DNA of 64,000 nt from an uncultured Verrucomicrobiae bacterium (GTDB lineage Bacteria > Verrucomicrobiota > Verrucomicrobiia > Limisphaerales > JAFGQR01). The position numbers were made by a program, and so were the translations under genes. This document shows, piece after piece, positions 1 through 64,000 of the stretch. Numbering within the stretch: position 1 is the first letter of the stretch; the number at the start of each line of letters is the position of its first letter. The DNA is taken from the NCBI GenBank assembly GCA_963788655.1, contig CAWBHS010000099.1, positions 74,271 through 138,270 of the forward strand. The letters run 5' to 3'. The notes below the pieces were generated by a model. It saw nothing but the letters and a program-made list of their open reading frames with translations. It searched no databases and had not been told where the DNA came from.

Positions 1-551
1 CCCAGCAGCCCGATGAACGGCCCGCCGGCCACAGCGGTGGACAGAATGATCATGCTTTTTTCCAACGAAATGGATTGGGCGCTCACCGCGCGTTCCAGGG
101 CCACCCGAACCGATTCGAAGGAGGCCCCGCTGATCTTGACGGTGTTGGCTCGCGCAAAGTAATCCGTCTCCGCATGCTTGGCGAGGTCGTCCGGATTCTC
201 GGATTTCACCGCGTCCACCTGGCTCACAATCACCGGATTGTTTTTCAGATGGTAGGCCAATTCCTCCGCCCCGGTGAAGTACACTTCGTAAGCCGGTGCC
301 CCGACGAACTCCTGCTCCTTGTTATACAGCTCCATGGGTTCACGCGTGGCCCGGTAGGCACTGAAAAATTTCCGGGCCATGGTGCTGGCCTTGATCAACT
401 GCCGGCCTTTGCTGATCATCACCGTCCAACTGAACAGGGAGAGGAAGATCAGCATGACAATGGTCATTTTGCCTTCGGTGGTCAGCTTGTCCACCGCGAA
501 GGAGACGGCGTTCGCAAACATCGGGATCAGGTCGTGCGCTTCCATAATCAT
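1..551 (-). CDS. MotA/TolQ/ExbB proton channel family protein (3' end outside window)
   Basis: Not in the ORF track. Translated by hand from ATG 551/545: MEAHDLIPMF...GKMTIVMLIFLSLFSWTVMISK (TM1)...LEKSMIILSTAVAGGPFIGLLG, the hallmark TM2 motif. Confidence 0.9.
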   Translation of the reverse strand, partial: MIMEAHDLIPMFANAVSFAVDKLTTEGKMTIVMLIFLSLFSWTVMISKGRQLIKASTMARKFFSAYRATREPMELYNKEQEFVGAPAYEVYFTGAEELAYHLKNNPVIVSQVDAVKSENPDDLAKHAETDYFARANTVKISGASFESVRVALERAVSAQSISLEKSMIILSTAVAGGPFIGLL

Positions 552-712
552 TAATCAGAGGTCACAATTCATTCGGTTCCGGTTTCTGGCCACGCGCACG
601 AACCACCACGCTTGCCCGGGGGGCTTGCGGCTCGGTCCAAAATTGCGGTGTCCAACACATCGTGAAATTTGAATCCAACTTAAGGATGAGCTGTGGCAAA
701 CCCATGGCAGTC

Positions 713-730
713 CCGTTACTTTTCTGTCAC
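713..730 (+). promoter_or_regulatory. Pho-box-like direct repeat CCGTTAC-N4-CTGTCAC upstream of the ExbB/TolQ gene
   Basis: Two 7-bp half sites at 11-bp period. Orientation is opposite to the exbB-like gene. Confidence 0.3.
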
Positions 731-868
731 GACGAATTGGACGATGGGACGGCCGATATTTGGTATTTAATGCCATCCTTGGCAACACGTTGCCAAGGTG
801 CTACCGCAGGCGTTGGGACGTAGCTTAAGACGCTAGCGCTGGCGCCGGCGCGATAGCGTCTTGGAGTG

Positions 869-1100
869 CGGCAACGTGCTGCCGGCATCTTGCCGGCAGT
901 TTGGAACGGCGGCTTCAAATAATGACCAATGCCCAATGCCCATCACTCCGGCATCCGCCTTTTGATTTCGGTAGGGTCATTGCGGACTTGGCCATTCTCT
1001 GGGACTTGGCCATTGGTCAGTGGCACCTCGGGCGCGCGCATTAGTTCGAGACTTGCTCTTGCACACGCTCTGCCGGCGGGACGCCGGCAGCACGTTGCCG
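869..1100. repeat. Composite REPIN-like element (family A REP pair) enclosing a heptamer inverted array
   Basis: Perfect 18-bp IR CGGCAACGTGCTGCCGGC at 869-886/1083-1100. Internal (AATGMCC)n...(TTGGYCA)n array at 921-1025. Confidence 0.8.
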
Positions 1101-1118
1101 GTCCATACTACACTTCCT

Positions 1119-1979
1119 CTAGTTTGCCGGAGAAGCCGGCTCGTCGCCCACCGCACAGGGATTGGCGCGGTTGCCCAACCGTTTCCGCCATTCGCTGGGG
1201 CTGGTGCCGAACTGCTTTTTGAAGGTGGTGTTGAAGATGCCGGGATGCCGGTAGCCAACCGCCAACGCGACCGTGGCGATCTTCTCACTGGTTTCCGCCA
1301 ACATCTGTTTGGCCTTGATCATGCGGATTTCCGCCTGTTTGGCGCGGAAAGACACGCCGACATTCTGAATGAACAACCGATTGAAGTGCCGCGGGCCACA
1401 GTTGCAACGGGCCGCCAATTCGGTGACGGAACATTCCAAGATTTCTGCCTCGGGCAGTTGCTGGAGGAGCAGCCGGATACGTTTGTTGGCCGGCATGAAC
1501 GTTTTGCCGGGCGTGCGCGTCTGCCGGCATTCGCGGTCGAAGAATAACGCGGCGATCTGGAGCATCAGACATCGGGCCAGCAGGCCCTGACGTTGTGCCA
1601 CCTGGGCCTGCAAGCGGAGAAAAGTGTCGGCGAGCGGATCCCCGGGGCGGAAGCGGCGCGCAACGGGCTTCTTCCGTGAGGGTAACAATTCCAGTTGCCG
1701 CAATTCGTCCAGCGTCAGCAGGCCCGGCAATAACTCGGGACAAAATAGAAAGAAGCTTAAGGTCGCGTCCCCCAGTTGGCTGGCACGAAATGTCCCGGGC
1801 CGGTGCGGTACTACGATCAAGGCATCTCCCTCATCCAACTCGATCACTTCCCCCGCTCTCAACCAATAGCCGCGACCGGTGCTCAGCCGCAGGAAGCACC
1901 AGCACGCAAACTCCGCCTTCCATTCGCCCGAAGGCGGGAGGTTCTCTTCATACAATGAGAGATGGCTTTGACGATTCAC
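1119..1979 (-). CDS. AraC family transcriptional regulator
   Basis: C-terminal double HTH (SVTELAARCNCGPRHFNRLF...IATVALAVGYRHPGIFNTTFKKQFGTSPSEWR) and cupin-like N-terminus. GTG 1979 is the likely start; the ORF is open to 2072. Confidence 0.9.
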   Translation of the reverse strand: MNRQSHLSLYEENLPPSGEWKAEFACWCFLRLSTGRGYWLRAGEVIELDEGDALIVVPHRPGTFRASQLGDATLSFFLFCPELLPGLLTLDELRQLELLPSRKKPVARRFRPGDPLADTFLRLQAQVAQRQGLLARCLMLQIAALFFDRECRQTRTPGKTFMPANKRIRLLLQQLPEAEILECSVTELAARCNCGPRHFNRLFIQNVGVSFRAKQAEIRMIKAKQMLAETSEKIATVALAVGYRHPGIFNTTFKKQFGTSPSEWRKRLGNRANPCAVGDEPASPAN

Positions 1980-2386
1980 TTTCTTTAGAACCCTGCGAAT
2001 TTGGCATGGGCAGGTTACACTGCAAGGGCAGCCCGGCGACATTTCGGCAACAAGCTGGTGACGAAGAGTCATCAGCCGGCCGGCGCGGTTGGCGGTCAGG
2101 TTATGAAATAGATGAGGATACGTAATCGGACACGGAAATTGGAGTGCAAGCTCAGCGATTGGCCGTGAGGCGGCATCGATTCGTCATCGGGCTGTAACAC
2201 CGTTTCTGAGTCGTAGGTCAGGAGCAGCGGCCCAGCGTCGGCGATCGATCCCGGTAGCTTTCAAGGCGCACAAGACCTTGCCTGACAAACGTCTGATGCG
2301 GACGGCCCGCCGCCCCAGGCCGTCGTCACCGCTGACTGCTTCGCGCCAATACCGGGCCGCTTGCGTCCCAGCCTCCAGCGACGAGA

Positions 2387-2426
2387 TTGTCACCAATTTG
2401 TCACCTAATTGACCTTTACGTGTAAC
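2387..2426 (+). promoter_or_regulatory. Tandem Pho-box-like repeats
   Basis: TTGTCAC(2387), TTGTCAC(2398), TTGACCT(2409), GTGTAAC(2420) at exact 11-bp period, ending about 46 bp before the porin ATG of a pst locus. Confidence 0.65.
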
Positions 2427-2472
2427 TTACGTTCCCTATGGTGTCACCGCGTAACTAATCAATCCTAATACT

Positions 2473-3876
2473 ATGAAGAACACAAAATTCACTTGGGCGG
2501 CGCTGGCCGCCGGATCGCTCGCGGCCTTGGGCAGTGTGACCACGGCATCCGCACAATCATCGGACACCTTGATCGACGTGTTGGTGGACAAAGGGGTGCT
2601 CACACTGGATGAAGCCAAACAACTGCGGGCGGAAGCGGATAAGGATTTTACGCGGGCGTACGCCGCCAAGAGCGGCATGCCCGAATGGGTCACGGCCTTG
2701 AAATTCAGCGGCGATTTCCGGGGCCGTTACGATGGAATTTATGTGGACAACCCGGCCCAGATTGACCGCCCGCGCTGGCGCTACCGTTTGCGGTTCGGTT
2801 TCACCGCGCTGATGTTGGACAACCTGGAAGTCGGACTCCGGCTGGCTTCGGGGAACGATGATCCGATTTCCCGCAACACAACCCTCAGTGACAATGGCGC
2901 GCCCAAACCAATCGGCATCGACCTGGCCTACGGGAAGTATTACCTGCTCAACCGACCGACGGTGGGCGGGTCCGTCACCTTCGGCAAGATGAAGAATCCG
3001 TTCCATTTTTCTTCGATGGTTTTTGACCACGATTACACGCCGGAAGGTGGCGCCATGCAGTACCAGTTCAATTTGAACCAGGATCCGGTCAAAGCCCAAG
3101 TCCTCAAGTTGAATCTCGGCGCGTTTGTGCTGGATGAACTCAAGGCCAGCAGTAGTGACCCGTATCTGCTGGGGGCGCAATTGCGATGGGAAGGCAAATT
3201 TGGCGAGGAACTGAAGCCGACCGGGTGGAATGTATCAGCGGGCGTGGCGTTTCTGACCATTCAGAATGCCAACCAATTGACCCGGAGCGCGGTGCCGAAT
3301 GTTGACACCGGGAATACGCGGATCCCAACGACCAAGCAAGTCGTGTCACTGGATCCTTCGGTCGGCGTGACCACCAACTCATTAACTTCCTACGAAACCC
3401 TGGCCAACAAATTCAATCCCATTGTCGCCGATGCCTCGGTTGGTTACACGCTGGAAGACTTCTGGATGTATAACGCACCATTCCCGATTGTGGTCGGGGG
3501 CGAGTACATGTACAACCCGGCCGCCGGCACGCGCAACACGGGCTGGAACGTCGGCGTCACGTTTGGCAAGGCGGGCAAAAGCCGGCGGTGGGAACTGTCC
3601 TACAATTACAAATATTTGGAAAGCGACGCCTGGTATGAGCAGTTTGTGGACTCGGACTTCGGCGCCTATTATGCGGGCACTTCGCTCAACGGAACCAAGG
3701 GCTATGGCGCCGGCACGAATGTGCGTGGCCACGTGATCTCCCTCGCGTATTCTCCGTTCAACTCGCTGACCCTGGCCGCCACCGCCTTTGTCACCGAACT
3801 GATCGACAAGCCGGCCGTATCCCATAACAACAGCGACACCTTGCGCGTGCAGGTGGATGCACAATGGAAGTTCTGA
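2473..3876 (+). CDS. Putative outer-membrane porin (Porin_5-like), probably phosphate-related
   Basis: Signal peptide, LIDVLVDKGVLT N-terminal motif, LKFSGDFRGRYD, amphipathic beta strands, C-terminal QVDAQWKF. Sits upstream of pstS. Confidence 0.85.
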   Translation: MKNTKFTWAALAAGSLAALGSVTTASAQSSDTLIDVLVDKGVLTLDEAKQLRAEADKDFTRAYAAKSGMPEWVTALKFSGDFRGRYDGIYVDNPAQIDRPRWRYRLRFGFTALMLDNLEVGLRLASGNDDPISRNTTLSDNGAPKPIGIDLAYGKYYLLNRPTVGGSVTFGKMKNPFHFSSMVFDHDYTPEGGAMQYQFNLNQDPVKAQVLKLNLGAFVLDELKASSSDPYLLGAQLRWEGKFGEELKPTGWNVSAGVAFLTIQNANQLTRSAVPNVDTGNTRIPTTKQVVSLDPSVGVTTNSLTSYETLANKFNPIVADASVGYTLEDFWMYNAPFPIVVGGEYMYNPAAGTRNTGWNVGVTFGKAGKSRRWELSYNYKYLESDAWYEQFVDSDFGAYYAGTSLNGTKGYGAGTNVRGHVISLAYSPFNSLTLAATAFVTELIDKPAVSHNNSDTLRVQVDAQWKF

Positions 3877-3939
3877 TTTCCGCGATCTGGTTGCCAAATT
3901 AGCGGAGCGCGCGACCTCCTGCGACCTCCGTTGCCGTTG

Positions 3940-3979
3940 CAAGCCGGGACTGGTTTAGTCCCGGCTTGTTTGTTTTTTT
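3940..3979 (+). terminator. Rho-independent terminator after the porin
   Basis: 12-bp stem CAAGCCGGGACT/AGTCCCGGCTTG followed by TTTGTTTTTTT. Confidence 0.85.
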
Positions 3980-4231
3980 GAGGAGGGCATTGGAGGCTTG
4001 GTCCAATTGTTCCAGTGTTCCCTCACCGGCGCGGCTTTGATTGGAGGGCATCGCCGAACCGAGCCACCAACGTGGGCGGGCGCAATGACCTTTTTGGGAA
4101 CCAAGGCGCGGATGCTTGTTTCCGATCGTGCCGTCAAACATTGGTCAAGTTCACACAATCGTCACCTGCCCGCCATGGGGAGTTTTCATTCGCGTACATC
4201 ATTAGGAGTAACAAATCGCAGCGAACAATAA

Positions 4232-5095
4232 ATGCAACACACTATGAGAACAATACAACACATCTTGCTGCTGGCCGCCCTGACCGCTGGAGTAGGTACG
4301 GCAGCCGCCGCGGACAGTATTACCATCAAAGGTTCGGACACCATTGTCATCCTCGCGCAGAAATGGGCGGAAGCGTACATGAAGCTACACCCGGACGTGA
4401 AGATCGAAGTCACGGGCGGGGGGAGCGGTATTGGCCTGGCCGCGCTGCAAAACCAGAGCACGGACATCGCCGATGCCTCGCGCCGGATGAAACCCAAGGA
4501 GATCGCCAATTGCGTGAAAGTGTTTGGGCGCCGGCCCACCGAGTACAAGGTCTGTCTCGACGGACTTTCCGTTTATGTGAATGAACACAATCCGCTCAAC
4601 GAAGTGACGATCTTCCAATTGGAACGGGTGTTCACCGGCAAATACAAAAACTGGAAGGAATTGGGCGGCGCCGATGAGCGCATCAATGTGTATGGCCGGG
4701 AAAACAGTTCGGGCACCTACGAGTTCTTCAAGGAACACGTGCTGGAAGGCCAGGATTACACCGCACGCACCCAAACCATGCCAGGCACCGCCGCCGTGAT
4801 TCAGGCGGTGGCCAAGGACAAGAACGGCATCGGCTACGGCGGGGTCGCTTACGGCAAAGGCACCAAGATTCTCAAAGTCAAACAGTATGACAATTCTCCC
4901 GCCATTGCGCCCACCGAGGAAACGGTGCTGAACAAGACCTACCCCATTTGGCGCTACTGCTACAATTACGTGAATCCGGCACTCGATCGCGGGATTGTGG
5001 CCGATTATCTGCGTTGGATTCGTACTGACGAAGGCCAAAAGATCGTCAAAGAGGTCGGCTATTTCCCGTTGCCGCCTCACATGCGGATCAAGTAA
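4232..5095 (+). CDS. pstS: Phosphate ABC transporter substrate-binding protein
   Basis: ITIKGSDT, VTGGGSGIG, DIADASR and RENSSGTYEFF motifs; signal peptide; operon context. Confidence 0.96.
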   Translation: MQHTMRTIQHILLLAALTAGVGTAAAADSITIKGSDTIVILAQKWAEAYMKLHPDVKIEVTGGGSGIGLAALQNQSTDIADASRRMKPKEIANCVKVFGRRPTEYKVCLDGLSVYVNEHNPLNEVTIFQLERVFTGKYKNWKELGGADERINVYGRENSSGTYEFFKEHVLEGQDYTARTQTMPGTAAVIQAVAKDKNGIGYGGVAYGKGTKILKVKQYDNSPAIAPTEETVLNKTYPIWRYCYNYVNPALDRGIVADYLRWIRTDEGQKIVKEVGYFPLPPHMRIK

Positions 5096-5110
5096 TCGTA
5101 ATGGAGGACA

Positions 5111-6385
5111 ATGGGCCCCGGCTGCTACGCGGCCACTTCCGGAGCGAAAGCGAATTCCAAAACCTGGCCTGTTCCCGCGCCCGCAATTAACCCAATCGTG
5201 AATCCTATGTCCATTGCTGCCCAATCACCCAAACGCACCGCCGACTGGAGCGCCATTCAACGCGGCGTCAAATCCCGGCCGGGTGAATGGCTGACGGAGA
5301 AGGGCATCCTGCTGGTGGCGCTCACCGCCATCCTGATGGTGTTCCTGATCTTCCTGTTCGTCGGCCGGGAAGCACTGCCGGTGGCGTTGAGGAAAATGAA
5401 CACCGCGCACAATCAGGAAATCATTCCGGTGGCGGATATGGACCAAGTGGCGCCGGAGAAGTTGTGCGCCTATCTGGATTTGAAACCGCAAGAACTCGCC
5501 TCCATGGATCCACAAACCTTGCGCATTCTCATGGAGGTCAAGGCCGAGGAATTGCAAGCCCGACCGGACGACAAGGATGCCCGGCTCAATACTGCCCGTT
5601 GGCAGTATATCCTTCATCCGCACCAGTGGACCGGTTACGATAAACCCGAATACATCTGGCAACCGGTTTCCAAGATTCCCAAGTTCAACATTATCCCGCT
5701 CATCATCGGCAGCCTCAAAGCCACGCTCGTGGCGCTGTTTTTTGCGGTGCCGTTGTCCCTCGGGGCCGCGATCTATGTCTCGCAATTGGCCCCTCCGAAA
5801 TGGAAAGAATACTTGAAGCCCGCCATCGAAATGCTCTCCGGCATTCCGTCGGTAGTGCTGGGTTTCTTTGCGCTGATCGTCATGGCCTCGGTCCTCCAGG
5901 CCATCTTCGGTTCCCAGTATCGGCTGAATGCCCTGGTCGCCGGTATTGCCCTGGGCTTCGCCGTCATTCCCGTGGTGTTTTCCATCTCCGAGGATGCCCT
6001 GACCAGTGTGCCGCGTAGCTACGTGCATGCGGCCCTGGCGCTGGGTTCCTCCCGGTGGCATACGGCTTGGCGCATCGTGTTGCCCGCGGCCATGCCGGGG
6101 GTGTTCGCCGCCGTAGTGCTGGGCTTCGGACGCGCCATTGGAGAAACGATGATCGTGTTGATGGCCAGCGGCAATGCCAGCATCGTTTCCTGGAACATCT
6201 TTGAATCAACCCGGACCATGACCGCCACCATCGCGGCGGAGTTGGCCGAAACCGTGGTGGGCGGCACGCATTACCGCATGCTCTTCCTGATCGGCGCGCT
6301 GTTGTTCATCGTGACGTTCCTTGCGAACATGATCGGGGATCTCGTCATGCACCGGTTGAAGAGCAGACTGGAGGGCGCCAAGTGA
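5111..6385 (+). CDS. pstC: Phosphate ABC transporter permease
   Basis: KPAIEMLSGIPSVVLGFF and LGFGRAIGETMIVLMASGN. GGAGGA RBS before 5111; alternative start at 5207. Confidence 0.95.
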   Translation: MGPGCYAATSGAKANSKTWPVPAPAINPIVNPMSIAAQSPKRTADWSAIQRGVKSRPGEWLTEKGILLVALTAILMVFLIFLFVGREALPVALRKMNTAHNQEIIPVADMDQVAPEKLCAYLDLKPQELASMDPQTLRILMEVKAEELQARPDDKDARLNTARWQYILHPHQWTGYDKPEYIWQPVSKIPKFNIIPLIIGSLKATLVALFFAVPLSLGAAIYVSQLAPPKWKEYLKPAIEMLSGIPSVVLGFFALIVMASVLQAIFGSQYRLNALVAGIALGFAVIPVVFSISEDALTSVPRSYVHAALALGSSRWHTAWRIVLPAAMPGVFAAVVLGFGRAIGETMIVLMASGNASIVSWNIFESTRTMTATIAAELAETVVGGTHYRMLFLIGALLFIVTFLANMIGDLVMHRLKSRLEGAK

Positions 6386-7407
6386 GCAAAGTTAAAATCC
6401 GTCCTGAATCGTTCGACACCCGGCTCCACAAGCGGCGCCGCTGGCAACGGATGCTGCTTAAGGATGAGCATCTGTCGTGGGACATCCGCCGTTCCGGGGC
6501 GAATATGCCCTCCACATTCTTCACCGGTCTGACGGGCGCGGCCACCGCGCTTATTCTGAGCATCCTGGCGTTTATCATCATCAACGTTGTCTGGAACGGT
6601 CTGGATGGACTTTCCTGGCATTTCATCTTCTCCGGTTCGGCCAACATGTTTGACGTAAACCAGGCCGGCGTGTTCCCGATGATCTTCGGCACGGCCGCCC
6701 GCGTAATTCTCATGACCATTTTCGTCATTCCCATCGGGGTCATCACCGCCATTTACCTGACCGAATACGCCGCCACCACCTCACCGATCACCCGCATTAT
6801 TCGTGGCGCAGTCAACAACCTGGCCGGTGTGCCGTCCATCGTGTTCGGTTTGTTCGGCCTGGGTTTCTTCATCAGTTTCGTCGGGGGCGGCCTGGACCAA
6901 CTGTTTTCGCCGGACAATCCGGAGCCCGTATGGGGCAAGCCGGCCATCATCTGGGCCTCGCTGACGATGGCGGTCATGACGCTGCCGGTGGTGATTGTAG
7001 CCACCGAAGAATCGCTGCGGGCGATTGCGCCGGGATTGCGCGAAGGCAGTCTGGCCTTGGGTGCCACGAAACTCCAAACGATCCGGCGCGTGGTCCTGCC
7101 GCAAGCGCTGCCCGGAATTCTGACCGGCGGCATTCTGGCGGTGAGCCGTGCGGCCGGTGAAGTGGCGCCCATTCTGTTCACCGGCGCTGCCTATTACATG
7201 GCCCACCTGCCCAAGTCGCTCACCGACCAGTTCATGGATTTGGGCTACCATGTGTTTGTGCTTTCCACCCAATCGCCCAACATTGATCAAACGCGTCCCA
7301 TCCTCTACGCCACCGTGGTCGTGCTGCTGCTGCTGACCTTTGCCTTGAACGTGGTCGCCATTTTCGTGCGGGCGCAAGTGCGCCGCCGCCTGCGGGCCAT
7401 GCAATAA
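6382..7407 (+). CDS. pstA: Phosphate ABC transporter permease
   Basis: [19 protein letters not shown] and [18 protein letters not shown] overlap with pstC. Confidence 0.95.
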
Positions 7408-7409
7408 TT

Positions 7410-8255
7410 GTGAACCTCAATTCTATGACGGCAACCCCAACCCATCTCGTTAAATTGGATTCCAAATTGACGGTCGCTCCGGCGGCGGACACCTCCGCCC
7501 ACGCGCCCTTGATCGACGTGAAGAACCTCTCCTTGTGGTACGGAAAGGACCAGGCGCTCAAGGACATTACCTTGTTCATCCGGGAACACGTCGTCAGCGC
7601 TTTTATCGGTCCGTCCGGCTGCGGCAAATCCACGTTTCTGCGCTGCTTCAACCGGATGAACGACCTGATCGACCACGTGCGGATGGATGGCGACATCCAC
7701 ATTGCCAGCCAGAACATCTACGGCCACGAAGTGGATGTCATCGAACTACGGAAGCGCATTGGCATGGTGTTCCAGAAATCCAATCCGTTCCCGAAATCCA
7801 TCTACGACAACATCGCCTATGCGCTGCGGCTCCATGGCGTCAAGGCCAAGTCCGAACTGGACGGGCTCATCGAGCAAAGTCTCCGCGACGCCGCCCTGTG
7901 GGATGAAGTCAAGGACCGCCTCCAAGCCAGTGCCATGGGATTATCCGGCGGTCAGCAACAACGCCTGTGCATCGCGCGGGCGATTGCCATCCGCCCGGAA
8001 ATCATTCTGATGGACGAACCCGCTTCGGCGCTCGACCCGGTGGCCACCGCGCGGATCGAAGATCTCATCCTGGAATTGAAAAAGGAATTCACCATCGTGA
8101 TTGTGACCCACAATATGCAACAGGCGGCGCGCATCTCGGATTTTACCGCCTTCTTTTACCTGGGCGAATTGGTCGAATACGACACCACCGCAAAGATCTT
8201 TACCAATCCGGCCAAGAAACAAACGGAAGACTATGTTACGGGACGATTTGGATGA
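7410..8255 (+). CDS. pstB: Phosphate ABC transporter ATP-binding protein
   Basis: [29 protein letters not shown]-terminal [10 protein letters not shown]. Confidence 0.97.
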
Positions 8256-8268
8256 GCAACGGGGGAAT

Positions 8269-8350
8269 GGGATGCCGGATGCCAGATACCTGACGCTGGG
8301 CACCAGATACTGAATACTGGCTACTGATTACTGATTACTGGCTACCGAAT
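8269..8350. repeat. Degenerate heptamer tandem repeat (GATGCCR, then TACTGRH units)
   Basis: ggatgcc ggatgcc agatacc ... tactgaa tactggc tactgat tactgat tactggc taccgaa, between pstB and phoU. Confidence 0.7.
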
Positions 8351-8411
8351 GTGCGATGCGCTATAGATGATTTGTGATGGCTAATGACTAACCTCTCACC
8401 TTGCTACTGTT

Positions 8412-9086
8412 ATGATTCACTTTGAACAAGAACTCGATACCCTGAAAGAAAAGCTCCTGAGCATGGCGGTCGCCGCCGAAACCGCCGTCACCCGCGCCAT
8501 GAAGGCCTTGGTAGAGCGCAACGACTCCTTGGCGGCGCGCATCAAGGAAGAAGACAAAATCCTTGACCAATTCGAGATGGAGATCGACGAACTGGCGATT
8601 GACCTGCTGACCAAGGCCCCGCTGGCCTCGCACCTGCGGTTGATTACTGTGGCCATGAAAGCCTCGCACGACCTCGAGCGCGTGGGCGATGAAGCCACTA
8701 CCATCGCCCGGCGGGCTCTGGAATTAAACGCCGAACCGCAGCTCAAGCCCTACGTCGATATTCCCCGTATGGCCACGCTCGCGCTGGAAATGCTCAAGGA
8801 CGCCATGCAAAGCTTTGTCGATCGCGATCCGATCAAGGCGCGCACTGTGATCCCGCGCGACAAACAGGTGGATGCGCTCAACAAGCAATTGTACCGTGAA
8901 CTGGCCAGTTTCATGGTCGAAAAACCCAGCAGCATTTCCCGGTGCCTGCACATCATGGTGGTATCGAAGAGCCTCGAACGCATCGCCGATCACGCCACCA
9001 ATATTGCCGAAGAAGTGGTTTATCTCTGCGAGGCCAAGGACATCCGCCACGACCCGGAAATCAAACGCGGCAAGCCGGCCTCGTAA
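8412..9086 (+). CDS. phoU: Phosphate signalling complex protein PhoU
   Basis: Two PhoU repeats, DLERVGD and SLERIADHATNIAEEVVY. Confidence 0.97.
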   Translation: MIHFEQELDTLKEKLLSMAVAAETAVTRAMKALVERNDSLAARIKEEDKILDQFEMEIDELAIDLLTKAPLASHLRLITVAMKASHDLERVGDEATTIARRALELNAEPQLKPYVDIPRMATLALEMLKDAMQSFVDRDPIKARTVIPRDKQVDALNKQLYRELASFMVEKPSSISRCLHIMVVSKSLERIADHATNIAEEVVYLCEAKDIRHDPEIKRGKPAS

Positions 9087-9093
9087 GCAACGC

Positions 9094-10086
9094 TCACGGG
9101 CCGCCGAGGGGAATGTTCACGTAGCCGCCAAACCAGAATTTCCCGTCGCTGTTGGCCCCGTCCACCACCGTGCGGCTGTAGAATCCAAACTGCCATTTCC
9201 GTTTGGAGGTGGTGTAATTGAAGCCTGCCTCAATCGCATCGCGGTTTTCACGCACCGCCACCGGATAATTGATGTACCGCGTGGCCGGATCGAAGCTGAT
9301 GTCGTCCCCCGAGGTCGTTCCCAGGTGCCGGTAGCCCGCCTGCAGTTCCCACCCTTTGATCTGTTGGAACAAGCCGGCCGCCACAATGTACTGGTCGTTG
9401 GACGTGGTGCGGTTCCAGCGAAACAGCGCGTCACCATAAGCCCCCAATCCCGTCCAGCCGAAATGTTTTCGGGTCAGCACTTCGGGCGCGATCGCCACCG
9501 AGCGGAGGCCGGGCGCAAACGGAAATCCCTGGCTGTAGGTGCCGGGCAGGACGGCCCCGGCGCGGAATGTCAACGTGGGGATCCATTTGGATTGGGAGCT
9601 CGCCTCATTGTGAATCTGGTAGCGCACGCCGAACGCCGTGTCCATCAGGCCACCGGTGGAGCGGGAATAACCATTGGGATTGTTGTCGTTCGAGAAATAC
9701 CGCCACCCAACGGTGGTATAGCCGAGCGCGAAATCCGCCGCCCACCGTTCGGTGATACCGTATTGGAGCGTCAGGTAACCCTGGATGGTGTCAACGCCAT
9801 AACGCTCCCCGTTTCGATGCCAGGTCACATCCTGGTATTCGTTTTTGACCCAGATGTGGTAGGCCTCGGATTCCTGGTAGAACGCCCCGACGACAAACTG
9901 ACGGCGTTGCGGCACGTCCGCCCATTGGGCAAATGGTGCGTGCGGGACGTTCTCACTGGCCCCAAGCGATGGGGCTAGCACCAGGCAGATCATTCCCGCC
10001 AGCCCTAGGAACCAGCGTCGCCCAGCCCGGCTCGTTGGCCGGGATAGTTTTCCGATTTCCGTTTTGACTCGTTTGTTCTGCTTCAT
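9094..10086 (-). CDS. Putative outer-membrane beta-barrel protein of unknown function
   Basis: Signal peptide, alternating aromatic/Gly strands, GLMDTAFGVRYQI...PTLTFRAGAVLPG resembling phenol-MetA/transporter-type barrels. Confidence 0.6.
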   Translation of the reverse strand: MKQNKRVKTEIGKLSRPTSRAGRRWFLGLAGMICLVLAPSLGASENVPHAPFAQWADVPQRRQFVVGAFYQESEAYHIWVKNEYQDVTWHRNGERYGVDTIQGYLTLQYGITERWAADFALGYTTVGWRYFSNDNNPNGYSRSTGGLMDTAFGVRYQIHNEASSQSKWIPTLTFRAGAVLPGTYSQGFPFAPGLRSVAIAPEVLTRKHFGWTGLGAYGDALFRWNRTTSNDQYIVAAGLFQQIKGWELQAGYRHLGTTSGDDISFDPATRYINYPVAVRENRDAIEAGFNYTTSKRKWQFGFYSRTVVDGANSDGKFWFGGYVNIPLGGP

Positions 10087-10615
10087 GATTTCTGACGGGT
10101 TGTTTCATTCGCCATCCAACGAACGTCCGCCCATGCCCCCCGGCACCAATGCCGTTTCGAATATTCGGTTCCAATGGCCACCTAGTGGAGCCGGGACGAA
10201 GCTGTATCCACGCCACGGCAGATTTCAACCAAAGAAGAGTTGAAGCATGAAGGGGTGAAACGTCGAAGAGTCGAGGTGGAGGAAAGGGGTAATTCCTGGG
10301 AGCGCGGATGCTTTTATTTGCGCGAAGGACCGTCAGGAGTGATGCCGACTTTCAATTTGTTCTAACACGGAGTTGCACTCTGCCCGGGCGTTGAAGGCTC
10401 CCAACGCCGCTGCCGGTACGGGCTAGGAGATGCGTGATAGTCTTGCTCACACGTCGAGATTCTTTACAGAGTTTGAAATTGTTCAAATCCTTTTGGATAA
10501 CTATGAAAACAGCCGCTGAACTGGCCATTTGCGTGGTTTTAGAGTTGGAATAGCTTACAGTTTTAGTCGGAAGGCTATTTCTTGAAATAGAAGTAAGGCG
10601 ACATCAGTATGATTT

Positions 10616-10628
10616 TAAATGATTGATG
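10616..10628 (-). promoter_or_regulatory. IHF-like binding site
   Basis: CATCAATCATTTA has one mismatch to WATCAANNNNTTR and lies in AT-rich DNA upstream of a sigma54 site. Confidence 0.4.
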
Positions 10629-10681
10629 ACAAGCGGCTTGAACACATTTAGAACGACGACAATTCAGGCTTGCATCGATAC

Positions 10682-10697
10682 TGGCACGCACTTAGCT
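10682..10697 (+). promoter_or_regulatory. Sigma-54 (-24/-12) promoter
   Basis: TGGCACGCACTTAGCT with correct GG-N10-GC spacing, about 33 bp before ATG 10731. Confidence 0.75.
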
Positions 10698-10730
10698 ATA
10701 AAAACCATCCTATTGCAACAAAACTTGGCT

Positions 10731-11493
10731 ATGAAACAACATCATTCACTATTCAACTCATTGATTCTCGTTGGCGTTTCGGCGTTGACTGCATCGGCAG
10801 TAACCGTCACTGTACTTCCCAGTGACCCTAACTGGGGCAATCCGGCAGGCGAAAACGGAGGCGGCGGATTCCAGCGCCATCACCGGATCGGCTCCGCGCT
10901 CCGGCAATGGCTCGTTGGAATTAACGGGCGATCGCACCCGATTCTTTGGTCTAGGCAATCCGTATGATTCCACAAGCAATCTCGGATTGTTGAGTGACCT
11001 GACTGACTTCAGGTTCGATTGGTCGGTCGCAGTCGGAAGCTCGCAGGGCACGACTCCCAATTACTCGCCGGCGTTGAGGCTGCACATTTGGGACGGAGCC
11101 CAACGCAGTGAGCTCATTTGGGAAAACGCGTATAATGGTCCAACTACGGTGGTCCAAGGCATGTGGTACTCCACCGGCACCGATGACAATTTCTCGCAGT
11201 ATGTGGCGGGAGTTGGCGACAGCCTGATTTACAACCGGTCAATATCGGATTGGAGTTCGCTCGGTTACAGTGCAAACGCATATATTGCCGGCGTCAGTAT
11301 CGGGGTTGGCTCTTCCGCGGGATCCACCTATCATGCCTTTGCCGACGATCTAGTATTAAGTTTCGGGGTAAATTCCACCACCTACAACTTCGAAGCCTCC
11401 GCTGCTTCGGTGCCGGATGGTGGGGCGACGCTGCTTCTATTCGGAAGTGCCTTGGCGGGATTTGCAGCATTGCGTCGGAAGTGGCGGGCCTAG
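10731..11493 (+). CDS. VPDSG/PEP-CTERM sorting domain protein (frameshifted at about 10869)
   Basis: Signal peptide MKQHHSLFNSLILVGVSALTASA in one frame, C-terminal VPDGGATLLLFGSALAGFAALRRK in another. Removing one T in GGA-T-TCC gives a 253-aa ORF. Confidence 0.88.
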
Positions 11494-11519
11494 CCGGCTC
11501 CAACCAAGAAACACAATTC

Positions 11520-11549
11520 GGGCCGGAGCAATCCGGTCCTTTTTGTTTT
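11520..11549 (+). terminator. Rho-independent terminator
   Basis: GGGCCGGA-GCAA-TCCGGTCC followed by TTTTTGTTTT. Confidence 0.8.
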
Positions 11550-11636
11550 AACCATGGCGTGTTAACAATCGGGTATCCAGAATCGGGCATCCGGCATCTT
11601 CACCGGTCGCATCGGCCCACTTCAACGCTTCACCCC

Positions 11637-13106
11637 TCACTGCCCGGTCCCAGTTGCCTTTGCCGGCGCATTCGTGCCGGTGGCTGAAGGAGCCGGCAAG
11701 TTCAACTTCGTGCGCAGACGAGCTTTGAATTCCGGGGCCAGCCGGCTGTCCGGCGCCAACAAGCGGTTAAGCACGTCTTTCTTCATGTCCTCGAAGGGCG
11801 GCAAGCCCAGGCGCTGTTCCTGGCCCTTGGCTTTATCCCGGCAATAATTCCAAAACTTCAGCGCCATGGCCATCATCCCGGCGGCGCGGTCATCGTTATC
11901 GATGGCCATGGCGAGGTAGGCGTCGCCGATAAAGCCTTCCAGCACGGTCATGGATTTGTCATAGCTCATCGTCCCAATGTCCTCCACGTGCCGTTGGAAC
12001 ACGTATTCTTCCAACGTGTCTTTGGCCGGGATGGCATCGGGGTATTTCTGGCGCACGTAATCGAACCAATACTTGGCTTCGGTCTCACGGTTGTGGGTGT
12101 AGAGCATGTAAACGATGGTGCGCAGGAAATTCTTGTGCGCCCGTTCGATGGGCACCTTGTTCTGCTGTTCATCCTGGATCAGCTTCTCCCAGTTGGCATT
12201 CACCCGTCCGATCTTATCGAGGTCCGGTCCCGTAATGATGTACCCGTTCTTGGGCAGACGCACCACGCGTCCGGCGAAGACCGACATTTGTTGCGAGGAA
12301 TAAATCACCCGCCGCAGGAAGACGAGATTGCTGTTGCTGGAATTGCGCAATCCCACGCAGGCCCAGTAAATGGCGTGCGCTTCGGGCAGGCGCCATTCCA
12401 GGGGGCCGTATTCCGTGTCCACCTCCTTCATGATTTCCGGGTCCATCTTGTATTTGTTGCGCAGCAACTCCGCGCGTTTCCGCTCATCAGCGGTGGTCGG
12501 ATGGATCAATTCGGCGAAGTTCGGGCGCGGACCATCGAAGAGCGCGGTCATCTGGCGCGCCCACTCGGTCTTGTAATAGCGATGGGCGTCATCGAGGTCT
12601 TGCCCCATCTTGTGCTGGAAGAACCAGGCCAATTCCCGATAGACCATCGCCTGCGTGGGATTGTAGCGAATGGCGTCATCACGCAACAACTCGATGCCCC
12701 GCTGCACCCAGCGCCAGCGGTCCGCCGGGTCGGTGAACTTGACCGAAATGTTGTAGGCCATGTTCCAGGCCTGCACGAGCCAGACCTGCACGAAGGTGGG
12801 TTCGAGTTTGGTGATCCAATCGGCGAGCTGGACCATTTCAAAATACTTGCCTTCGTCCTGGAGATCGGTGGCGCGAATCCACAGCGCGTTGGCGATCAAT
12901 CCCCGGAAACTGCCCAACGCCACGGTCACAAAGGTCAGCATGGGTGGGGCGCCCGCGGTATCCAATTGCGTGAAATAGCTCAGGCCCAGTTTCGGATCGC
13001 GGCGCTGTCCGTTGAGCTGGTGCTGGAAGAAACCGGCCAGCGCCAGCAACACCGCTGCGCTCAGGGCGAGCAGCGGTTTGTAGAAGCGATGGCGGTCAGT
13101 GGTCAT
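11637..13106 (-). CDS. Conserved hypothetical membrane-anchored helical (TPR-like) protein
   Basis: ATGA overlap with the upstream permease at 13103-13106. N-terminal TM, LGSFRGLIANALWIRA and QAWNMAYNISV motifs. Confidence 0.75.
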   Translation of the reverse strand: MTTDRHRFYKPLLALSAAVLLALAGFFQHQLNGQRRDPKLGLSYFTQLDTAGAPPMLTFVTVALGSFRGLIANALWIRATDLQDEGKYFEMVQLADWITKLEPTFVQVWLVQAWNMAYNISVKFTDPADRWRWVQRGIELLRDDAIRYNPTQAMVYRELAWFFQHKMGQDLDDAHRYYKTEWARQMTALFDGPRPNFAELIHPTTADERKRAELLRNKYKMDPEIMKEVDTEYGPLEWRLPEAHAIYWACVGLRNSSNSNLVFLRRVIYSSQQMSVFAGRVVRLPKNGYIITGPDLDKIGRVNANWEKLIQDEQQNKVPIERAHKNFLRTIVYMLYTHNRETEAKYWFDYVRQKYPDAIPAKDTLEEYVFQRHVEDIGTMSYDKSMTVLEGFIGDAYLAMAIDNDDRAAGMMAMALKFWNYCRDKAKGQEQRLGLPPFEDMKKDVLNRLLAPDSRLAPEFKARLRTKLNLPAPSATGTNAPAKATGTGQ

Positions 13107-14479
13107 GTGGTGCTTTGGGCGGTCGCCAATTCGCGCCGCGTGAAAATGATGATACCGACCACCGCAAAAATGCCGCCCAGGAGCAGGACCACCTGGGCAA
13201 AGGCAATTCCCAAGGTGCCCCACGTGATACTTCTCCCGGTGCTCAACGCGTCCACCGGCGAAAAAACCCGCACGAGGTTGACGATCCGCAACAACACTTT
13301 GAAAAACGGAACCATGATCACGTCCACCCAACTGCCCCCGCTGACACCGGTTTCATGGTCGGCACCCACTACGGTGCCTTCCTCGACCACGGTGGAGAGC
13401 GTACCCGTGGACAACGACACCACCAACAGACTGAGGGAGAAAAACGCGGCTACCGGGAAGGATAACAGACTCGCCGATGCCAGTCCCAGCGCCGCCAACA
13501 ACGCCATCCAAAAAAGAATGATCATCAGACCGCGGGCGAAGTTCAGGGCAAATCCGCCTTCGCGGTAAAGCACTTCGAAACCATCCTCCAACGGGAACAG
13601 GAGCGCGGTGGGGTTGCGGTTGATAAAGGAGACGGTGAGCACCCCATTCTCGTCGAACAAATTGGGCGGAATGGCAAACTCATGAAACGTGTTCGCCGAC
13701 ATGCTTTGCCGGTCCACCACCACCTGGGTTTTGCCCGGCACGCCGATTTGCCATTCGCCCTGATACAAACCGCTCTCATTGGTCTGGGCGACGTGGAAAT
13801 TCGCCCGAAGGTAGAGGGGGTCGTTGTGCAATGAATTCTTGCGCAGCCCCAGCGGGAGCGTCCACACCCGTTGGAAACCGGGCGGTACAATCTGAAAACC
13901 GGCCTTGACCTGTTCGGTCAGTTGTTTGCGCAACAGGGGATATTGGTCGGGCGGCACCTCGGTTTCCTGGATGCGCTTCTGGAACACAGCGTCCACGTAT
14001 TTGTCGATGTCCGGCATGGGCTCCTTCAACGCGCCCCGCGCCACGAAAATCTCATGGTGCAAAATGGCCTGTTGGTCCGCGGGCAACCGGCTGGCCCGCC
14101 ATTGCAGGAGCAAATACACGCTGCCGCCGGTTAGGGCCAACAACGCGGCGTCCAGCAGCACAATGCCGAGCCATTTGCCCAGCCAGATTTGCCAGCGGGC
14201 AATGGGTTTCACGGCGATCATTTGCATCTGGCAGTCTTCGATGTCACGCGCCAGAGTGCCGCAGGACAACCAGAGCGTGGCCAGGCCCAGCAGCATGGTG
14301 ATGACACTCAAGTTGTAGGTCAGCACCAGTTGCACAAACCCGCGCGCCGTTTGGTCGCTCTTGAGAATGAGCGGCAGCCCGATCACCGACCCGAGCAACA
14401 GCACCGCCAGCACCCAAAACAGCCGAAACCGGAAGGCGGCTTTCCAGGTGAGCTTGGCGATGGCCCAAATCCGTTGCAT
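13103..14479 (-). CDS. ABC-2 type transporter permease
   Basis: RIWAIAKLTWKAAFR, ARDIED...VKPIARWQIWLGKWLG, several TMs and a large periplasmic loop. Confidence 0.85.
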   Translation of the reverse strand: MQRIWAIAKLTWKAAFRFRLFWVLAVLLLGSVIGLPLILKSDQTARGFVQLVLTYNLSVITMLLGLATLWLSCGTLARDIEDCQMQMIAVKPIARWQIWLGKWLGIVLLDAALLALTGGSVYLLLQWRASRLPADQQAILHHEIFVARGALKEPMPDIDKYVDAVFQKRIQETEVPPDQYPLLRKQLTEQVKAGFQIVPPGFQRVWTLPLGLRKNSLHNDPLYLRANFHVAQTNESGLYQGEWQIGVPGKTQVVVDRQSMSANTFHEFAIPPNLFDENGVLTVSFINRNPTALLFPLEDGFEVLYREGGFALNFARGLMIILFWMALLAALGLASASLLSFPVAAFFSLSLLVVSLSTGTLSTVVEEGTVVGADHETGVSGGSWVDVIMVPFFKVLLRIVNLVRVFSPVDALSTGRSITWGTLGIAFAQVVLLLGGIFAVVGIIIFTRRELATAQSTT

Positions 14480-14529
14480 GCGATGCTAAGCTGGAACTTG
14501 AAGGTTCCGAAACGGTGAGGGTGAGGGAT

Positions 14530-15783
14530 TCATTTCGGTTTTTGCAGCAGTGAGGACAATTTCTCGTTGGCCTTTTCCAATTCGGCCGGTCGCGGCTTTT
14601 CCGTGGGCTTATCGGTGGCGGGCGCTTTGGATTCTGGCACGGGCGCGGGCTGGGCTTCCGGTTGGGCCAGCGCGGCCAACTTCGATTGGTCGATGGGAGC
14701 GGCGGCCACGGGTTCGGGCGGTTTCGTTTCCTCGCGAGGCGCCGCCGCGGCTACGGTCAACCGCTCCAGAAAACGATCGGGAGCGGCTTGGGTTTCCGCT
14801 TCGCCCCGTAAATATGCCGCCACCCGGCCACCGGATGTGGCGCCGGACGTTGCCGTGGCGGACTGCCGCGCTTTTTGGACCACATCCAGGAAGTAACTCT
14901 CCAGGTTCTTCGTCGGCGTGTCCACGCGGACTTTGTCCGGATCCACATCCTTCCGGAGAATGGCCAGCACCTGTTCCATATCTTCGCGCGGCACCGGCGG
15001 CATGGTGATCCGCACGACGTCCGGCCGGGCCAGCAGTTCCTGCAACGGGCCCTGGGCTTGAATGCGTCCCCCGTAAAGAATCAAGACGCGGTCGCACACG
15101 TCTTCAACGTCCGCCAGCAAATGGCTGCTGAGAATCACGGTCTTGCCGCGTTGGGCCAGCGCGAGGATCAGATCCTTGATCTCCCGGCAGCCAATGGGGT
15201 CCAGGCCCGAAGTCGGTTCGTCGAGAATCACCAGGTCCGGATCATTGATCAGCGCCTGCGCCAGCCCGATGCGCCGTTGCATGCCTTTGGAAAACTCCCC
15301 AATCGTCCGCGTCCGCGTCTGGGTCAAGCCGACCATCTCGAGCAATTGCTCGGTGCGTTTTTTCCGTTCGCCACTGGGCAAGTGAAACAGATCGCCAAAG
15401 AACTCCAGGGTTTCGCGCGAATCGAGGTAGCGATACAAATACGATTCCTCGGGCAGGTAACCGATGCGTTCCTTGGTGGCCACATGCCGGGGCGAATGGC
15501 CGAACACTTCGATGTGTCCCTTGGTGGGATACAAAAGGCCCAACAGCATTTTCACTGTGGTGGATTTTCCGGAGCCGTTGGGACCCAGCAGGCCAAACAC
15601 TTCGCCGCGCCGCACCTCGAAATCGATGTTATCGACCGCGCGGGCCTTGGGCCGGCCCCAGAAATCCTTGAAGATCTTGGTCAAGCCGCGCACAGCCACG
15701 ACCGCGCTTCCATCCGTGAATTGCGGTTTGCTGGCGCTGGCTTCCGCGTTGGCTTCAGTAACGGTCATTAGGTCAGTGCTCAT
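14530..15783 (-). CDS. ABC transporter ATP-binding protein with low-complexity C-terminal extension
   Basis: GPNGSGKST, FSKGMQRRIGLAQA, ILDEPTSGLD. Confidence 0.93.
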   Translation of the reverse strand: MSTDLMTVTEANAEASASKPQFTDGSAVVAVRGLTKIFKDFWGRPKARAVDNIDFEVRRGEVFGLLGPNGSGKSTTVKMLLGLLYPTKGHIEVFGHSPRHVATKERIGYLPEESYLYRYLDSRETLEFFGDLFHLPSGERKKRTEQLLEMVGLTQTRTRTIGEFSKGMQRRIGLAQALINDPDLVILDEPTSGLDPIGCREIKDLILALAQRGKTVILSSHLLADVEDVCDRVLILYGGRIQAQGPLQELLARPDVVRITMPPVPREDMEQVLAILRKDVDPDKVRVDTPTKNLESYFLDVVQKARQSATATSGATSGGRVAAYLRGEAETQAAPDRFLERLTVAAAAPREETKPPEPVAAAPIDQSKLAALAQPEAQPAPVPESKAPATDKPTEKPRPAELEKANEKLSSLLQKPK

Positions 15784-16128
15784 GGCGTGAGACGGGTGGT
15801 GCGGGAAAATATTCCCGTCGAATCAACTTTTTCGTTCGTTTTGCCATGGCAGTAATCGTGGGACCGAAGCCGGGACCGGCTCGGCCAGTGACGAAACTGC
15901 CATTTTGGCCACAACTGCTCAGCGCGCATCCAGGCATCCTAACAACGGGATTAGCCGAGGGCAAGGTTGTGCGGTTGAACTGCTGAGCGGTATCAATTCG
16001 GCAACAAACCACCAATAACCACGAATGGAACCGGACTTCGACACAGTTGCCGACACAGTTTTTGGAAGTGGGCTTCAATCAAGCTCGGCTGGGTAGTGTA
16101 TGACTCTCCCCGGCATGGCTCCGAACAC

Positions 16129-16235
16129 GTAGGACGGGCGTCTCGCCCGTCCCGAACGTCTGAGGGCGAACGCTCTCTGCAAGACGTTCGCTGTCCCAGG
16201 AGCGATGCGGGTGTATTCGGAACAGCCGGGACGGG
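16129..16235. repeat. GTAG-type REP/REPIN (family B), degenerate right arm
   Basis: GTAGGACGGGCGTCTCGCCCGTCC hairpin; flanks resemble the 32363-32495 copy. Confidence 0.65.
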
Positions 16236-16247
16236 TGGCCTGCCGGT

Positions 16248-17300
16248 TCAGCCTTCGAGCAACTCGCGCTGCCAGTTCATCAACTCTTTGGAGTTCACGT
16301 CCCAGTTGTGGGCCAGTTGCACAAGGGTGGCGCGACTGGCAATAAGACTGGGATCCAGGCCCAGGTCCGTTGCGTGCTGGTTGCGCCGGCGCTCCAGTTC
16401 GCGGAGCCGTTTCTTTTCCGCTTCCGTTTGCCGGCGCCCGCGAGGTTTGTAAATCCGCGGCAATTCCTTGGAAGCCAAGCCGCTGGTAATGGCCTCGGTG
16501 ACTCCCTGTCGCCGGCGGTTGGTCAGATGGCGCGGAATGATTTCTTCCACCGGCGAACCATCCGCCGCCGCCGTGGCCAGGCTCACCATGGTTTCCGGCT
16601 GCAGAATGAAGTATGGCGGTTTATTGGCATGCACGGCCTCCATTTCGCGCCAGCGCCAGATCTCGCGCACGACCGCCAACGCCGCCGGAGCCAGGCGGCT
16701 GCTGCCTTTGACGCGCCATTGTTGATCCGGGTCCACTTCCCGCAACTGGGCGCATTCGTTGATCAACCGGGCACAGCTCTCCCGGTGCCAGTGCAGCCGA
16801 CCTTGCTCCTTCAACTCCGCGCGGAGAATGTCGGCCAGCGATTTGAGGTGATGCGTATCGTTCCGGGCATAGGCCTCCATCCGCGGCGTGAGCGGACGAC
16901 GCGCCCAATTGGCTTTTTGCGGCCCCTTTTCCAAGGTCACTCCCAAATATTTGGACACCAGGCTGTCCAGGCCGAAATGACGTTGGCCCAGCAACCGGCT
17001 GGCAATCATGGTGTCAAAGATGGCCTTGGGCACAAAGTTGCAGTGCCGCTGCAACAACCGCAGATCGTAATCGGCGCCGTGCAGGATCAATTCGTGCCGG
17101 CGCAATTCCTTGAGCACGGGGGTGAGATCCGCCCCGGCCAGGGGGTCCAAGAGCACATCGTGTTGTTCAAAACTGACCTGGATCAGGCAAAGCTTTTCGG
17201 GATAGGCGTGCAAACTGTCCGCCTCGGTGTCCAGTGCGATCCACTGGGCTTCCCGGAGGCGGGGCACGAAATCGGTCAGTTTCTGTTGCGTATCAATCAC
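16248..17300 (-). CDS. rnd: Ribonuclease D (DEDDy exonuclease + HRDC)
   Basis: IALDTEADSLH, LHGADYD, FDTMIA, NWARRPL..YARND, HRDC domain. Confidence 0.9.
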   Translation of the reverse strand: MIDTQQKLTDFVPRLREAQWIALDTEADSLHAYPEKLCLIQVSFEQHDVLLDPLAGADLTPVLKELRRHELILHGADYDLRLLQRHCNFVPKAIFDTMIASRLLGQRHFGLDSLVSKYLGVTLEKGPQKANWARRPLTPRMEAYARNDTHHLKSLADILRAELKEQGRLHWHRESCARLINECAQLREVDPDQQWRVKGSSRLAPAALAVVREIWRWREMEAVHANKPPYFILQPETMVSLATAAADGSPVEEIIPRHLTNRRRQGVTEAITSGLASKELPRIYKPRGRRQTEAEKKRLRELERRRNQHATDLGLDPSLIASRATLVQLAHNWDVNSKELMNWQRELLEG

Positions 17301-17423
17301 GCGGCGGAACTATAGTGAAGGCGAAAACCAGAAAAAGGCAAAACCAATTTCACCGGCGGTCTATTTAAAACCAGCCTGATGAAAGGAGCTTTCAAAATAC
17401 GGGCGAGCCGGTATAACCACCCC

Positions 17424-18938
17424 ATGAATCTCGCAACGGCATTTTGCGTTTCCGCCCGGAAACATGCGCCGAAGCCTGCCATTTTCTGGGGGGAACGGCA
17501 GTTTCCCTACGAGTTGCTGTGGCAACAGACCGAGCGATTGACCAACCACCTGCGCGCGCACTGCGGCCTGCGGCCGGGGGATCGGGTTGCCCTTTGGCTG
17601 AAAAACTGCCCCGAATTCATTCCCGCCCTGTTTGGCATTTTACACGCCGGCGGAGTCGTCGTGCCGATCAACAATTTCCTCAAACCGGATGAAGTCAGTT
17701 TCATTTTGGCGGATGCCGGGATTGATTTGGTCATTACCGATGCGTCCATGGAGGAGCATTTTGCGAAGCTGACGCAGGCCCGGCCGCAATTGAAATTCTG
17801 GACGGTGGAAGAGTTTAATGCCCCCTCGTTCCAGACCCAGCCGCCGGTCCGTTCCGGTTTTCGCCCTCCGCGCGAATCGGATTTGGCGTTGATCATTTAC
17901 ACCTCGGGCACCACGGGGCATCCCAAGGGCGCCATGCTTTCCCATGGCAATCTGCTGCACAACGTCGAGAGCTGCCGCCTGGTGCTGTCCGCGATGGATG
18001 TGGACCGGTTTGTGGTGGTGTTGCCGATGTTTCACAGTTTCATGCTTACCGTGGGGGTGTTGCTCCCGTTACTGGTGGGCGGATCCTTGGTGCTGATCAA
18101 GTCCCTGCACCCACCGAAAAACATCATCCAGGAAATCATCCAACACGGCGGCACCATCCTGCCATGCATTCCCCAGTTCTTCCGGACGTTGGCGCACGCG
18201 AATTTGCCCTGCCCACTGCCACTGCGATTGTGCATCAGCGGCGGCGCCCCGTTGCCGGGGGAAATCCTGCGCGAGTTCAACGCCCGGATGCCCATGCCAT
18301 TGATCGAAGGCTACGGTTTGAGCGAAGCCAGTCCGGTGGTGAGTTTGAATCCGGTGGCGGGCCCCTGGAAAGCCGGATCCGTCGGCGTGCCGATTCCCGG
18401 CGTGGAAATTGGCGTGTGCAACGAAGCCGGGGAATTCCTGGCGCCGCACCAGACCGGCGAAATCTGCGTCCGCGGCGGCAACGTGATGCGCGGTTATTGG
18501 AACCAACCGGAGGCAAGCGCCCAATGCCTCCGGCATGGCTGGCTGCTGACCGGCGACGTCGGGTATCGCGATGGTGAAGGTTATTATTACATCACGGATC
18601 GCAAGAAGGATATGCTGCTGGTGAACGGCCTCAACGTCTATCCCCGCGAAATCGAGGAAGTGCTCTACCAATTTCCCGGCGTGCGGGAAGCCGCCGTGAT
18701 TGGTGTTTCGGACGCGCGCAAGGGGGAGCACCCGGTGGCCTTTGTGGCGCTCCAGGAGGGCCAAGCCACCGATGCCAAGGCCTTGCTCGCGTTCGCCCGC
18801 GAGCGTTTGGCCGATTACAAAGTGCCCCGGCAAATCAACTTTCTGCCCGCGCTCCCGCGCAACGCCACCGGCAAAGTATTGAAGACCGCTCTCCGGCAAC
18901 AAGCCGGGCCACCCGTTGGCCAAGCCGAAGGTCTTTAA
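17424..18938 (+). CDS. fadD: Long-chain-fatty-acid--CoA ligase
   Basis: YTSGTTGHPKG, EGYGLSEASP, TGDVG, DRKKD, RNATGKVLK. Confidence 0.85.
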   Translation: MNLATAFCVSARKHAPKPAIFWGERQFPYELLWQQTERLTNHLRAHCGLRPGDRVALWLKNCPEFIPALFGILHAGGVVVPINNFLKPDEVSFILADAGIDLVITDASMEEHFAKLTQARPQLKFWTVEEFNAPSFQTQPPVRSGFRPPRESDLALIIYTSGTTGHPKGAMLSHGNLLHNVESCRLVLSAMDVDRFVVVLPMFHSFMLTVGVLLPLLVGGSLVLIKSLHPPKNIIQEIIQHGGTILPCIPQFFRTLAHANLPCPLPLRLCISGGAPLPGEILREFNARMPMPLIEGYGLSEASPVVSLNPVAGPWKAGSVGVPIPGVEIGVCNEAGEFLAPHQTGEICVRGGNVMRGYWNQPEASAQCLRHGWLLTGDVGYRDGEGYYYITDRKKDMLLVNGLNVYPREIEEVLYQFPGVREAAVIGVSDARKGEHPVAFVALQEGQATDAKALLAFARERLADYKVPRQINFLPALPRNATGKVLKTALRQQAGPPVGQAEGL

Positions 18939-18984
18939 CGCCAGTCAGCGCACCGGGTGCAACCCCATGTCGGGCACGGGGAAG

Positions 18985-19082
18985 CCTTTGATCCTCGAAC
19001 GCCGTAGGATTCCCGCGCCAACGCGGCCGGGAATGCGGAAACGATGCGGAAATATCAGCGCTCGACGGAGTCTCACCTTACC
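18985..19082. repeat. Truncated copy of the family C REPIN-like element
   Basis: Spacer and right arm (GAAACGATGCG...CTCGACGGAGTCTC..) align by eye with 36885-36981. Confidence 0.6.
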
Positions 19083-19144
19083 CGCCGCCGGCAACACCGT
19101 GGTAACGGTTGAGGGTTGAGGGCTGAAGGTCGTCGGGAGCGGCA

Positions 19145-19275
19145 AATGACCAATGACCAAGGTCCAGAGAATGACCGATTCCCAAGGACCGGGGCTCCGG
19201 CGGGAGGCCCCTTACTTTTGTTTGGAATTTGAGATTTGGAGATTCTCTGGAGCTTGGTCATTGGTCATTGGACTT
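19145..19275. repeat. Heptamer inverted array (AATGACC)n...(GGTCATT)n
   Basis: aatgaccaatgaccaaggtccagagaat versus attctctggagcttggtcattggtcatt. Confidence 0.8.
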
Positions 19276-19375
19276 TTGCCACCATCAACCATCTCGGTAA
19301 TGGAGCGCTCTTGTCGGTCCTCGAAATTTCATGGGTTGACATTCCGGGGAGAACAACGGAAAACGAGCGCCGATT

Positions 19376-20119
19376 ATGGGACTTTTAAATGATCGGATTG
19401 CGGTGGTGACCGGTGCCGGGCGCGGGATTGGCCAGGCGATTGCCTTGAAATTGGCCGGTGAAGGTGCCGACGTTGTGTGCGTCGATCTGCAGGCGGACTT
19501 TGTGAGCGAAACCGTGGGCAAAGTTCAAAAACTCGGGCGTAAAGCCTGGGCCGTGGCCGCCAATGTGGCTGACGCCGCCAGTGTGGATGCGGCGGCGGGA
19601 CAAATACTTAAGGAGCCCGGTCGCGTGGATATCCTGGTGAATAATGCCGGCATCACGCGCGACACCTTGTTGATGCGCATGAGCGAAGCGGACTGGGATG
19701 CCGTACTGAACATCAATTTGAAGGGCACCTTCCTGATGACCAAGGCCTTCGCGCGCGCGTTCCTAAAGCAGAAATCCGGGCGCATCGTGAATATTGCCTC
19801 GGTCATTGGCTTGATTGGCAACGCCGGCCAGTGCAACTACGCGGCCAGCAAAGCCGGGGTCATCGGCTTGACCAAGTCCGTGGCCCGGGAACTGGCCTCG
19901 CGCGGCATTACGGCCAACGCCATCGCTCCCGGTTTCATCGAAACCCGGATGACGGAAGCCCTGAACGAAGAGATGCGAAATGCCTTGCTCAAGCAGATTC
20001 CATTGGCCAGTTTGGGGCAACCCGAAGACGTGGCCAACGCGGTTCTGTTTTTCGCCAGCCCGGCGGCACGTTATGTAACCGGCCAGGTGCTGGCGGTGGA
20101 TGGCGGGATGGTCATGTGA
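19376..20119 (+). CDS. fabG: 3-oxoacyl-ACP reductase
   Basis: TGAGRGIG, NNAGITRD, NYAASKAG. Upstream of acpP. Confidence 0.96.
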   Translation: MGLLNDRIAVVTGAGRGIGQAIALKLAGEGADVVCVDLQADFVSETVGKVQKLGRKAWAVAANVADAASVDAAAGQILKEPGRVDILVNNAGITRDTLLMRMSEADWDAVLNINLKGTFLMTKAFARAFLKQKSGRIVNIASVIGLIGNAGQCNYAASKAGVIGLTKSVARELASRGITANAIAPGFIETRMTEALNEEMRNALLKQIPLASLGQPEDVANAVLFFASPAARYVTGQVLAVDGGMVM

Positions 20120-20293
20120 AAATTACGAAAATTCACACTGGACAGGGCGCGGCCCGCTCGCTAGACAAAGCGGCGATTTAAGAATTACAACCGTTAGGCA
20201 AGCAAACAATCGAAACCAAATCATTTCGCGATTCAGGGCTTGACGCCTGTTGGACCGTGACATAGACAGACCACAAGATAACCGGAGTATACC

Positions 20294-20539
20294 ATGGCAG
20301 AAAAATCAGTAGAGCAACGAGTCAGAGAGATTATCGTCGAACAAATGGACGTTAATCCCGATCAAGTGACGCTCGACGCCAAGTTTATCGAAGACCTCGG
20401 CGCCGATTCCCTGGATGTCGTGGAACTGGTCATGGCGCTGGAAGAAGAGTTTGACCATGAAATTCCCGACGAAGAAGCCGAGAAACTTCTGAGCGTGGGC
20501 GACGTCGTCAAATACATCGAAGACCTTCGGTCAAAATAG
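20294..20539 (+). CDS. acpP: Acyl carrier protein
   Basis: [20 protein letters not shown]. Confidence 0.98.
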
Positions 20540-20558
20540 GCCTGTTGTGATCCCTACC

Positions 20559-20608
20559 CGGGGCAGCTCCGGCTGGCGTCAGCCCAGGCTGCCCCGTTTG
20601 TTTTCTTT
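20559..20608 (+). terminator. Terminator-like hairpin between acpP and fabF
   Basis: CGGGGCAGC...GCTGCCCCG followed by TTTGTTTTCTTT. Confidence 0.6.
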
Positions 20609-21868
20609 ATGCCACGTCATTGGACAGAGCGACGGGTGGTCGTGACCGGTTTGGGCACTGTCACGCCCCTCGGTAACCATATCAACGACTTGTGGGCCAA
20701 TCTGCTCGCCGGCCACTCCGGCATCGGGCGCATCACGCGGTTTGATCCGACAGAGTATGACACCCAAATTGCCGCCGAAGTGAAGGATTTCACTCCGGGC
20801 GATTCCTTTCCTTCCCCCAAAGATGCCCGGCGCGCCGATCGCTACGCACTCTACGCCGTCAATGCCGCTTACCAAGCCCTCCAGGATTCGGGCATGAATC
20901 TTGACGCTTTGAATCGGGATGAGATCGGCGTCTTCGTCGGTTCGGGCATTGGCGGACTGCGCACCACGGAAGAACAACACTTGGTCTTGTTGAATAAAGG
21001 ACCGGGTCGCATGTCACCGTTCGTCATTCCCATGCTCATTCTGAACATGGCCTCCGGCCTGATCTCGATGTTCTACAAACTGCGCGGCCCCAACCTCGCC
21101 ACCTGCACCGCCTGCGCCACCGCCTCCCACGCTTTGGGCGAAGCCTGGCGGACCATCGTCATGGGAGACGCCCAAGTCATGCTGGCCGGGGGCAGCGAAG
21201 CCACCGTCACCGAATTCGGGATCGGCGGCTTCTGTGCCATGAAAGCCATGAGCACGCGCAATGACGAACCGGAAAAGGCTTCGCGGCCATTCGACATCGA
21301 CCGCGATGGCTTCGTCATGGGTGAAGGTGCTGGCGTGCTCGTCCTTGAGGAACTGGAGCATGCCAAAGCCCGGAGCGCAAAAATCTATTGTGAACTGACC
21401 GGCTACGGCAATTCAGCCGACGCCAATCACATGACCGCGCCCGATCCGGAAGGTGATGGCGCCGCGCGCTGCATGCAGATGGCACTGCGCAATGCCCGGC
21501 TGAATCCGGAGGACATTCAATACATCAACGCTCACGGCACCTCGACCCCGCTCGGCGACGTGGCCGAAAGCAGGGCCGTCAAACGGGTCTTCGGACCGCA
21601 CGCATCCAAGGTGGCGGTCAGTTCCACCAAGAGTGCCACAGGGCACATGTTGGGCGCCGCCGGGGCAGTTGAAATGGCCATTTGCTGCAAGGTCATTGAA
21701 AACCAAGTGGTACCGCCCACGCTGAATCTTGATCATCCCGATCCGGAGTGCGATTTGGATTACGTTCCCCATACGGCTCGGGAAACCAAAGTAAACGCCG
21801 TCATCAATAACTCGTTCGGCTTCGGCGGCCACAATGCCAGTCTGGTGGTCAAGAAGTTTGTGGGGTAA
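20609..21868 (+). CDS. fabF: Beta-ketoacyl-ACP synthase II
   Basis: RRVVVTGLG, TACAT (catalytic Cys), INAHGTST, TGHMLGAAG, NSFGFGGHN. Confidence 0.97.
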   Translation: MPRHWTERRVVVTGLGTVTPLGNHINDLWANLLAGHSGIGRITRFDPTEYDTQIAAEVKDFTPGDSFPSPKDARRADRYALYAVNAAYQALQDSGMNLDALNRDEIGVFVGSGIGGLRTTEEQHLVLLNKGPGRMSPFVIPMLILNMASGLISMFYKLRGPNLATCTACATASHALGEAWRTIVMGDAQVMLAGGSEATVTEFGIGGFCAMKAMSTRNDEPEKASRPFDIDRDGFVMGEGAGVLVLEELEHAKARSAKIYCELTGYGNSADANHMTAPDPEGDGAARCMQMALRNARLNPEDIQYINAHGTSTPLGDVAESRAVKRVFGPHASKVAVSSTKSATGHMLGAAGAVEMAICCKVIENQVVPPTLNLDHPDPECDLDYVPHTARETKVNAVINNSFGFGGHNASLVVKKFVG

Positions 21869-21878
21869 TGGCGGGCGC

Positions 21879-22121
21879 CAACGTGCTGCCGGCGTCTCGC
21901 CGGCAGAAACGAGTACGGCGGGTGCGCTCGAAACTGCAAACACCGTTCGGTGGATTTTCCCCGTTTGATCTGCCGGCAGGATGCCGGCAGCACGTTGGGC
22001 AAATGTGCTGCCGGCGTCTCGCCGGCAGAAACGGGTACGGCGGGTGCGCTCGAGACTGCAACTACCGTTCGTTGGGGTTTTCCCCGTTCGATCTGCCGGC
22101 AGGATGCCGGCAGCACGTTGG
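21879..22121. repeat. Tandem doublet of an about 122-bp REPIN/BIME-like unit (family A)
   Basis: Two near-identical units of GTGCTGCCGGCGTCTCGCCGGCAG - spacer - CTGCCGGCAGGATGCCGGCAGCACGTTGG. Confidence 0.9.
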
Positions 22122-22142
22122 CGGTAGCTGCGGTGGCATATT

Positions 22143-23447
22143 ATGAACTTCCTTTCCCTCATTGAATCGAAACGTGATGGAAGGTGTCTTTCGCCCGAGG
22201 CCATCCAATTCCTCGTCCGCGAATTCGTTGCCGGCCACGTGCCGGATTACCAAATGGCTGCCTTGCTGATGGCGGTCTTTTTTCGCGGGCTGGATGCGGG
22301 TGAAACCCGGACACTTACGCTGGCCATGCGCGACTCCGGCGATGGGCTCCACTTTCCGGACGACCCACGTCCGCTCGTGGACAAACACTCCACCGGGGGC
22401 GTGGGTGACAAGGTATCGTTGCCGTTAGCACCTTTGCTGGCTTGCCTGGGATTTCGCGTACCCATGATTTCCGGTCGCGGCCTCGGTATTACTGGCGGCA
22501 CGTTGGACAAATTGGAATCGATTCCCGGCTTTCGCACCGCGTTGACGGCCGAACAAATCGTGGCGCAAGTTCAGCAAGTCGGCGTCGTGATTTGCGGCCA
22601 GACGGATCGTATGGTGCCGGCGGATAAAATGCTTTACGCCTTGCGCGACGTGACCGGCACGGTGCCCTCCATCCCGCTCATCACCGCTTCCATTCTGTCC
22701 AAGAAATTGGCCGAAGGTTTGGCGGCGCTGGTGCTGGATGTCAAATTCGGTTCGGCCGCCTTCATGCGGACCCGTGAACAAGCGCGTGAACTGGCCCAGG
22801 CCATGGTGCGTCTGGGCGTGGAGTGCGGCGTCAAGGTGCGGGCGTTGCTGACGGAGATGAATATCCCCCTCGGCCGAGCCGCGGGCAACTGGCTGGAAGT
22901 CAAAGAATCGGTGGCCTGCCTCGAAGGGAATGGACCTGAGGATCTGCGCGAGTTGGTCATCGAATGCGCCGCTCAACTGCTGGTGCAAACCCAGCGCGTC
23001 GGCGATTTGGCAGCCGCCCGAAGTCAGGCGAACCAATGCCTGCTATCTGGCGAACCCCGTCGCAAATGGGACGAGATGCTCGCCGCTCAAGGCGCAGATT
23101 TGGATGGCTTTTACCGGCAACTGCAACCGGACCACACTGCGCCTGTGGTCGTCGAATTGAGGGCCACGCGACCTGGTTATCTCGTTGGTTGCGATGCCCG
23201 AACGATTGGCGAAGTCATCCGCGACTTGGGCGCGGGGCGGTTAACCAAAGACACGATTCTCAATCACGAGGTCGGACTCGACGCCATGGCCAAACCGGGC
23301 GACACCATTTCCGAGGGCGATTGGTTGGCCCGGGTACATGCGGCGGACTCGCGCCAGGCCGAACAGGCGCGGCAACGGCTCATCAAGGCGTTTGTGATTG
23401 CGGAGACAGAGCCATCCCTGCCCCCGCTGATTGCCGAAGTCTTGTGA
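22143..23447 (+). CDS. pdp: Thymidine/pyrimidine-nucleoside phosphorylase
   Basis: DKHSTGGVGDK, SGRGLGITGGTLDKLESIPG, ASILSKKLAEG. Confidence 0.93.
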   Translation: MNFLSLIESKRDGRCLSPEAIQFLVREFVAGHVPDYQMAALLMAVFFRGLDAGETRTLTLAMRDSGDGLHFPDDPRPLVDKHSTGGVGDKVSLPLAPLLACLGFRVPMISGRGLGITGGTLDKLESIPGFRTALTAEQIVAQVQQVGVVICGQTDRMVPADKMLYALRDVTGTVPSIPLITASILSKKLAEGLAALVLDVKFGSAAFMRTREQARELAQAMVRLGVECGVKVRALLTEMNIPLGRAAGNWLEVKESVACLEGNGPEDLRELVIECAAQLLVQTQRVGDLAAARSQANQCLLSGEPRRKWDEMLAAQGADLDGFYRQLQPDHTAPVVVELRATRPGYLVGCDARTIGEVIRDLGAGRLTKDTILNHEVGLDAMAKPGDTISEGDWLARVHAADSRQAEQARQRLIKAFVIAETEPSLPPLIAEVL

Positions 23448-23604
23448 ATTGCCGAAATCGGTGGGTGCGCGGGAGTCAGAGCCAGGGTAGTAGCAAAAGC
23501 GGGAATCGGAGCGAGGCGTGCGCCGGCGGAAGGTTGGAAGGCCGGAAGGTTGCCAAATGGCAGATTCCGCTTAAACTCTTCAACGAATCACGCTGCAACC
23601 AACC

Positions 23605-24075
23605 ATGAGCGAACCCTATCAGGAAATCGTGCAGGGGGAGACCCTGCTCCGGCTGGCGCCCGGCGCGCGGCATGAAATGATCTGTGCCCGCCTGCACGAG
23701 CGGATGGCCATGTGTGTGGCCCGGTCGGCCACCATGCGTTTGCTGTCGCCCCGCAGCATTGTCGAGCTGGCGACCGGCACCTTGGTGCGTCCCGATCTGG
23801 CCCTGATGGCGACGGCGACCAACAAAGCCTGGCTGATTGCCGAGATTATCGATTCCAGTGATCACAGCACGGACACCGTCACGAAGAAATCGCTGTACGA
23901 AGATTTGCGAATGCCGCGCTTATGGATGGTGGATCCACGTTACGACAACGTGGAAGTGTATCACGGCACCCAATACGGTTTGGCGTTGCGGGAGGTGTTG
24001 GCCGGAAGGGATCTCTTGCAGGAACGCCTCGTTGCTGGCTTTGAGTTTTCCATCGCCGAACTGTTTTCTGATTAG
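23605..24075 (+). CDS. Uma2 family PD-(D/E)xK endonuclease-like protein
   Basis: EIVQG...P..RH, VRPDLAL, LIAEII, KKSLY...LWMVDP. Confidence 0.85.
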   Translation: MSEPYQEIVQGETLLRLAPGARHEMICARLHERMAMCVARSATMRLLSPRSIVELATGTLVRPDLALMATATNKAWLIAEIIDSSDHSTDTVTKKSLYEDLRMPRLWMVDPRYDNVEVYHGTQYGLALREVLAGRDLLQERLVAGFEFSIAELFSD

Positions 24076-24076
24076 C

Positions 24077-24624
24077 GGCAACGTGCTGCCGGGCGCGCAG
24101 AAACGAAGGAGCACTCACGGTCGAATGCGTGGGGGCTTTGAATCAATACAGAGCATTTAACAAAGACCGGTTGGGAATGACCAATGACCAACAACCAATG
24201 ACCAGAGAATTCCCAATCTCCAAGGACCAATGCATTAACCGTGCGTGATCGCCGCAAGATTGGGTCTTGGTATTTGGACTTTCTCTGGGTCTTGGCCTTG
24301 GTCATTAGTCATTATTTGTAGCCTATCCGGAGCTACTCCAGTTTCCAAGGTTTCTGATGCGCTCAACGCACTTGGCGAATTCGCAGGGGTGTCTTCCTTT
24401 GCTCTGCTGGCGTCCCGCCGGCAGACGCATGCAACGGCGCGTATGATTGTGGTTGGACGTCACGCTGGCATTATGCCCAACAATCAAACCCCAAGCACAG
24501 TTGCGATCCGCGACTCTCAGGCATTGGGGATTGGTCATTCTCTGGTCATTGAGCATTGGTCATTGGGCATTGATTCGGAGCCTTCGTTCCAAATCTGCCG
24601 GCAAGATGCCGGCAGCACGTTGCC
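24077..24624. repeat. Nested composite repeat: family A REP pair enclosing heptamer arrays and an extra REP
   Basis: Terminal IR GGCAACGTGCTGCCGG/CCGGCAGCACGTTGCC. Heptamer arrays at about 24177-24315 and 24520-24572; internal REP at about 24402-24425. Confidence 0.75.
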
Positions 24625-24629
24625 AGCAG

Positions 24630-25544
24630 TTATTGCTTGGTGAGAAATTGCTGGACCTCGCGCCATTTTGGAATGCCGGCTTGGCCGCCGCGCCGGGTCG
24701 CTTTGAGGGCGGCCGCCGCGGAAGCAATGCGAATTCGTTCAACCAGGGGAAGCCCGAGTGCCAGCGCCGCCGCGTAAGCTCCATGGAAGACGTCGCCGCA
24801 GCCGGTTGTGTCCACCGCCTTCACACCAAATGCCGGCTGGTGGACTGCCTTGGGTTGATGCTCGTCCCGAAACCAACAGCCGCGAACTCCACACGTCACC
24901 ACGACAGTTTGCCGTGATGGCGACCACAGCTTGCTCACCGCCGCGGCCGGCGTCCGGGTGCGGGTCAACTTGCACGCGAATTCCTCGGCCAGAATCAAAT
25001 GATCCGGGAGGGCGAACAATTGCTTAAAGCCAAGCCAGTCACAGTTTTCGAAATCCGCCACCACGGCGATTCCCGCGGCGCGAGCAACGCGGGCGGCGCG
25101 GATCATTCCCGGCACCCCGAACCGGTCCACCAACAGGACACGAGTGGATTGCAGTACGGATCGCGCGGGCCGTCGCGGATGGGCTCCAATCGTATCCTGG
25201 GTGTCGTAGAAGATATTCCGCGTCTGGCGGGTTTCATCCACGACAATGAACGAGCGGCACGGCTTGGCGGCGGATTGATGGACCAGATGCCGTACGTCTA
25301 TTTCCTCAAGTTGCAGACAGTCCACGACGAAACGGGAATCTTCGTCATCACCCAGAGTGCCGGCATAAGCGCAGTGGGCTCCCAGACGCGCCGCCGCCAC
25401 CAAGGCCGTGGCCGTCAAGCCGCCACATTGCTTTTCCCGCCGCAGGACTGGTTGTTTGGTGTCGGCAGGAGGGTAGGCGGCCACATACAATAAATCATCC
25501 ACCGCCGTGCAACCCAAACCCAGCACGTCAAATCGGATTTTCAT
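24630..25544 (-). CDS. PfkB family carbohydrate kinase
   Basis: GGLTATALVAAARLG and VDTTGCGDVFHGAY. Confidence 0.93.
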   Translation of the reverse strand: MKIRFDVLGLGCTAVDDLLYVAAYPPADTKQPVLRREKQCGGLTATALVAAARLGAHCAYAGTLGDDEDSRFVVDCLQLEEIDVRHLVHQSAAKPCRSFIVVDETRQTRNIFYDTQDTIGAHPRRPARSVLQSTRVLLVDRFGVPGMIRAARVARAAGIAVVADFENCDWLGFKQLFALPDHLILAEEFACKLTRTRTPAAAVSKLWSPSRQTVVVTCGVRGCWFRDEHQPKAVHQPAFGVKAVDTTGCGDVFHGAYAAALALGLPLVERIRIASAAAALKATRRGGQAGIPKWREVQQFLTKQ

Positions 25545-25603
25545 GGCGGGAATTTAAGGAATTGGAGCGCAGACTCAAGCGCGGCTGTCCGGAGGATGGT
25601 GTG

Positions 25604-25717
25604 GCCAGCAGCGTGCCGCCGGCAGAAACGAACGAAAGATCAGTGTTCGATTTTGAGCACCGTGGGAGAGCGGACGTTCCGTTCCAATCTGCCGGCAGGA
25701 TGCCGGCAGCACGCTGG
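25604..25717. repeat. Family A REPIN-like unit
   Basis: GCCGGCAGAAACG - spacer - ATCTGCCGGCAGGATGCCGGCAGCACG. Confidence 0.75.
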
Positions 25718-25788
25718 GGCGGCAAAATGCACTACCGCAGATACCTTGACCCCTCCGGTCTCAGTGCCTAGTATGCCACGATTCTGAC

Positions 25789-26904
25789 ATGAGAATATTG
25801 GTTTTGATTTGTTTGGCCGCGATGTTGATGCCCTTTTCTGCCGCTGCGGAAAAGACGGTGGCGAGCATGATTCTGGCCGTTGTGAATGATTCGGTGATCA
25901 CTTACAACGAAGTGAAGATGAATGCCTTGGCGAGTCTGGAGAGCGTACGGCGGAATTATTGGAACCAGCCCAGTGTCGCCGAGCAAAAATCGCGCACGGT
26001 GATGGAGGAAAGTCTGGAAAGCCTCGTGGACCAGCAGCTCATCCTGCACGACTACCAAACGTCCGGCTTGCAGTTTCCCGAAGCGGTGATCGAGGACGAA
26101 ATCAAGCGCCGCATTCGTGAGCGGTATGGCGACCGGGCCAACTTGACCAAGGAATTGCAGGCCAAAGGTATGAATTTCGAAGAATACCGCAAACGCCTGC
26201 GCGAAGAATTCATCACCGCAGCGATGCGCCAGCGGAACGTCTCGACGGCGTTGATTATTTCCCCGGCCAAGATCGAACGGTATTACCGGGAAAACGTCAC
26301 CAATTATGCGGTGGGTGATGAGGTTAAAATCCGCATGTTGGTCCGCAACGTGCCGGAGGCGGAGGCGGCGCCCGAGGTCCGGAATCTCATGCTCGAGATC
26401 ATCCGGAAAATTGAAACCGGGGCTTCGTTCAGCGAGATGGCGGCGGTGTACTCGGAAGGTTCGCAGCGGGTGGAAGGCGGTGATTGGGGCTGGCGCGAGC
26501 GGTCCTTTCTCGAGAAAGGGCTTTCGGATATTGCGTTCAGCCTCGAACCGGGTCAACGCAGTGCGCTGATCGGCTATCGGCACGACAGCGACGACGATTA
26601 TTCAGTGATCCAATACGACGCGAAGGGCAACACCCAGTGGGTGCGGCGGTATGGGCGCAGCGTTAAAGGCGCTAAAATGACGTTGTTGCACGAAACCAAG
26701 TTCGATCCTCCCAAGGCGGATGGAGGTTTGGAACCGCAGTATTATTATTTGATGAAGGTCGAAGACAAACGAACCGCCCACACTCAGAACTTGACCGAGG
26801 TGCAAGATGAAATTGAAAAGGAACTCCTCCGCAAAGAATCGGAGCGGTTGCGGAAGAAGTGGCTGAACCGGCTGCGGGCCAAATCGTTTGTGCGCTACTT
26901 CTGA
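25789..26904 (+). CDS. surA: SurA-like chaperone / parvulin PPIase
   Basis: Signal peptide, ILAVVNDSVITY, FSEMAAVYSE...GGDWGW, WLNRLRAKSFV. Directly upstream of pdxA. Confidence 0.8.
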   Translation: MRILVLICLAAMLMPFSAAAEKTVASMILAVVNDSVITYNEVKMNALASLESVRRNYWNQPSVAEQKSRTVMEESLESLVDQQLILHDYQTSGLQFPEAVIEDEIKRRIRERYGDRANLTKELQAKGMNFEEYRKRLREEFITAAMRQRNVSTALIISPAKIERYYRENVTNYAVGDEVKIRMLVRNVPEAEAAPEVRNLMLEIIRKIETGASFSEMAAVYSEGSQRVEGGDWGWRERSFLEKGLSDIAFSLEPGQRSALIGYRHDSDDDYSVIQYDAKGNTQWVRRYGRSVKGAKMTLLHETKFDPPKADGGLEPQYYYLMKVEDKRTAHTQNLTEVQDEIEKELLRKESERLRKKWLNRLRAKSFVRYF

Positions 26905-26982
26905 GGGGTTGGGAACCATGCCCGTCCACGGAACTGTTGTTCTACCAACTTCGGGAGCCGCTCCTCTTTGAGTCAGGTTTTT

Positions 26983-27978
26983 ATGGCCAAACTCTTTGCC
27001 ATTGCTGCGGGTGACCCGACGGGCATCGGACCGGAAATTGCCTTGAAAGCCCTGGCCCAGGAATGGGACGCCGACGCCGACCGTTACGTGCTGATTGGCG
27101 ATGAGCACCTCCTCTTGAATTTGAACCGGGCGCTCGGATTGAACCTGCCCATGCAGCGGGAGGAAGAAGCCACGGTGGCAGGACGACTGACAATTTGCTC
27201 TCCGGGCGCCGCCTTGCCGGATGTCGCGTCGCTGACGCCCGGGCATCCCACGGCAGCGCGGGCGGCGGTGACCTGGTTGCGAGAGGGTGCCCAGCGATGC
27301 CTGCGGCAGGATGCGGCGGCATTGGTAACGGCGCCCGTGAACAAAGCTGCCATTATCCGCAGTGGCCAACCGTTCGTGGGGCAAACGGAGTATCTGTCCG
27401 AATTGGCGGGAACGGATCAGACCATCATGATGCTGTTGGGAACCGACGCGCAGGGCCGCTGGCTTCGGGTGGCGCTCGCCACCACGCACGTGCCCATCAA
27501 GTTGCTGGCCGAACGGCTTGAACGGGACAAAGTCCAACTGGCCATTGAACTGGCTGCCCGCGCCTGCCGGCAACTGGGTTTGGAACGACAACGCATAGCG
27601 GTCTGTGGACTGAATCCCCATGCGGGGGAAAGCGGGGAATTAGGCACGGAAGAGCAAGCGCTCATTACGCCGGCCATTCGCCGGGCGCAGCGTCAGGGCT
27701 TGGACGTGGTCGGACCGCTGGCGGCCGATACGCTGTTCCACTACGCCTATCGGGGCGACTTCGACGCGGTGGTGGCGATGTACCACGACCAGGGCCTCGC
27801 TCCGTTGAAGATGGTGGCGTTCGATACGGGCGTGAACTGGACGCTGGGCTTGCCGTTCATCCGCACCTCACCGGATCACGGCACGGCCTACGATCGGGCG
27901 GGTAAAGGTGTCGCCAACCCGGCGAGCATGGTGTCCGCCCTGCGTCTGGCGAAACAATTGGCGCGCGGTCAATCCTAG
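26983..27978 (+). CDS. pdxA: 4-hydroxythreonine-4-phosphate dehydrogenase
   Basis: GDPTGIGPEI, TAPVNK, GLNPHAGE, AMYHDQGL, RTSPDHGTAYD. Confidence 0.96.
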   Translation: MAKLFAIAAGDPTGIGPEIALKALAQEWDADADRYVLIGDEHLLLNLNRALGLNLPMQREEEATVAGRLTICSPGAALPDVASLTPGHPTAARAAVTWLREGAQRCLRQDAAALVTAPVNKAAIIRSGQPFVGQTEYLSELAGTDQTIMMLLGTDAQGRWLRVALATTHVPIKLLAERLERDKVQLAIELAARACRQLGLERQRIAVCGLNPHAGESGELGTEEQALITPAIRRAQRQGLDVVGPLAADTLFHYAYRGDFDAVVAMYHDQGLAPLKMVAFDTGVNWTLGLPFIRTSPDHGTAYDRAGKGVANPASMVSALRLAKQLARGQS

Positions 27979-28005
27979 GACGGGAGTCGCTGGACTACTG
28001 CCAGG

Positions 28006-28095
28006 TTCTCATTCTTGCTCTTACTCTTGCTCTTGCTTTTGCTCTTTTTGGGGAGGCTTAAAGATTAAGAGTAAGCGCAAGAGCAAGCGCATGAA
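28006..28095. repeat. Hexamer inverted array (CTCTTG)n...(CAAGAG)n between convergent genes
   Basis: ttcttgctcttactcttgctcttg versus aagagtaagcgcaagagcaag. Possible bidirectional terminator. Confidence 0.7.
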
Positions 28096-28154
28096 CAGTT
28101 GCACAATCAACCCTCACGTCCGCTGCGGCGAGTGTTGATGTGTCGCCAAGAGTG

Positions 28155-28868
28155 TCAGCTTGGGGCCTGAGCCCAGCGGATCGCATATTGAACCAGGTTG
28201 GCGCTGTCCCGCAGGCTGAGTTTCTGTTTGATGTTCTCGCGATGGGTTTGCACCGTTTTCGGACTCAAGTGCAGCGTCTCGGCGATTTGCGCGGTGCGGA
28301 GTCCCTGGCCGATCAAGGCAAAAATTTCAAACTCGCGATCAGTCAATTCCAGAATCGGGGAAGTCTTGTGGTGCCGCTGCTCGGGGGTGACCATGCGGTG
28401 CAGCAATTGATCGGTCATGGCGTCGCTCAGGTAGCTTTTTCCCTCCAGAACTTGCCGGATGGCGACCAGCAGTTTGCGCGGCGTCTCGTGTTTCATGATG
28501 TAGCCCCTGGCACCTGCCCGTAGCGCGCGTTCGGCATACACCGTTTCGTCATGCATCGAATGAACCAGGACCAGCAACTCGGGAAAACGGATCTTCAGAT
28601 CCTTGATTAACTCGATTCCATTTTGGCCGGCCAGGGAAATATCGACCACCGCGAGGTCGGGCTTGGAACTCTCCGCGGCCGCGAGTGCCTCCCGGATGGT
28701 AGCGGCCTGCCCGCAAACCATCAGGTCCGGTTCGCGCTCCAACACCGAGGTCAAGCCTTCCCGCATGGTGGGGTGGTCATCAACCACCAGAATGCGGGCC
28801 TTCTTAGGTTGGGCACTGGTGGGTCTTTTCGAGGCCGCCCTTTTGGGAACTGCTTTATTGCTGGTCAT
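28155..28868 (-). CDS. NarL/LuxR family response regulator
   Basis: ILVVDDHP, VVDISL, GARGYIMK, LTDREFEIF...LSPKTVQTHRENIKQKL. ATGA overlap with the kinase. Confidence 0.95.
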   Translation of the reverse strand: MTSNKAVPKRAASKRPTSAQPKKARILVVDDHPTMREGLTSVLEREPDLMVCGQAATIREALAAAESSKPDLAVVDISLAGQNGIELIKDLKIRFPELLVLVHSMHDETVYAERALRAGARGYIMKHETPRKLLVAIRQVLEGKSYLSDAMTDQLLHRMVTPEQRHHKTSPILELTDREFEIFALIGQGLRTAQIAETLHLSPKTVQTHRENIKQKLSLRDSANLVQYAIRWAQAPS

Positions 28869-31609
28869 GAGGTGGACTTTCCTGCGCGGGCGGTTCCGAT
28901 GCGTAGCGAACAAGTTACCAAGACGCCCCCTCGCGGCGCGGCCTCCAGACGAACGGTGGCGCCGATGGTGGCGGCGCGGTATTGCATGGTCCGCCAGCCC
29001 ATGCCTCCATGCGCTGGTGGGCGACGGGGCAGGCCCCGGCCATCATCCTGCACCGTTAGGGTCACCCGGTTTGCCCGGTGGGCCAAATGAATCCGGATGC
29101 ATTTGGCTTGGGCGTGCCGGAGCGCGTTCTGCACGGCTTCCTGGGCGATCCGAAAGAGATGCACGGCCGTGGCGTTGTCTTGAATCCGCACCGGCTGGGG
29201 GCAGACAAAGCGGCACGCGACCGGGTAGATGTTGCTGACGCCGGCGGCCAATTCCCGCAACGCCGCCATGAGTCCATATTCATCGATGTCCACCGGCTGC
29301 AATCCGCGCGCCAGGTGTTGGGCCTGGGACAGGGCTTGATCGAGCAAGTGCGTGATACGGGCGGCATCGGCGGCTTCCGCCACACCACGTTGCGCCAATT
29401 GATCATGCAGGACCTGACTCAGGTAGGCGATGCCTCGCAAATGTTGGCTCAACCCGTCGTGCAGATCCTGGCCGAAGCGTCGCCGTTCCCGTTCGCTGAT
29501 CTCCAGGACGGCCTCTTCCAATCGCTTGCGTTCGGTTATATCGAAGATCGTGCCGGCCGCGCCAATTCGGTTTCCCGCGCGGTCGATCAGCGGAGAAGAA
29601 GTCACCGACGCCCAGAACCGCTCGCCATTGCGGCGTTGGAGCCGCACTTCCACCCCATCGCGGGGCGTCGCACCCATGGTGATGAGATCATTCACCTGGC
29701 CAATCCGCTCCAGCTCCTCCGGGGGCCAAAACACATAAGGCGTTCGCGATCCCAGTAACTCGTGAGCGCTCCAGCCAAGCATCGTGCAAAGCGCCGGGTT
29801 CACATAGATCAATCGTCCGTCCAAATCGACCGCGGCAATCCCTGCTGGAATTGAGTTTTCGACGGCGGTGCGAAACGCGTGTTCGGTGCGCAACGCTTCT
29901 TCCGCTTGATGGCGCTCGGTTTGATCAAGAATCACGCCGTCGAAATAGAGCAGCTTGCCCTCCTCATCGCTGATGGGCGTGCCCCGCTCCAACAAACAGC
30001 GCACGGCTCCATCTGGATGCCGGATGCGGTATTCCAAAGTGAAGGGGCGTTTCAGCCGGGCAGCTTCTTTCAGCAACTTCCGCACGCGCGGACGGTCTTC
30101 GGGCAACATGATCGACTCGAGCGGACAGCATTTGCCGCGCGACAGGCTTTCCGCCGGGTAACCGATAATCGCTTCGGAAGCCTTGCTGAAAAACTTGATT
30201 TGTTTGCCTTCGCGGGCGAACACGCGAAAGACGATTCCGGGCAGGTTCTCCGTCAAGGTGCGGAAGGCCAGTTCCCGTTCTTGCAGAGCCTGGTTGGCCC
30301 GGTGGCTGTCGATCGATTGCGCCAGAATGTAGGCCGCCGCTTGTAGAAAATGGATGTCGTACGCGGTGAACTGGCGTCGTTGGGTGCAATGCGCACCCAG
30401 GATGCCAAAAGGTTGAGGGTGACCGCCAATGATGACACTAACGCCGCTGACCATGCCGTGTTGCCGCAGCAAGGGCGGACAACGGAAGCGTTTTTCGGAG
30501 CGGAAGTCGTCCACAATGACCGGTCCCGCCGACCAAAGCGTGTATCCCGCCTGAGATTCGTAACCGGAACTGACTTTGGCATGGCCGACCCGACCTGGTT
30601 TCCAGCCCACGCCGGCCCGCAACCGGAGCATTTTGCCATTGGGCTGAAGCTCCAATACTTTGCAGAACTCAACCTCCAGTGTTTCCGCGAGCAGAACCAC
30701 GGCGCGGTCCAGCAGGTCGGAGAGGTTCTTGAACTCCTGGGCTTCCTGGCCCAAGCGCACCAGGGCGGCTTGTTGGTGGGAACGCTGGCGGAGCGCTTCT
30801 TCGACGCGTTTGCGGGCGGTGATGTCCTTGGAGTAACCGATCATTCCGGTCACCATCCCCTGGGCGTTTCGGAGCAGGGAAAGTGAAAGGTCGGCACAGA
30901 ATGGTTCGCCGCACTTGCGCTGCATCCAGACTTCAACGTTGTGTTGGCCTCTAGCTTTGAGCGGCTGGATCACCTCATTTTGCAGATAGGCATGTTGCTC
31001 CGGCGAGTAAACGAACGAGATGTGCTGGCCCAGGACCTCATTTGCCGGGTAGCCGAACATCCGTTCCGCCCCGCCGTTCCAACTCGTTACGTGGCCGTCC
31101 AGATCGGTGGACACGACCGCGTCGTGAATCTGGCTGATGATTTGGGCTTGCTGACGCCAAGCCTCCTCCGCCGGCAACGTTTGGCTGGGGGAGACGATTC
31201 GTCCGTCGCCGTCCACGGCCATAATCTTATCGCCGGAAAAGTTGGGATATTGTGGCGCTGCCGACCGCGCGGACACGGCCGTCCGGGACGGCGGTCGTTT
31301 GCGATCCCCCTTCAGTTCAGTAAAAGGTTGGGCGGCCTTTTCCGATTTATGCAGAGCTTGGTTGTTTCGTTTCTGATTTGGACCTTCCATTCCGGACGTG
31401 CTCCCTTCTACGGGCCAAACCCGTCGGAAGAAATCTTGGGCAATTCTGCCCGCAGAAGCAATCGGGAATTCAGAGATTGCCTTGGGGGGAAGCGGCTCGC
31501 TCGGCGTTTGGCACCCGGCCTTGTGCGGCCCCAGGTCAGTTGCGGTTGGTTCCTGGGGTGGCTCCGTTTGGACCGGATCCATCGTCGGGTTGTGAGCTTT
31601 CGCGCCCAT
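28865..31609 (-). CDS. Cytoplasmic PAS-GAF-PAS-PAS sensor histidine kinase (HisKA_3)
   Basis: ERRRFGQDLHDGLSQ, RIAQEAVQNALRHA, QDDGRGL; three PAS and one GAF; no TM. Start uncertain (31609, 31582 or further downstream). Confidence 0.92.
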   Translation of the reverse strand: MGAKAHNPTMDPVQTEPPQEPTATDLGPHKAGCQTPSEPLPPKAISEFPIASAGRIAQDFFRRVWPVEGSTSGMEGPNQKRNNQALHKSEKAAQPFTELKGDRKRPPSRTAVSARSAAPQYPNFSGDKIMAVDGDGRIVSPSQTLPAEEAWRQQAQIISQIHDAVVSTDLDGHVTSWNGGAERMFGYPANEVLGQHISFVYSPEQHAYLQNEVIQPLKARGQHNVEVWMQRKCGEPFCADLSLSLLRNAQGMVTGMIGYSKDITARKRVEEALRQRSHQQAALVRLGQEAQEFKNLSDLLDRAVVLLAETLEVEFCKVLELQPNGKMLRLRAGVGWKPGRVGHAKVSSGYESQAGYTLWSAGPVIVDDFRSEKRFRCPPLLRQHGMVSGVSVIIGGHPQPFGILGAHCTQRRQFTAYDIHFLQAAAYILAQSIDSHRANQALQERELAFRTLTENLPGIVFRVFAREGKQIKFFSKASEAIIGYPAESLSRGKCCPLESIMLPEDRPRVRKLLKEAARLKRPFTLEYRIRHPDGAVRCLLERGTPISDEEGKLLYFDGVILDQTERHQAEEALRTEHAFRTAVENSIPAGIAAVDLDGRLIYVNPALCTMLGWSAHELLGSRTPYVFWPPEELERIGQVNDLITMGATPRDGVEVRLQRRNGERFWASVTSSPLIDRAGNRIGAAGTIFDITERKRLEEAVLEISERERRRFGQDLHDGLSQHLRGIAYLSQVLHDQLAQRGVAEAADAARITHLLDQALSQAQHLARGLQPVDIDEYGLMAALRELAAGVSNIYPVACRFVCPQPVRIQDNATAVHLFRIAQEAVQNALRHAQAKCIRIHLAHRANRVTLTVQDDGRGLPRRPPAHGGMGWRTMQYRAATIGATVRLEAAPRGGVLVTCSLRIGTARAGKSTS

Positions 31610-31661
31610 CGTCGAACGGAACGTGAATTTTAAGTGGTTCTTCGGGAAAGTCCCGAGGCGA

Positions 31662-32009
31662 CTAGGATTTCTTGAAATCGCGGAGGTATTGAACCAAGGC
31701 TTTGATTTCCTCGTCGGAAAGCTTCTTGCCATAGGCCTTCATCTTCTTCCGGCCGTCTTTCTCGACACCGTCTTTGATTTTCATAACCGCCTCTGCATCC
31801 GTAAACGAAGCCTGCACCTTGGGATCGGTATAATCCACGGCGCCGAGCTTGGCTCCAATGCGGGTGGGTACGCCGTCTTTGCCATGACACTTGGCGCAGG
31901 TTTTATCCCAGGTTGCCTGGGCACTCTTCTCCGCGCCGAAACCAGCCGTTGCCCCGATGGTCGCGCAGGTGATGAATACGGTAAGGGGAATCCATTGTTG
32001 CATTTTCAT
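31662..32009 (-). CDS. Periplasmic class I monoheme cytochrome c
   Basis: Signal peptide, CAKCH, MKAYGKKLSDEEIKALVQYLR. Confidence 0.95.
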   Translation of the reverse strand: MKMQQWIPLTVFITCATIGATAGFGAEKSAQATWDKTCAKCHGKDGVPTRIGAKLGAVDYTDPKVQASFTDAEAVMKIKDGVEKDGRKKMKAYGKKLSDEEIKALVQYLRDFKKS

Positions 32010-32362
32010 ATTTTGTATCTCTGGTTCTTGAGGCTCGTGCTTCGTGCCGCATGGCTCCCAACACGTTGGGCAGTTGTTTGGTCTTGCTCGTTCGTTCGCT
32101 CGTTATCAAGTTCAGTTGCGCGCGCAAGCGGTCGCCACGTGAACGCGTCATGCGCCCGTCCGGGCGAGGGCCGTCTTGCCCCACACCTGGATTTCCTACT
32201 CGTACGCTTCCGCCGACAGCAATGCGGTCTTCGTCCGCATTGGCATTAAGGGAGATTCTTAGAGCGGATAAGGATGTGCCAATTCGACGCCTTGGCTTTC
32301 CAACCCGGCGACAATCAACTGAGCGCCAAACTGAGATTGGATCCCTTAGCCGTGACTATTCA

Positions 32363-32495
32363 GTAGGACAGGCGTCCCGCCTGTCCCGAACGAGTGCAAA
32401 CCAACAACTTGTATCACGGCGCCGTGAGTATTTCTATGTCACCAAACGGTGAGGATGCCTTCGGCTATTCGAGACAGGCGAGACGCCTATCCTAC
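32363..32495. repeat. GTAG-type REPIN (family B)
   Basis: GTAGGACAGGCGTCCCGCCTGTCC ... GAGACAGGCGAGACGCCTATCCTAC, an inverted pair. Confidence 0.85.
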
Positions 32496-32542
32496 CACGC
32501 CGAACTGCCTCATCGCAGCACCAGCCACTGAATTGATACGGC

Positions 32543-33304
32543 TTACGACGTTGGACGATTAACAGTTCCCTCAAGGAGGTTGGCCTCCTGGGCGGTGAGG
32601 GCGAGGAACGTCTGCTCAAGCGGACCTTCCGCCCCACTTTGCCGCCGCAGTTCCTCACGCGTGCCCACCGCGATCAGCCGCCCGTGGTGCATGATCCCAA
32701 TCCGGTCGGCCATTTCCTCGGCCACACTCAGTTGATGGGTGGACAGGAAGACCGTCATCCCCGCCAGGGATCGTTCCTTGAGCACGTCTTTGACCGTGCG
32801 GGCGTGATGGGGATCCAGACCGACCATTGGTTCGTCAATCACAAATACCTCGGGCTCGTGCAACAGGGCGGAGACGATGGCCACGCGCTGGCGGGTGCCA
32901 TGGGACAAGCCGTCGATGGCCTTGTTGGCAAAGGGAACCAGATTGAACCGCTCGATCAACTCACGGCCGGCCGAGGCAATTCGCGGTTCGGGCATGCGAA
33001 ACATTTGGCCCGTGAACCGCAGGAATTCCCACGCCGTCAATTTGTCATACAGAAACGGAAAATCCGGCACGTAGGCCAACCGTTTGCGGACTTCCAACGG
33101 TTCGGCCTGCACGTCGAAGCCGCCGACCCGTGCCGTGCCGGACGTGGGTTTGATCAGGCCGGTGAGGACCTTGATGGTGGTCGTTTTGCCGGCAGCGTTG
33201 GGGCCGAGCAGGGCGAAGAATTCACCCTGCGGAACCGTCAGCGACAGGTCGTTGACCGCCACCAGGTCGCCAAATTTCTTGGAGATGTTCAGCAGTTCGA
33301 TCAT
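32543..33304 (-). CDS. ABC transporter ATP-binding protein
   Basis: GPNAAGKTT, LSHGTRQRV, VIDEPMVGLDP. Confidence 0.93.
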   Translation of the reverse strand: MIELLNISKKFGDLVAVNDLSLTVPQGEFFALLGPNAAGKTTTIKVLTGLIKPTSGTARVGGFDVQAEPLEVRKRLAYVPDFPFLYDKLTAWEFLRFTGQMFRMPEPRIASAGRELIERFNLVPFANKAIDGLSHGTRQRVAIVSALLHEPEVFVIDEPMVGLDPHHARTVKDVLKERSLAGMTVFLSTHQLSVAEEMADRIGIMHHGRLIAVGTREELRRQSGAEGPLEQTFLALTAQEANLLEGTVNRPTS

Positions 33305-33312
33305 GGCAGCGA

Positions 33313-34131
33313 TTACTGAAGACCCATCAGCCCGTCATTATACAGCAGGATATGGGGTGGCAATTCGATCCGAATGATTTCGCCGACGGGGCTGATGAAC
33401 AACCGGGCCCGGTATTTGCCGAGCAACCGCACGTCCACGCGATAGACCCGCAGGCGCGCATTGCGGAACTGCAACCAATCGTTGCGCGTTTCCCATTCGA
33501 GCCCGAGCGTGGCCAGCGAAACCTGGCCCATCCCAAACGGCAGGCCCATCGTGGCCAGCACGCCCGGGGGCAGGGGCAATCCCACGTCGTTCACCAGACT
33601 TTCCAGATGCCGTGGGTCGGACAACCGGTAGTCGCGATTTACCGGTTGGCCGTCGCCGTCATGGCGGAAGTGCAACGTTTGCTGGGCGGGATTCACGCGG
33701 AGTTCCCAAACTTCCGGACGGACCCGCATCACGGCGACGAATTCTTCGAGGGCTTGATTGGTGTTCAAGCGCAGGTGCAGACTGAACTTCAAACGGCGCT
33801 CTTCGCCCAGGGACAAGTTTCCGTCCACGTCCAGCGTGTAACCCGTCAAGCGTTTGACCATGCCTTCCGGCGACCGTTCATCGGTGAGGCTTGGGCCGGT
33901 CGCGGCGGATTGGCTCACATTGGGCGCCCAAGTGCAATAGCCAATGGAAGCGTCTCGATAGGCGATGGCCAGCCGGGAGTTTTCCGGAGCCGTGAGCAGC
34001 TTGCGCCAGACGACTTCCGCCGGTACTGGGGTGGTGAAATGCCCTTGCGGGCTGAATTCCGAGCGCCACAAGAGCACGTTCATCGCGAGGAAGAACAGCG
34101 TCACGAAGGAGAAGAAAATGCGAAATCGCAT
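33313..34131 (-). CDS. Hypothetical membrane-anchored beta-rich protein
   Basis: N-terminal hydrophobic anchor. Tight operon spacing with both neighbours. Confidence 0.7.
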   Translation of the reverse strand: MRFRIFFSFVTLFFLAMNVLLWRSEFSPQGHFTTPVPAEVVWRKLLTAPENSRLAIAYRDASIGYCTWAPNVSQSAATGPSLTDERSPEGMVKRLTGYTLDVDGNLSLGEERRLKFSLHLRLNTNQALEEFVAVMRVRPEVWELRVNPAQQTLHFRHDGDGQPVNRDYRLSDPRHLESLVNDVGLPLPPGVLATMGLPFGMGQVSLATLGLEWETRNDWLQFRNARLRVYRVDVRLLGKYRARLFISPVGEIIRIELPPHILLYNDGLMGLQ

Positions 34132-34138
34132 GCCGGAG

Positions 34139-34924
34139 CTAAGGAATATTCACCGACTGCCCGACGAGCATGTGCCGGGGATCCAATCCCGGATTGGCGG
34201 CCCGCAACGCGGAGAGCGAAACCCGATAGCGTCGCGACAACGCCATGAGGGTTTCGCCTTTCTTGATGCGATGGATCTTCTTCGTACCGGGGGCGGAGGC
34301 AGCTTCGTCAGTCGATGAACGTGACTCGTTGCGATTCGACCGCGTCCGATGGTTCGCACTGGCGCGTTCCGAGTCAGGATCGTGGTTACGGGTGGTGGAC
34401 GCTCCATCCGTTTGCCGGGGCGCATAAGTTTGCTGGAGCCGGACGCTGTTGCGTTTCCACCAGTCGGCCCAGCCTTCCAGGTATTGCCGCAACTGTTGGT
34501 TCTCTTTGCGGAGCCGCTCGATCTCGCGCATGGCCGTCGGATTCAACGTGGCCAGGGTATCGTCCTTGAGCATTTCCAATTTGCAGCCCGGAATGCGTTG
34601 CCGGGCGTTTTGCGCGGGATAGGCGTTGTGCGGGCGCAACTTGAGCACCTTGCTGTAGTGGTAAATGGCGGCCGGGTAGTCATTCTCGTGCTGCTCGTAC
34701 AGCACCCCCAATTCGTAATGCGCCAGCGCGGATCGCGGATTGACTTCCAACGCTTTTTCGAAGGCCTCGATGGCGCCTTTGTAATCACGCGCCGCCGCGC
34801 GATCTTTGCCCGCCACAAAATACGGGTTCTTTTCCTCGTCCTGGGTGCTGGCAGTGGGAAAACACCCGCCCAGGAAGAGGCTCATCGCCAGCAAGGCGGC
34901 GCCGAACCACGATTTAAAAACCAT
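34139..34924 (-). CDS. TPR + LysM domain lipoprotein
   Basis: Lipobox LGGC, TPRs (AIEAFEKALEVNPRSALAHYELG), LysM HRIKKGETL..LSRRY...NPGL. Confidence 0.9.
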   Translation of the reverse strand: MVFKSWFGAALLAMSLFLGGCFPTASTQDEEKNPYFVAGKDRAAARDYKGAIEAFEKALEVNPRSALAHYELGVLYEQHENDYPAAIYHYSKVLKLRPHNAYPAQNARQRIPGCKLEMLKDDTLATLNPTAMREIERLRKENQQLRQYLEGWADWWKRNSVRLQQTYAPRQTDGASTTRNHDPDSERASANHRTRSNRNESRSSTDEAASAPGTKKIHRIKKGETLMALSRRYRVSLSALRAANPGLDPRHMLVGQSVNIP

Positions 34925-35170
34925 GGCAAAACCCTAAACAAACCGGAGGCACCGTGCAATGATGGGTTGCGGAAAAGAGCGTTTGAAGCCCAAAATCAAA
35001 AGGCCGATATCCGAACGGAAGCCGAAATCCTAACTTGGCGTAGCCAGCACCAAAAACTCCAATTCGCGTTAAAATATTTGCGAAACGATTACTGCTGGAT
35101 GGAGCGGTTCCGGTGATGGGGAACAACCGGGACGGCTATCGTGCATCGCATTCACCTCCCGTCCGGGAAG

Positions 35171-35929
35171 TTAGCCACCACTTCGCACTGGCGGCTTCGG
35201 ATGGGTGGAAAGAGCGGCGGACGACAGCAGACTGCGGATTTCAGCGGCGGTCAACACGCGCCATTTGCCGGGCGGCAACTCGCCCAGCTTGATCGGGCCA
35301 ATGCGAATTCGGCGCAAGGCCTCCACCGTCAGGCCCAGCGCGGTGAACATCCGGCGGACTTCACGATACTTGCCCTCCCGGAGCATCAGTTCGACGACGC
35401 TGTGGGTATTGTTGGCTTCCAACAAGCGCGTCTGCTCGGCCTTCAGAAAATCTCCCTGGTCACGGAGGCCCCGGGTCAACGGCTGCAGGACAGCCGCTTC
35501 CACCCGGCCGGCCACAACCGCGACATAGGTCTTGTGCATGCCATAGCGGGGATGCGTCAGGCGCAGACAGAATTCACCATCATTGGTGAGTAAGAGCAAT
35601 CCCTCGGTGTCGCGATCCAACCGGCCAACGGGATACAAGTCCGACCATTCCTCTGGCAGCAGCTTGAAGACGGTGCGCCGTCCTTCCGGGTCGCGGCGCG
35701 TGCAAATGTAGCCGCGGGGTTTGTGGAGTGCCACATACAGCCGGCGTTTGGCCCGGACCGGATCGCCATTGACGGCCACCCGGTCATGTTCGGGATCGAC
35801 TTGGGAGCCCAAGGCCGTGACGGCGTGGCCATTGACAGTTACGCGCCCCTCGACAATCAGACGTTCGCTCGCGCGGCGCGAGGCCACGCCGGCTTGAGCC
35901 AAGTATTTTTGCAGACGCATGGTTGCCAT
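35171..35929 (-). CDS. rRNA pseudouridine synthase (RluB/RsuA family)
   Basis: S4 domain RLQKYLAQAGVASRR, GRLDRDTEGLLLLTNDG. Confidence 0.94.
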   Translation of the reverse strand: MATMRLQKYLAQAGVASRRASERLIVEGRVTVNGHAVTALGSQVDPEHDRVAVNGDPVRAKRRLYVALHKPRGYICTRRDPEGRRTVFKLLPEEWSDLYPVGRLDRDTEGLLLLTNDGEFCLRLTHPRYGMHKTYVAVVAGRVEAAVLQPLTRGLRDQGDFLKAEQTRLLEANNTHSVVELMLREGKYREVRRMFTALGLTVEALRRIRIGPIKLGELPPGKWRVLTAAEIRSLLSSAALSTHPKPPVRSGG

Positions 35930-35961
35930 AGTCTTGTCGCTCTCCGCGGGTTGATCCGCCG

Positions 35962-36717
35962 CTAAAGTGTGCGCACCCGGATCTCCTTGAAACGCATCCG
36001 CAGTTCGTCACCGGTGTGCAGTTGCAGGGCGAAATGGCCCACGCGACCGACGTTGTGTTTGACGTGCGCGGCATTGTCCAGCACCCCCTGGCCGTTCCAA
36101 TCGGTCATAACCACGCCGTTGAGGAGCGTCTTGATGTGGGTTCCCTGGCAGACGAGCGTGAGTTCATTCCATCCGTCGCCGTCTTCGGCATACTTGAACA
36201 CGTAGTGCGCCGGCTTGAATCGGGGCTCCATCGCCGAGTTTTTGAGGCTGGGAGAAATCCACCGGCGTTCTTCGCGCGTCTCGTCGTAGATGAGCCCGGT
36301 GCGCCAGGACATGGGCGGCGGCGGATGGATGTCCACCTGCGGACCGTCCAACCAGCCGCCATTGGCGGTCGGATCAAACCGGCTGCGGAATTGCAAGCCG
36401 CTGTTGCCGGGGCAATCCTTGTAAGCTTGGAATTTAAGCTGCAACTCGAAGTCGCCGAACTCCGCGTCGCTCAGCAGCCAGACATAGTTGTGGTTTTTAC
36501 GCCCCATCGAATCGCAAAGGATTGTGCCCTGGTCCACCTTCCAAAAAGATTTGCCCAGGTCCTGGGGTTGGCATTTGACGGTCCACCCGGAAAGATCGTG
36601 GCCGTTGAATAGTGGCGTCCACTGGTCCGGCGGCGTTTCAGCGAAGGCCGTCACCGCGAGCGACAAACTGGCAAACAAGCGCAACGAGTAACGGAATGGT
36701 GGGCGAGGTGACTTCAT
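35962..36717 (-). CDS. DUF1080 / 3-keto-disaccharide hydrolase family protein
   Basis: WTPLFNGHDLSGW, NSGLQFRS, GHFALQLH...RFKEIRV. Confidence 0.92.
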   Translation of the reverse strand: MKSPRPPFRYSLRLFASLSLAVTAFAETPPDQWTPLFNGHDLSGWTVKCQPQDLGKSFWKVDQGTILCDSMGRKNHNYVWLLSDAEFGDFELQLKFQAYKDCPGNSGLQFRSRFDPTANGGWLDGPQVDIHPPPPMSWRTGLIYDETREERRWISPSLKNSAMEPRFKPAHYVFKYAEDGDGWNELTLVCQGTHIKTLLNGVVMTDWNGQGVLDNAAHVKHNVGRVGHFALQLHTGDELRMRFKEIRVRTL

Positions 36718-36810
36718 GAGTGTTTCGTTTTTTCGGTGAAGTTAGCGTCAGTGGTGGCATCGCGTAAAGTGAACTCTGCGGCTGATGGTTGCTCAACCCC
36801 GAGTCAGCAT

Positions 36811-36981
36811 GGTAGGGCAAGACTCCGTCGAGCCCTGACTTCCCCGGGGTGCGTTCGCCAATGGAATGCCAAGCAAAGGGAGATCTTTGATGTTCGAATA
36901 CTGATGACTTTCCGCGTTAACCCCGCCGGGGCGATTGAAACGATGCGAGAAAGTCAGGACTCGACGGAGTCTCGTCCCACC
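36811..36981. repeat. GGTAG-type REPIN-like element (family C)
   Basis: GGTAGGGCAAGACTCCGTCGAGCCCTGACT ... AGTCAGGACTCGACGGAGTCTCGTCCCACC, inverted arms. Confidence 0.85.
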
Positions 36982-37063
36982 GGGGCGCTGCCTTGCGCTG
37001 CCTTGAATACGCCTCCCCACGATGCCGTCAGACCAGCAGAATCAACAACGCAATTCGGAGGAC

Positions 37064-37783
37064 ATGATGATGATGCGGATTTGCTATGCGGTTATGATGG
37101 TGGCGATCTTCGCCGGCAGCACTTGGGCGGCTGAGCGCCCCACGTTCAATGATAAAGATTTCCAGGAACAAATCCGTTCCCTGAAAAACGAGCACCGGGC
37201 TGAGGAACGACAGCGTCGCGCCCACGGCATGATTCCGGGCCATCGGTTTTCCAGCCAACAAGTCAAGGCCATCGCGGCGCAGTTGAAGGATGACGCGGCG
37301 CGTCTCGATTTTGCCACGGCAGCCTATCCGCTTACGGTGGATCCGGAGAATTTCTATGACGTGTACGATGCGTTCACCACGTTTTCTCACGTCATGCGGC
37401 TGCACGACCGCATTCAGTCCCGGCACCGACCGGCTACGGCTCCGGTGGTAATGGTGCCGCGGGTCATTTCGGATGACGATATGAAGGACATCCTTGGCGC
37501 GATTCGGAAGGAGTCCTTCGACAACACTAAAATGCAACTGGCCCGGCAGATCGTGGGCAGCAGTCGAGGCAATTTCCTGTCACGCCAAATCAAGGAGCTC
37601 TGCGCTTGTTTTTCGTTCGACAACGCCCGGTTGGAATTCGCCAAGTTCGCCTACGACTACACGCTCGACCAGGAGAAGTATTTTCTGGTGAACGACGCCT
37701 TCAGCTTCACCAGCAACAAAGAAGTCTTGTCGCGCTACGTCGAGTCCCGGAAACAGGACCCGCCGGCTGGCCGCCGACGTTGA
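37064..37783 (+). CDS. Secreted protein with tandem DUF4476-like domains
   Basis: GGAGGA RBS and signal peptide. Two repeats: F.S.Q(V/I)K...D.ARL(D/E)FA..AY..T.D.E.(F/Y)..V.DAF. Confidence 0.8.
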   Translation: MMMMRICYAVMMVAIFAGSTWAAERPTFNDKDFQEQIRSLKNEHRAEERQRRAHGMIPGHRFSSQQVKAIAAQLKDDAARLDFATAAYPLTVDPENFYDVYDAFTTFSHVMRLHDRIQSRHRPATAPVVMVPRVISDDDMKDILGAIRKESFDNTKMQLARQIVGSSRGNFLSRQIKELCACFSFDNARLEFAKFAYDYTLDQEKYFLVNDAFSFTSNKEVLSRYVESRKQDPPAGRRR

Positions 37784-37866
37784 TGAGCTAGGAACGCGTA
37801 AAAAAACTGGGCACGCGAGGAGGGAATCTCTTCCTTCTCCTTGCACATGACCTTGGTCATTGTTCG

Positions 37867-39168
37867 CTACGGTTTGGACACCAAACGGAAAAACCGTGGC
37901 GGTCCTGAGAGCGGAACGATCAGCGATTGACTGCCACCCGCAAACGCTGCCGCACCCGATACGGGGCTCCAGTCCTCGGCCGACAGACTGCTGGCGGATT
38001 GGAGGACGACATTGGAGGCTTCGGCCCGCCATTCAACCAATGCGGTTTCTCCCAGCCGGCGAATCTGCAACCGGGGCGACGACGCGAGCAAGACCGGCAC
38101 CTCAAACGTCTCCTCGTTCCTGAGTAACTTGGCCTCCTGGGCGTCGTAAATGGTGGCCCATCGTGCCGCCGACGCCGAGGTGGAAGGGTGACTGGCTTTC
38201 ACCAACAGCAAATGATCGTAGTTGTTGAAGCCGGCGTCCCAGGCGAATTGCACCCGGCCAGCCGGGTCGGTGCGCTGATCAACGATCAATTCACTTTCGT
38301 AGGGCGGGAAACTTCGAACCTTCCATACCTTGACAAGGGCGCCGGCCAGCGGGGTCCCGGTCACGGTGTCAGCCACCAGCACTCGAGTTCGACTGAGCTC
38401 GGGCAATGTGCTGTTCAGCGACCACCGCACGCGCGCATTGATCACTGCCGCCGTGACGTCCGCGAAACGCACCTGGGTCATCAGGTTCGAATAGGTCGAG
38501 GCCGTTTGAAAAAGGGTGAGCGGATCAGCGAGATAATCGGCGTGCATTGACCAAAACGGATCGTCGGGTTGCCTGAAGTCAATCGAGACTTGCGGCAAGT
38601 CCGGCGTGGGATCATTCACTGTGAGCAGGTTGTAATACTCCCCGACTCCGGCCCCGAAGATATGTTCGATCTCGTGGATCAAATGGTGCAACTGGCGGCA
38701 ATACTCCAGCAGTCCGTCCGAACTCGCTTGGTTTTTCAGTGCCGATCGGTCATGTACCGCATCCCAATGGAGGTCTGCCGCCACGCCGGCGCAACTGTCA
38801 TCGAACGCCATGAATCCACCGTAGCTGGTGAAGCCCGGCAGACTGGATGGCAGCACGTGCGCCCAGATTTCATAGTTCGGATCGGAACAATTCCCGGCAT
38901 GGCCGCTGTAAGGAAGTCCGGCGGTGATCGTCACGTCCGCGGTGGGATCGAACGTAAAACGCCGGATGGTTTGTTTGGCGAAAATAGTATTCAGATCCTC
39001 GACATACAACGCGAGCCGGCGCTGCAATTCACCGGGGGAAAGCCCGTTCGCCAGGTCGGGGTGCAGGAAGAATCGGAAGCGATGCCATTGGAGATGCTCT
39101 TGCGCCACCGCTTCCTGAAAAAGCAGCATGCTCAAGATTATCACAATCCATGTTCGCGCTATCTTCAC
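37867..39168 (-). CDS. Secreted putative zinc metalloprotease with verrucomicrobial C-terminal domain
   Basis: Signal peptide from GTG 39168 (ORF open to 39279), LIHEIEHIFGAG HExxH motif, carboxypeptidase-regulatory-like domain, PRFFRLV tail. Confidence 0.7.
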   Translation of the reverse strand: MKIARTWIVIILSMLLFQEAVAQEHLQWHRFRFFLHPDLANGLSPGELQRRLALYVEDLNTIFAKQTIRRFTFDPTADVTITAGLPYSGHAGNCSDPNYEIWAHVLPSSLPGFTSYGGFMAFDDSCAGVAADLHWDAVHDRSALKNQASSDGLLEYCRQLHHLIHEIEHIFGAGVGEYYNLLTVNDPTPDLPQVSIDFRQPDDPFWSMHADYLADPLTLFQTASTYSNLMTQVRFADVTAAVINARVRWSLNSTLPELSRTRVLVADTVTGTPLAGALVKVWKVRSFPPYESELIVDQRTDPAGRVQFAWDAGFNNYDHLLLVKASHPSTSASAARWATIYDAQEAKLLRNEETFEVPVLLASSPRLQIRRLGETALVEWRAEASNVVLQSASSLSAEDWSPVSGAAAFAGGSQSLIVPLSGPPRFFRLVSKP

Positions 39169-39288
39169 CGTTTGGACCCGCAAGCGGAGCCTTCTTGTAG
39201 GCGGAGAATGGAAGCCGGTGCAAGCGCAAAACGGCGAAACTACGATGTGACGGTGTGCTGACGAAAGGCCACTCGACATTCCGACTTA

Positions 39289-39563
39289 GAGCCTGTTTTA
39301 AAATTCGGCGTGGTCCTGTTTTCGCGGAAAAGGCCGGCTGGCGGCGTTGCGAACGCGCATACAGACCGCTGCGGTCGTATGCGAGTTCGTAGCGCGTCGC
39401 CAGCCGGCCTTTTCCGCGAAAACCCGAAGGGCGGCGGGTCTTTTGAACGCGGGCTTCGTTGGCTCGATCCTTACAGCCCGCTGCGGGGATGCGCGGACCT
39501 CGCCGCCTCGCCCGCGTCCAAAATCCCTCGCCGCAGGACCTCGCCCAATTTTAAAACAGGCTC
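39289..39563. mobile_element. 275-bp MITE with 17-bp TIRs and TTA target-site duplication
   Basis: GAGCCTGTTTTAAAATT (39289-39305) / AATTTTAAAACAGGCTC (39547-39563), TTA on both sides, no transposase. Confidence 0.88.
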
Positions 39564-39875
39564 TTAGCTGTGACTATGCAATGGCGTATCGGGAGCGCGC
39601 TCGCCTCGGGCGTTGCCCACCGGTGCCCTCGCCGGTTGGCCCGGTGCCTGAGTGGTCACTGAATCGTGAGCCACCTGGGGGGCGGAAGTGGTTGGCGAGG
39701 CGCCAACCACGGCGCCCGAGGCGGGCGCGCTCTCCCTGTTCAAACTGAATCGTTACGGGTTTGCGGCGATAATCGCGGTGCGCAACACTGCGTATGCCAG
39801 CTTGTAGCGAATTCGGTGGAAGAATTGGATTGTCATTTTCCCGGCAGGTCGAATAGTGTCTTCCACCCTGAGTTC

Positions 39876-41006
39876 ATGAGCCGCGACAATCTGTTGATCT
39901 TTGCCGACAGTGAACGCGACGCCAACATGCTTTATGCCGTAGGCATGTTCGTGCCGGATCCCTTCATCTATCTGTCTGTCCAGGGCAAAGGCCACTTGGT
40001 GTTGAATGACCTCGAAATGGACCGGGGCCGCCAGGGCGCCCGTCATTGCCGGGTGGTTTCCTTGAACCAATGCTTGCGCACCCTGCGCAACGACGGCGTG
40101 GAAAATCCAACCCTGGCGCACGTCATTCACTGGCTGCTCAAAAGCCGGCGACTGAAGAAGGTCTTCGTGCCGGATAATTTCCCGCTGGCGCTGGCGCGGG
40201 AACTGCGCCGACTCAACGTCCGTTTGAAACTCAGAAACCACCCGTTTTTTCCGGAGCGCGCCGTCAAGTCCGCCGAGGAATTGAAAAAGATCAGCGCCGC
40301 GTTGATGATGGCGGAAGTGGGGCTGGCGGAAGGCATTCAGGCGGTGAAGAATTCGAAGGTCGGCAAGAACCGACGCTTGCTTTACCACAGTGTGCCACTG
40401 ACCTCCGAAAAATTGCGGGGCATCATCGACACGGCCATCATCCAGGTGGGCGGTCTGCCGGCACACACCATTGTCGCCGGCGGTCGGCAGGCTTGCGACC
40501 CGCACGAGGAAGGCCATGGGGCTTTGCGCGCCAACGAACCGATTGTGCTGGATGTGTTTCCCCGTTCCCAGCGGACCGGCTATTTCGGCGACATCTCCCG
40601 TACCGTCATCAAAGGTCGCGCGACCGAAGCGCTGCGCCGCATGTATCACACGGTCGAACGCGCCCAGGAAGTGGCCTTTCAACAGCTCCACGAAAAAGTG
40701 GCCGGCCAGGCAGTGCATCGTAGGGTCCAGGAGTTCTTCAAAAAAGAAGGTTATCCCACCCGCAAGCGGAACGGCCGAATGCAGGGATTCTTCCACGGCA
40801 CCGGGCACGGAGTGGGTCTGGACATCCATGAGCCACCGCATCTCGGGGCCAATTCACCGGATGTGCTGCGAGTCGGGCATGTGGTTACGGTGGAACCTGG
40901 GCTTTACTATACGGAATTGGGCGGTGTCCGCTTGGAAGATATGGCGTGGCTGACACCCAAAGGCGTGCGGAACCTCACGAAATTTGAAAAGACCTTCGAG
41001 GTCTGA
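39876..41006 (+). CDS. Xaa-Pro peptidase (M24 family)
   Basis: DPH, LDVFP, YFGDISRT, FHGTGHGVGLDIHE, TVEPGLY, GVRLED. Confidence 0.94.
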   Translation: MSRDNLLIFADSERDANMLYAVGMFVPDPFIYLSVQGKGHLVLNDLEMDRGRQGARHCRVVSLNQCLRTLRNDGVENPTLAHVIHWLLKSRRLKKVFVPDNFPLALARELRRLNVRLKLRNHPFFPERAVKSAEELKKISAALMMAEVGLAEGIQAVKNSKVGKNRRLLYHSVPLTSEKLRGIIDTAIIQVGGLPAHTIVAGGRQACDPHEEGHGALRANEPIVLDVFPRSQRTGYFGDISRTVIKGRATEALRRMYHTVERAQEVAFQQLHEKVAGQAVHRRVQEFFKKEGYPTRKRNGRMQGFFHGTGHGVGLDIHEPPHLGANSPDVLRVGHVVTVEPGLYYTELGGVRLEDMAWLTPKGVRNLTKFEKTFEV

Positions 41007-41353
41007 CGCGGATTTTTTGCACCCCGATCACAGGATCGACAAGCGGTAGCCGCCAGTAATAGCTGCCAAATCAAAGAGGCCAACCCCATGATCCTCGCGC
41101 GTATTCCGCTTCCTTACATCTACAGCTACGACGAGTGCGAAACATCCAATCCAAGCGGCCATGCCGGCGAAAATTCTGGCACACCCAAGGCCATTGTGGC
41201 ACACGCTGACCGCCGGGCAAGATTTGCAACCCATTCAAACTCAACTATCATGTCTCCGGCATGCCGCCCGCTTAAGCGAAGAGTCGAGATCGCGTTGCGG
41301 AACGTGGTTTTGGCCCAAATGCGGCCAAGCACAATGTTGATGACACAGAGATT

Positions 41354-42035
41354 ATGATATTTGGAGAATATTGGTTTTGGTTTGTTATTCCCGGCTTGAT
41401 TCTGGGTCTGGCCGCCCAATTCAAGTTGATGTCCACGTACAAGCATTACGTGCGTGTCCCGACAGAAAGTGGGATTAGCGGCGCGGAAGCGGCACGGGAA
41501 ATTCTGGATCGTGCCGGATTGCACAATGTGCCCGTTAATGAGATACGGGGGCAACTGACGGATCATTACGACCCGATCAAGAAGGCCCTGTTCCTTTCGT
41601 CGGAGAACTTTCATGGACGTTCGTTGGCTGCGGTTGGCGTTTCGGCGCACGAAGCCGGGACATGCCTTGCAGCACAAGGCGGCGTACGCGCCATTGAACT
41701 GGCGCATGGCGATGGTGCCGATCACGCAATTCGCCAGTTTTGCCTGGTCGGGGATTCTGCTGCTCGGTTTGTTTACCGGGATGTTTTACCAATTCCTGGG
41801 TATTGGGGTGGCCATCTTTGCCGTATTGACGGTGTTTCAACTGATCACCCTGCCCGTCGAGTTCAACGCCAGCAGCCGGGCCAAACAACAACTGGTGCGC
41901 CTGGGATTGGTGTCTGGACGAGAATCACGCGGGGTCAGCAAAGTGCTCAATGCCGCAGCCATGACTTATGTGGCCGCGATGGTGACCACGATCCTGCAGT
42001 TGCTGTATTTGATTCTGCTCTCGCGAAATCGGTGA
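41354..42035 (+). CDS. YugP-like membrane zinc metallopeptidase (frameshifted at about 41658)
   Basis: LTDHYDP...AHEAG|HALQH...TLPVEFNASSRA...AAAMTYVA. One extra base in GGGA; the corrected ORF is 226 aa. Confidence 0.9.
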
Positions 42036-42087
42036 TCCGTCAGCAGAGCGTTGTCGAAGCCGCCGGCCTTCGCTACGTTGTCGGTGA

Positions 42088-43446
42088 ATGAATTCTGTCA
42101 CGTGGCGTTGGCTTTTTCGAACACCGGTTGGTTGCTGTCGAGTTAGTTTGATCGGCGTCTGGCTGCTGGTGGTATTGGCCGGCGAAGCACCCGGCGCCGT
42201 CCCTCAGGTGGTCATTATCACTCCGCACGTCGAAGCCATTCGCGTGGAGTTCGGACGCGGATTTGCCGACTGGCACCAGCGGTACTTCGGAAAACCGGCC
42301 CATGTCGAATGGCGCTACCTCGGCGGCACCTCGGATTCGCTGCGGTTCGTGCGGTCGGAATTCAAATCCAAACCCGCCGGCATCGGCATCGATTGTTTTT
42401 TTGGCGGTGGCCAGGAACCGTTCCTCATTTTGGCGGAAGACGAACTGGCGCTGCGTTACCAGCCGCCGCCGGAAATCATCGACGGCATTCCGCAGAACAT
42501 CAACGGCGTGGATGTTTATGATCCCAATTACACGTGGTTTGGGACGGTGATTTCGAGCTTCGGTATCTTGCAGAACGTCCGGGTGCAAGCCGTCATGCAG
42601 TTGCCGTTTGTTCATCGTTGGAGCGAGCTGACGCAACCGGCCCTCGCGGGATGGGTGGGCGCCGGCGATCCTCGCCGCAGTGGCACCATGGCGGTCATGT
42701 TCGAGGCCTTCCTCCAGTATTACGGTTGGGAACGCGGTTGGCAGGTATTGACGCAAATTGCCGGTAACGTGCGTCAGTTTGACCGCGCCTCCAGCACCAC
42801 CGCCAAAGACGTGACCCTGGGAGAAACGGCGTACGGTTTCGCCATCGATTTCTATGGGATCAGTCAGGTGGCTTACGCCGGGCGGACCAATTTGACGTTT
42901 GCCCTCGCCCAGGATTTCACGGCGCTGAATCCGGATTGCATTGCCATTCTCAAGGGCGCGCCGAATTTGAAAACGGCCCAGCGGTTCGTGAATTTCGTAT
43001 TATCGGAGGAAGGACAAAAGCTTTGGTTCCTGCCGCAGGGACATCCGGAAGGACCGAAGACCCATTCGATCGAACGAATGCCGGTGCGTCCCGATCTTTA
43101 CCAACGCTATCGCACCGAGAGCAACATCGAGTTCTCGCCTTTCGACTTGAAGCAGACGTTCCGTTACAACGCCGAGTTGAGCAAGGCGCGTCGCAGCGTG
43201 GTGGCGGACTTGGTGGGAGCGTTGTTCGTGGATACTCACACGGAACTGCAAGCCGCCTGGCGCCGTCTGATTCAACGCCAACTTCCGGAAGCTGACTTGG
43301 TCGAATTCGGCCGGGTGCCGGTGACTGAGAAAGAAGCCCTGACCCTGGCCACCGGCGCGTGGAAAGACCCTGCGCTGCGCAACGCGAAACGAATCGAATG
43401 GCAGAGTGGGGCGCAGGATAAATACCGCAAACTGGCAGCGCCGTGA
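42088..43446 (+). CDS. ABC transporter substrate-binding protein (Fe3+/thiamine/polyamine-like family)
   Basis: VIITPH, DCFFGGG, GDPRRSGT, AILKGAPN..AQRFVNFVLSEEGQ. Confidence 0.88.
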   Translation: MNSVTWRWLFRTPVGCCRVSLIGVWLLVVLAGEAPGAVPQVVIITPHVEAIRVEFGRGFADWHQRYFGKPAHVEWRYLGGTSDSLRFVRSEFKSKPAGIGIDCFFGGGQEPFLILAEDELALRYQPPPEIIDGIPQNINGVDVYDPNYTWFGTVISSFGILQNVRVQAVMQLPFVHRWSELTQPALAGWVGAGDPRRSGTMAVMFEAFLQYYGWERGWQVLTQIAGNVRQFDRASSTTAKDVTLGETAYGFAIDFYGISQVAYAGRTNLTFALAQDFTALNPDCIAILKGAPNLKTAQRFVNFVLSEEGQKLWFLPQGHPEGPKTHSIERMPVRPDLYQRYRTESNIEFSPFDLKQTFRYNAELSKARRSVVADLVGALFVDTHTELQAAWRRLIQRQLPEADLVEFGRVPVTEKEALTLATGAWKDPALRNAKRIEWQSGAQDKYRKLAAP

Positions 43447-43518
43447 ACGCCAGCTCGGGGCTTCCCGGCTCATTTTGCTTTGCTCGGCGTGGGGAATGCC
43501 GTTTGATCGGGCGCGGCA

Positions 43519-44574
43519 ATGCGCGTGCAAATCCAAAACCTGACCAAGAAATTCGGCGACACCACGGCGCTTCAGAATGTCTCGGTCGAAATCCAATCCC
43601 AGGAACTGTTCTTTCTGCTGGGCCCGTCTGGGTGCGGGAAAACCACGCTCCTACGGTTGATCGCTGGTTTTTATCAACCGGAGGCGGGCCAAATTCTTTT
43701 TGGCGACAAGCCCATGGCGGGGGTGCCACCGCATCGGCGGAACACGGGCATGGTGTTTCAAAATTACGCGCTTTGGCCCCATCTGACTGTGGCGGAGAAT
43801 GTCGCCTACGGTTTGGAAGCGCGGGCGGTACCGGAAGCGGAGCGTAAACAGCGCGTGGCCGAGGCGTTGGCGATTGTCCAGATGGATTCTTATGCTGGTC
43901 GGACGCCCAATCAGCTTTCCGGCGGACAGCAACAACGCGTGGCCTTGGCCCGGGCGCTGGTGATCAAACCGGATGTCCTGTTGTTGGACGAGCCGTTGTC
44001 CAACCTCGACGCCAAACTGCGTCTGGAAATGCGGGAGGAAATTCGCCGTATTCACGCGCAAACTCGGATTACCACCATCTACGTGACGCACGATCAAAAG
44101 GAAGCCCTGAGCCTGGCTGATCGAATGGCCGTCCTGCGGGATGGGGTGGTGGAACAAGTGGGCGATCCCCGGACCATTTACCGAACGCCGGCCAACCACT
44201 TCGTGGCCGACTTTATTGGCGAAACCAATTGGTTGAATGCGGAGGTGTTGACGGGAACGCCGGGTGAATTGCGCCTGCAAACCGAATTGGGAATTTTCCA
44301 AGCCGCTGCCAGGCCGGAACTGACGACTGGGACCAAAGTCCGGGCCGGATTTCGGCCGGAAGCGGTGGTCATTGGATCGGCCAACGTGAATTGTTTTCAG
44401 ACCACCATTGTGCAGGTGAGTTACCTGGGCGAGATCGAGCAATACGTTCTGGAAGTGGCGCCGGGAAAAACGATCAAGGCGTTCGAGCAGAATCCGCTCG
44501 AGATTCGGCGGGTGGGCACGGTCTTCACCGTCCACGTGCGGCCGCAAGATTTACTGGTACTGCCGCGACGTTAG
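43519..44574 (+). CDS. ABC transporter ATP-binding protein (FbpC/PotA-like, TOBE domain)
   Basis: [42 protein letters not shown]. Confidence 0.94.
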   Translation: MRVQIQNLTKKFGDTTALQNVSVEIQSQELFFLLGPSGCGKTTLLRLIAGFYQPEAGQILFGDKPMAGVPPHRRNTGMVFQNYALWPHLTVAENVAYGLEARAVPEAERKQRVAEALAIVQMDSYAGRTPNQLSGGQQQRVALARALVIKPDVLLLDEPLSNLDAKLRLEMREEIRRIHAQTRITTIYVTHDQKEALSLADRMAVLRDGVVEQVGDPRTIYRTPANHFVADFIGETNWLNAEVLTGTPGELRLQTELGIFQAAARPELTTGTKVRAGFRPEAVVIGSANVNCFQTTIVQVSYLGEIEQYVLEVAPGKTIKAFEQNPLEIRRVGTVFTVHVRPQDLLVLPRR

Positions 44575-44726
44575 GCATTTAACTTGCGTTTAACCATTGA
44601 TTCGCGTCGGCGAGAAACCGATAGGATGGATGAAGTCGGTCGCCAGCAAGTCCTGGAGCGTTTGCTCACGGATTTAATTTGCTTGCGCATCAATGCCGGC
44701 GACGCCTAGGTACTGGGAAACAAAAT

Positions 44727-45774
44727 ATGGTCGTGCGAAAAAAGAAGACGGGGAAAGTTAAAGTCAAGGCGGCGGCGCGCAACACCGCGCGTTCGGGACC
44801 GGCTTCTTCGCGCCGTAAAGACCCCGCCAAGAGCAAGCAGACGGTGCCGGCGGTGGAGGTATTCCCGGAACCGATGGCCCCAAAGAAAAAGCCCTCGGCG
44901 TCTTCCGAAACGGAGCATTACACCCTGCCGCCCGAGCGGACCCGGGCGTATGATGCCGACACGGCCATCAAGCTGTATCTGCGAGAAATCGGCCAGGTGC
45001 GGTTGCTGACTCCCGAAGAAGAAATCGAACTGGCGGCGCGCATCAAGAAGGGCGACAAGCGCGCTCGCGAACAGATGATCAAGGCCAACCTGCGCCTGGT
45101 CGTCAAGATCGCCCACGATTACGAGGGCTTCGGATTGCCGCTGCTGGATTTGATCAGCGAGGGCAACATCGGACTGATGAAAGCCGTCGAACGGTTTGAT
45201 CCGTCCAAAGGCGGCAAACTCTCCACTTACGGTTCGTGGTGGATCAAGCAGTCCATCAAACGCGCCCTCGCCAACCAGTCCAAAACCATCCGCTTGCCGG
45301 TGCATCTGGTGGACAAAATCTCGAAGATGCGGCGCATCGCGATGCGCTTGCAGGAGGAATTTGGCCGCGAACCGACTGACGAGGAATTGGCTGAAGAATT
45401 GGGGATGACGTCCACCCGGGTGGCCGCAGATGCGGACGGCGGCAATTCGCCCGGCCTCGCTCGATGCGCCCATCGGCGACGAAGACTCGAACAACTTCTC
45501 CGAAATCGTCCAGGACGAAAGCGCCGAAACGCCCTACGAGCAGCTCGAGGACAAAACTGTCACGAACATGCTGCAGGAAATGGTCACGACCCTCGACCCT
45601 CGCGAAGCCACCATTCTGCGGTATCGATTCGGTCTGGACGGCGGGACGGAGAAGACCCTCGAGGAAGTGGGCGAGAAATTTGGCGTGACGCGCGAGCGGG
45701 TGCGGCAGATTCAGAACATTGCGCTCAACAAGCTCCGCAAAATGATCGAAAAACTCGAAGCCGTTCAAAAGTAA
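44727..45774 (+). CDS. RpoD/SigA-family sigma-70 factor lacking region 1.1 (frameshifted at about 45425)
   Basis: Regions 1.2-3 ([28 protein letters not shown]) in one frame; SLDAPIG and region 4 ([20 protein letters not shown]) in another. One extra base in GTGGCCGCAG; the corrected ORF is 348 aa. Confidence 0.92.
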
Positions 45775-45788
45775 CTCTCTCCCGATTG

Positions 45789-46325
45789 ATGCACCCGACT
45801 GCCCCGACCACCGCCGAAATCCAAGACGGGATTCGCAACGTTCCCGATTTTCCGCAACCCGGCATTCAATTCAAAGACATCACCCCCGTCCTGGCGGACC
45901 CGCGCCTGTTTGCCGGCAGCATCGACTTGCTGGCGGGTGATTTCCAGCCCGGACAGGTGGATGCGGTGGTGGGCATTGATGCGCGCGGTTTTATTTTTGC
46001 CGCCGGCGTGGCGCTGAAATTGGAGGCGGGTTTTGTGCCGGTGCGCAAACAGGGCAAATTACCCTACCAGACGTTCGAGCAAAGCTACGCCTTGGAATAT
46101 GGAGAGAACACCATCGCCATTCATGTGGATGCCTTCAAACCCGGCAGCCGGGTGTTGCTGATTGACGATCTGCTGGCCACCGGCGGAACCGCCCGGGCGG
46201 CGGCGCAGTTGGTCGAAAAAGCCGGGGGCAAAATCCTGGGCGTGAACTTCCTCATCGAACTGGCCTTTCTCCAAGGGCGGGAGAAATTGAAAGCCTATCC
46301 GCTGCGATCGCTGGTGGTTTTTTAG
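45789..46325 (+). CDS. apt: Adenine phosphoribosyltransferase
   Basis: PDFPQPGIQFKDIT, DARGFIF, RKQGKLP, IDDLLATGGT. Confidence 0.96.
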   Translation: MHPTAPTTAEIQDGIRNVPDFPQPGIQFKDITPVLADPRLFAGSIDLLAGDFQPGQVDAVVGIDARGFIFAAGVALKLEAGFVPVRKQGKLPYQTFEQSYALEYGENTIAIHVDAFKPGSRVLLIDDLLATGGTARAAAQLVEKAGGKILGVNFLIELAFLQGREKLKAYPLRSLVVF

Positions 46326-46597
46326 GCACCGTCGTTCGGACCATGGCCCAAACGGGTTTGCCTACGCCCGTTCAAGGGTGCGCCCACAAGTCCGCCCTGG
46401 CAGGCCGGCATGGGCTAACCCCGCAATGCTTTTGTCATTCCGCCTCTGTCTCGAGCAAGGGCGGGATCAAATTATCGGCAACTTCGGTCGTCCTCAATTT
46501 TCGCCTGGCGTGATCAGATTCGGTCTCCGGCCTGAGTGGTGGTTGGTTCTCGAATTTGTTTTGTCACGTGTAATCGCCAGAGTTAGAATTCCACGCA

Positions 46598-47851
46598 ATG
46601 ACATCAATCCGCCTGTTCATAATGAATTCGCCTCTGGTTTCCTCAACTGTACTCACTTCGCTGCTGCTGGGCACCACGCTCCAGGCCGGCGAGGTCAATG
46701 TCGCATCCAACTGGAAAGTCGGCACCCCCATTGTCACTTACTGGTGCGGGCCTTCGCTTGACGACCGGGCGGCACAACAGATGGCCGAAGGTGGTTTCAA
46801 CCTCGTCTGGTGCGGCGAAGGCCAGCTTGCGGTCGCTCACCAGCACGGCCTGCGGGCGCTGCTTACGGACGAGCTGCTCTCACCCGCGTCACTCGACAAT
46901 CCCGCGCAACTCGAAAAGCTCGACGCCCTCATTGACCGCGTTCGCCAGCATCCGGCGTTGTATGCCTATTACCTCCTCGACGAGCCGAGCGCCGCGCAGT
47001 TTCCCGCGCTGGGCCGGCTGGTGGCGCACCTGCGCGAACGCGACCCCGCGCACCTGGCCTACATCAACTTGTTCCCCACCTATGCGAACAACCAGCAACT
47101 GGGCACCCAGGGCGACACGGCGACAGCTTATCAAAAATATCTACAGCAATACGTCGAGATCGTGAAGCCCGCGCTCATCAGCTACGACCACTATCAATTC
47201 CGGATCAAGGACGACAGCCAGCAGTATTTCCTCAACCTGTCGCTGATTCGCCGCGCGGCGCAGGACGCGGGCGTGCCGTTTCTCAACATTGTCCAGGCTT
47301 GCACCTGGGCACCGGATTCGATGCGCGTGCCCAATCCGGACGAACTGCGTTACCTGGTCTCCACCACCGCCGCCTATGGCGCGCAGGGAATCAGTTACTA
47401 CGTTTATGCGTGTGCCAATCACAAGGGCAGCATCGTTGGTCTGGACGGAACGCCCGGACCGCTTTACCAGGCGCTCAAATCGTAAGATCCTGAATTCGTC
47501 GCCCTGGCGAAGGAACTGCAACCATTGCCCTCGCTCGCGGTCTTTCACACGTCAATGCAGGAGTCTGGCTGTCAACCGCTGCCGGCCGGCGCCCCGTTTC
47601 GGGTGGCAGCCTCGGCGCCACCGCTCAAGCCGCGTGGTTTGTTGCTCGGCTACTTTGGCGCGCAGGGTAAACCGACGCATGTGGTGGTCGTGAACCTGGA
47701 TTACACGACCGAAATCAACACGGCACTGGCGGGGCCAACTAACCTGGAATCATTCGATGCCGCCAACGCCAAATGGAGCCCGGTGGGCAAATCAGAAATG
47801 GCGTTGCACCTGTTACCGGGGGGCTGTCGGTTGGTGCGAGTGGCTCAATAA
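46598..47851 (+). pseudogene. Secreted glycoside-hydrolase-like TIM-barrel protein interrupted by an in-frame TAA (47483-47485)
   Basis: HPALYAYYLLDEPS, YINLFP and ISYDHY motifs. ORFs 46598-47485 and 47525-47851 share a frame and read continuously across the stop. Confidence 0.65.
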
Positions 47852-47900
47852 GCAGACGGTTGCCAGTGCGCAAGCACCGTCCATCAGTTGCCCCAGCCAA

Positions 47901-50900
47901 TCATTCAACCAGCCGCACACGGTAGAAGCGTTGACCGCTTGGAGATACTTGCTCCGTTGCTTGCGCGGTGAGGTCTGTCGCTGTAACGTCGCCACCTGCC
48001 GCGGTCCACGCCGGTTGAGCAAGATCGACGGTGTATTCCACTCGATAAACCCGGCCCGGTGCAGCATCCCAACGAAGCGATACTAGGCCACCAGCCGCAA
48101 CGGTGATTCGCACCGCCGGTGGCGTTTGGTTGGTATCCATCGGCAAGCCTTGTTGGTCGGGCACATATTGGATTTGATCCACCCAGCCCCGGTCCAAGCC
48201 GGCGGTGATTTGATCGTTTTTCGAGTAACGCCATTTGAGCAATTGCACGCCGGCGGGCACGGGAAACGTTTGGAATTCCCAGTCCACTTCGCCGGAAATG
48301 CGAATCTGTTCGGTGCTACCGACGTAGAATCGCAATTGATCCTTGTCGGGTTCGCTGGACACTCGCCACCAAAAACTCACGGTGCCCGGCCCCATGATAA
48401 ACGTTTCCAACCGCGTGTTCTCGCCCGGACCAATCACCCCGCTGCGAGCGGCATCCATCCCGTCATGCATCACGTCGGTTTCCGCGATCCACGAAGCAAA
48501 TCCGGCCATCTGCCAGTGGATGGACGGCGCATCCACCGCTTCGCCCAGCGTGAGCAATGTGAGTTGCGCTGCCGGGCTGGTTACGCTGCCAACCTCGTTA
48601 CTGATCAGCACCGAATAGGTGCCGGCCTGAAAAGGTTGGACATTGACCAGCACCAACCTCGCGGTAGTGGCGCCACTCACGTTCGTGCCATCCACCAAAT
48701 TCGTGCCGTCGAATTGCCAATGGAAACTCAACGGGGCGGAACCCGTGACGCCAACGTCGAAATTCACGGTGTCGCCTTCGCCCGCGATCTGCGTTACCGG
48801 CGGGCTGGTGATTTCCGGCGCGACTGGATTGCCGGTGAAGAAGAATTGGATCTGGTCCACCCACGCACGGTCCTGGCCGCCGGTGGTGCGGTTGTTCTTC
48901 GAATAGCGCCACTTCAACAATTGATCGCCTACCGGTACTTCATACGTTCGATATTCCCAGTCCACCTCGCCGGAAATGCGCACCTGTTCAACGTCGCCGA
49001 TGTAAAAACGCAATTGATCGTTGTCCGGCTCACTGGAGACCTTCCACCAAAAGCTCACCGTGCCGGGGCCGGTAACGTGCGTTTCCAGCCGCGTGTTTTG
49101 GCCATCGACAATCGCCCCGCTGCGGGCGGCATCCTCGCCGTCGTGGGAAACCGTCGGTTGCCCCACCCAGGACGCATCGCCCGCGCCGGCCCACTCCCAT
49201 CCCGGCGTATCCACCGCTTCGGCCAAGGGCAGGAGGCGAATGACGGTCAACCGCACATCCGCACTGAGGACGCTGCCCACGGCGTTGACGACTTGAACCG
49301 AATAGAGGCCCGCATCGGCGGCTTGCACATTGGCAAGCCGCAGGGTGGGCGTGTGGCTGCCGCTGACCGAGCCAACGTCACCGAGCGTGAGGCCGTTGCG
49401 CCGCCAAAGGTAGTTCAAGGGCGGTGTGCCGTTCGCTTGCACGCTGAAGGTGACCGTCGCGCCTTCGTCCACGGTCGTGTTTTGCGGCTGACCGGTGATC
49501 GCCGGAAGCTGCGGCGCGAATTGCACCTCGTCCACCCAGGCACGGTCCTGCCCGGCGGTGCGACTGCCATTCTTCGAATAGCGCCATTGGACCGTATGGC
49601 TGCCGGCGGGAATGTTAAACGTCCGTGGCACCCAATCCACTTCGCCGGAAATTTCGGTTGGGCTCGAACCATCGAGGTAGAAACGCAACCGGTCGTTGTT
49701 CGGTTCCGAAGAAACTTTCCACCACCAACTGAGAGTTCCCGGTCCCACTACCGTCGCTTGAAACCGGGTGTCCCGGCTGTTGCCAATGCTGCCGCTGCGC
49801 GCGGCATCCACTCCATCGTGCGTTACCTGCGTCTGGCCCACCCACGTCGGCGAGCCGCTGACCGACCAATTCCAATCCAGCGCGTCCAAAGCCTCCGCCA
49901 GCGGTACCAGCGGGAAAATCGTCAAAACGGCATTGGAACTAACGACCAGCGCAGCCGCGTTGCTGACGGTCAGCGAGTATGTTCCAGCCTGTGCCGGCGT
50001 GACATTGGCCAGACGCAATGTCGCCGTGGTGGCGCCACTCACCGAACCACCGTTGCTCAGGTTGACGCCGTTGCGCCGCCATTGATACGAAAATGGCGAC
50101 GTGCCGGTGGCATGCACGGAGAATGTAACCGTTTCGCCTTCTTCGACACTTTGACTGGCCGGTTGCTGGGTAATGGTCGGTGGAATCGTCGGTACGTACG
50201 ACACCTGGTCCAGCCAGCCCCGGTCCTGGCCGCTGGTCAAGAGCAGGTCTTTGCGGTAGCGCCATTCCAACAATTGGAGGCCGAGCGGAATGTCAATGGT
50301 TGCCTGTTGCCAACTCACATTGCCATAGATGCTCGCCCGCATCACGTTCCCGACGTAGAATCGCAACTGGTCGTTGGTGGCCTGCGAGGAAACGCTCCAC
50401 CAGAAACTGATCCGCCCCGGACCGGCGATGGTGGTTTGCAACAACGTTTCACCGGTCGGAGGAATGGGGCCGCTCTGCGCCGCATCCACCCCGTCGTGGG
50501 TCGTGCTGGTTTGGACTGTCCAGATGGAATCTCCCTTGGTGATCCAACCCGAACTCCACACGCTGTTGGACGGCGTGCCCCAACCGGTGGTTTCAAGCGC
50601 ATCGGCAAACGGGCTCCCGGTCAACACTGTCAAAACGGCATTGGAACTGATGGCCCGGCCACCATCGTTTTCCGCGATGGCCGAATAAGCGCCGCTCTGG
50701 GCGGGTTGGACGTTGGTGAGGATCAGCTTGCTCGAGGTGACGCCACCAATCGTCGCGCTATTGGTCAAGTTCACACCATTAAACCGCCACTGGTTCTGGA
50801 CAATCGGCGTGTTGGTGACACTCGCGTGGAACGTGACATTGGCGCCGGTGTCGGCAGTCAGGCTATCAGGATGCCCGCTGACCTTCGGCGCCGTCGATCC

Positions 50901-53900
50901 GAAGTGAACGGCATCCACCCAGCCGCGATCCTGTCCCGACGACCCGCTGCTGTCTTTGGTGTAGGCCCACTGGAACACGTGCGTTCCCTCCCAATAATCG
51001 AATGTTCGCCAGTTCCAATCCACTTCGCCCGAGAGGTTGGCCTGTGCCACGCCGTCCACCAGGAACTGGAGATAGTCGCGGCCGGACTGCGAGGAAACCT
51101 TCCACCAAAAACTCACCGATCCCGGTCCCGTCACCGTGGTTTTCATCCAAGCAGTGGCGCCGTTGGCCAATTCAGGACTTTCGGCGGCGTCCCGCCAATC
51201 GTGCGTGACCGCCGCCTGCCCGAACCATGGCGCCGCGCCGCCCAGCGTCCACGGCCCGTACGGATCATCCACCGCTTCGGGAATGCTGATCACGGGAATC
51301 ACCTGCAACCGCGCGCTGGCGCTGACGTCCAGGCTGTAATCGTTTTGCACGACCACGGTGTAATCGCCTTCATTGGCCGCTCCCACGTTCAGCAACGTAA
51401 GCCTCGGGCTGGTGGCGCCCATCACCATGGCGCCGTCCGCCAGGTTTTGTCCGTTGAAACGCCATTGGTGACTCATCGGTGTGGTGCCGATGGCTTTGGT
51501 TTCAAAGGTGACCGTCGCGCCCGGCGCCACGTCCTGGCTCACCGGCTGCAACGTGATCTTGGGCGGAATCGGGCCGGTGCCCGGGACGAATTGGAATTCA
51601 TCCAGCCAGCCCCGATCCTGGCCTTTGACTCCCAGGTAGTCTTTGGAATAGATCCAGCGGAGCACATGATTGCCGGCGGGCAAGCCGAACGTGGGTTGCT
51701 GCCAATCCACCTCCCCGCTGAGGTTGGCCCATTCCACGTCATCGACATAAAACCGCAACCAGTCGCCGTTTGTTTCCGAGGAAACTTTCCACCAGAACCG
51801 CACCACGCCGGAACCCAACACGGTAGTTTCCAGCCAGGAGGATTGGGTCGGTCCGGTCGGGCCGCTGGCGACGGCGTGGAGACCGTCATGGGTCACCTCG
51901 CCTTCCGGAAACCAGGGAGCTGAACCACCCGTGGTCCAAGTCAAGTGGGGAGCGTTCACGGCATCGGGCAACGTCAGAACCATCACGGTTGCGTTGGAAC
52001 TGACCACGCTGCCCAGGGCGTTGTTGACGCGCAGGATATAAACACCGGACTGCTCCCGCTGGGCGTTGGTGATTCGGAGCGTTGGGGTGGTGGCGCCACT
52101 AACGTTGCCGAAGTTCGCCAGGTCTTCGCCATCATACTGCCATTGGTAGCTTAGTGGCGTGGCACCGCTGGCCAGTGCGGTCAGCGTCACGGTCGTTCCG
52201 ACCACCACCGTTTGGCCCGCGGGTTGACGGATGATCGTTGGCATGGGCGGGCCGAATTGAATGCGGTCCACCCAGCCACGGTCCTGGCCGCGCGAAGTAG
52301 AGCGGTCCTTCGAATACGTCCAACGCAACACTTGGTTACCCGAGCCGAGATCGAAGGATCGCCATTGCCAGTCCACTTCACCGGAGATGCGAGCTTGCTC
52401 CGAACCATTTACGGTGAAGATCAAAGGATCATCGGTTTGTTCGGAAGAGACCTTCCACCAAAAGCTCACCGTGTCCGGTCCGGCCACCGTGGTTTCCAGC
52501 CAAACGGCGTCCCGATTGCCGATGTCGCCGCTTTCCGCGGCGTCCTGTTGGTCGAACGTCGTCGAGGTTTGGTTGAACCACACGGCGTCACCGCCGGTTG
52601 TGAACACGTGGCCGGGCGCATCGACCGCTTCGGCCAGCAGCGAAGCGGCGTTGACCGTCAACAGCGCGCTGGAGCTGACAACGCTGCCGGCGCTGTTGGT
52701 CACCCGCACGGAATAGAGGCCGGCTTGTGCGGACTGCACGTCAGTCAACCGCAGCGTCGCAGTCGTTGCACCGCTCACGGAACTGCTATCGGCCAGATCC
52801 ATACCGTTCCATTGCCACTGGTAACTCAACGGTCCCGCCCCGGCGGCCACCACGGTAAACGTGCGGGTGGCGCCCAGTTCGGCGGTTTGGTTTGCTGGCT
52901 GGGAGAGAACGATCGGTGGTGGCGGCCCCCGACGCACCTGGTCCACCCAGGCCCGATCCTGCCCGGCGTGGGAGTTGCTGTTCTTCGAGTAACGCCATTG
53001 CAATTCATGTTCGCCTGCTGGCACGTCGAAGGTGCGCCATTCCCAGTCCACTTCACCGGAGATGCGGAATTGATCTTCCGCATCCAGCATGAACCGCAAC
53101 CAATCATGATCGGCTTCCGAGGACACCTTCCACCAGAAACTCACCTGCACCGGGCCGACGACGGTCGTCTTGATAAACGCATACTGACTGTCCCCGACCA
53201 CGGTCGTTTGCGCGGCTTCGATTCCATCAAGCGTCACATCGGTTTCGCACTGCCACGGCGGGGCGCGACCATCGCTGGTCCATTCCAAGTCCGGCGCATC
53301 AAGGGCATCTCCAAGAAAACATTCGCGGATGACCTGAGCCGTGCCGCCGACGTACTCGGCAGCGAACAGTTCATTGTTGCCGGAAAATAACGCGCGCCGG
53401 GTGGGCTGGTCGCACATCGCTACGGTGACCGTTTCCGTCCGGACCACTGGCTGTCCCTGGAACGCCACCTCGACCACAATGTAGGTCCCCGCGCTCAAGG
53501 CCAGACCGTCGGGCAGCGCCCAGGTTACGCCTACCCGACCCACCGCCGCCTGGGTGGTATCAACGATCAAGCTGGCGTTGGCCGTTTCCCCCAATCGGAC
53601 GCCGGCAAACGATACCAGCAAGGGATCGAAACAGAGGCTGAAGCCGAGTTCGTTTTCGCCACCGCGCGCTTCGAGCAACACGGGCAACCAATTGGGTTCG
53701 CCGCTGGTTAGTTGGATGTCTCCGGCGCGCACCAATCGCAAGCCGCTGGCTTGGTTCACGGTAAATCTCAAGCCACCGATCACCAGGGTTCCAGTGCGAG
53801 CGGGACCAGGATTGGCGTTCACGGTGTAATTCACCGTGCCGGACCCGGTGCCGCCCGGGCTCGACGCGAGAGTGATCCAGGCATTCGTATTGACCACGTC

Positions 53901-56900
53901 CCACGCGCAATCGCTGCTGGTCGTCACGGCGATGCTACCGTTCTCGATGCCGGCGCCGTGGCTGCGTTGGGTTGGTGAGAGTGTGTAGGAACAATTCGCG
54001 CCCAGTTGCGTGAGCGCGAACGGCTGATCAGCAATCTCGATGAACGTCGTGCGGGGCACACCCGTGGGATTACGTTCCAACACATAACTCACCGTGCCGT
54101 TGCCCGTGCCGTTGGTGCCGGAGGTGAAGGTAATCCAATCGTTGGTGGCCACCACGTGCCAGACGATGCCACTGCACGTGCCATGCAAGGAAACATTCAC
54201 CGTCCCGGTCATATCGCCGTATCCGTGTGTCCGGCTACCGGGCGTGGTCGTGGCGTAGCACGTCGAACCCAATTGCGTCACCGTGAATGGTTGGCCGTTC
54301 ACCAGCACGACCCCCGTGCGCAAATTACGATCCAGACTGGGAGCCACCGTGTAATCCACACCGGCGTCACCGGCCCCCGTGGTCGGGGAATGGAGGGTGA
54401 TCCAGTGATTCGGATTGACGATCGTCCAACCGCACTCGGGGCTGCTCAACACGCGAAAGTTTCCGCTTCCCCCTTGGGCCCCGTAGGTCGCCTCGCTGGG
54501 CGCTACGAAATATTCGCATGGGGCGGCTTGTTGAATCACGGTGAACGGTTGGCCGCCGATGGTGAACACGCAGGTGCGCGGCACGGGATTCGGGTTACGG
54601 AACACGGCGTACCGCACCGTGTCGCTGCCGGTGCCGTTGGTAATAATTTTGATGTCCATCCAACTGTTGGTGTTGAGCGCCTCCCAATCGCACGTGCTCA
54701 AAGTGGTGATGTTCACCGTGGCCGTTTCGCCCTCGTAACCATGGACGCGGTGATCGGGCGTCAGCACAAACGTGCAAGGCGCCGCGGCTTGATTCACGCT
54801 AAACATCTGCCCGGCGATGCGTAGGGAACCGCTTCGCACCAGGCGGTCGGGATTGGCGGTCACGAGGTAACTCACCACGCCATTGCCGGTGCCGTTGGTC
54901 GCGGTGGTCAGGGTGATCCAATCGTTCGTGTTGACCACAGTCCAGGCACAGCCGTTGCCCGAACGTCACATCGATCGAGCCAGTTCCCCCCGTCGAGTCC
55001 AAGAACGCTTCGTTCGCGTTCAACGCATACTTGCAAGTGCCCGCCACGCTCACATTCGCGCCCGCAAAGCTTGCCGGAATTATTGCGCCATCGGTTCCCA
55101 ACAACTCACCGGCTACCGGCAAATCACCAAAGGTGACATGCGAGGTCATCGTATCGGCACTGGGTATGGTTTGGAAACAGACCTCGGCCACTTCGTTGAC
55201 GCCCAGCGGAAAGGTTGCGCCGGGGGGCAGGGTCAACGCAAAGCCAACGCGACCACTCGAGAGTTGGTTGGTGAACACCTCCAAAGTGGCCACGCTCACG
55301 TTACTGCCTGCTTGGGCCCAGACCAGGGCGAGCACGCCGGGATCGTAATCCAAACTGAAACGCAGTGCGTTCTCGCCACCCTGGGTTTCCAGGAAGATCG
55401 GCACACAGCCCGTTTGTCCGCTGAGAATCGTCGCGTCGCCGACGCTGACGACCCGCGTCCGGCTGACCTGTTCCACGAGCATGGCCTGGCCCGCGATCAC
55501 CAAGTAACCGCTCCGCGTCGGTCCTGGATTGGCGGGGATGGTGTAGGTCACGACCGCGCTGCCGCTGCCGGTGGCAGTCGAAGTCAGGGTAATCCAATTG
55601 TTCGTGTTCACCGCACTCCATGAGCACGCGCTGCTCGTCCAGACGTTGACTTCTCCGGATTCGGGCGCGCCGCTGTGTTGCCGAACCAGCGGCGCGACTT
55701 CGTAACCGCAATTGGTTCCCCATTGGGTGATAGCGAATACCTGGTCGGCCACGAGCAGCAAACCGGTGCGCGGATCAGCGGTGTGATTGTCCGTCAAGGC
55801 GTAAGTGAGGTCGGCGGTCCCGACGTAGTTGCTTCCGGACGTGAGCGTGATCCAATCATTGGTATTGAGAACCGTCCACGGACAGTCCCCTTTGGTAGTC
55901 ACTTTGGTCGATCCCGCGGTCGTCCCGTAACCATGAAACTTGTGCGCCGGTGAAGGCGTGAAGGTGCAGAGCACACCCTCCTGCGTGAGAGCGAATGCTT
56001 GGTCGCCCAGGAGCAGATACCCGGTCCGAGTCTTGATGCTGGGATTGGCCGTAATGGCGTAGGAGACACTGCCATTGCCAGTGAAATGCGTACCGGAAGT
56101 GATCGTAATCCAATCGTTCGTGTTGATGACATCCCACACGCACTGGGCGGTGGTTTCCACGTTGACCGTTCCGGTGCTGGTGCCGTAACCGTGCGTTCGT
56201 TCCGGCGGCGAGAGCACCGTCGAACACAGCACCGCCCGAATGGCTACGGGCGCGGACACCGCTTCAGCCCCGGCCGGATCAGCCACCCGCGCCCGCACCA
56301 ATCGGCTGCCCACGGTGAGATACCGCGTCGTGTATCGCGGAAACGTGCTCGGGGGCGTGTCGAAAATTCCGTCACCATTCAGATCCCACTCGACTTCCAA
56401 GAGTGAGGAACTGTGCTCGGCGTCAAACGTGGCTGAGGCATCCAACAACACGTCCTCGCCAAGGCCGACCGTGACCGGGGTGGCCGTGATGAACGGCAAC
56501 GGCGCGTGATTGACCGTCACGGCCGGAACCAGGGTAGCGGTCACCCGTTCTTGGTTGCCCTGAAGATCGATGACCCTGAGCGTGTATTCGTTCGTCTGCC
56601 CGGCGTCATAATAGGGTATGGCCAACGTCGGCGTAGCGCTTTTTCCGGACAAGATCATTTCCCCCACGAGCACTTCGTCGGAGCCTTGTTTCCACGAGAG
56701 CAATGCGGCCGCCAGTCCTCCGCTGTCGGTAGCGGAAAAGGGGATTCGCACCACCCCATTCAACGGAGTGATGGCGCCGGACACGTTGATGGTCACGTGC
56801 GGCTTGGTGTTGTCGGTGAATGGCCGGCCGGGATTGAAATAAGGACAGACGTTCAAGGCCAAGGCCGCGCCGTACGCCAGGCGGGTGTTGTTGTAAGCAA

Positions 56901-59900
56901 ACAACTGCGGTTCGAGCACACCACGGAAGCCGCGGTAACCGAAGCCCAGCAGGTTGCCGTCGAAGTTTTCGTCGTTGCGGTAATCGTGATCCAGGCCCAT
57001 CGCCTCCGCAATCCCCCGCAAACCCGCCCCAAGCGCGGACGAACTAACGCTGCTCAGCGTGGTGCCCTCGTACCAGGGAAAGGTCACGCTCTGCCGCATT
57101 GGATAGGGCCCGACGTTGTCTAAAACGAAGCCATCATAGACGAGCGTGTTGGTCATATACTCCGCGGAATAGAGCGCCAGCGCGTCCCCGCCCATCAACG
57201 TCCAGCCCGGATCATCCTCGGAACCGCCGTCGCTGTGGCTCACCTGCCATCCACCGATGACGGACCCATCCGCGTTCTGGTGGTGCGTCTCCGCCACCAA
57301 CCACCAGATTTGGCCGGGCGTGCCCACCGGCAGACCGGCGGCGCGGGCGGCATTAATAATCCGGTCACCCGCAGGATCGCCGGTCAGGAACGTGTCAGTT
57401 TGCGGCAGTGACACCGTGTGAATCATCGGGGTCAAACCGTCGGCTTCGGTTTCCATGGTGAAGGTCTTCCTGCCGAAACCATTTCGTTCCATTTGATCGC
57501 GGAACCAGTCGCGGTAAATACGGATTGCGGATTGCAAATTGGTGACGCCGTTGCTTTGGGCGGTTCGATTGGCGGGAATCAAATAGCCGACCCGCACCAT
57601 TGGGTCCGGACGCAGCACATTGATCGGCACGGTCGCGGTGGCGGTCATGTAGTAATTGGTATCGTCCGGCGTGAAGCGCACCGAGAGCGTCTGCCCGTGC
57701 AACGCTGCCAACACTGTCCCCAGCGGCGGCGTGTAGGTCATCGTTCCCGGCACATCGGCAGTGGCGTTCAGTTGAAGTTCGGAAAGCGCGGTGCCCACGG
57801 AGATGTCCGCCGGCCTGGGCCAGGTGACCAGCGGGACCAGCAGGCCGGTATCGATCACATTGATGGAAACCGTCGCCGTCACCATGGTGTAATTGTTCGT
57901 ATCGTCCGGCGTGAACCGGACCGACAATGGCAGTTCCAAACCAGCCTCCAGGATTGTGCCCAACGGTGGCGTATATTCAAACGCCCCCGGCACACTGGCC
58001 GTGGCGTTGAGTTCGGCAGCGCCCAACGGAATGCCGCGGCTGATATTGGCAGGCTTGGACCACTCGATCACCGGATGCGCCGGTAGCACATCGAGCGTCA
58101 GGGTACGAGTGGCTTGATGGTAATTATTTGGATCGCTGGGCTTGAAGGTGGCGGACAAGAGTTGATCTAAGCCTGCGTTCAATATCGTTCCCAGCGGCGG
58201 ATTATAGACGAATGTCCCCGACACATTTGCGGTGGCATTAAATTGGGCGGCACCCAAGGGCGTGCCAAAAACAATGGCATCTGGATTGGCCCAGGCGATC
58301 ACGGGATTCGCCTTCAGCACATTGATCGTCACGGTGTGGGTGACCGGCGAATAGTTCTCGGTATCGGTGGGCGTGAAGGTCACCGACAACTGCTGGCCGT
58401 TGCCCGCCGTCAGCAAGGTTCCCAGGCCAGGCTCGTAGGCAAATGTCCCCGGCACGTTGGCGGTCGCATTCAGTTGAATCGTGCCCAACGCTGTTGGAAA
58501 AGTAATGTCCGTGGGCGCGGGCCAGTCCAGGACGGGAAGGCTTTTGCGCCGCCACGCCGGCCCGGCCTCAGCCTCGGTCAACGGCGGGTTGATCACGGGG
58601 TCCGTCGAGGCTTGATCGCAACCAATGTCTTTGGCTGACGGTCGGATTTGTCCTTCCATGTCGTCAGTCACGAAATCATACACGCCCTGTGCGGTGCCCA
58701 GGGCCGGGCTGTCCGGGCCCGGACGCCACAAGCCATCGGCATCAAACAGAAGCCGGGGATCGGCCAGCAAGATGCCGCTGTTGGTGGGGATGCCCAGCGT
58801 GGTAGCTTGCAGGAGATTGCCCTGCCAGACGAGGTTCACCGGCTCGATGCGCTGGTCAATCATGAGGCGGCCACTCACCTGCGCCAGGTTGTTGGCGATG
58901 GTGCAATCCACCGGCGGCAGCGTAGTCGTTTCGGTGGAACCGGTAAGCGTGCCCGCCAGTCCGACCACGAAAGTAGCTTTACAATCCACCAACGTGTTAA
59001 AGGCGACGACAGCACGCTGCACTTGGAAATAGCCATTGAGCGGACTGTTTTCCAATCCTTGCATGATACTCAACGCGGCCCGGCTGCTCGTGCCCGACAG
59101 TTCCGCGAAGTAATTGTTAAATACCCGATGGTCCTCCCCCACAATCCGCACCCCGCCGGTCAGTGGCTTGAGGTGGCCGAAGAAATAATTGTCCTCGACC
59201 ACGCAACGGTTGCCGTGCCGCAAGGTCAGGGCGCCTTCACACTCGACAAACGTGTTGTAGCGATACGTGTTCTCGCACGATTTGTTGGAGACAAATTCCG
59301 CGTCGCCGTTGCACTGGTAGAAATAGTTTTGTTCGACCACGCAACGCGCGACGTTCAATGACACGTCGCTGGTGCCGACCCGAATTGTTTCTCCGCCGTT
59401 CACGGCCAGGGCCGGACGGGGACCAAAGAAATTGTGATCGAGCCGATGGTAGTTGGGTTGGCTGTCCACCCACACGGCCACCGTGGCGCCCTCGTTGGTC
59501 TTGCCTTCGAGGTAACAATGGTCCACCCGATTGCTCACCCCATACAGGGAAACCCATTTGTTATCGTTGGCAATGGTGGGTGGATTGTAATTGATGATGG
59601 CGCACTCGGTCAGCCGGGAGTTGTTGGCCACCAACCCGCTGTCCTCACGAAAGGCAATGACATCGCTCGTGGCGGCGTAACCGTTGGTGAACATCAGTCC
59701 TTCGACGACCAGCCAGTTCCCGAACAACCGCAACCTTGAGTTGCCGCTCAGAATGGTTTGGCCGGGAATTTCCGCCCGCAATGTGAGCGGTCGTGCCGCG
59801 GTGCCGTTGCCGTGAAACAGCAGGTCTGCATCCCACCAGACGCCGTGCCGCAGGATCACCGTGTCACCAGGACGCATCAGTGAAACGGCTTCAGCGAGCT

Positions 59901-60696
59901 CGGTCGGATTGGCGGCCCAATAATCCATGCCCCCGGTTGGAATCCCCGCTTGCGTGATGGTAAACGTCTGACCGGCAACCTGCACCCGACCGATCCGTTC
60001 AGTTTCATTCGGGTTTGCCGCCACCGCGTAGCTCACGCTCCCGCTGCCGGTAACGTTCGTGCCCGACGTGATCGTGATCCAACTATTGGTGTTGCTCACG
60101 CTCCAATTACAGCCGGTGTCGGTGGTGACCCCCACCCCACCCAGACCGCCGCTCGCCGAAATGTTCACGGCATTGGTGGTAAGCGCAAACTGGCATACTC
60201 CCTGAATCGTTACCGTGGCGTCGGTGTAATCCGCAGTCAACGTTGCGGCAATGGCGTCGGCAATCTCGCGTCCGATCGGCTGGTCCCCAAACTGCACCGG
60301 CGTCATGACGGTGGGACCGCCCGGCGCGGCCGCGAAACAAACTTCGAGGACGGCGTTGGATCCGGCCGGGAACACCTGGCCAAAGCTTAACCCGATGGCA
60401 AAGCCGACCCGCCCCTGCGCCAGTTGGCTTTGGTTGACGAACCAGGACGCGCCATTCGCACCGCTGCCCAGTCGGGCCGAGGAAAACGTCAACCGATTCG
60501 TGTCGAATCCCAAACTGAATCCCAGCGCATTCTCGTCGCCGTGAGAATTCAAGACGACCGTCAGGCAATTGGTTTGACCGCGCGCAACCAGCAGGTCAGT
60601 GCCGGTTAAACTCCGGTCGGCTCCGTAACTGGAAAACGCCAGCAACCAGGCCAGGAACAGGGTGAGCCCCGTCCGCTTGGTAATTAGATTATTCAT
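47901..60696 (-). CDS. Giant (about 4,260 aa) secreted multidomain protein: PL6 lyase, cohesin-like x3, BACON x9, MBG-like x4, dead metallopeptidase, PKD, (jelly-roll + Ig) array; frameshifted at about 54960
   Basis: ORFs 54799-61011 and 47901-54938 join inside one BACON repeat (DVT|SGNGCAWTVVNTNDW) when one base is removed. Signal peptide from ATG 60696; RFYRVRLVE tail. Confidence 0.88.
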
Positions 60697-61072
60697 AGAC
60701 CGCGCACAAACATCTGGTTCATCCAGTATCCCCGCGTCCTTTACGTTGAATTCAGCCGGCGGCGGCCCTGAACTCGTTGGTTGGCAGCGAATCCAGTGCA
60801 GCGTCACGCACCACGGCATTCGCAGGGAACTCACGCAAGCGAGTACATCCTGGATGACGAGGCACCGCGGCATAGGAGTGGCCCGCTGCCGCAATTTTGC
60901 TGAGAAGCCCTTCCTTGGCTCTTGTAAGTTGAGGTGTTTATACGTAATCCGGCGGGTAATGTCAATCCGAATCCCCACCTCGAAAAAGCGTCTTGAAACC
61001 ACCAAATTCAACTGGCCGAAAGGACCGAAGAAGCCGAAGAACCCTCCTTCACCGGCATTCGTTTCTTTCGGC

Positions 61073-61282
61073 CAAACCGCGGTGCGGGCACTGGCCCACC
61101 AATGGCAGCGGATCTTCTGGCGATGCGGGCAGCGCCACGAGCTCTATGACGAGGCGCGTTATGAGGCGGCACTGCGCCGCCACGGCACTCCGATCGTGGC
61201 GTTGTTCGATCAGATTGAGTTAGGCAAAAATCCCTACACCAGCCGCCAGAAAAAGGCCACCAAAGCTGCGAAGAAAAAATGA
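61073..61282 (+). pseudogene. C-terminal fragment of an IS110-family transposase
   Basis: AVRALAHQWQRIFWRCGQRHELYDEARYEAALRRHGTP matches the IS110 C-terminal A.RALA.KW.RI.WRCW...YDE.RY pattern, recognised from memory. Confidence 0.75.
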
Positions 61283-61771
61283 AAAACTTGTTGATCGCTC
61301 GACCGATTTTGTCTCCTCACTGACCGACATCAGTGTCATCAACTCTGCCATGCTGGCAAACACGGGGAGTCTTTCCGCCGCGGTGAGACTGAACAGAAGG
61401 ATTGGAGAGTTGGCGTCGCCATCCAATCGGGTGATCCACTGGTCACCGTCGCTCTCGTTCGAGATCGGAACGAAACCCTCTGTAATGATTTCCTCCTCCA
61501 TGATTGGGTCGCCCGAAAGCAGGACATCCCGAAAGTCGCCGGGCGACCAGAACGGGTAAAAGCGCCTCCATGTCTTATGGGGCATCTCCATCACGAGGCC
61601 GAGCAGGGCGTGTTGCTCCATCAACTCTGGGATCCATGCGGGAATCAGCCGCTGAACCTCCGGCGGCAAAGTCGCCCACTCGGCGTGCTGCACCCTGCGT
61701 GAGCGCACACCCATTTCTTGTAAGCGTGCTTGCGCACGGCGGGCAGCGACGGCTAATGGTTCTGGTAGCAT
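61220..61771 (-). CDS. SMI1/KNR4 (SUKH) family-like protein, C-terminus probably replaced by IS110 remnant sequence
   Basis: GFVPISNESDGDQW...SPILLF...VFASMAELM. AGAGG RBS before ATG 61771. Confidence 0.6.
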   Translation of the reverse strand: MLPEPLAVAARRAQARLQEMGVRSRRVQHAEWATLPPEVQRLIPAWIPELMEQHALLGLVMEMPHKTWRRFYPFWSPGDFRDVLLSGDPIMEEEIITEGFVPISNESDGDQWITRLDGDANSPILLFSLTAAERLPVFASMAELMTLMSVSEETKSVERSTSFSFFLRSFGGLFLAAGVGIFA

Positions 61772-61791
61772 AGCAAAACCTCTTATGACGC

Positions 61792-61866
61792 ACCGGGTAG
61801 GCGTCATTGGTTACCCGCCGACGCCCCCCTAAGAACCGTACGTGAAAGTTTCCCTTCATACGGCTC
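61792..61866 (-). ncRNA. Group II intron catalytic domains V and VI
   Basis: 34-nt GAGCCGTATGAAGGGAAACTTTCACGTACGGTTC (AGC triad, GAAA loop, AC bulge), then the DVI stem GGG-GGGCGTCG...TGACGCCT-A-CCC. Confidence 0.96.
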
Positions 61867-61947
61867 AAGCCTTTCAAAGGCCGTCGTTGATCCGGACGAC
61901 CCAGCTATCAGAGTTTTGGCCATAATAACAAGCCTTTCGAGAGCCGA

Positions 61948-63438
61948 TTATACGCCCCCGGTCGCCCGAGGCGAGCCGTTTCCTACGGGGTAACTGCGCC
62001 AGGCAAAGCACCGACGCTTCTCGAAATACTTGACCCAGTCCGGATGATAAGGATTGGCCTCGGCTTTCACTTTAATGTGCCGATCCATCACCGTCTGGAG
62101 CAGATTCCGCAGCTTCAACAATCGCGGCTCGCCGTCTCGGGTGCGAACCCAAGTCGAAAAGCAGCCTTTGCCAGCGGCGGGATAATATTTGCGGCGTCGC
62201 CAAGTCCAGGATTTCTTGGGATGCCGCCGTTTCATCCATCGCCAGAGCAGGTCGTTCACGTACCGATCAACCTGATAGAATGCTTCTCGGGCGACGACAT
62301 GGCGGTGGTAGTTGGCCCACCCCCGCAGGATTGGATTTAACGTTCGGATTAACACTTCGGTCGCCAGACCCCGACCTTGCCGAATGCACTGTCGGGCTTT
62401 CTCCCGTATCCCGGCAATCGCCTTGCGGGAGGGAGTGATCCGAAGTTTCTTTCCCCGTTTGCGCAGGTTCTGTCCCAGGAAGTCAAAACCTTCCTCGATA
62501 TGGGTGATCTTGGTCTTTTCCTCTGAGAGACTCAGGCCCCGTTCCTTCAGGAAGGAGGCGATCACCGGTTTGACCTTGTCTTCGAGGGTTTCCCGACGTG
62601 CCGCCGTGACCACAAAGTCATCCGCATAGCGGATGAAGTTGACCTTGTCATGGCGCGGTCGGATCGCCGCCCGGATGGCGACTTCCAACCCATCGAGGGT
62701 CAGGTTGGCCAACAAAGGGGAGGCGATGCCCCCTTGCGGTGCTCCCGCTTCGGTCGGAAAGAGCCGACCTGCTTCCAGATAACCGGCGCGCAGCCATTTG
62801 CTCAGGATCTCGCGATCCATCGGGATGTGCTGGAGCAACCAGTCGTGGCTGATTTCGTCGAAACAGCTTTTAATATCCCCTTCCAGAACCCAGACCGGCG
62901 CGTAGCTCTTGGCCAGTGCGTTGAAGCACTGCCCAATGGCATCGGCGCAACTACGGCCTTCCCGGAAACCATAGGAGTTCTTGTCAGCGCAAGTCTCCGC
63001 AATCGGTTTCAAAGCCAAGGCATGGAGGGCTTGATGGGCGCGGTCAGTCATCACCGGAATACTGAGCGGCCTTAATTTGCCGTTCTTTTTCGGGATGTAG
63101 AGACGCCTCAGGGGTTGCGGTTGATAGCCGCGTTGTTTGAGGCGCGATACCGCTGCGAACTTTTGTGAATCGGTTCGCCAGACCTGTCCATCGACTCCGG
63201 GCGTGGCGTGTCCTTTGTTACTCGTCACCCATTGAACGGCCAGTAATTTGGCCGCGCCCGAGTGCGTGAGAATCCACTGCAGGGCTTTTGCCCGGCCGTG
63301 GTCGTTTTCTCTGACCGCCTTGGCAATACGCATCTGCAGCCGTTTGACCGAGGCGCGCACGGATTCCCAGTTCAGGGCTTTCCATGCGGTGCCGCGACCG
63401 GAGGACGCACCAGTCGATCCCGAAAGATCAACCGTCAT
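61948..63438 (-). CDS. ltrA: Group II intron reverse transcriptase/maturase, no HNH endonuclease
   Basis: RVT_N (VKRLQMRIAKA), TPGVDG, PQGGIASPLLAN, RYADDFVV, GFDFLG, LNPILRGWANYH; ends after ANPY..YFEKR. GGAG RBS before ATG 63438; ORF open to 63456. Confidence 0.96.
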   Translation of the reverse strand: MTVDLSGSTGASSGRGTAWKALNWESVRASVKRLQMRIAKAVRENDHGRAKALQWILTHSGAAKLLAVQWVTSNKGHATPGVDGQVWRTDSQKFAAVSRLKQRGYQPQPLRRLYIPKKNGKLRPLSIPVMTDRAHQALHALALKPIAETCADKNSYGFREGRSCADAIGQCFNALAKSYAPVWVLEGDIKSCFDEISHDWLLQHIPMDREILSKWLRAGYLEAGRLFPTEAGAPQGGIASPLLANLTLDGLEVAIRAAIRPRHDKVNFIRYADDFVVTAARRETLEDKVKPVIASFLKERGLSLSEEKTKITHIEEGFDFLGQNLRKRGKKLRITPSRKAIAGIREKARQCIRQGRGLATEVLIRTLNPILRGWANYHRHVVAREAFYQVDRYVNDLLWRWMKRRHPKKSWTWRRRKYYPAAGKGCFSTWVRTRDGEPRLLKLRNLLQTVMDRHIKVKAEANPYHPDWVKYFEKRRCFAWRSYPVGNGSPRATGGV

Positions 63439-64000
63439 TTGCTTCTCCCCCTGCATCGGTTCTACCTATTCTCTTGCCAAGAAAGACCCGATCGAAGTGG
63501 GTCTATCCGATCCATTACAGACCGGTTTTTACTTTTTCGATCCTCTCAAAGCTGCTTCCCCTGAGCCGGCCTTGCGGTGGGCTTGCCTGGAAACCGTCCA
63601 GGCGGGATACCCGCAGCTTTTCCATGTTCCGCATTCATCACGAGATGGGTTAGGTCCACTCTCTACACCGGCGGTGCGCCATTCGCGTCGGGCCACGTTA
63701 GACAGCCCGAACCTGACCGCTGGCCTTATTTTGGCCGGAGCCTTAAAACAGCCTCGTCTGGCTCGTTCCTCTGACGATGCTTGCGAGTGTTCACGTGGGT
63801 TGACCCTACCATCCAATTCTAGCGCCGCACCCGGATTGAGGCTCCCAGGCTGGCTACATTGTCGGGAAGGCTTCACACCCTGGACAGTAGCCTTGCGGCC
63901 GCCCGCCTAACGCATGCTTCCTTGGAATACCTGCCGCGAAAGGCAGGACTGAGTCAGGTTGCCCATGCTCAGCAGTGATGAATGCGACTTCATGTCACAA

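Follow-up and report, generated by a model that had tools for sequence, protein, structure and literature searches.

A CL1-type group II intron family at integron attC sites in the genome of an uncultured Verrucomicrobiae bacterium

The window analysed here, a 64,000-nt stretch of contig CAWBHS010000099.1 (hereinafter designated C99) from assembly GCA_963788655.1 of an uncultured Verrucomicrobiae bacterium, ends at the first nucleotide of a full-length group II intron, which is carried on the minus strand and followed by a cassette-like open reading frame (Table 1). The signatures of domains I, V and VI are all present, together with a reverse transcriptase (RT) encoded in domain IV that has a maturase (X) domain. 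Domains V and VI match RF00029 at 61868-61792 with 63.9 bits (Rfam gathering score 40), and the last intron nucleotide is 61792. An earlier note on this DNA had placed the EBS1 hairpin at 63710-63688, the bulged A at 61798 and the intron end at 61792, followed by the 3' exon and an ATG, and all of these coordinates are correct on the minus strand. The true RT start is likely the ATG at 63438, which lies downstream of a GGGGAG sequence. The element is complete and is probably an active self-splicing mobile intron. Its ends, UUGUG...GU, do not match the consensus 5'-GUGYG...AY-3'. A plus-strand open reading frame at 60662-61282, considered as a possible remnant of an attC-targeting IS transposase, gave no Pfam match and was set aside.

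Table 1. Features of the intron and its downstream cassette, in window positions.
Feature	Positions	Strand	Evidence
Full-length group II intron, 2209 nt, 5'-UUGUGAC...CCCGGU-3'	61792..64000	-	Rfam matches, near-identical copies on C44 and C46, flank comparison, intron-less paralogous cassette
Non-canonical 5' end UUGUGAC, U replacing G at nt 1; contig end	63994..64000	-	Sequence, junction comparison
Domain I segment, Rfam group-II-D1D4-7	63823..63948	-	RF02012, 59.5 bits, E 1.4e-10 (gathering score 34)
T-C-A then GAGGA, at the position that holds EBS2a (here C 63773) and EBS2 (here 63771-63767) in relatives	63767..63774	-	Position after conserved CG-TNA motif
EBS1 hairpin TCGGGCTG-TCTAACG-TGGCCCGA; EBS1 CUAACG at 63701-63696	63688..63710	-	Sequence and covariation with 5' exons
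Intron-encoded RT/maturase, 502 aa from first ATG, YADD motif, no En domain	61948..63456	-	Pfam RVT_N, RVT_1, GIIM
Domain V, 34 nt, AGC triad and GAAA loop	61833..61866	-	RF00029 alignment
Domain VI, bulged branch A at 61798, 7 nt from 3' end (A counted)	61795..61829	-	RF00029 alignment and sequence
3' exon, 20-nt leader GCGTCATAAGAGGTTTTGCT with SD AAGAGG, then ATG at 61771	61772..61791	-	Sequence
Cassette-like ORF, 183 aa, no Pfam family	61220..61771	-	ORF listing, Pfam
Possible half attC (weak): GCCTAAC (R''-like, contains ORF stop codon) and CGAAC (L''-like); L'/R' half absent downstream	61204..61225	-	Comparison with attC consensus

The closest solved RT is that of T.el4h (6ME0_C, E 1.7e-167), which is described as a IIB1 intron with a CL1 RT (PMC8643678). 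All other solved RTs are far weaker matches, none of them stronger than LtrA (9e-39), with GsI-IIC at 1.9e-33. The likeness to this one solved CL1 RT, used in place of a class-labelled tree, supports the assignment of the window intron as CL1-type and IIB1-like and argues against class IIC, and the RT carries no nuclease domain; the reading of the intron as non-IIC, IIB-type and En-minus thus holds. The EBS2a-A-EBS2 layout of Th.e.I3/T.el4h and EcI5 (PDB 6ME0), which are IIB1 introns with CL1 RTs (PMC8643678), is common to the relatives examined here, and the window intron has the corresponding motif, TCA-GAGGA at 63774-63767, EBS2 pairing being seen in non-attC relatives and near chance at attC sites. 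Unlike the window intron, those introns show full EBS1, EBS2 and EBS2a pairing and GUGYG..AY ends and are not attC-specific; PMC8643678 also mentions that the Thermosynechococcus genome contains ORF-less derivatives. When a plasmid collection was searched with the RT, all 1873 records returned were below 60% identity, and none was a closer or annotated integron case.

The genome contains 14 copies or fragments of the intron. Three are full-length (the window copy and those on contigs C44 and C46) and at least 99% identical, with 99.1-99.5% over the full length for C44 and C46; one, on C50, is decayed, with a frameshifted RT; seven are ORF-less derivatives of 817 nt, 98.3-99.8% identical among themselves; and three are fragments. 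With the flanks of these copies aligned, the predicted 5' exon end, CGTTAG or its variant CGTTGG, is found directly before the intron in 11 of the 12 sister copies with a visible junction, and in the remaining one it is CGTTAGG. At the 3' side, the sequences part immediately past CCCGG(T) in all 12 visible junctions, and every 3' flank is different (first 3' exon nucleotide G in five copies, C in five and ambiguous in two). An intron-less paralogue reads ...GATTCGTTAG|CCCGTGCGAACG, compared with ...CGGCGTTAG|intron|CCCGTGCGTGCGAACG at the occupied site, which fixes the insert as TTGTGAC...CCCGGT. The copies on C49 and C17 differ at 4 of 817 positions, yet their flanking attCs are only 88.7% identical; these two are independent insertions. 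A rival view, by which the intron and its flank were copied together in segmental duplications or by homologous recombination and the shared CGTTAG is inherited rather than serving as a targeting signal, is largely refuted. C44 and C46 do share a 97% identical 150-nt 5' flank and may be duplicates or strain variants, but the other flanks are unrelated or 74-89% identical against 98-99.8% for the introns, all 3' flanks differ, and the EBS1 loop covaries with the flank across distant relatives of other phyla (see below). With completeness at 86% and contamination at 5.6%, the contigs of the assembly need not all derive from one cell line.

Most of the sister insertions lie in attC sites. A covariance model of attC gives 101 clustered matches in the genome, about a tenth of which carry the intron, and the attC alignment has invariant AAC, CGAAC, GTC..T.A and CGTT.G blocks and 16 consensus pairs, eight of them with compensatory changes. 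The sister sites show the R''(RYYYAAC)-L''...L'-R'(GTTRRRY) palindrome, occur in arrays and are in some cases accompanied by an integrase: intI genes adjoin the C49 and C59 arrays, and TIGR02249 scores 396.6, 352.1 and 274.7 bits in the genome (cut-off 265). The model supersedes a regular-expression count that proved too noisy (25 hits, compared with 7 in a reversed-sequence control); no Rfam family reaches E 0.01 on attCs of the C49 array. Nine of the 12 sister 5' junctions fall in model hits, with the attC on the same strand as the intron in all nine, and the flanks on C50, C80 and C9b give no hit. The earlier note had predicted insertion into the core site in the cassette-sense direction, had named both attC and attI as top-strand targets and had asked whether other copies lie in comparable contexts; the attC part is borne out by these co-oriented sister copies, some of them next to intI, and attI was seen at none of the sites. 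Every condition under which that note expected its reading to fail turned out in its favour, in the sister copies and not in the window copy.

For the window copy itself the evidence is less direct. Contig C99 stops at window position 64,000, i.e. at intron nt 1, and the 5' exon is consequently unreadable; the empty site CGTTAG|GCGTCAT that the earlier note gave for this copy stands as a prediction. No public sequencing run contained more than 0.11 of the sampled words. Contigs of four runs, 90-99% alike to the intron, cover it in part, with the 5' exon uncovered, the 3' flank covered in traces in one run and no joint at either intron end. Because its own 5' exon is missing from the assembly, this copy could sit in an ectopic non-attC site offering CGTTGG, reached by retrotransposition, with only its relatives being attC residents. 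This is unlikely, though a real contender. In a search of the assembly for the partner contig, the only contig ends stopping exactly at CGTTGG, those of C20 and C40, have no attC features, and by our own estimate chance would yield about 0.1 ends of this kind; the 183-aa ORF is not followed by a full attC, and no complete attC was detected in window positions 58000-64000 (best attC-model E 0.38). Against this stand the cassette-like 3' exon, with its 20-nt leader, SD, ORF and a stop codon embedded in a GCCTAAC...CGAAC half site, the tendency of cassette arrays to break assemblies, by which the partner contig may have been left unbinned, and the residence of 9 of 12 sister copies in model-detected attCs.

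The complementarity of the CUAACG loop goes beyond coincidence, as shown by comparison of its hairpin with the homologues in relatives. The homologous loop gives 6/6 pairs with the last six exon nucleotides (G-U allowed) in 45 of 59 distinct intron/exon pairs, compared with 9.7% for mismatched partners; counted by rows, 48 of 70 match against 4.4 expected. The loop changes with the core in individual relatives: CGAACG accompanies the core GTTCG (L063), GCGAAC accompanies GTTCGC (L079), CAUAAC accompanies GTTATG (L070), and in L010 the ORF-less copy has CCUAAC with GTTAGG, the full-length one at that junction having CUCAAC (5/6). As the loop covaries with the 5' exon across relatives, covariation confirms both the location and the assignment that had been proposed for EBS1. 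EBS2 behaves differently in the two kinds of site. A scan with 6-mers gave no clear signal, and the EBS2 signal was found through the homologous 5-mer that follows the conserved CG-TNA motif. Watson-Crick pairing of all five positions with exon -13..-9 occurs in 17 of 43 non-attC relatives compared with 0 of 24 attC-type sites, and the EBS2a pair, with exon -14, occurs in 26 of 43 compared with 5 of 24. The mean number of EBS2 pairs is 2.92 at attC-type sites (control 2.49) and 3.93 at other sites (control 2.50), suggesting that EBS2 pairing is near chance in the attC-targeting group. Among the variable sites of the copies, no consistent EBS3 partner for the first 3' exon nucleotide was found by eye.

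The near-chance EBS2 pairing and the attC hairpin directly upstream of the insertion point are what would be expected of a class C intron, a class that lacks EBS2, reading the attC hairpin together with a short IBS1 in the manner of the known integron introns. Such an identity is nevertheless highly improbable, given that the RT is far nearer to CL1 (E 1.7e-167) than to GsI-IIC (1.9e-33), that the ribozyme part amounts to ~817 nt in the ORF-less copies and that the EBS2 loop motif of the relatives is retained. The small ribozyme without an EBS2 element and the class C RT that mark group IIC-attC introns are both absent from the window intron. The insertion sites point the same way. Group IIC-attC introns enter the bottom strand in antisense at TTGT/T within R'' (PMC7923331, PMC3001079), whereas the introns here lie in the sense orientation on the top strand in nine of nine cases, at GTTRG| within R'.

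We consider it very likely that the window intron is an intact member of a family of En-less, CL1-type (IIB1-like) introns that retrohome into the cassette-sense strand of attC. Insertion would take place after the fifth position of the R' core and before the sixth (C-GTTRG | xx), with target choice resting mainly on six base pairs, EBS1 CUAACG with CGTTAG, or with CGTTGG by way of a G-U pair. As EBS2-IBS2 pairing appears largely relaxed, attC sites with differing spacers would be open to entry. As the RT lacks an endonuclease domain, nascent DNA at replication forks presumably provides its primer, and the ORF-containing copies (the window copy and those on C44 and C46) most likely supply RT/maturase in trans to the seven 817-nt derivatives. 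GC skew, taken as a proxy for the replication strand, is positive on the intron-sense strand in 10 of 13 non-independent copies, but no value exceeds 0.017 in size, against a genome-wide sd of 0.019. The intron is placed within the 5' leader of the cassette that follows it, 4 nt past the cassette boundary. From this placement, co-transcription with the cassettes followed by splicing would be expected, and the intron could in principle travel with that cassette in IntI recombination.

The same placement invites the idea that the integron has co-opted the intron, either to block recombination at the occupied attC or to gate downstream expression by splicing, as the earlier note had suggested; a site that lies within R' and also falls in a cassette's 5' leader would suit such a role, as would the occupancy of only about a tenth of the detected attCs. 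We regard co-option as improbable. The intron enters 4 nt to the 3' side of the G|TT crossover, beyond the invariant GTT; GTT and the whole hairpin stay intact, and only two outer, poorly paired positions are removed (of 16 sequences, 11 form a standard pair at columns 2-138). Since the intron contains neither the SD nor the ATG, translation does not depend on exon ligation. As expected of a selfish element, the copies are almost identical, and some are decayed or have no ORF. Neither the recombination block nor splicing-gated expression is thus supported.

Integrons are the main bacterial gene-capture system, and elements that settle in their recombination sites can reshape cassette arrays. 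To our knowledge, the established attC specialists are class C introns only, inserted backwards. The earlier note had nonetheless suspected prior reports of IIB introns in integrons, and rightly so, because a sense-strand CL1/IIB1 arrangement at attC has been published once, on one metagenomic contig: UHB.I2 (Sonbol and Siam 2021, Mob DNA 12:8, PMC7923331) is of type IIB1, encodes an En-minus CL1 RT, has 5'-UUGCG..GU-3' ends and directly follows an attC, pointing the same way as the cassettes. The family described here resembles UHB.I2, as described rather than by sequence comparison, in class, En-minus CL1 RT, ends of the form 5'-UUGYG..GU-3' (UUGUG..GU here) and cassette-co-oriented placement at the 3' end of attC, the last shown in sister copies. 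UHB.I2 was found as a lone copy on one metagenome contig from a soda lake, in contrast to a 14-member family with ORF-less derivatives, and the published account (PMC7923331) describes poor exon conservation among its homologues and states no core-pairing rule, as opposed to a covarying rule between EBS1 and the R' core with relaxed EBS2. Group IIC-attC introns (S.ma.I2 and relatives) share with the present family a monophyletic, attC-specialised lineage and a short IBS1 beside a hairpin, but they belong to class C, enter the bottom strand in antisense and lack EBS2 (PMC3001079, PMC7923331). PMC7923331 cites, as its ref. 31, a sense-oriented intron from a class 1 integron of Enterobacter cloacae, which occupies the top strand of attC and is co-oriented with the cassettes as here, but is of class C. 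A CL1-class intron inside a Shewanella cassette array is likewise on record, in one sentence of PMC9229058 that gives neither site nor mechanism, whereas the Shewanella and Vibrio relatives in our set use a different target.

The present genome, with its 14 copies, an exact empty site and an EBS1 complementary to C plus GTTRG, is a much better documented case, and the EBS1 rule holds in relatives from several phyla, which occupy attC R' cores and whose EBS1 follows the local core sequence, with the normally essential EBS2 pairing apparently relaxed. That one 6-bp pairing seems to be enough here may interest targetron engineers. The system also poses testable questions on broad yet precise targeting by IIB1 introns, on recombination at intron-bearing attCs, and on splicing with a pyrimidine at nt 1 and a penultimate G.

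The five nearest relatives outside the genome with a visible junction (L012, L111, L114, L118 and L122) all read CGTTAG|TTGTGAC. The genome's own copies and L012 form one group with 100% SH-aLRT support, and 10 rows of a 13-row group (95% support) have a GTT core. On a broader and more tentative reading, which we hold to be somewhat less probable than its negation, a widespread CL1/IIB1 clade, seen here in records whose titles name Limisphaerales, several orders of Desulfobacterota, Chlorobiaceae, Pedobacter and Acidobacteriota, would consist of integron specialists that have tuned EBS1 to the R' core of the host, given up EBS2 specificity, spread by both retrohoming and cassette exchange through IntI as part of the downstream cassette, and replaced the G1-A contact of the second splicing step by a pair of pyrimidine 1 with a penultimate G. 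A contact between the first and penultimate intron nucleotides has been described (PMC4238363), and from the sequences at hand a pyrimidine-1/G-penultimate pair may take its place. In the genome set, all 18 introns with U1 or C1 carry a penultimate G, and the combinations of the two nucleotides are G1/A in 48, U1/G in 17 and C1/G in one, with 0 exceptions in 66; in the metagenome set, 38 of 41 introns fit the same rule, the exceptions being L142, L149 and L172.

The integron attC site is the target of the intron family represented at the window end, as sister copies elsewhere in the same genome (G000; assembly completeness 86%, contamination 5.6%) demonstrate. The window spans positions 74271-138270 of contig C99, which stops at window position 64000, and the 5′ exon of the window copy lies beyond the contig end. 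Re-reading the sequence bore out every position that the earlier note had given for the hairpin and its loop, the bulged A, the intron end and the leader with its ATG. A domain search of the RT frame found no nuclease domain, and no Pfam family was found for the 183-aa ORF that starts at the ATG downstream of the intron. A complete attC is absent from the window (best E 0.38 in 58000-64000, attC model with filters off); the half-site behind the 183-aa ORF is, by its motifs, weak attC evidence. The giant ORF that starts shortly downstream of the cassette probably encodes a secreted polysaccharide lyase.

Features of the intron, its surroundings and the integron integrases of the genome (window positions unless a contig is named)
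Feature	Position	Strand	Basis or remark
Group II intron, complete, 2209 nt	64000-61792	minus	Rfam and ends
Domain I segment	63948-63823	minus	RF02012, 59.5 bits, gathering score 34 (Rfam)
EBS2-position motif TCA-GAGGA	63774-63767	minus	likeness to relatives' motif
EBS1 hairpin, loop UCUAACG	63710-63688	minus	sequence
RT/maturase frame, 502 aa open	63456-61948	minus	RVT_N, RVT_1, maturase domain GIIM
Domains V/VI	61868-61792	minus	RF00029, 63.9 bits, gathering score 40 (Rfam)
Bulged A	61798	minus	sequence
Last intron base	61792	minus	sequence
20-nt leader GCGTCATAAGAGGTTTTGCT, directly before ATG	ATG at 61771	minus	sequence
Half-site GCCTAAC...CGAAC	61225-61204	minus	sequence; holds stop codon of 183-aa ORF
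Giant chondroitinase-type ORF, ~2000 aa	54799-60738	minus	Chondroitinase B domain (E 2.8e-97), several BACON domains, Ig-like repeats
Integron integrase	C59:66134-67021		above TIGR02249 cut-off; one in-frame stop
Integron integrase	C49:288364-289293	minus	above TIGR02249 cut-off; one in-frame stop
Integron integrase	C69:40024-40947		above TIGR02249 cut-off; intact; at contig end

A blastn search of the genome with the intron identified 14 copies or fragments. Two full-length copies (C44 and C46) share 99.5% and 99.1% identity with the window intron; a third full-length copy, on C50, is 68.5% identical and has its RT frame split into three pieces. Seven ORF-less copies of 817 nt each (C93, C49, C80, C17, two on C59, C9), mutually 98.3-99.8% identical, are still recognised by both Rfam models. 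The three fragments are at the end of contig C9, on C27 and on C56. Compared with the full-length copies, all seven ORF-less copies have one extra base in the lower domain V helix (e.g. L105:8223-8300), and their RF00029 score is still 49.6 bits. The two families are near-identical over intron nt 1 to ~400 and clearly more diverged in domains II-IV (400-570 compared), a pattern that suggests recombination or template switching between them.

The 5′ junction is visible in 12 copies and reads CGTTAG (9/12), CGTTGG (2/12) or CGTTAGG (1/12) directly before the intron; the IBS1 predicted in the earlier note, CGTTAG, is therefore what the genome shows. At the 3′ junctions, likewise visible in 12 copies, the flanks diverge immediately after CCCGG(T), and in most of them a start codon lies a few tens of bases away at most. 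For the cassette that follows the C49 copy, C59 has a paralogue free of the intron (...GATTCGTTAG joined to CCCGTGCGAACG...); comparison with the matching occupied site (...CGGCGTTAG, intron, CCCGTGCGTGCGAACG...) fixes the insert as TTGTGAC...CCCGGT. The insertions were independent events: the C49 and C17 introns differ at 4 of 817 positions, yet their attC flanks are just 88.7% identical. Two contig ends (C20 and C40; first bases, reverse complement) finish in exactly CGTTGG, the alternative IBS1, where about 0.1 would be expected by chance by our estimate; neither flank is attC-like. They may be insertion sites of an ectopic or polymorphic kind, or may hold the 5′ exon that the window copy lacks.

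The 5′ flanks share a common anatomy, xxCYAAC, spacer, CGAAC, variable centre, GTCGSTSA, spacer and CGTTRGxx. RNAalifold on 16 empty sites predicts 16 consensus pairs between R″ and R′ and between L″ and L′, and compensatory changes occur in eight of them (e.g. CTAAC/GTTAG versus CCAAC/GTTGG). A covariance model built from the alignment of empty sites gives at least 101 matches in the genome at E 0.01 or better, clustered in arrays; the number is a lower bound because the search scored 150 of 10,626 first-look candidates. The attC that had been predicted on the 5′ side of the intron, in sense orientation, is matched by the model in 9 of 12 sister flanks. All nine hits share the strand of the intron, so the insertion is in the top (cassette-sense) strand, and it separates position 5 of the R′ core from position 6. 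The canonical crossover, G/TT, lies 4 nt 5′ of the insertion point. Roughly one in ten of the attCs detected carries an intron. The integrase genes beside intron-bearing arrays (C59, C49) contain the in-frame stops TAA and TAG. C49 has its integrase gene on the minus strand; its attCs, which start at 290282, and an ORF-less intron (295283-296099) occupy the plus strand. The layout of C59 is the mirror image.

RT searches yielded 79 related loci from genome contigs and 79 from metagenome contigs, their intron ends placed with iterated nhmmer profiles. The hairpin homologous to the proposed EBS1 forms 6/6 pairs, counting G-U, with the final six bases of the exon in 45 of 59 distinct intron/exon combinations, compared with 9.7% for mismatched partners, and a blind scan of the whole domain I-III alignment gives a signal in this hairpin alone (48 of 70 rows versus 4.4 expected). 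Covariation thus confirms the earlier assignment of EBS1 to the CUAACG loop. EBS1 also tracks the local core, being CGAACG in L063, GCGAAC in L079 and CAUAAC in L070; at L010, CCUAAC in the ORF-less copy is complementary to GTTAGG, and the full copy, at a visible GTTAGG junction, has CUCAAC (5/6 pairs). In relatives with ordinary targets, the 5 nt following a conserved CG-TNA motif behave like EBS2, with 5/5 Watson-Crick pairs to exon positions -13 to -9 in 17/43 and the EBS2a/-14 pair, described in PMC8643678, in 26/43. The corresponding counts at GTT-core sites are 0/24 and 5/24. Mean EBS2 pairing is 2.92 at GTT-core sites (2.49 for shuffled partners) and 3.93 at other targets (2.50 shuffled). 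EBS2 thus appears relaxed at attC-type sites, and recognition seems to depend on the six base pairs of EBS1, perhaps with help from the attC hairpin or the protein.

The introns have inserted site-specifically, repeatedly and recently into attC R′ cores, on the top strand; EBS1 is complementary to the target, and the RT is intact in three copies. The ribonucleoprotein would reverse-splice into the top strand, the RT, lacking an endonuclease, would prime on nascent DNA at forks, and the RT of full-length copies would mobilise ORF-less copies in trans. The intron would be co-transcribed with the cassettes and then spliced out; it could travel with the downstream cassette, although no case of the two moving together was seen. 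The earlier note had proposed that the intron blocks cassette recombination. We find no support for this: the insertion leaves the entire hairpin and the invariant GTT on its upstream side and displaces just the two outer R′ positions, which pair poorly (11 of 16 sequences have a standard pair at alignment columns 2-138), so IntI recombination at an occupied site may still work. Splicing-gated cassette expression likewise finds no support, with SD and ATG outside the intron.

The best solved relative of the RT is 6ME0 chain C (T.el4h; E 1.7e-167), ahead of LtrA (9e-39) and the GsI-IIC RT (1.9e-33). PMC8643678 classes T.el4h (Th.e.I3) as a IIB1 intron whose RT is of the chloroplast-like 1 type; by RT similarity the present intron is therefore not class C, in agreement with the earlier reading. 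Its ends, 5′ UUGUG and 3′ GU, depart from the consensus GUGYG...AY. First and penultimate bases co-vary without exception in 66 distinct introns of the genome set (G/A 48, U/G 17, C/G 1) and consistently in 38 of 41 of the metagenome set; some of the exceptions (L142, L149, L172) may be end-calling errors. PMC4238363, citing Chanfreau and Jacquier 1993, describes a non-Watson-Crick contact of these positions after lariat formation. The related introns of metagenome contigs L157-L163, which start with CUGCG and end with GGC, are further examples of pyrimidine-1 with penultimate G.

IIC-attC introns insert in the bottom strand, antisense to cassettes (PMC3001079), whereas the present intron occupies the top, cassette-sense strand. 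Sonbol and Siam 2021 (PMC7923331) report one complete IIB1/CL1 intron, UHB.I2, which directly follows an attC and has the same orientation as the cassettes; exons are poorly conserved among its homologues, and its ends are 5′-UUGCG..GU-3′, compared with UUGUG..GU here. A single sentence in PMC9229058 mentions a CL1 intron in a Shewanella integron. In full-text literature, with most subscription journals outside its coverage, we found no paper on the EBS1-to-R′-core rule, relaxed EBS2 or the clade-wide distribution. We regard the sense-strand CL1/IIB1 attC intron as a kind barely described before, and the present case as unusually well documented.

The attC-core introns form a lineage and are no isolated case. 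A quick maximum-likelihood tree, computed for 56 RTs with SH-aLRT as the sole support measure, joins the own copies and L012, whose record title names Limisphaerales, with 100% support. A group of 13 rows (support 95%) includes loci titled Desulfobacterales, Desulfatiglandales, Desulfobulbaceae, Desulfuromonadales, Thermodesulfobacteriota, Chlorobiaceae, Pedobacter and others, and a GTT core precedes the intron in 10/13 rows, as it does in L086 (Acidobacteriota); branching among these groups has no resolution in the tree. Apart from the own copies, the five nearest relatives whose junction is visible (L012, L111, L114, L118, L122) all read CGTTAG followed by TTGTGAC. Joining the exons in silico restores attC-like hairpins in this group: 25 of its 30 examined rows have a GTT core with an R″ candidate, at least five of seven positions match in 19, and L063 (GCCGAAC/GTTCGGC) and L028 match at all seven. 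Of 20 control rows with other targets, none has a GTT core 8 nt or less from the junction. Such attC-like hairpins are also found at metagenomic L122, L149 and L171, and ORF-less derivatives recur in the group (L010, L076, L120).

L010, a Desulfospira record, is a cassette array with toxin-antitoxin-like cassettes, one full-length and one ORF-less related intron directly after GTTAGG, and an empty attC that ends in CCCCGTTAGC; ORFs resembling tyrosine recombinases lie on the opposite strand. At L076:162-5437 (Desulfatiglandales), three introns stand in a head-to-tail row, the second and third beginning right after the last base of the preceding one (CTACTCGAC followed by GTGCGAC and by TTGCGAC); the third is an ORF-less copy of 825 nt, and L120 is arranged similarly. 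A related 12-row clade with canonical GUGCG..AC ends comprises Vibrio, Photobacterium, Shewanella and Pseudoalteromonas records (L044, L047, L054, L057, L064, L066, L068, L071, L077 and others). Its sites take the form CTAAC-N12, intron, N6-8-GTGTTRR, and its EBS1 (GGACAG, GCCCCA or GGGCAU) and EBS2 match their own exons; the inverted CTAAC...GTTRG suggests another repeat or a short attC-like site as the target.
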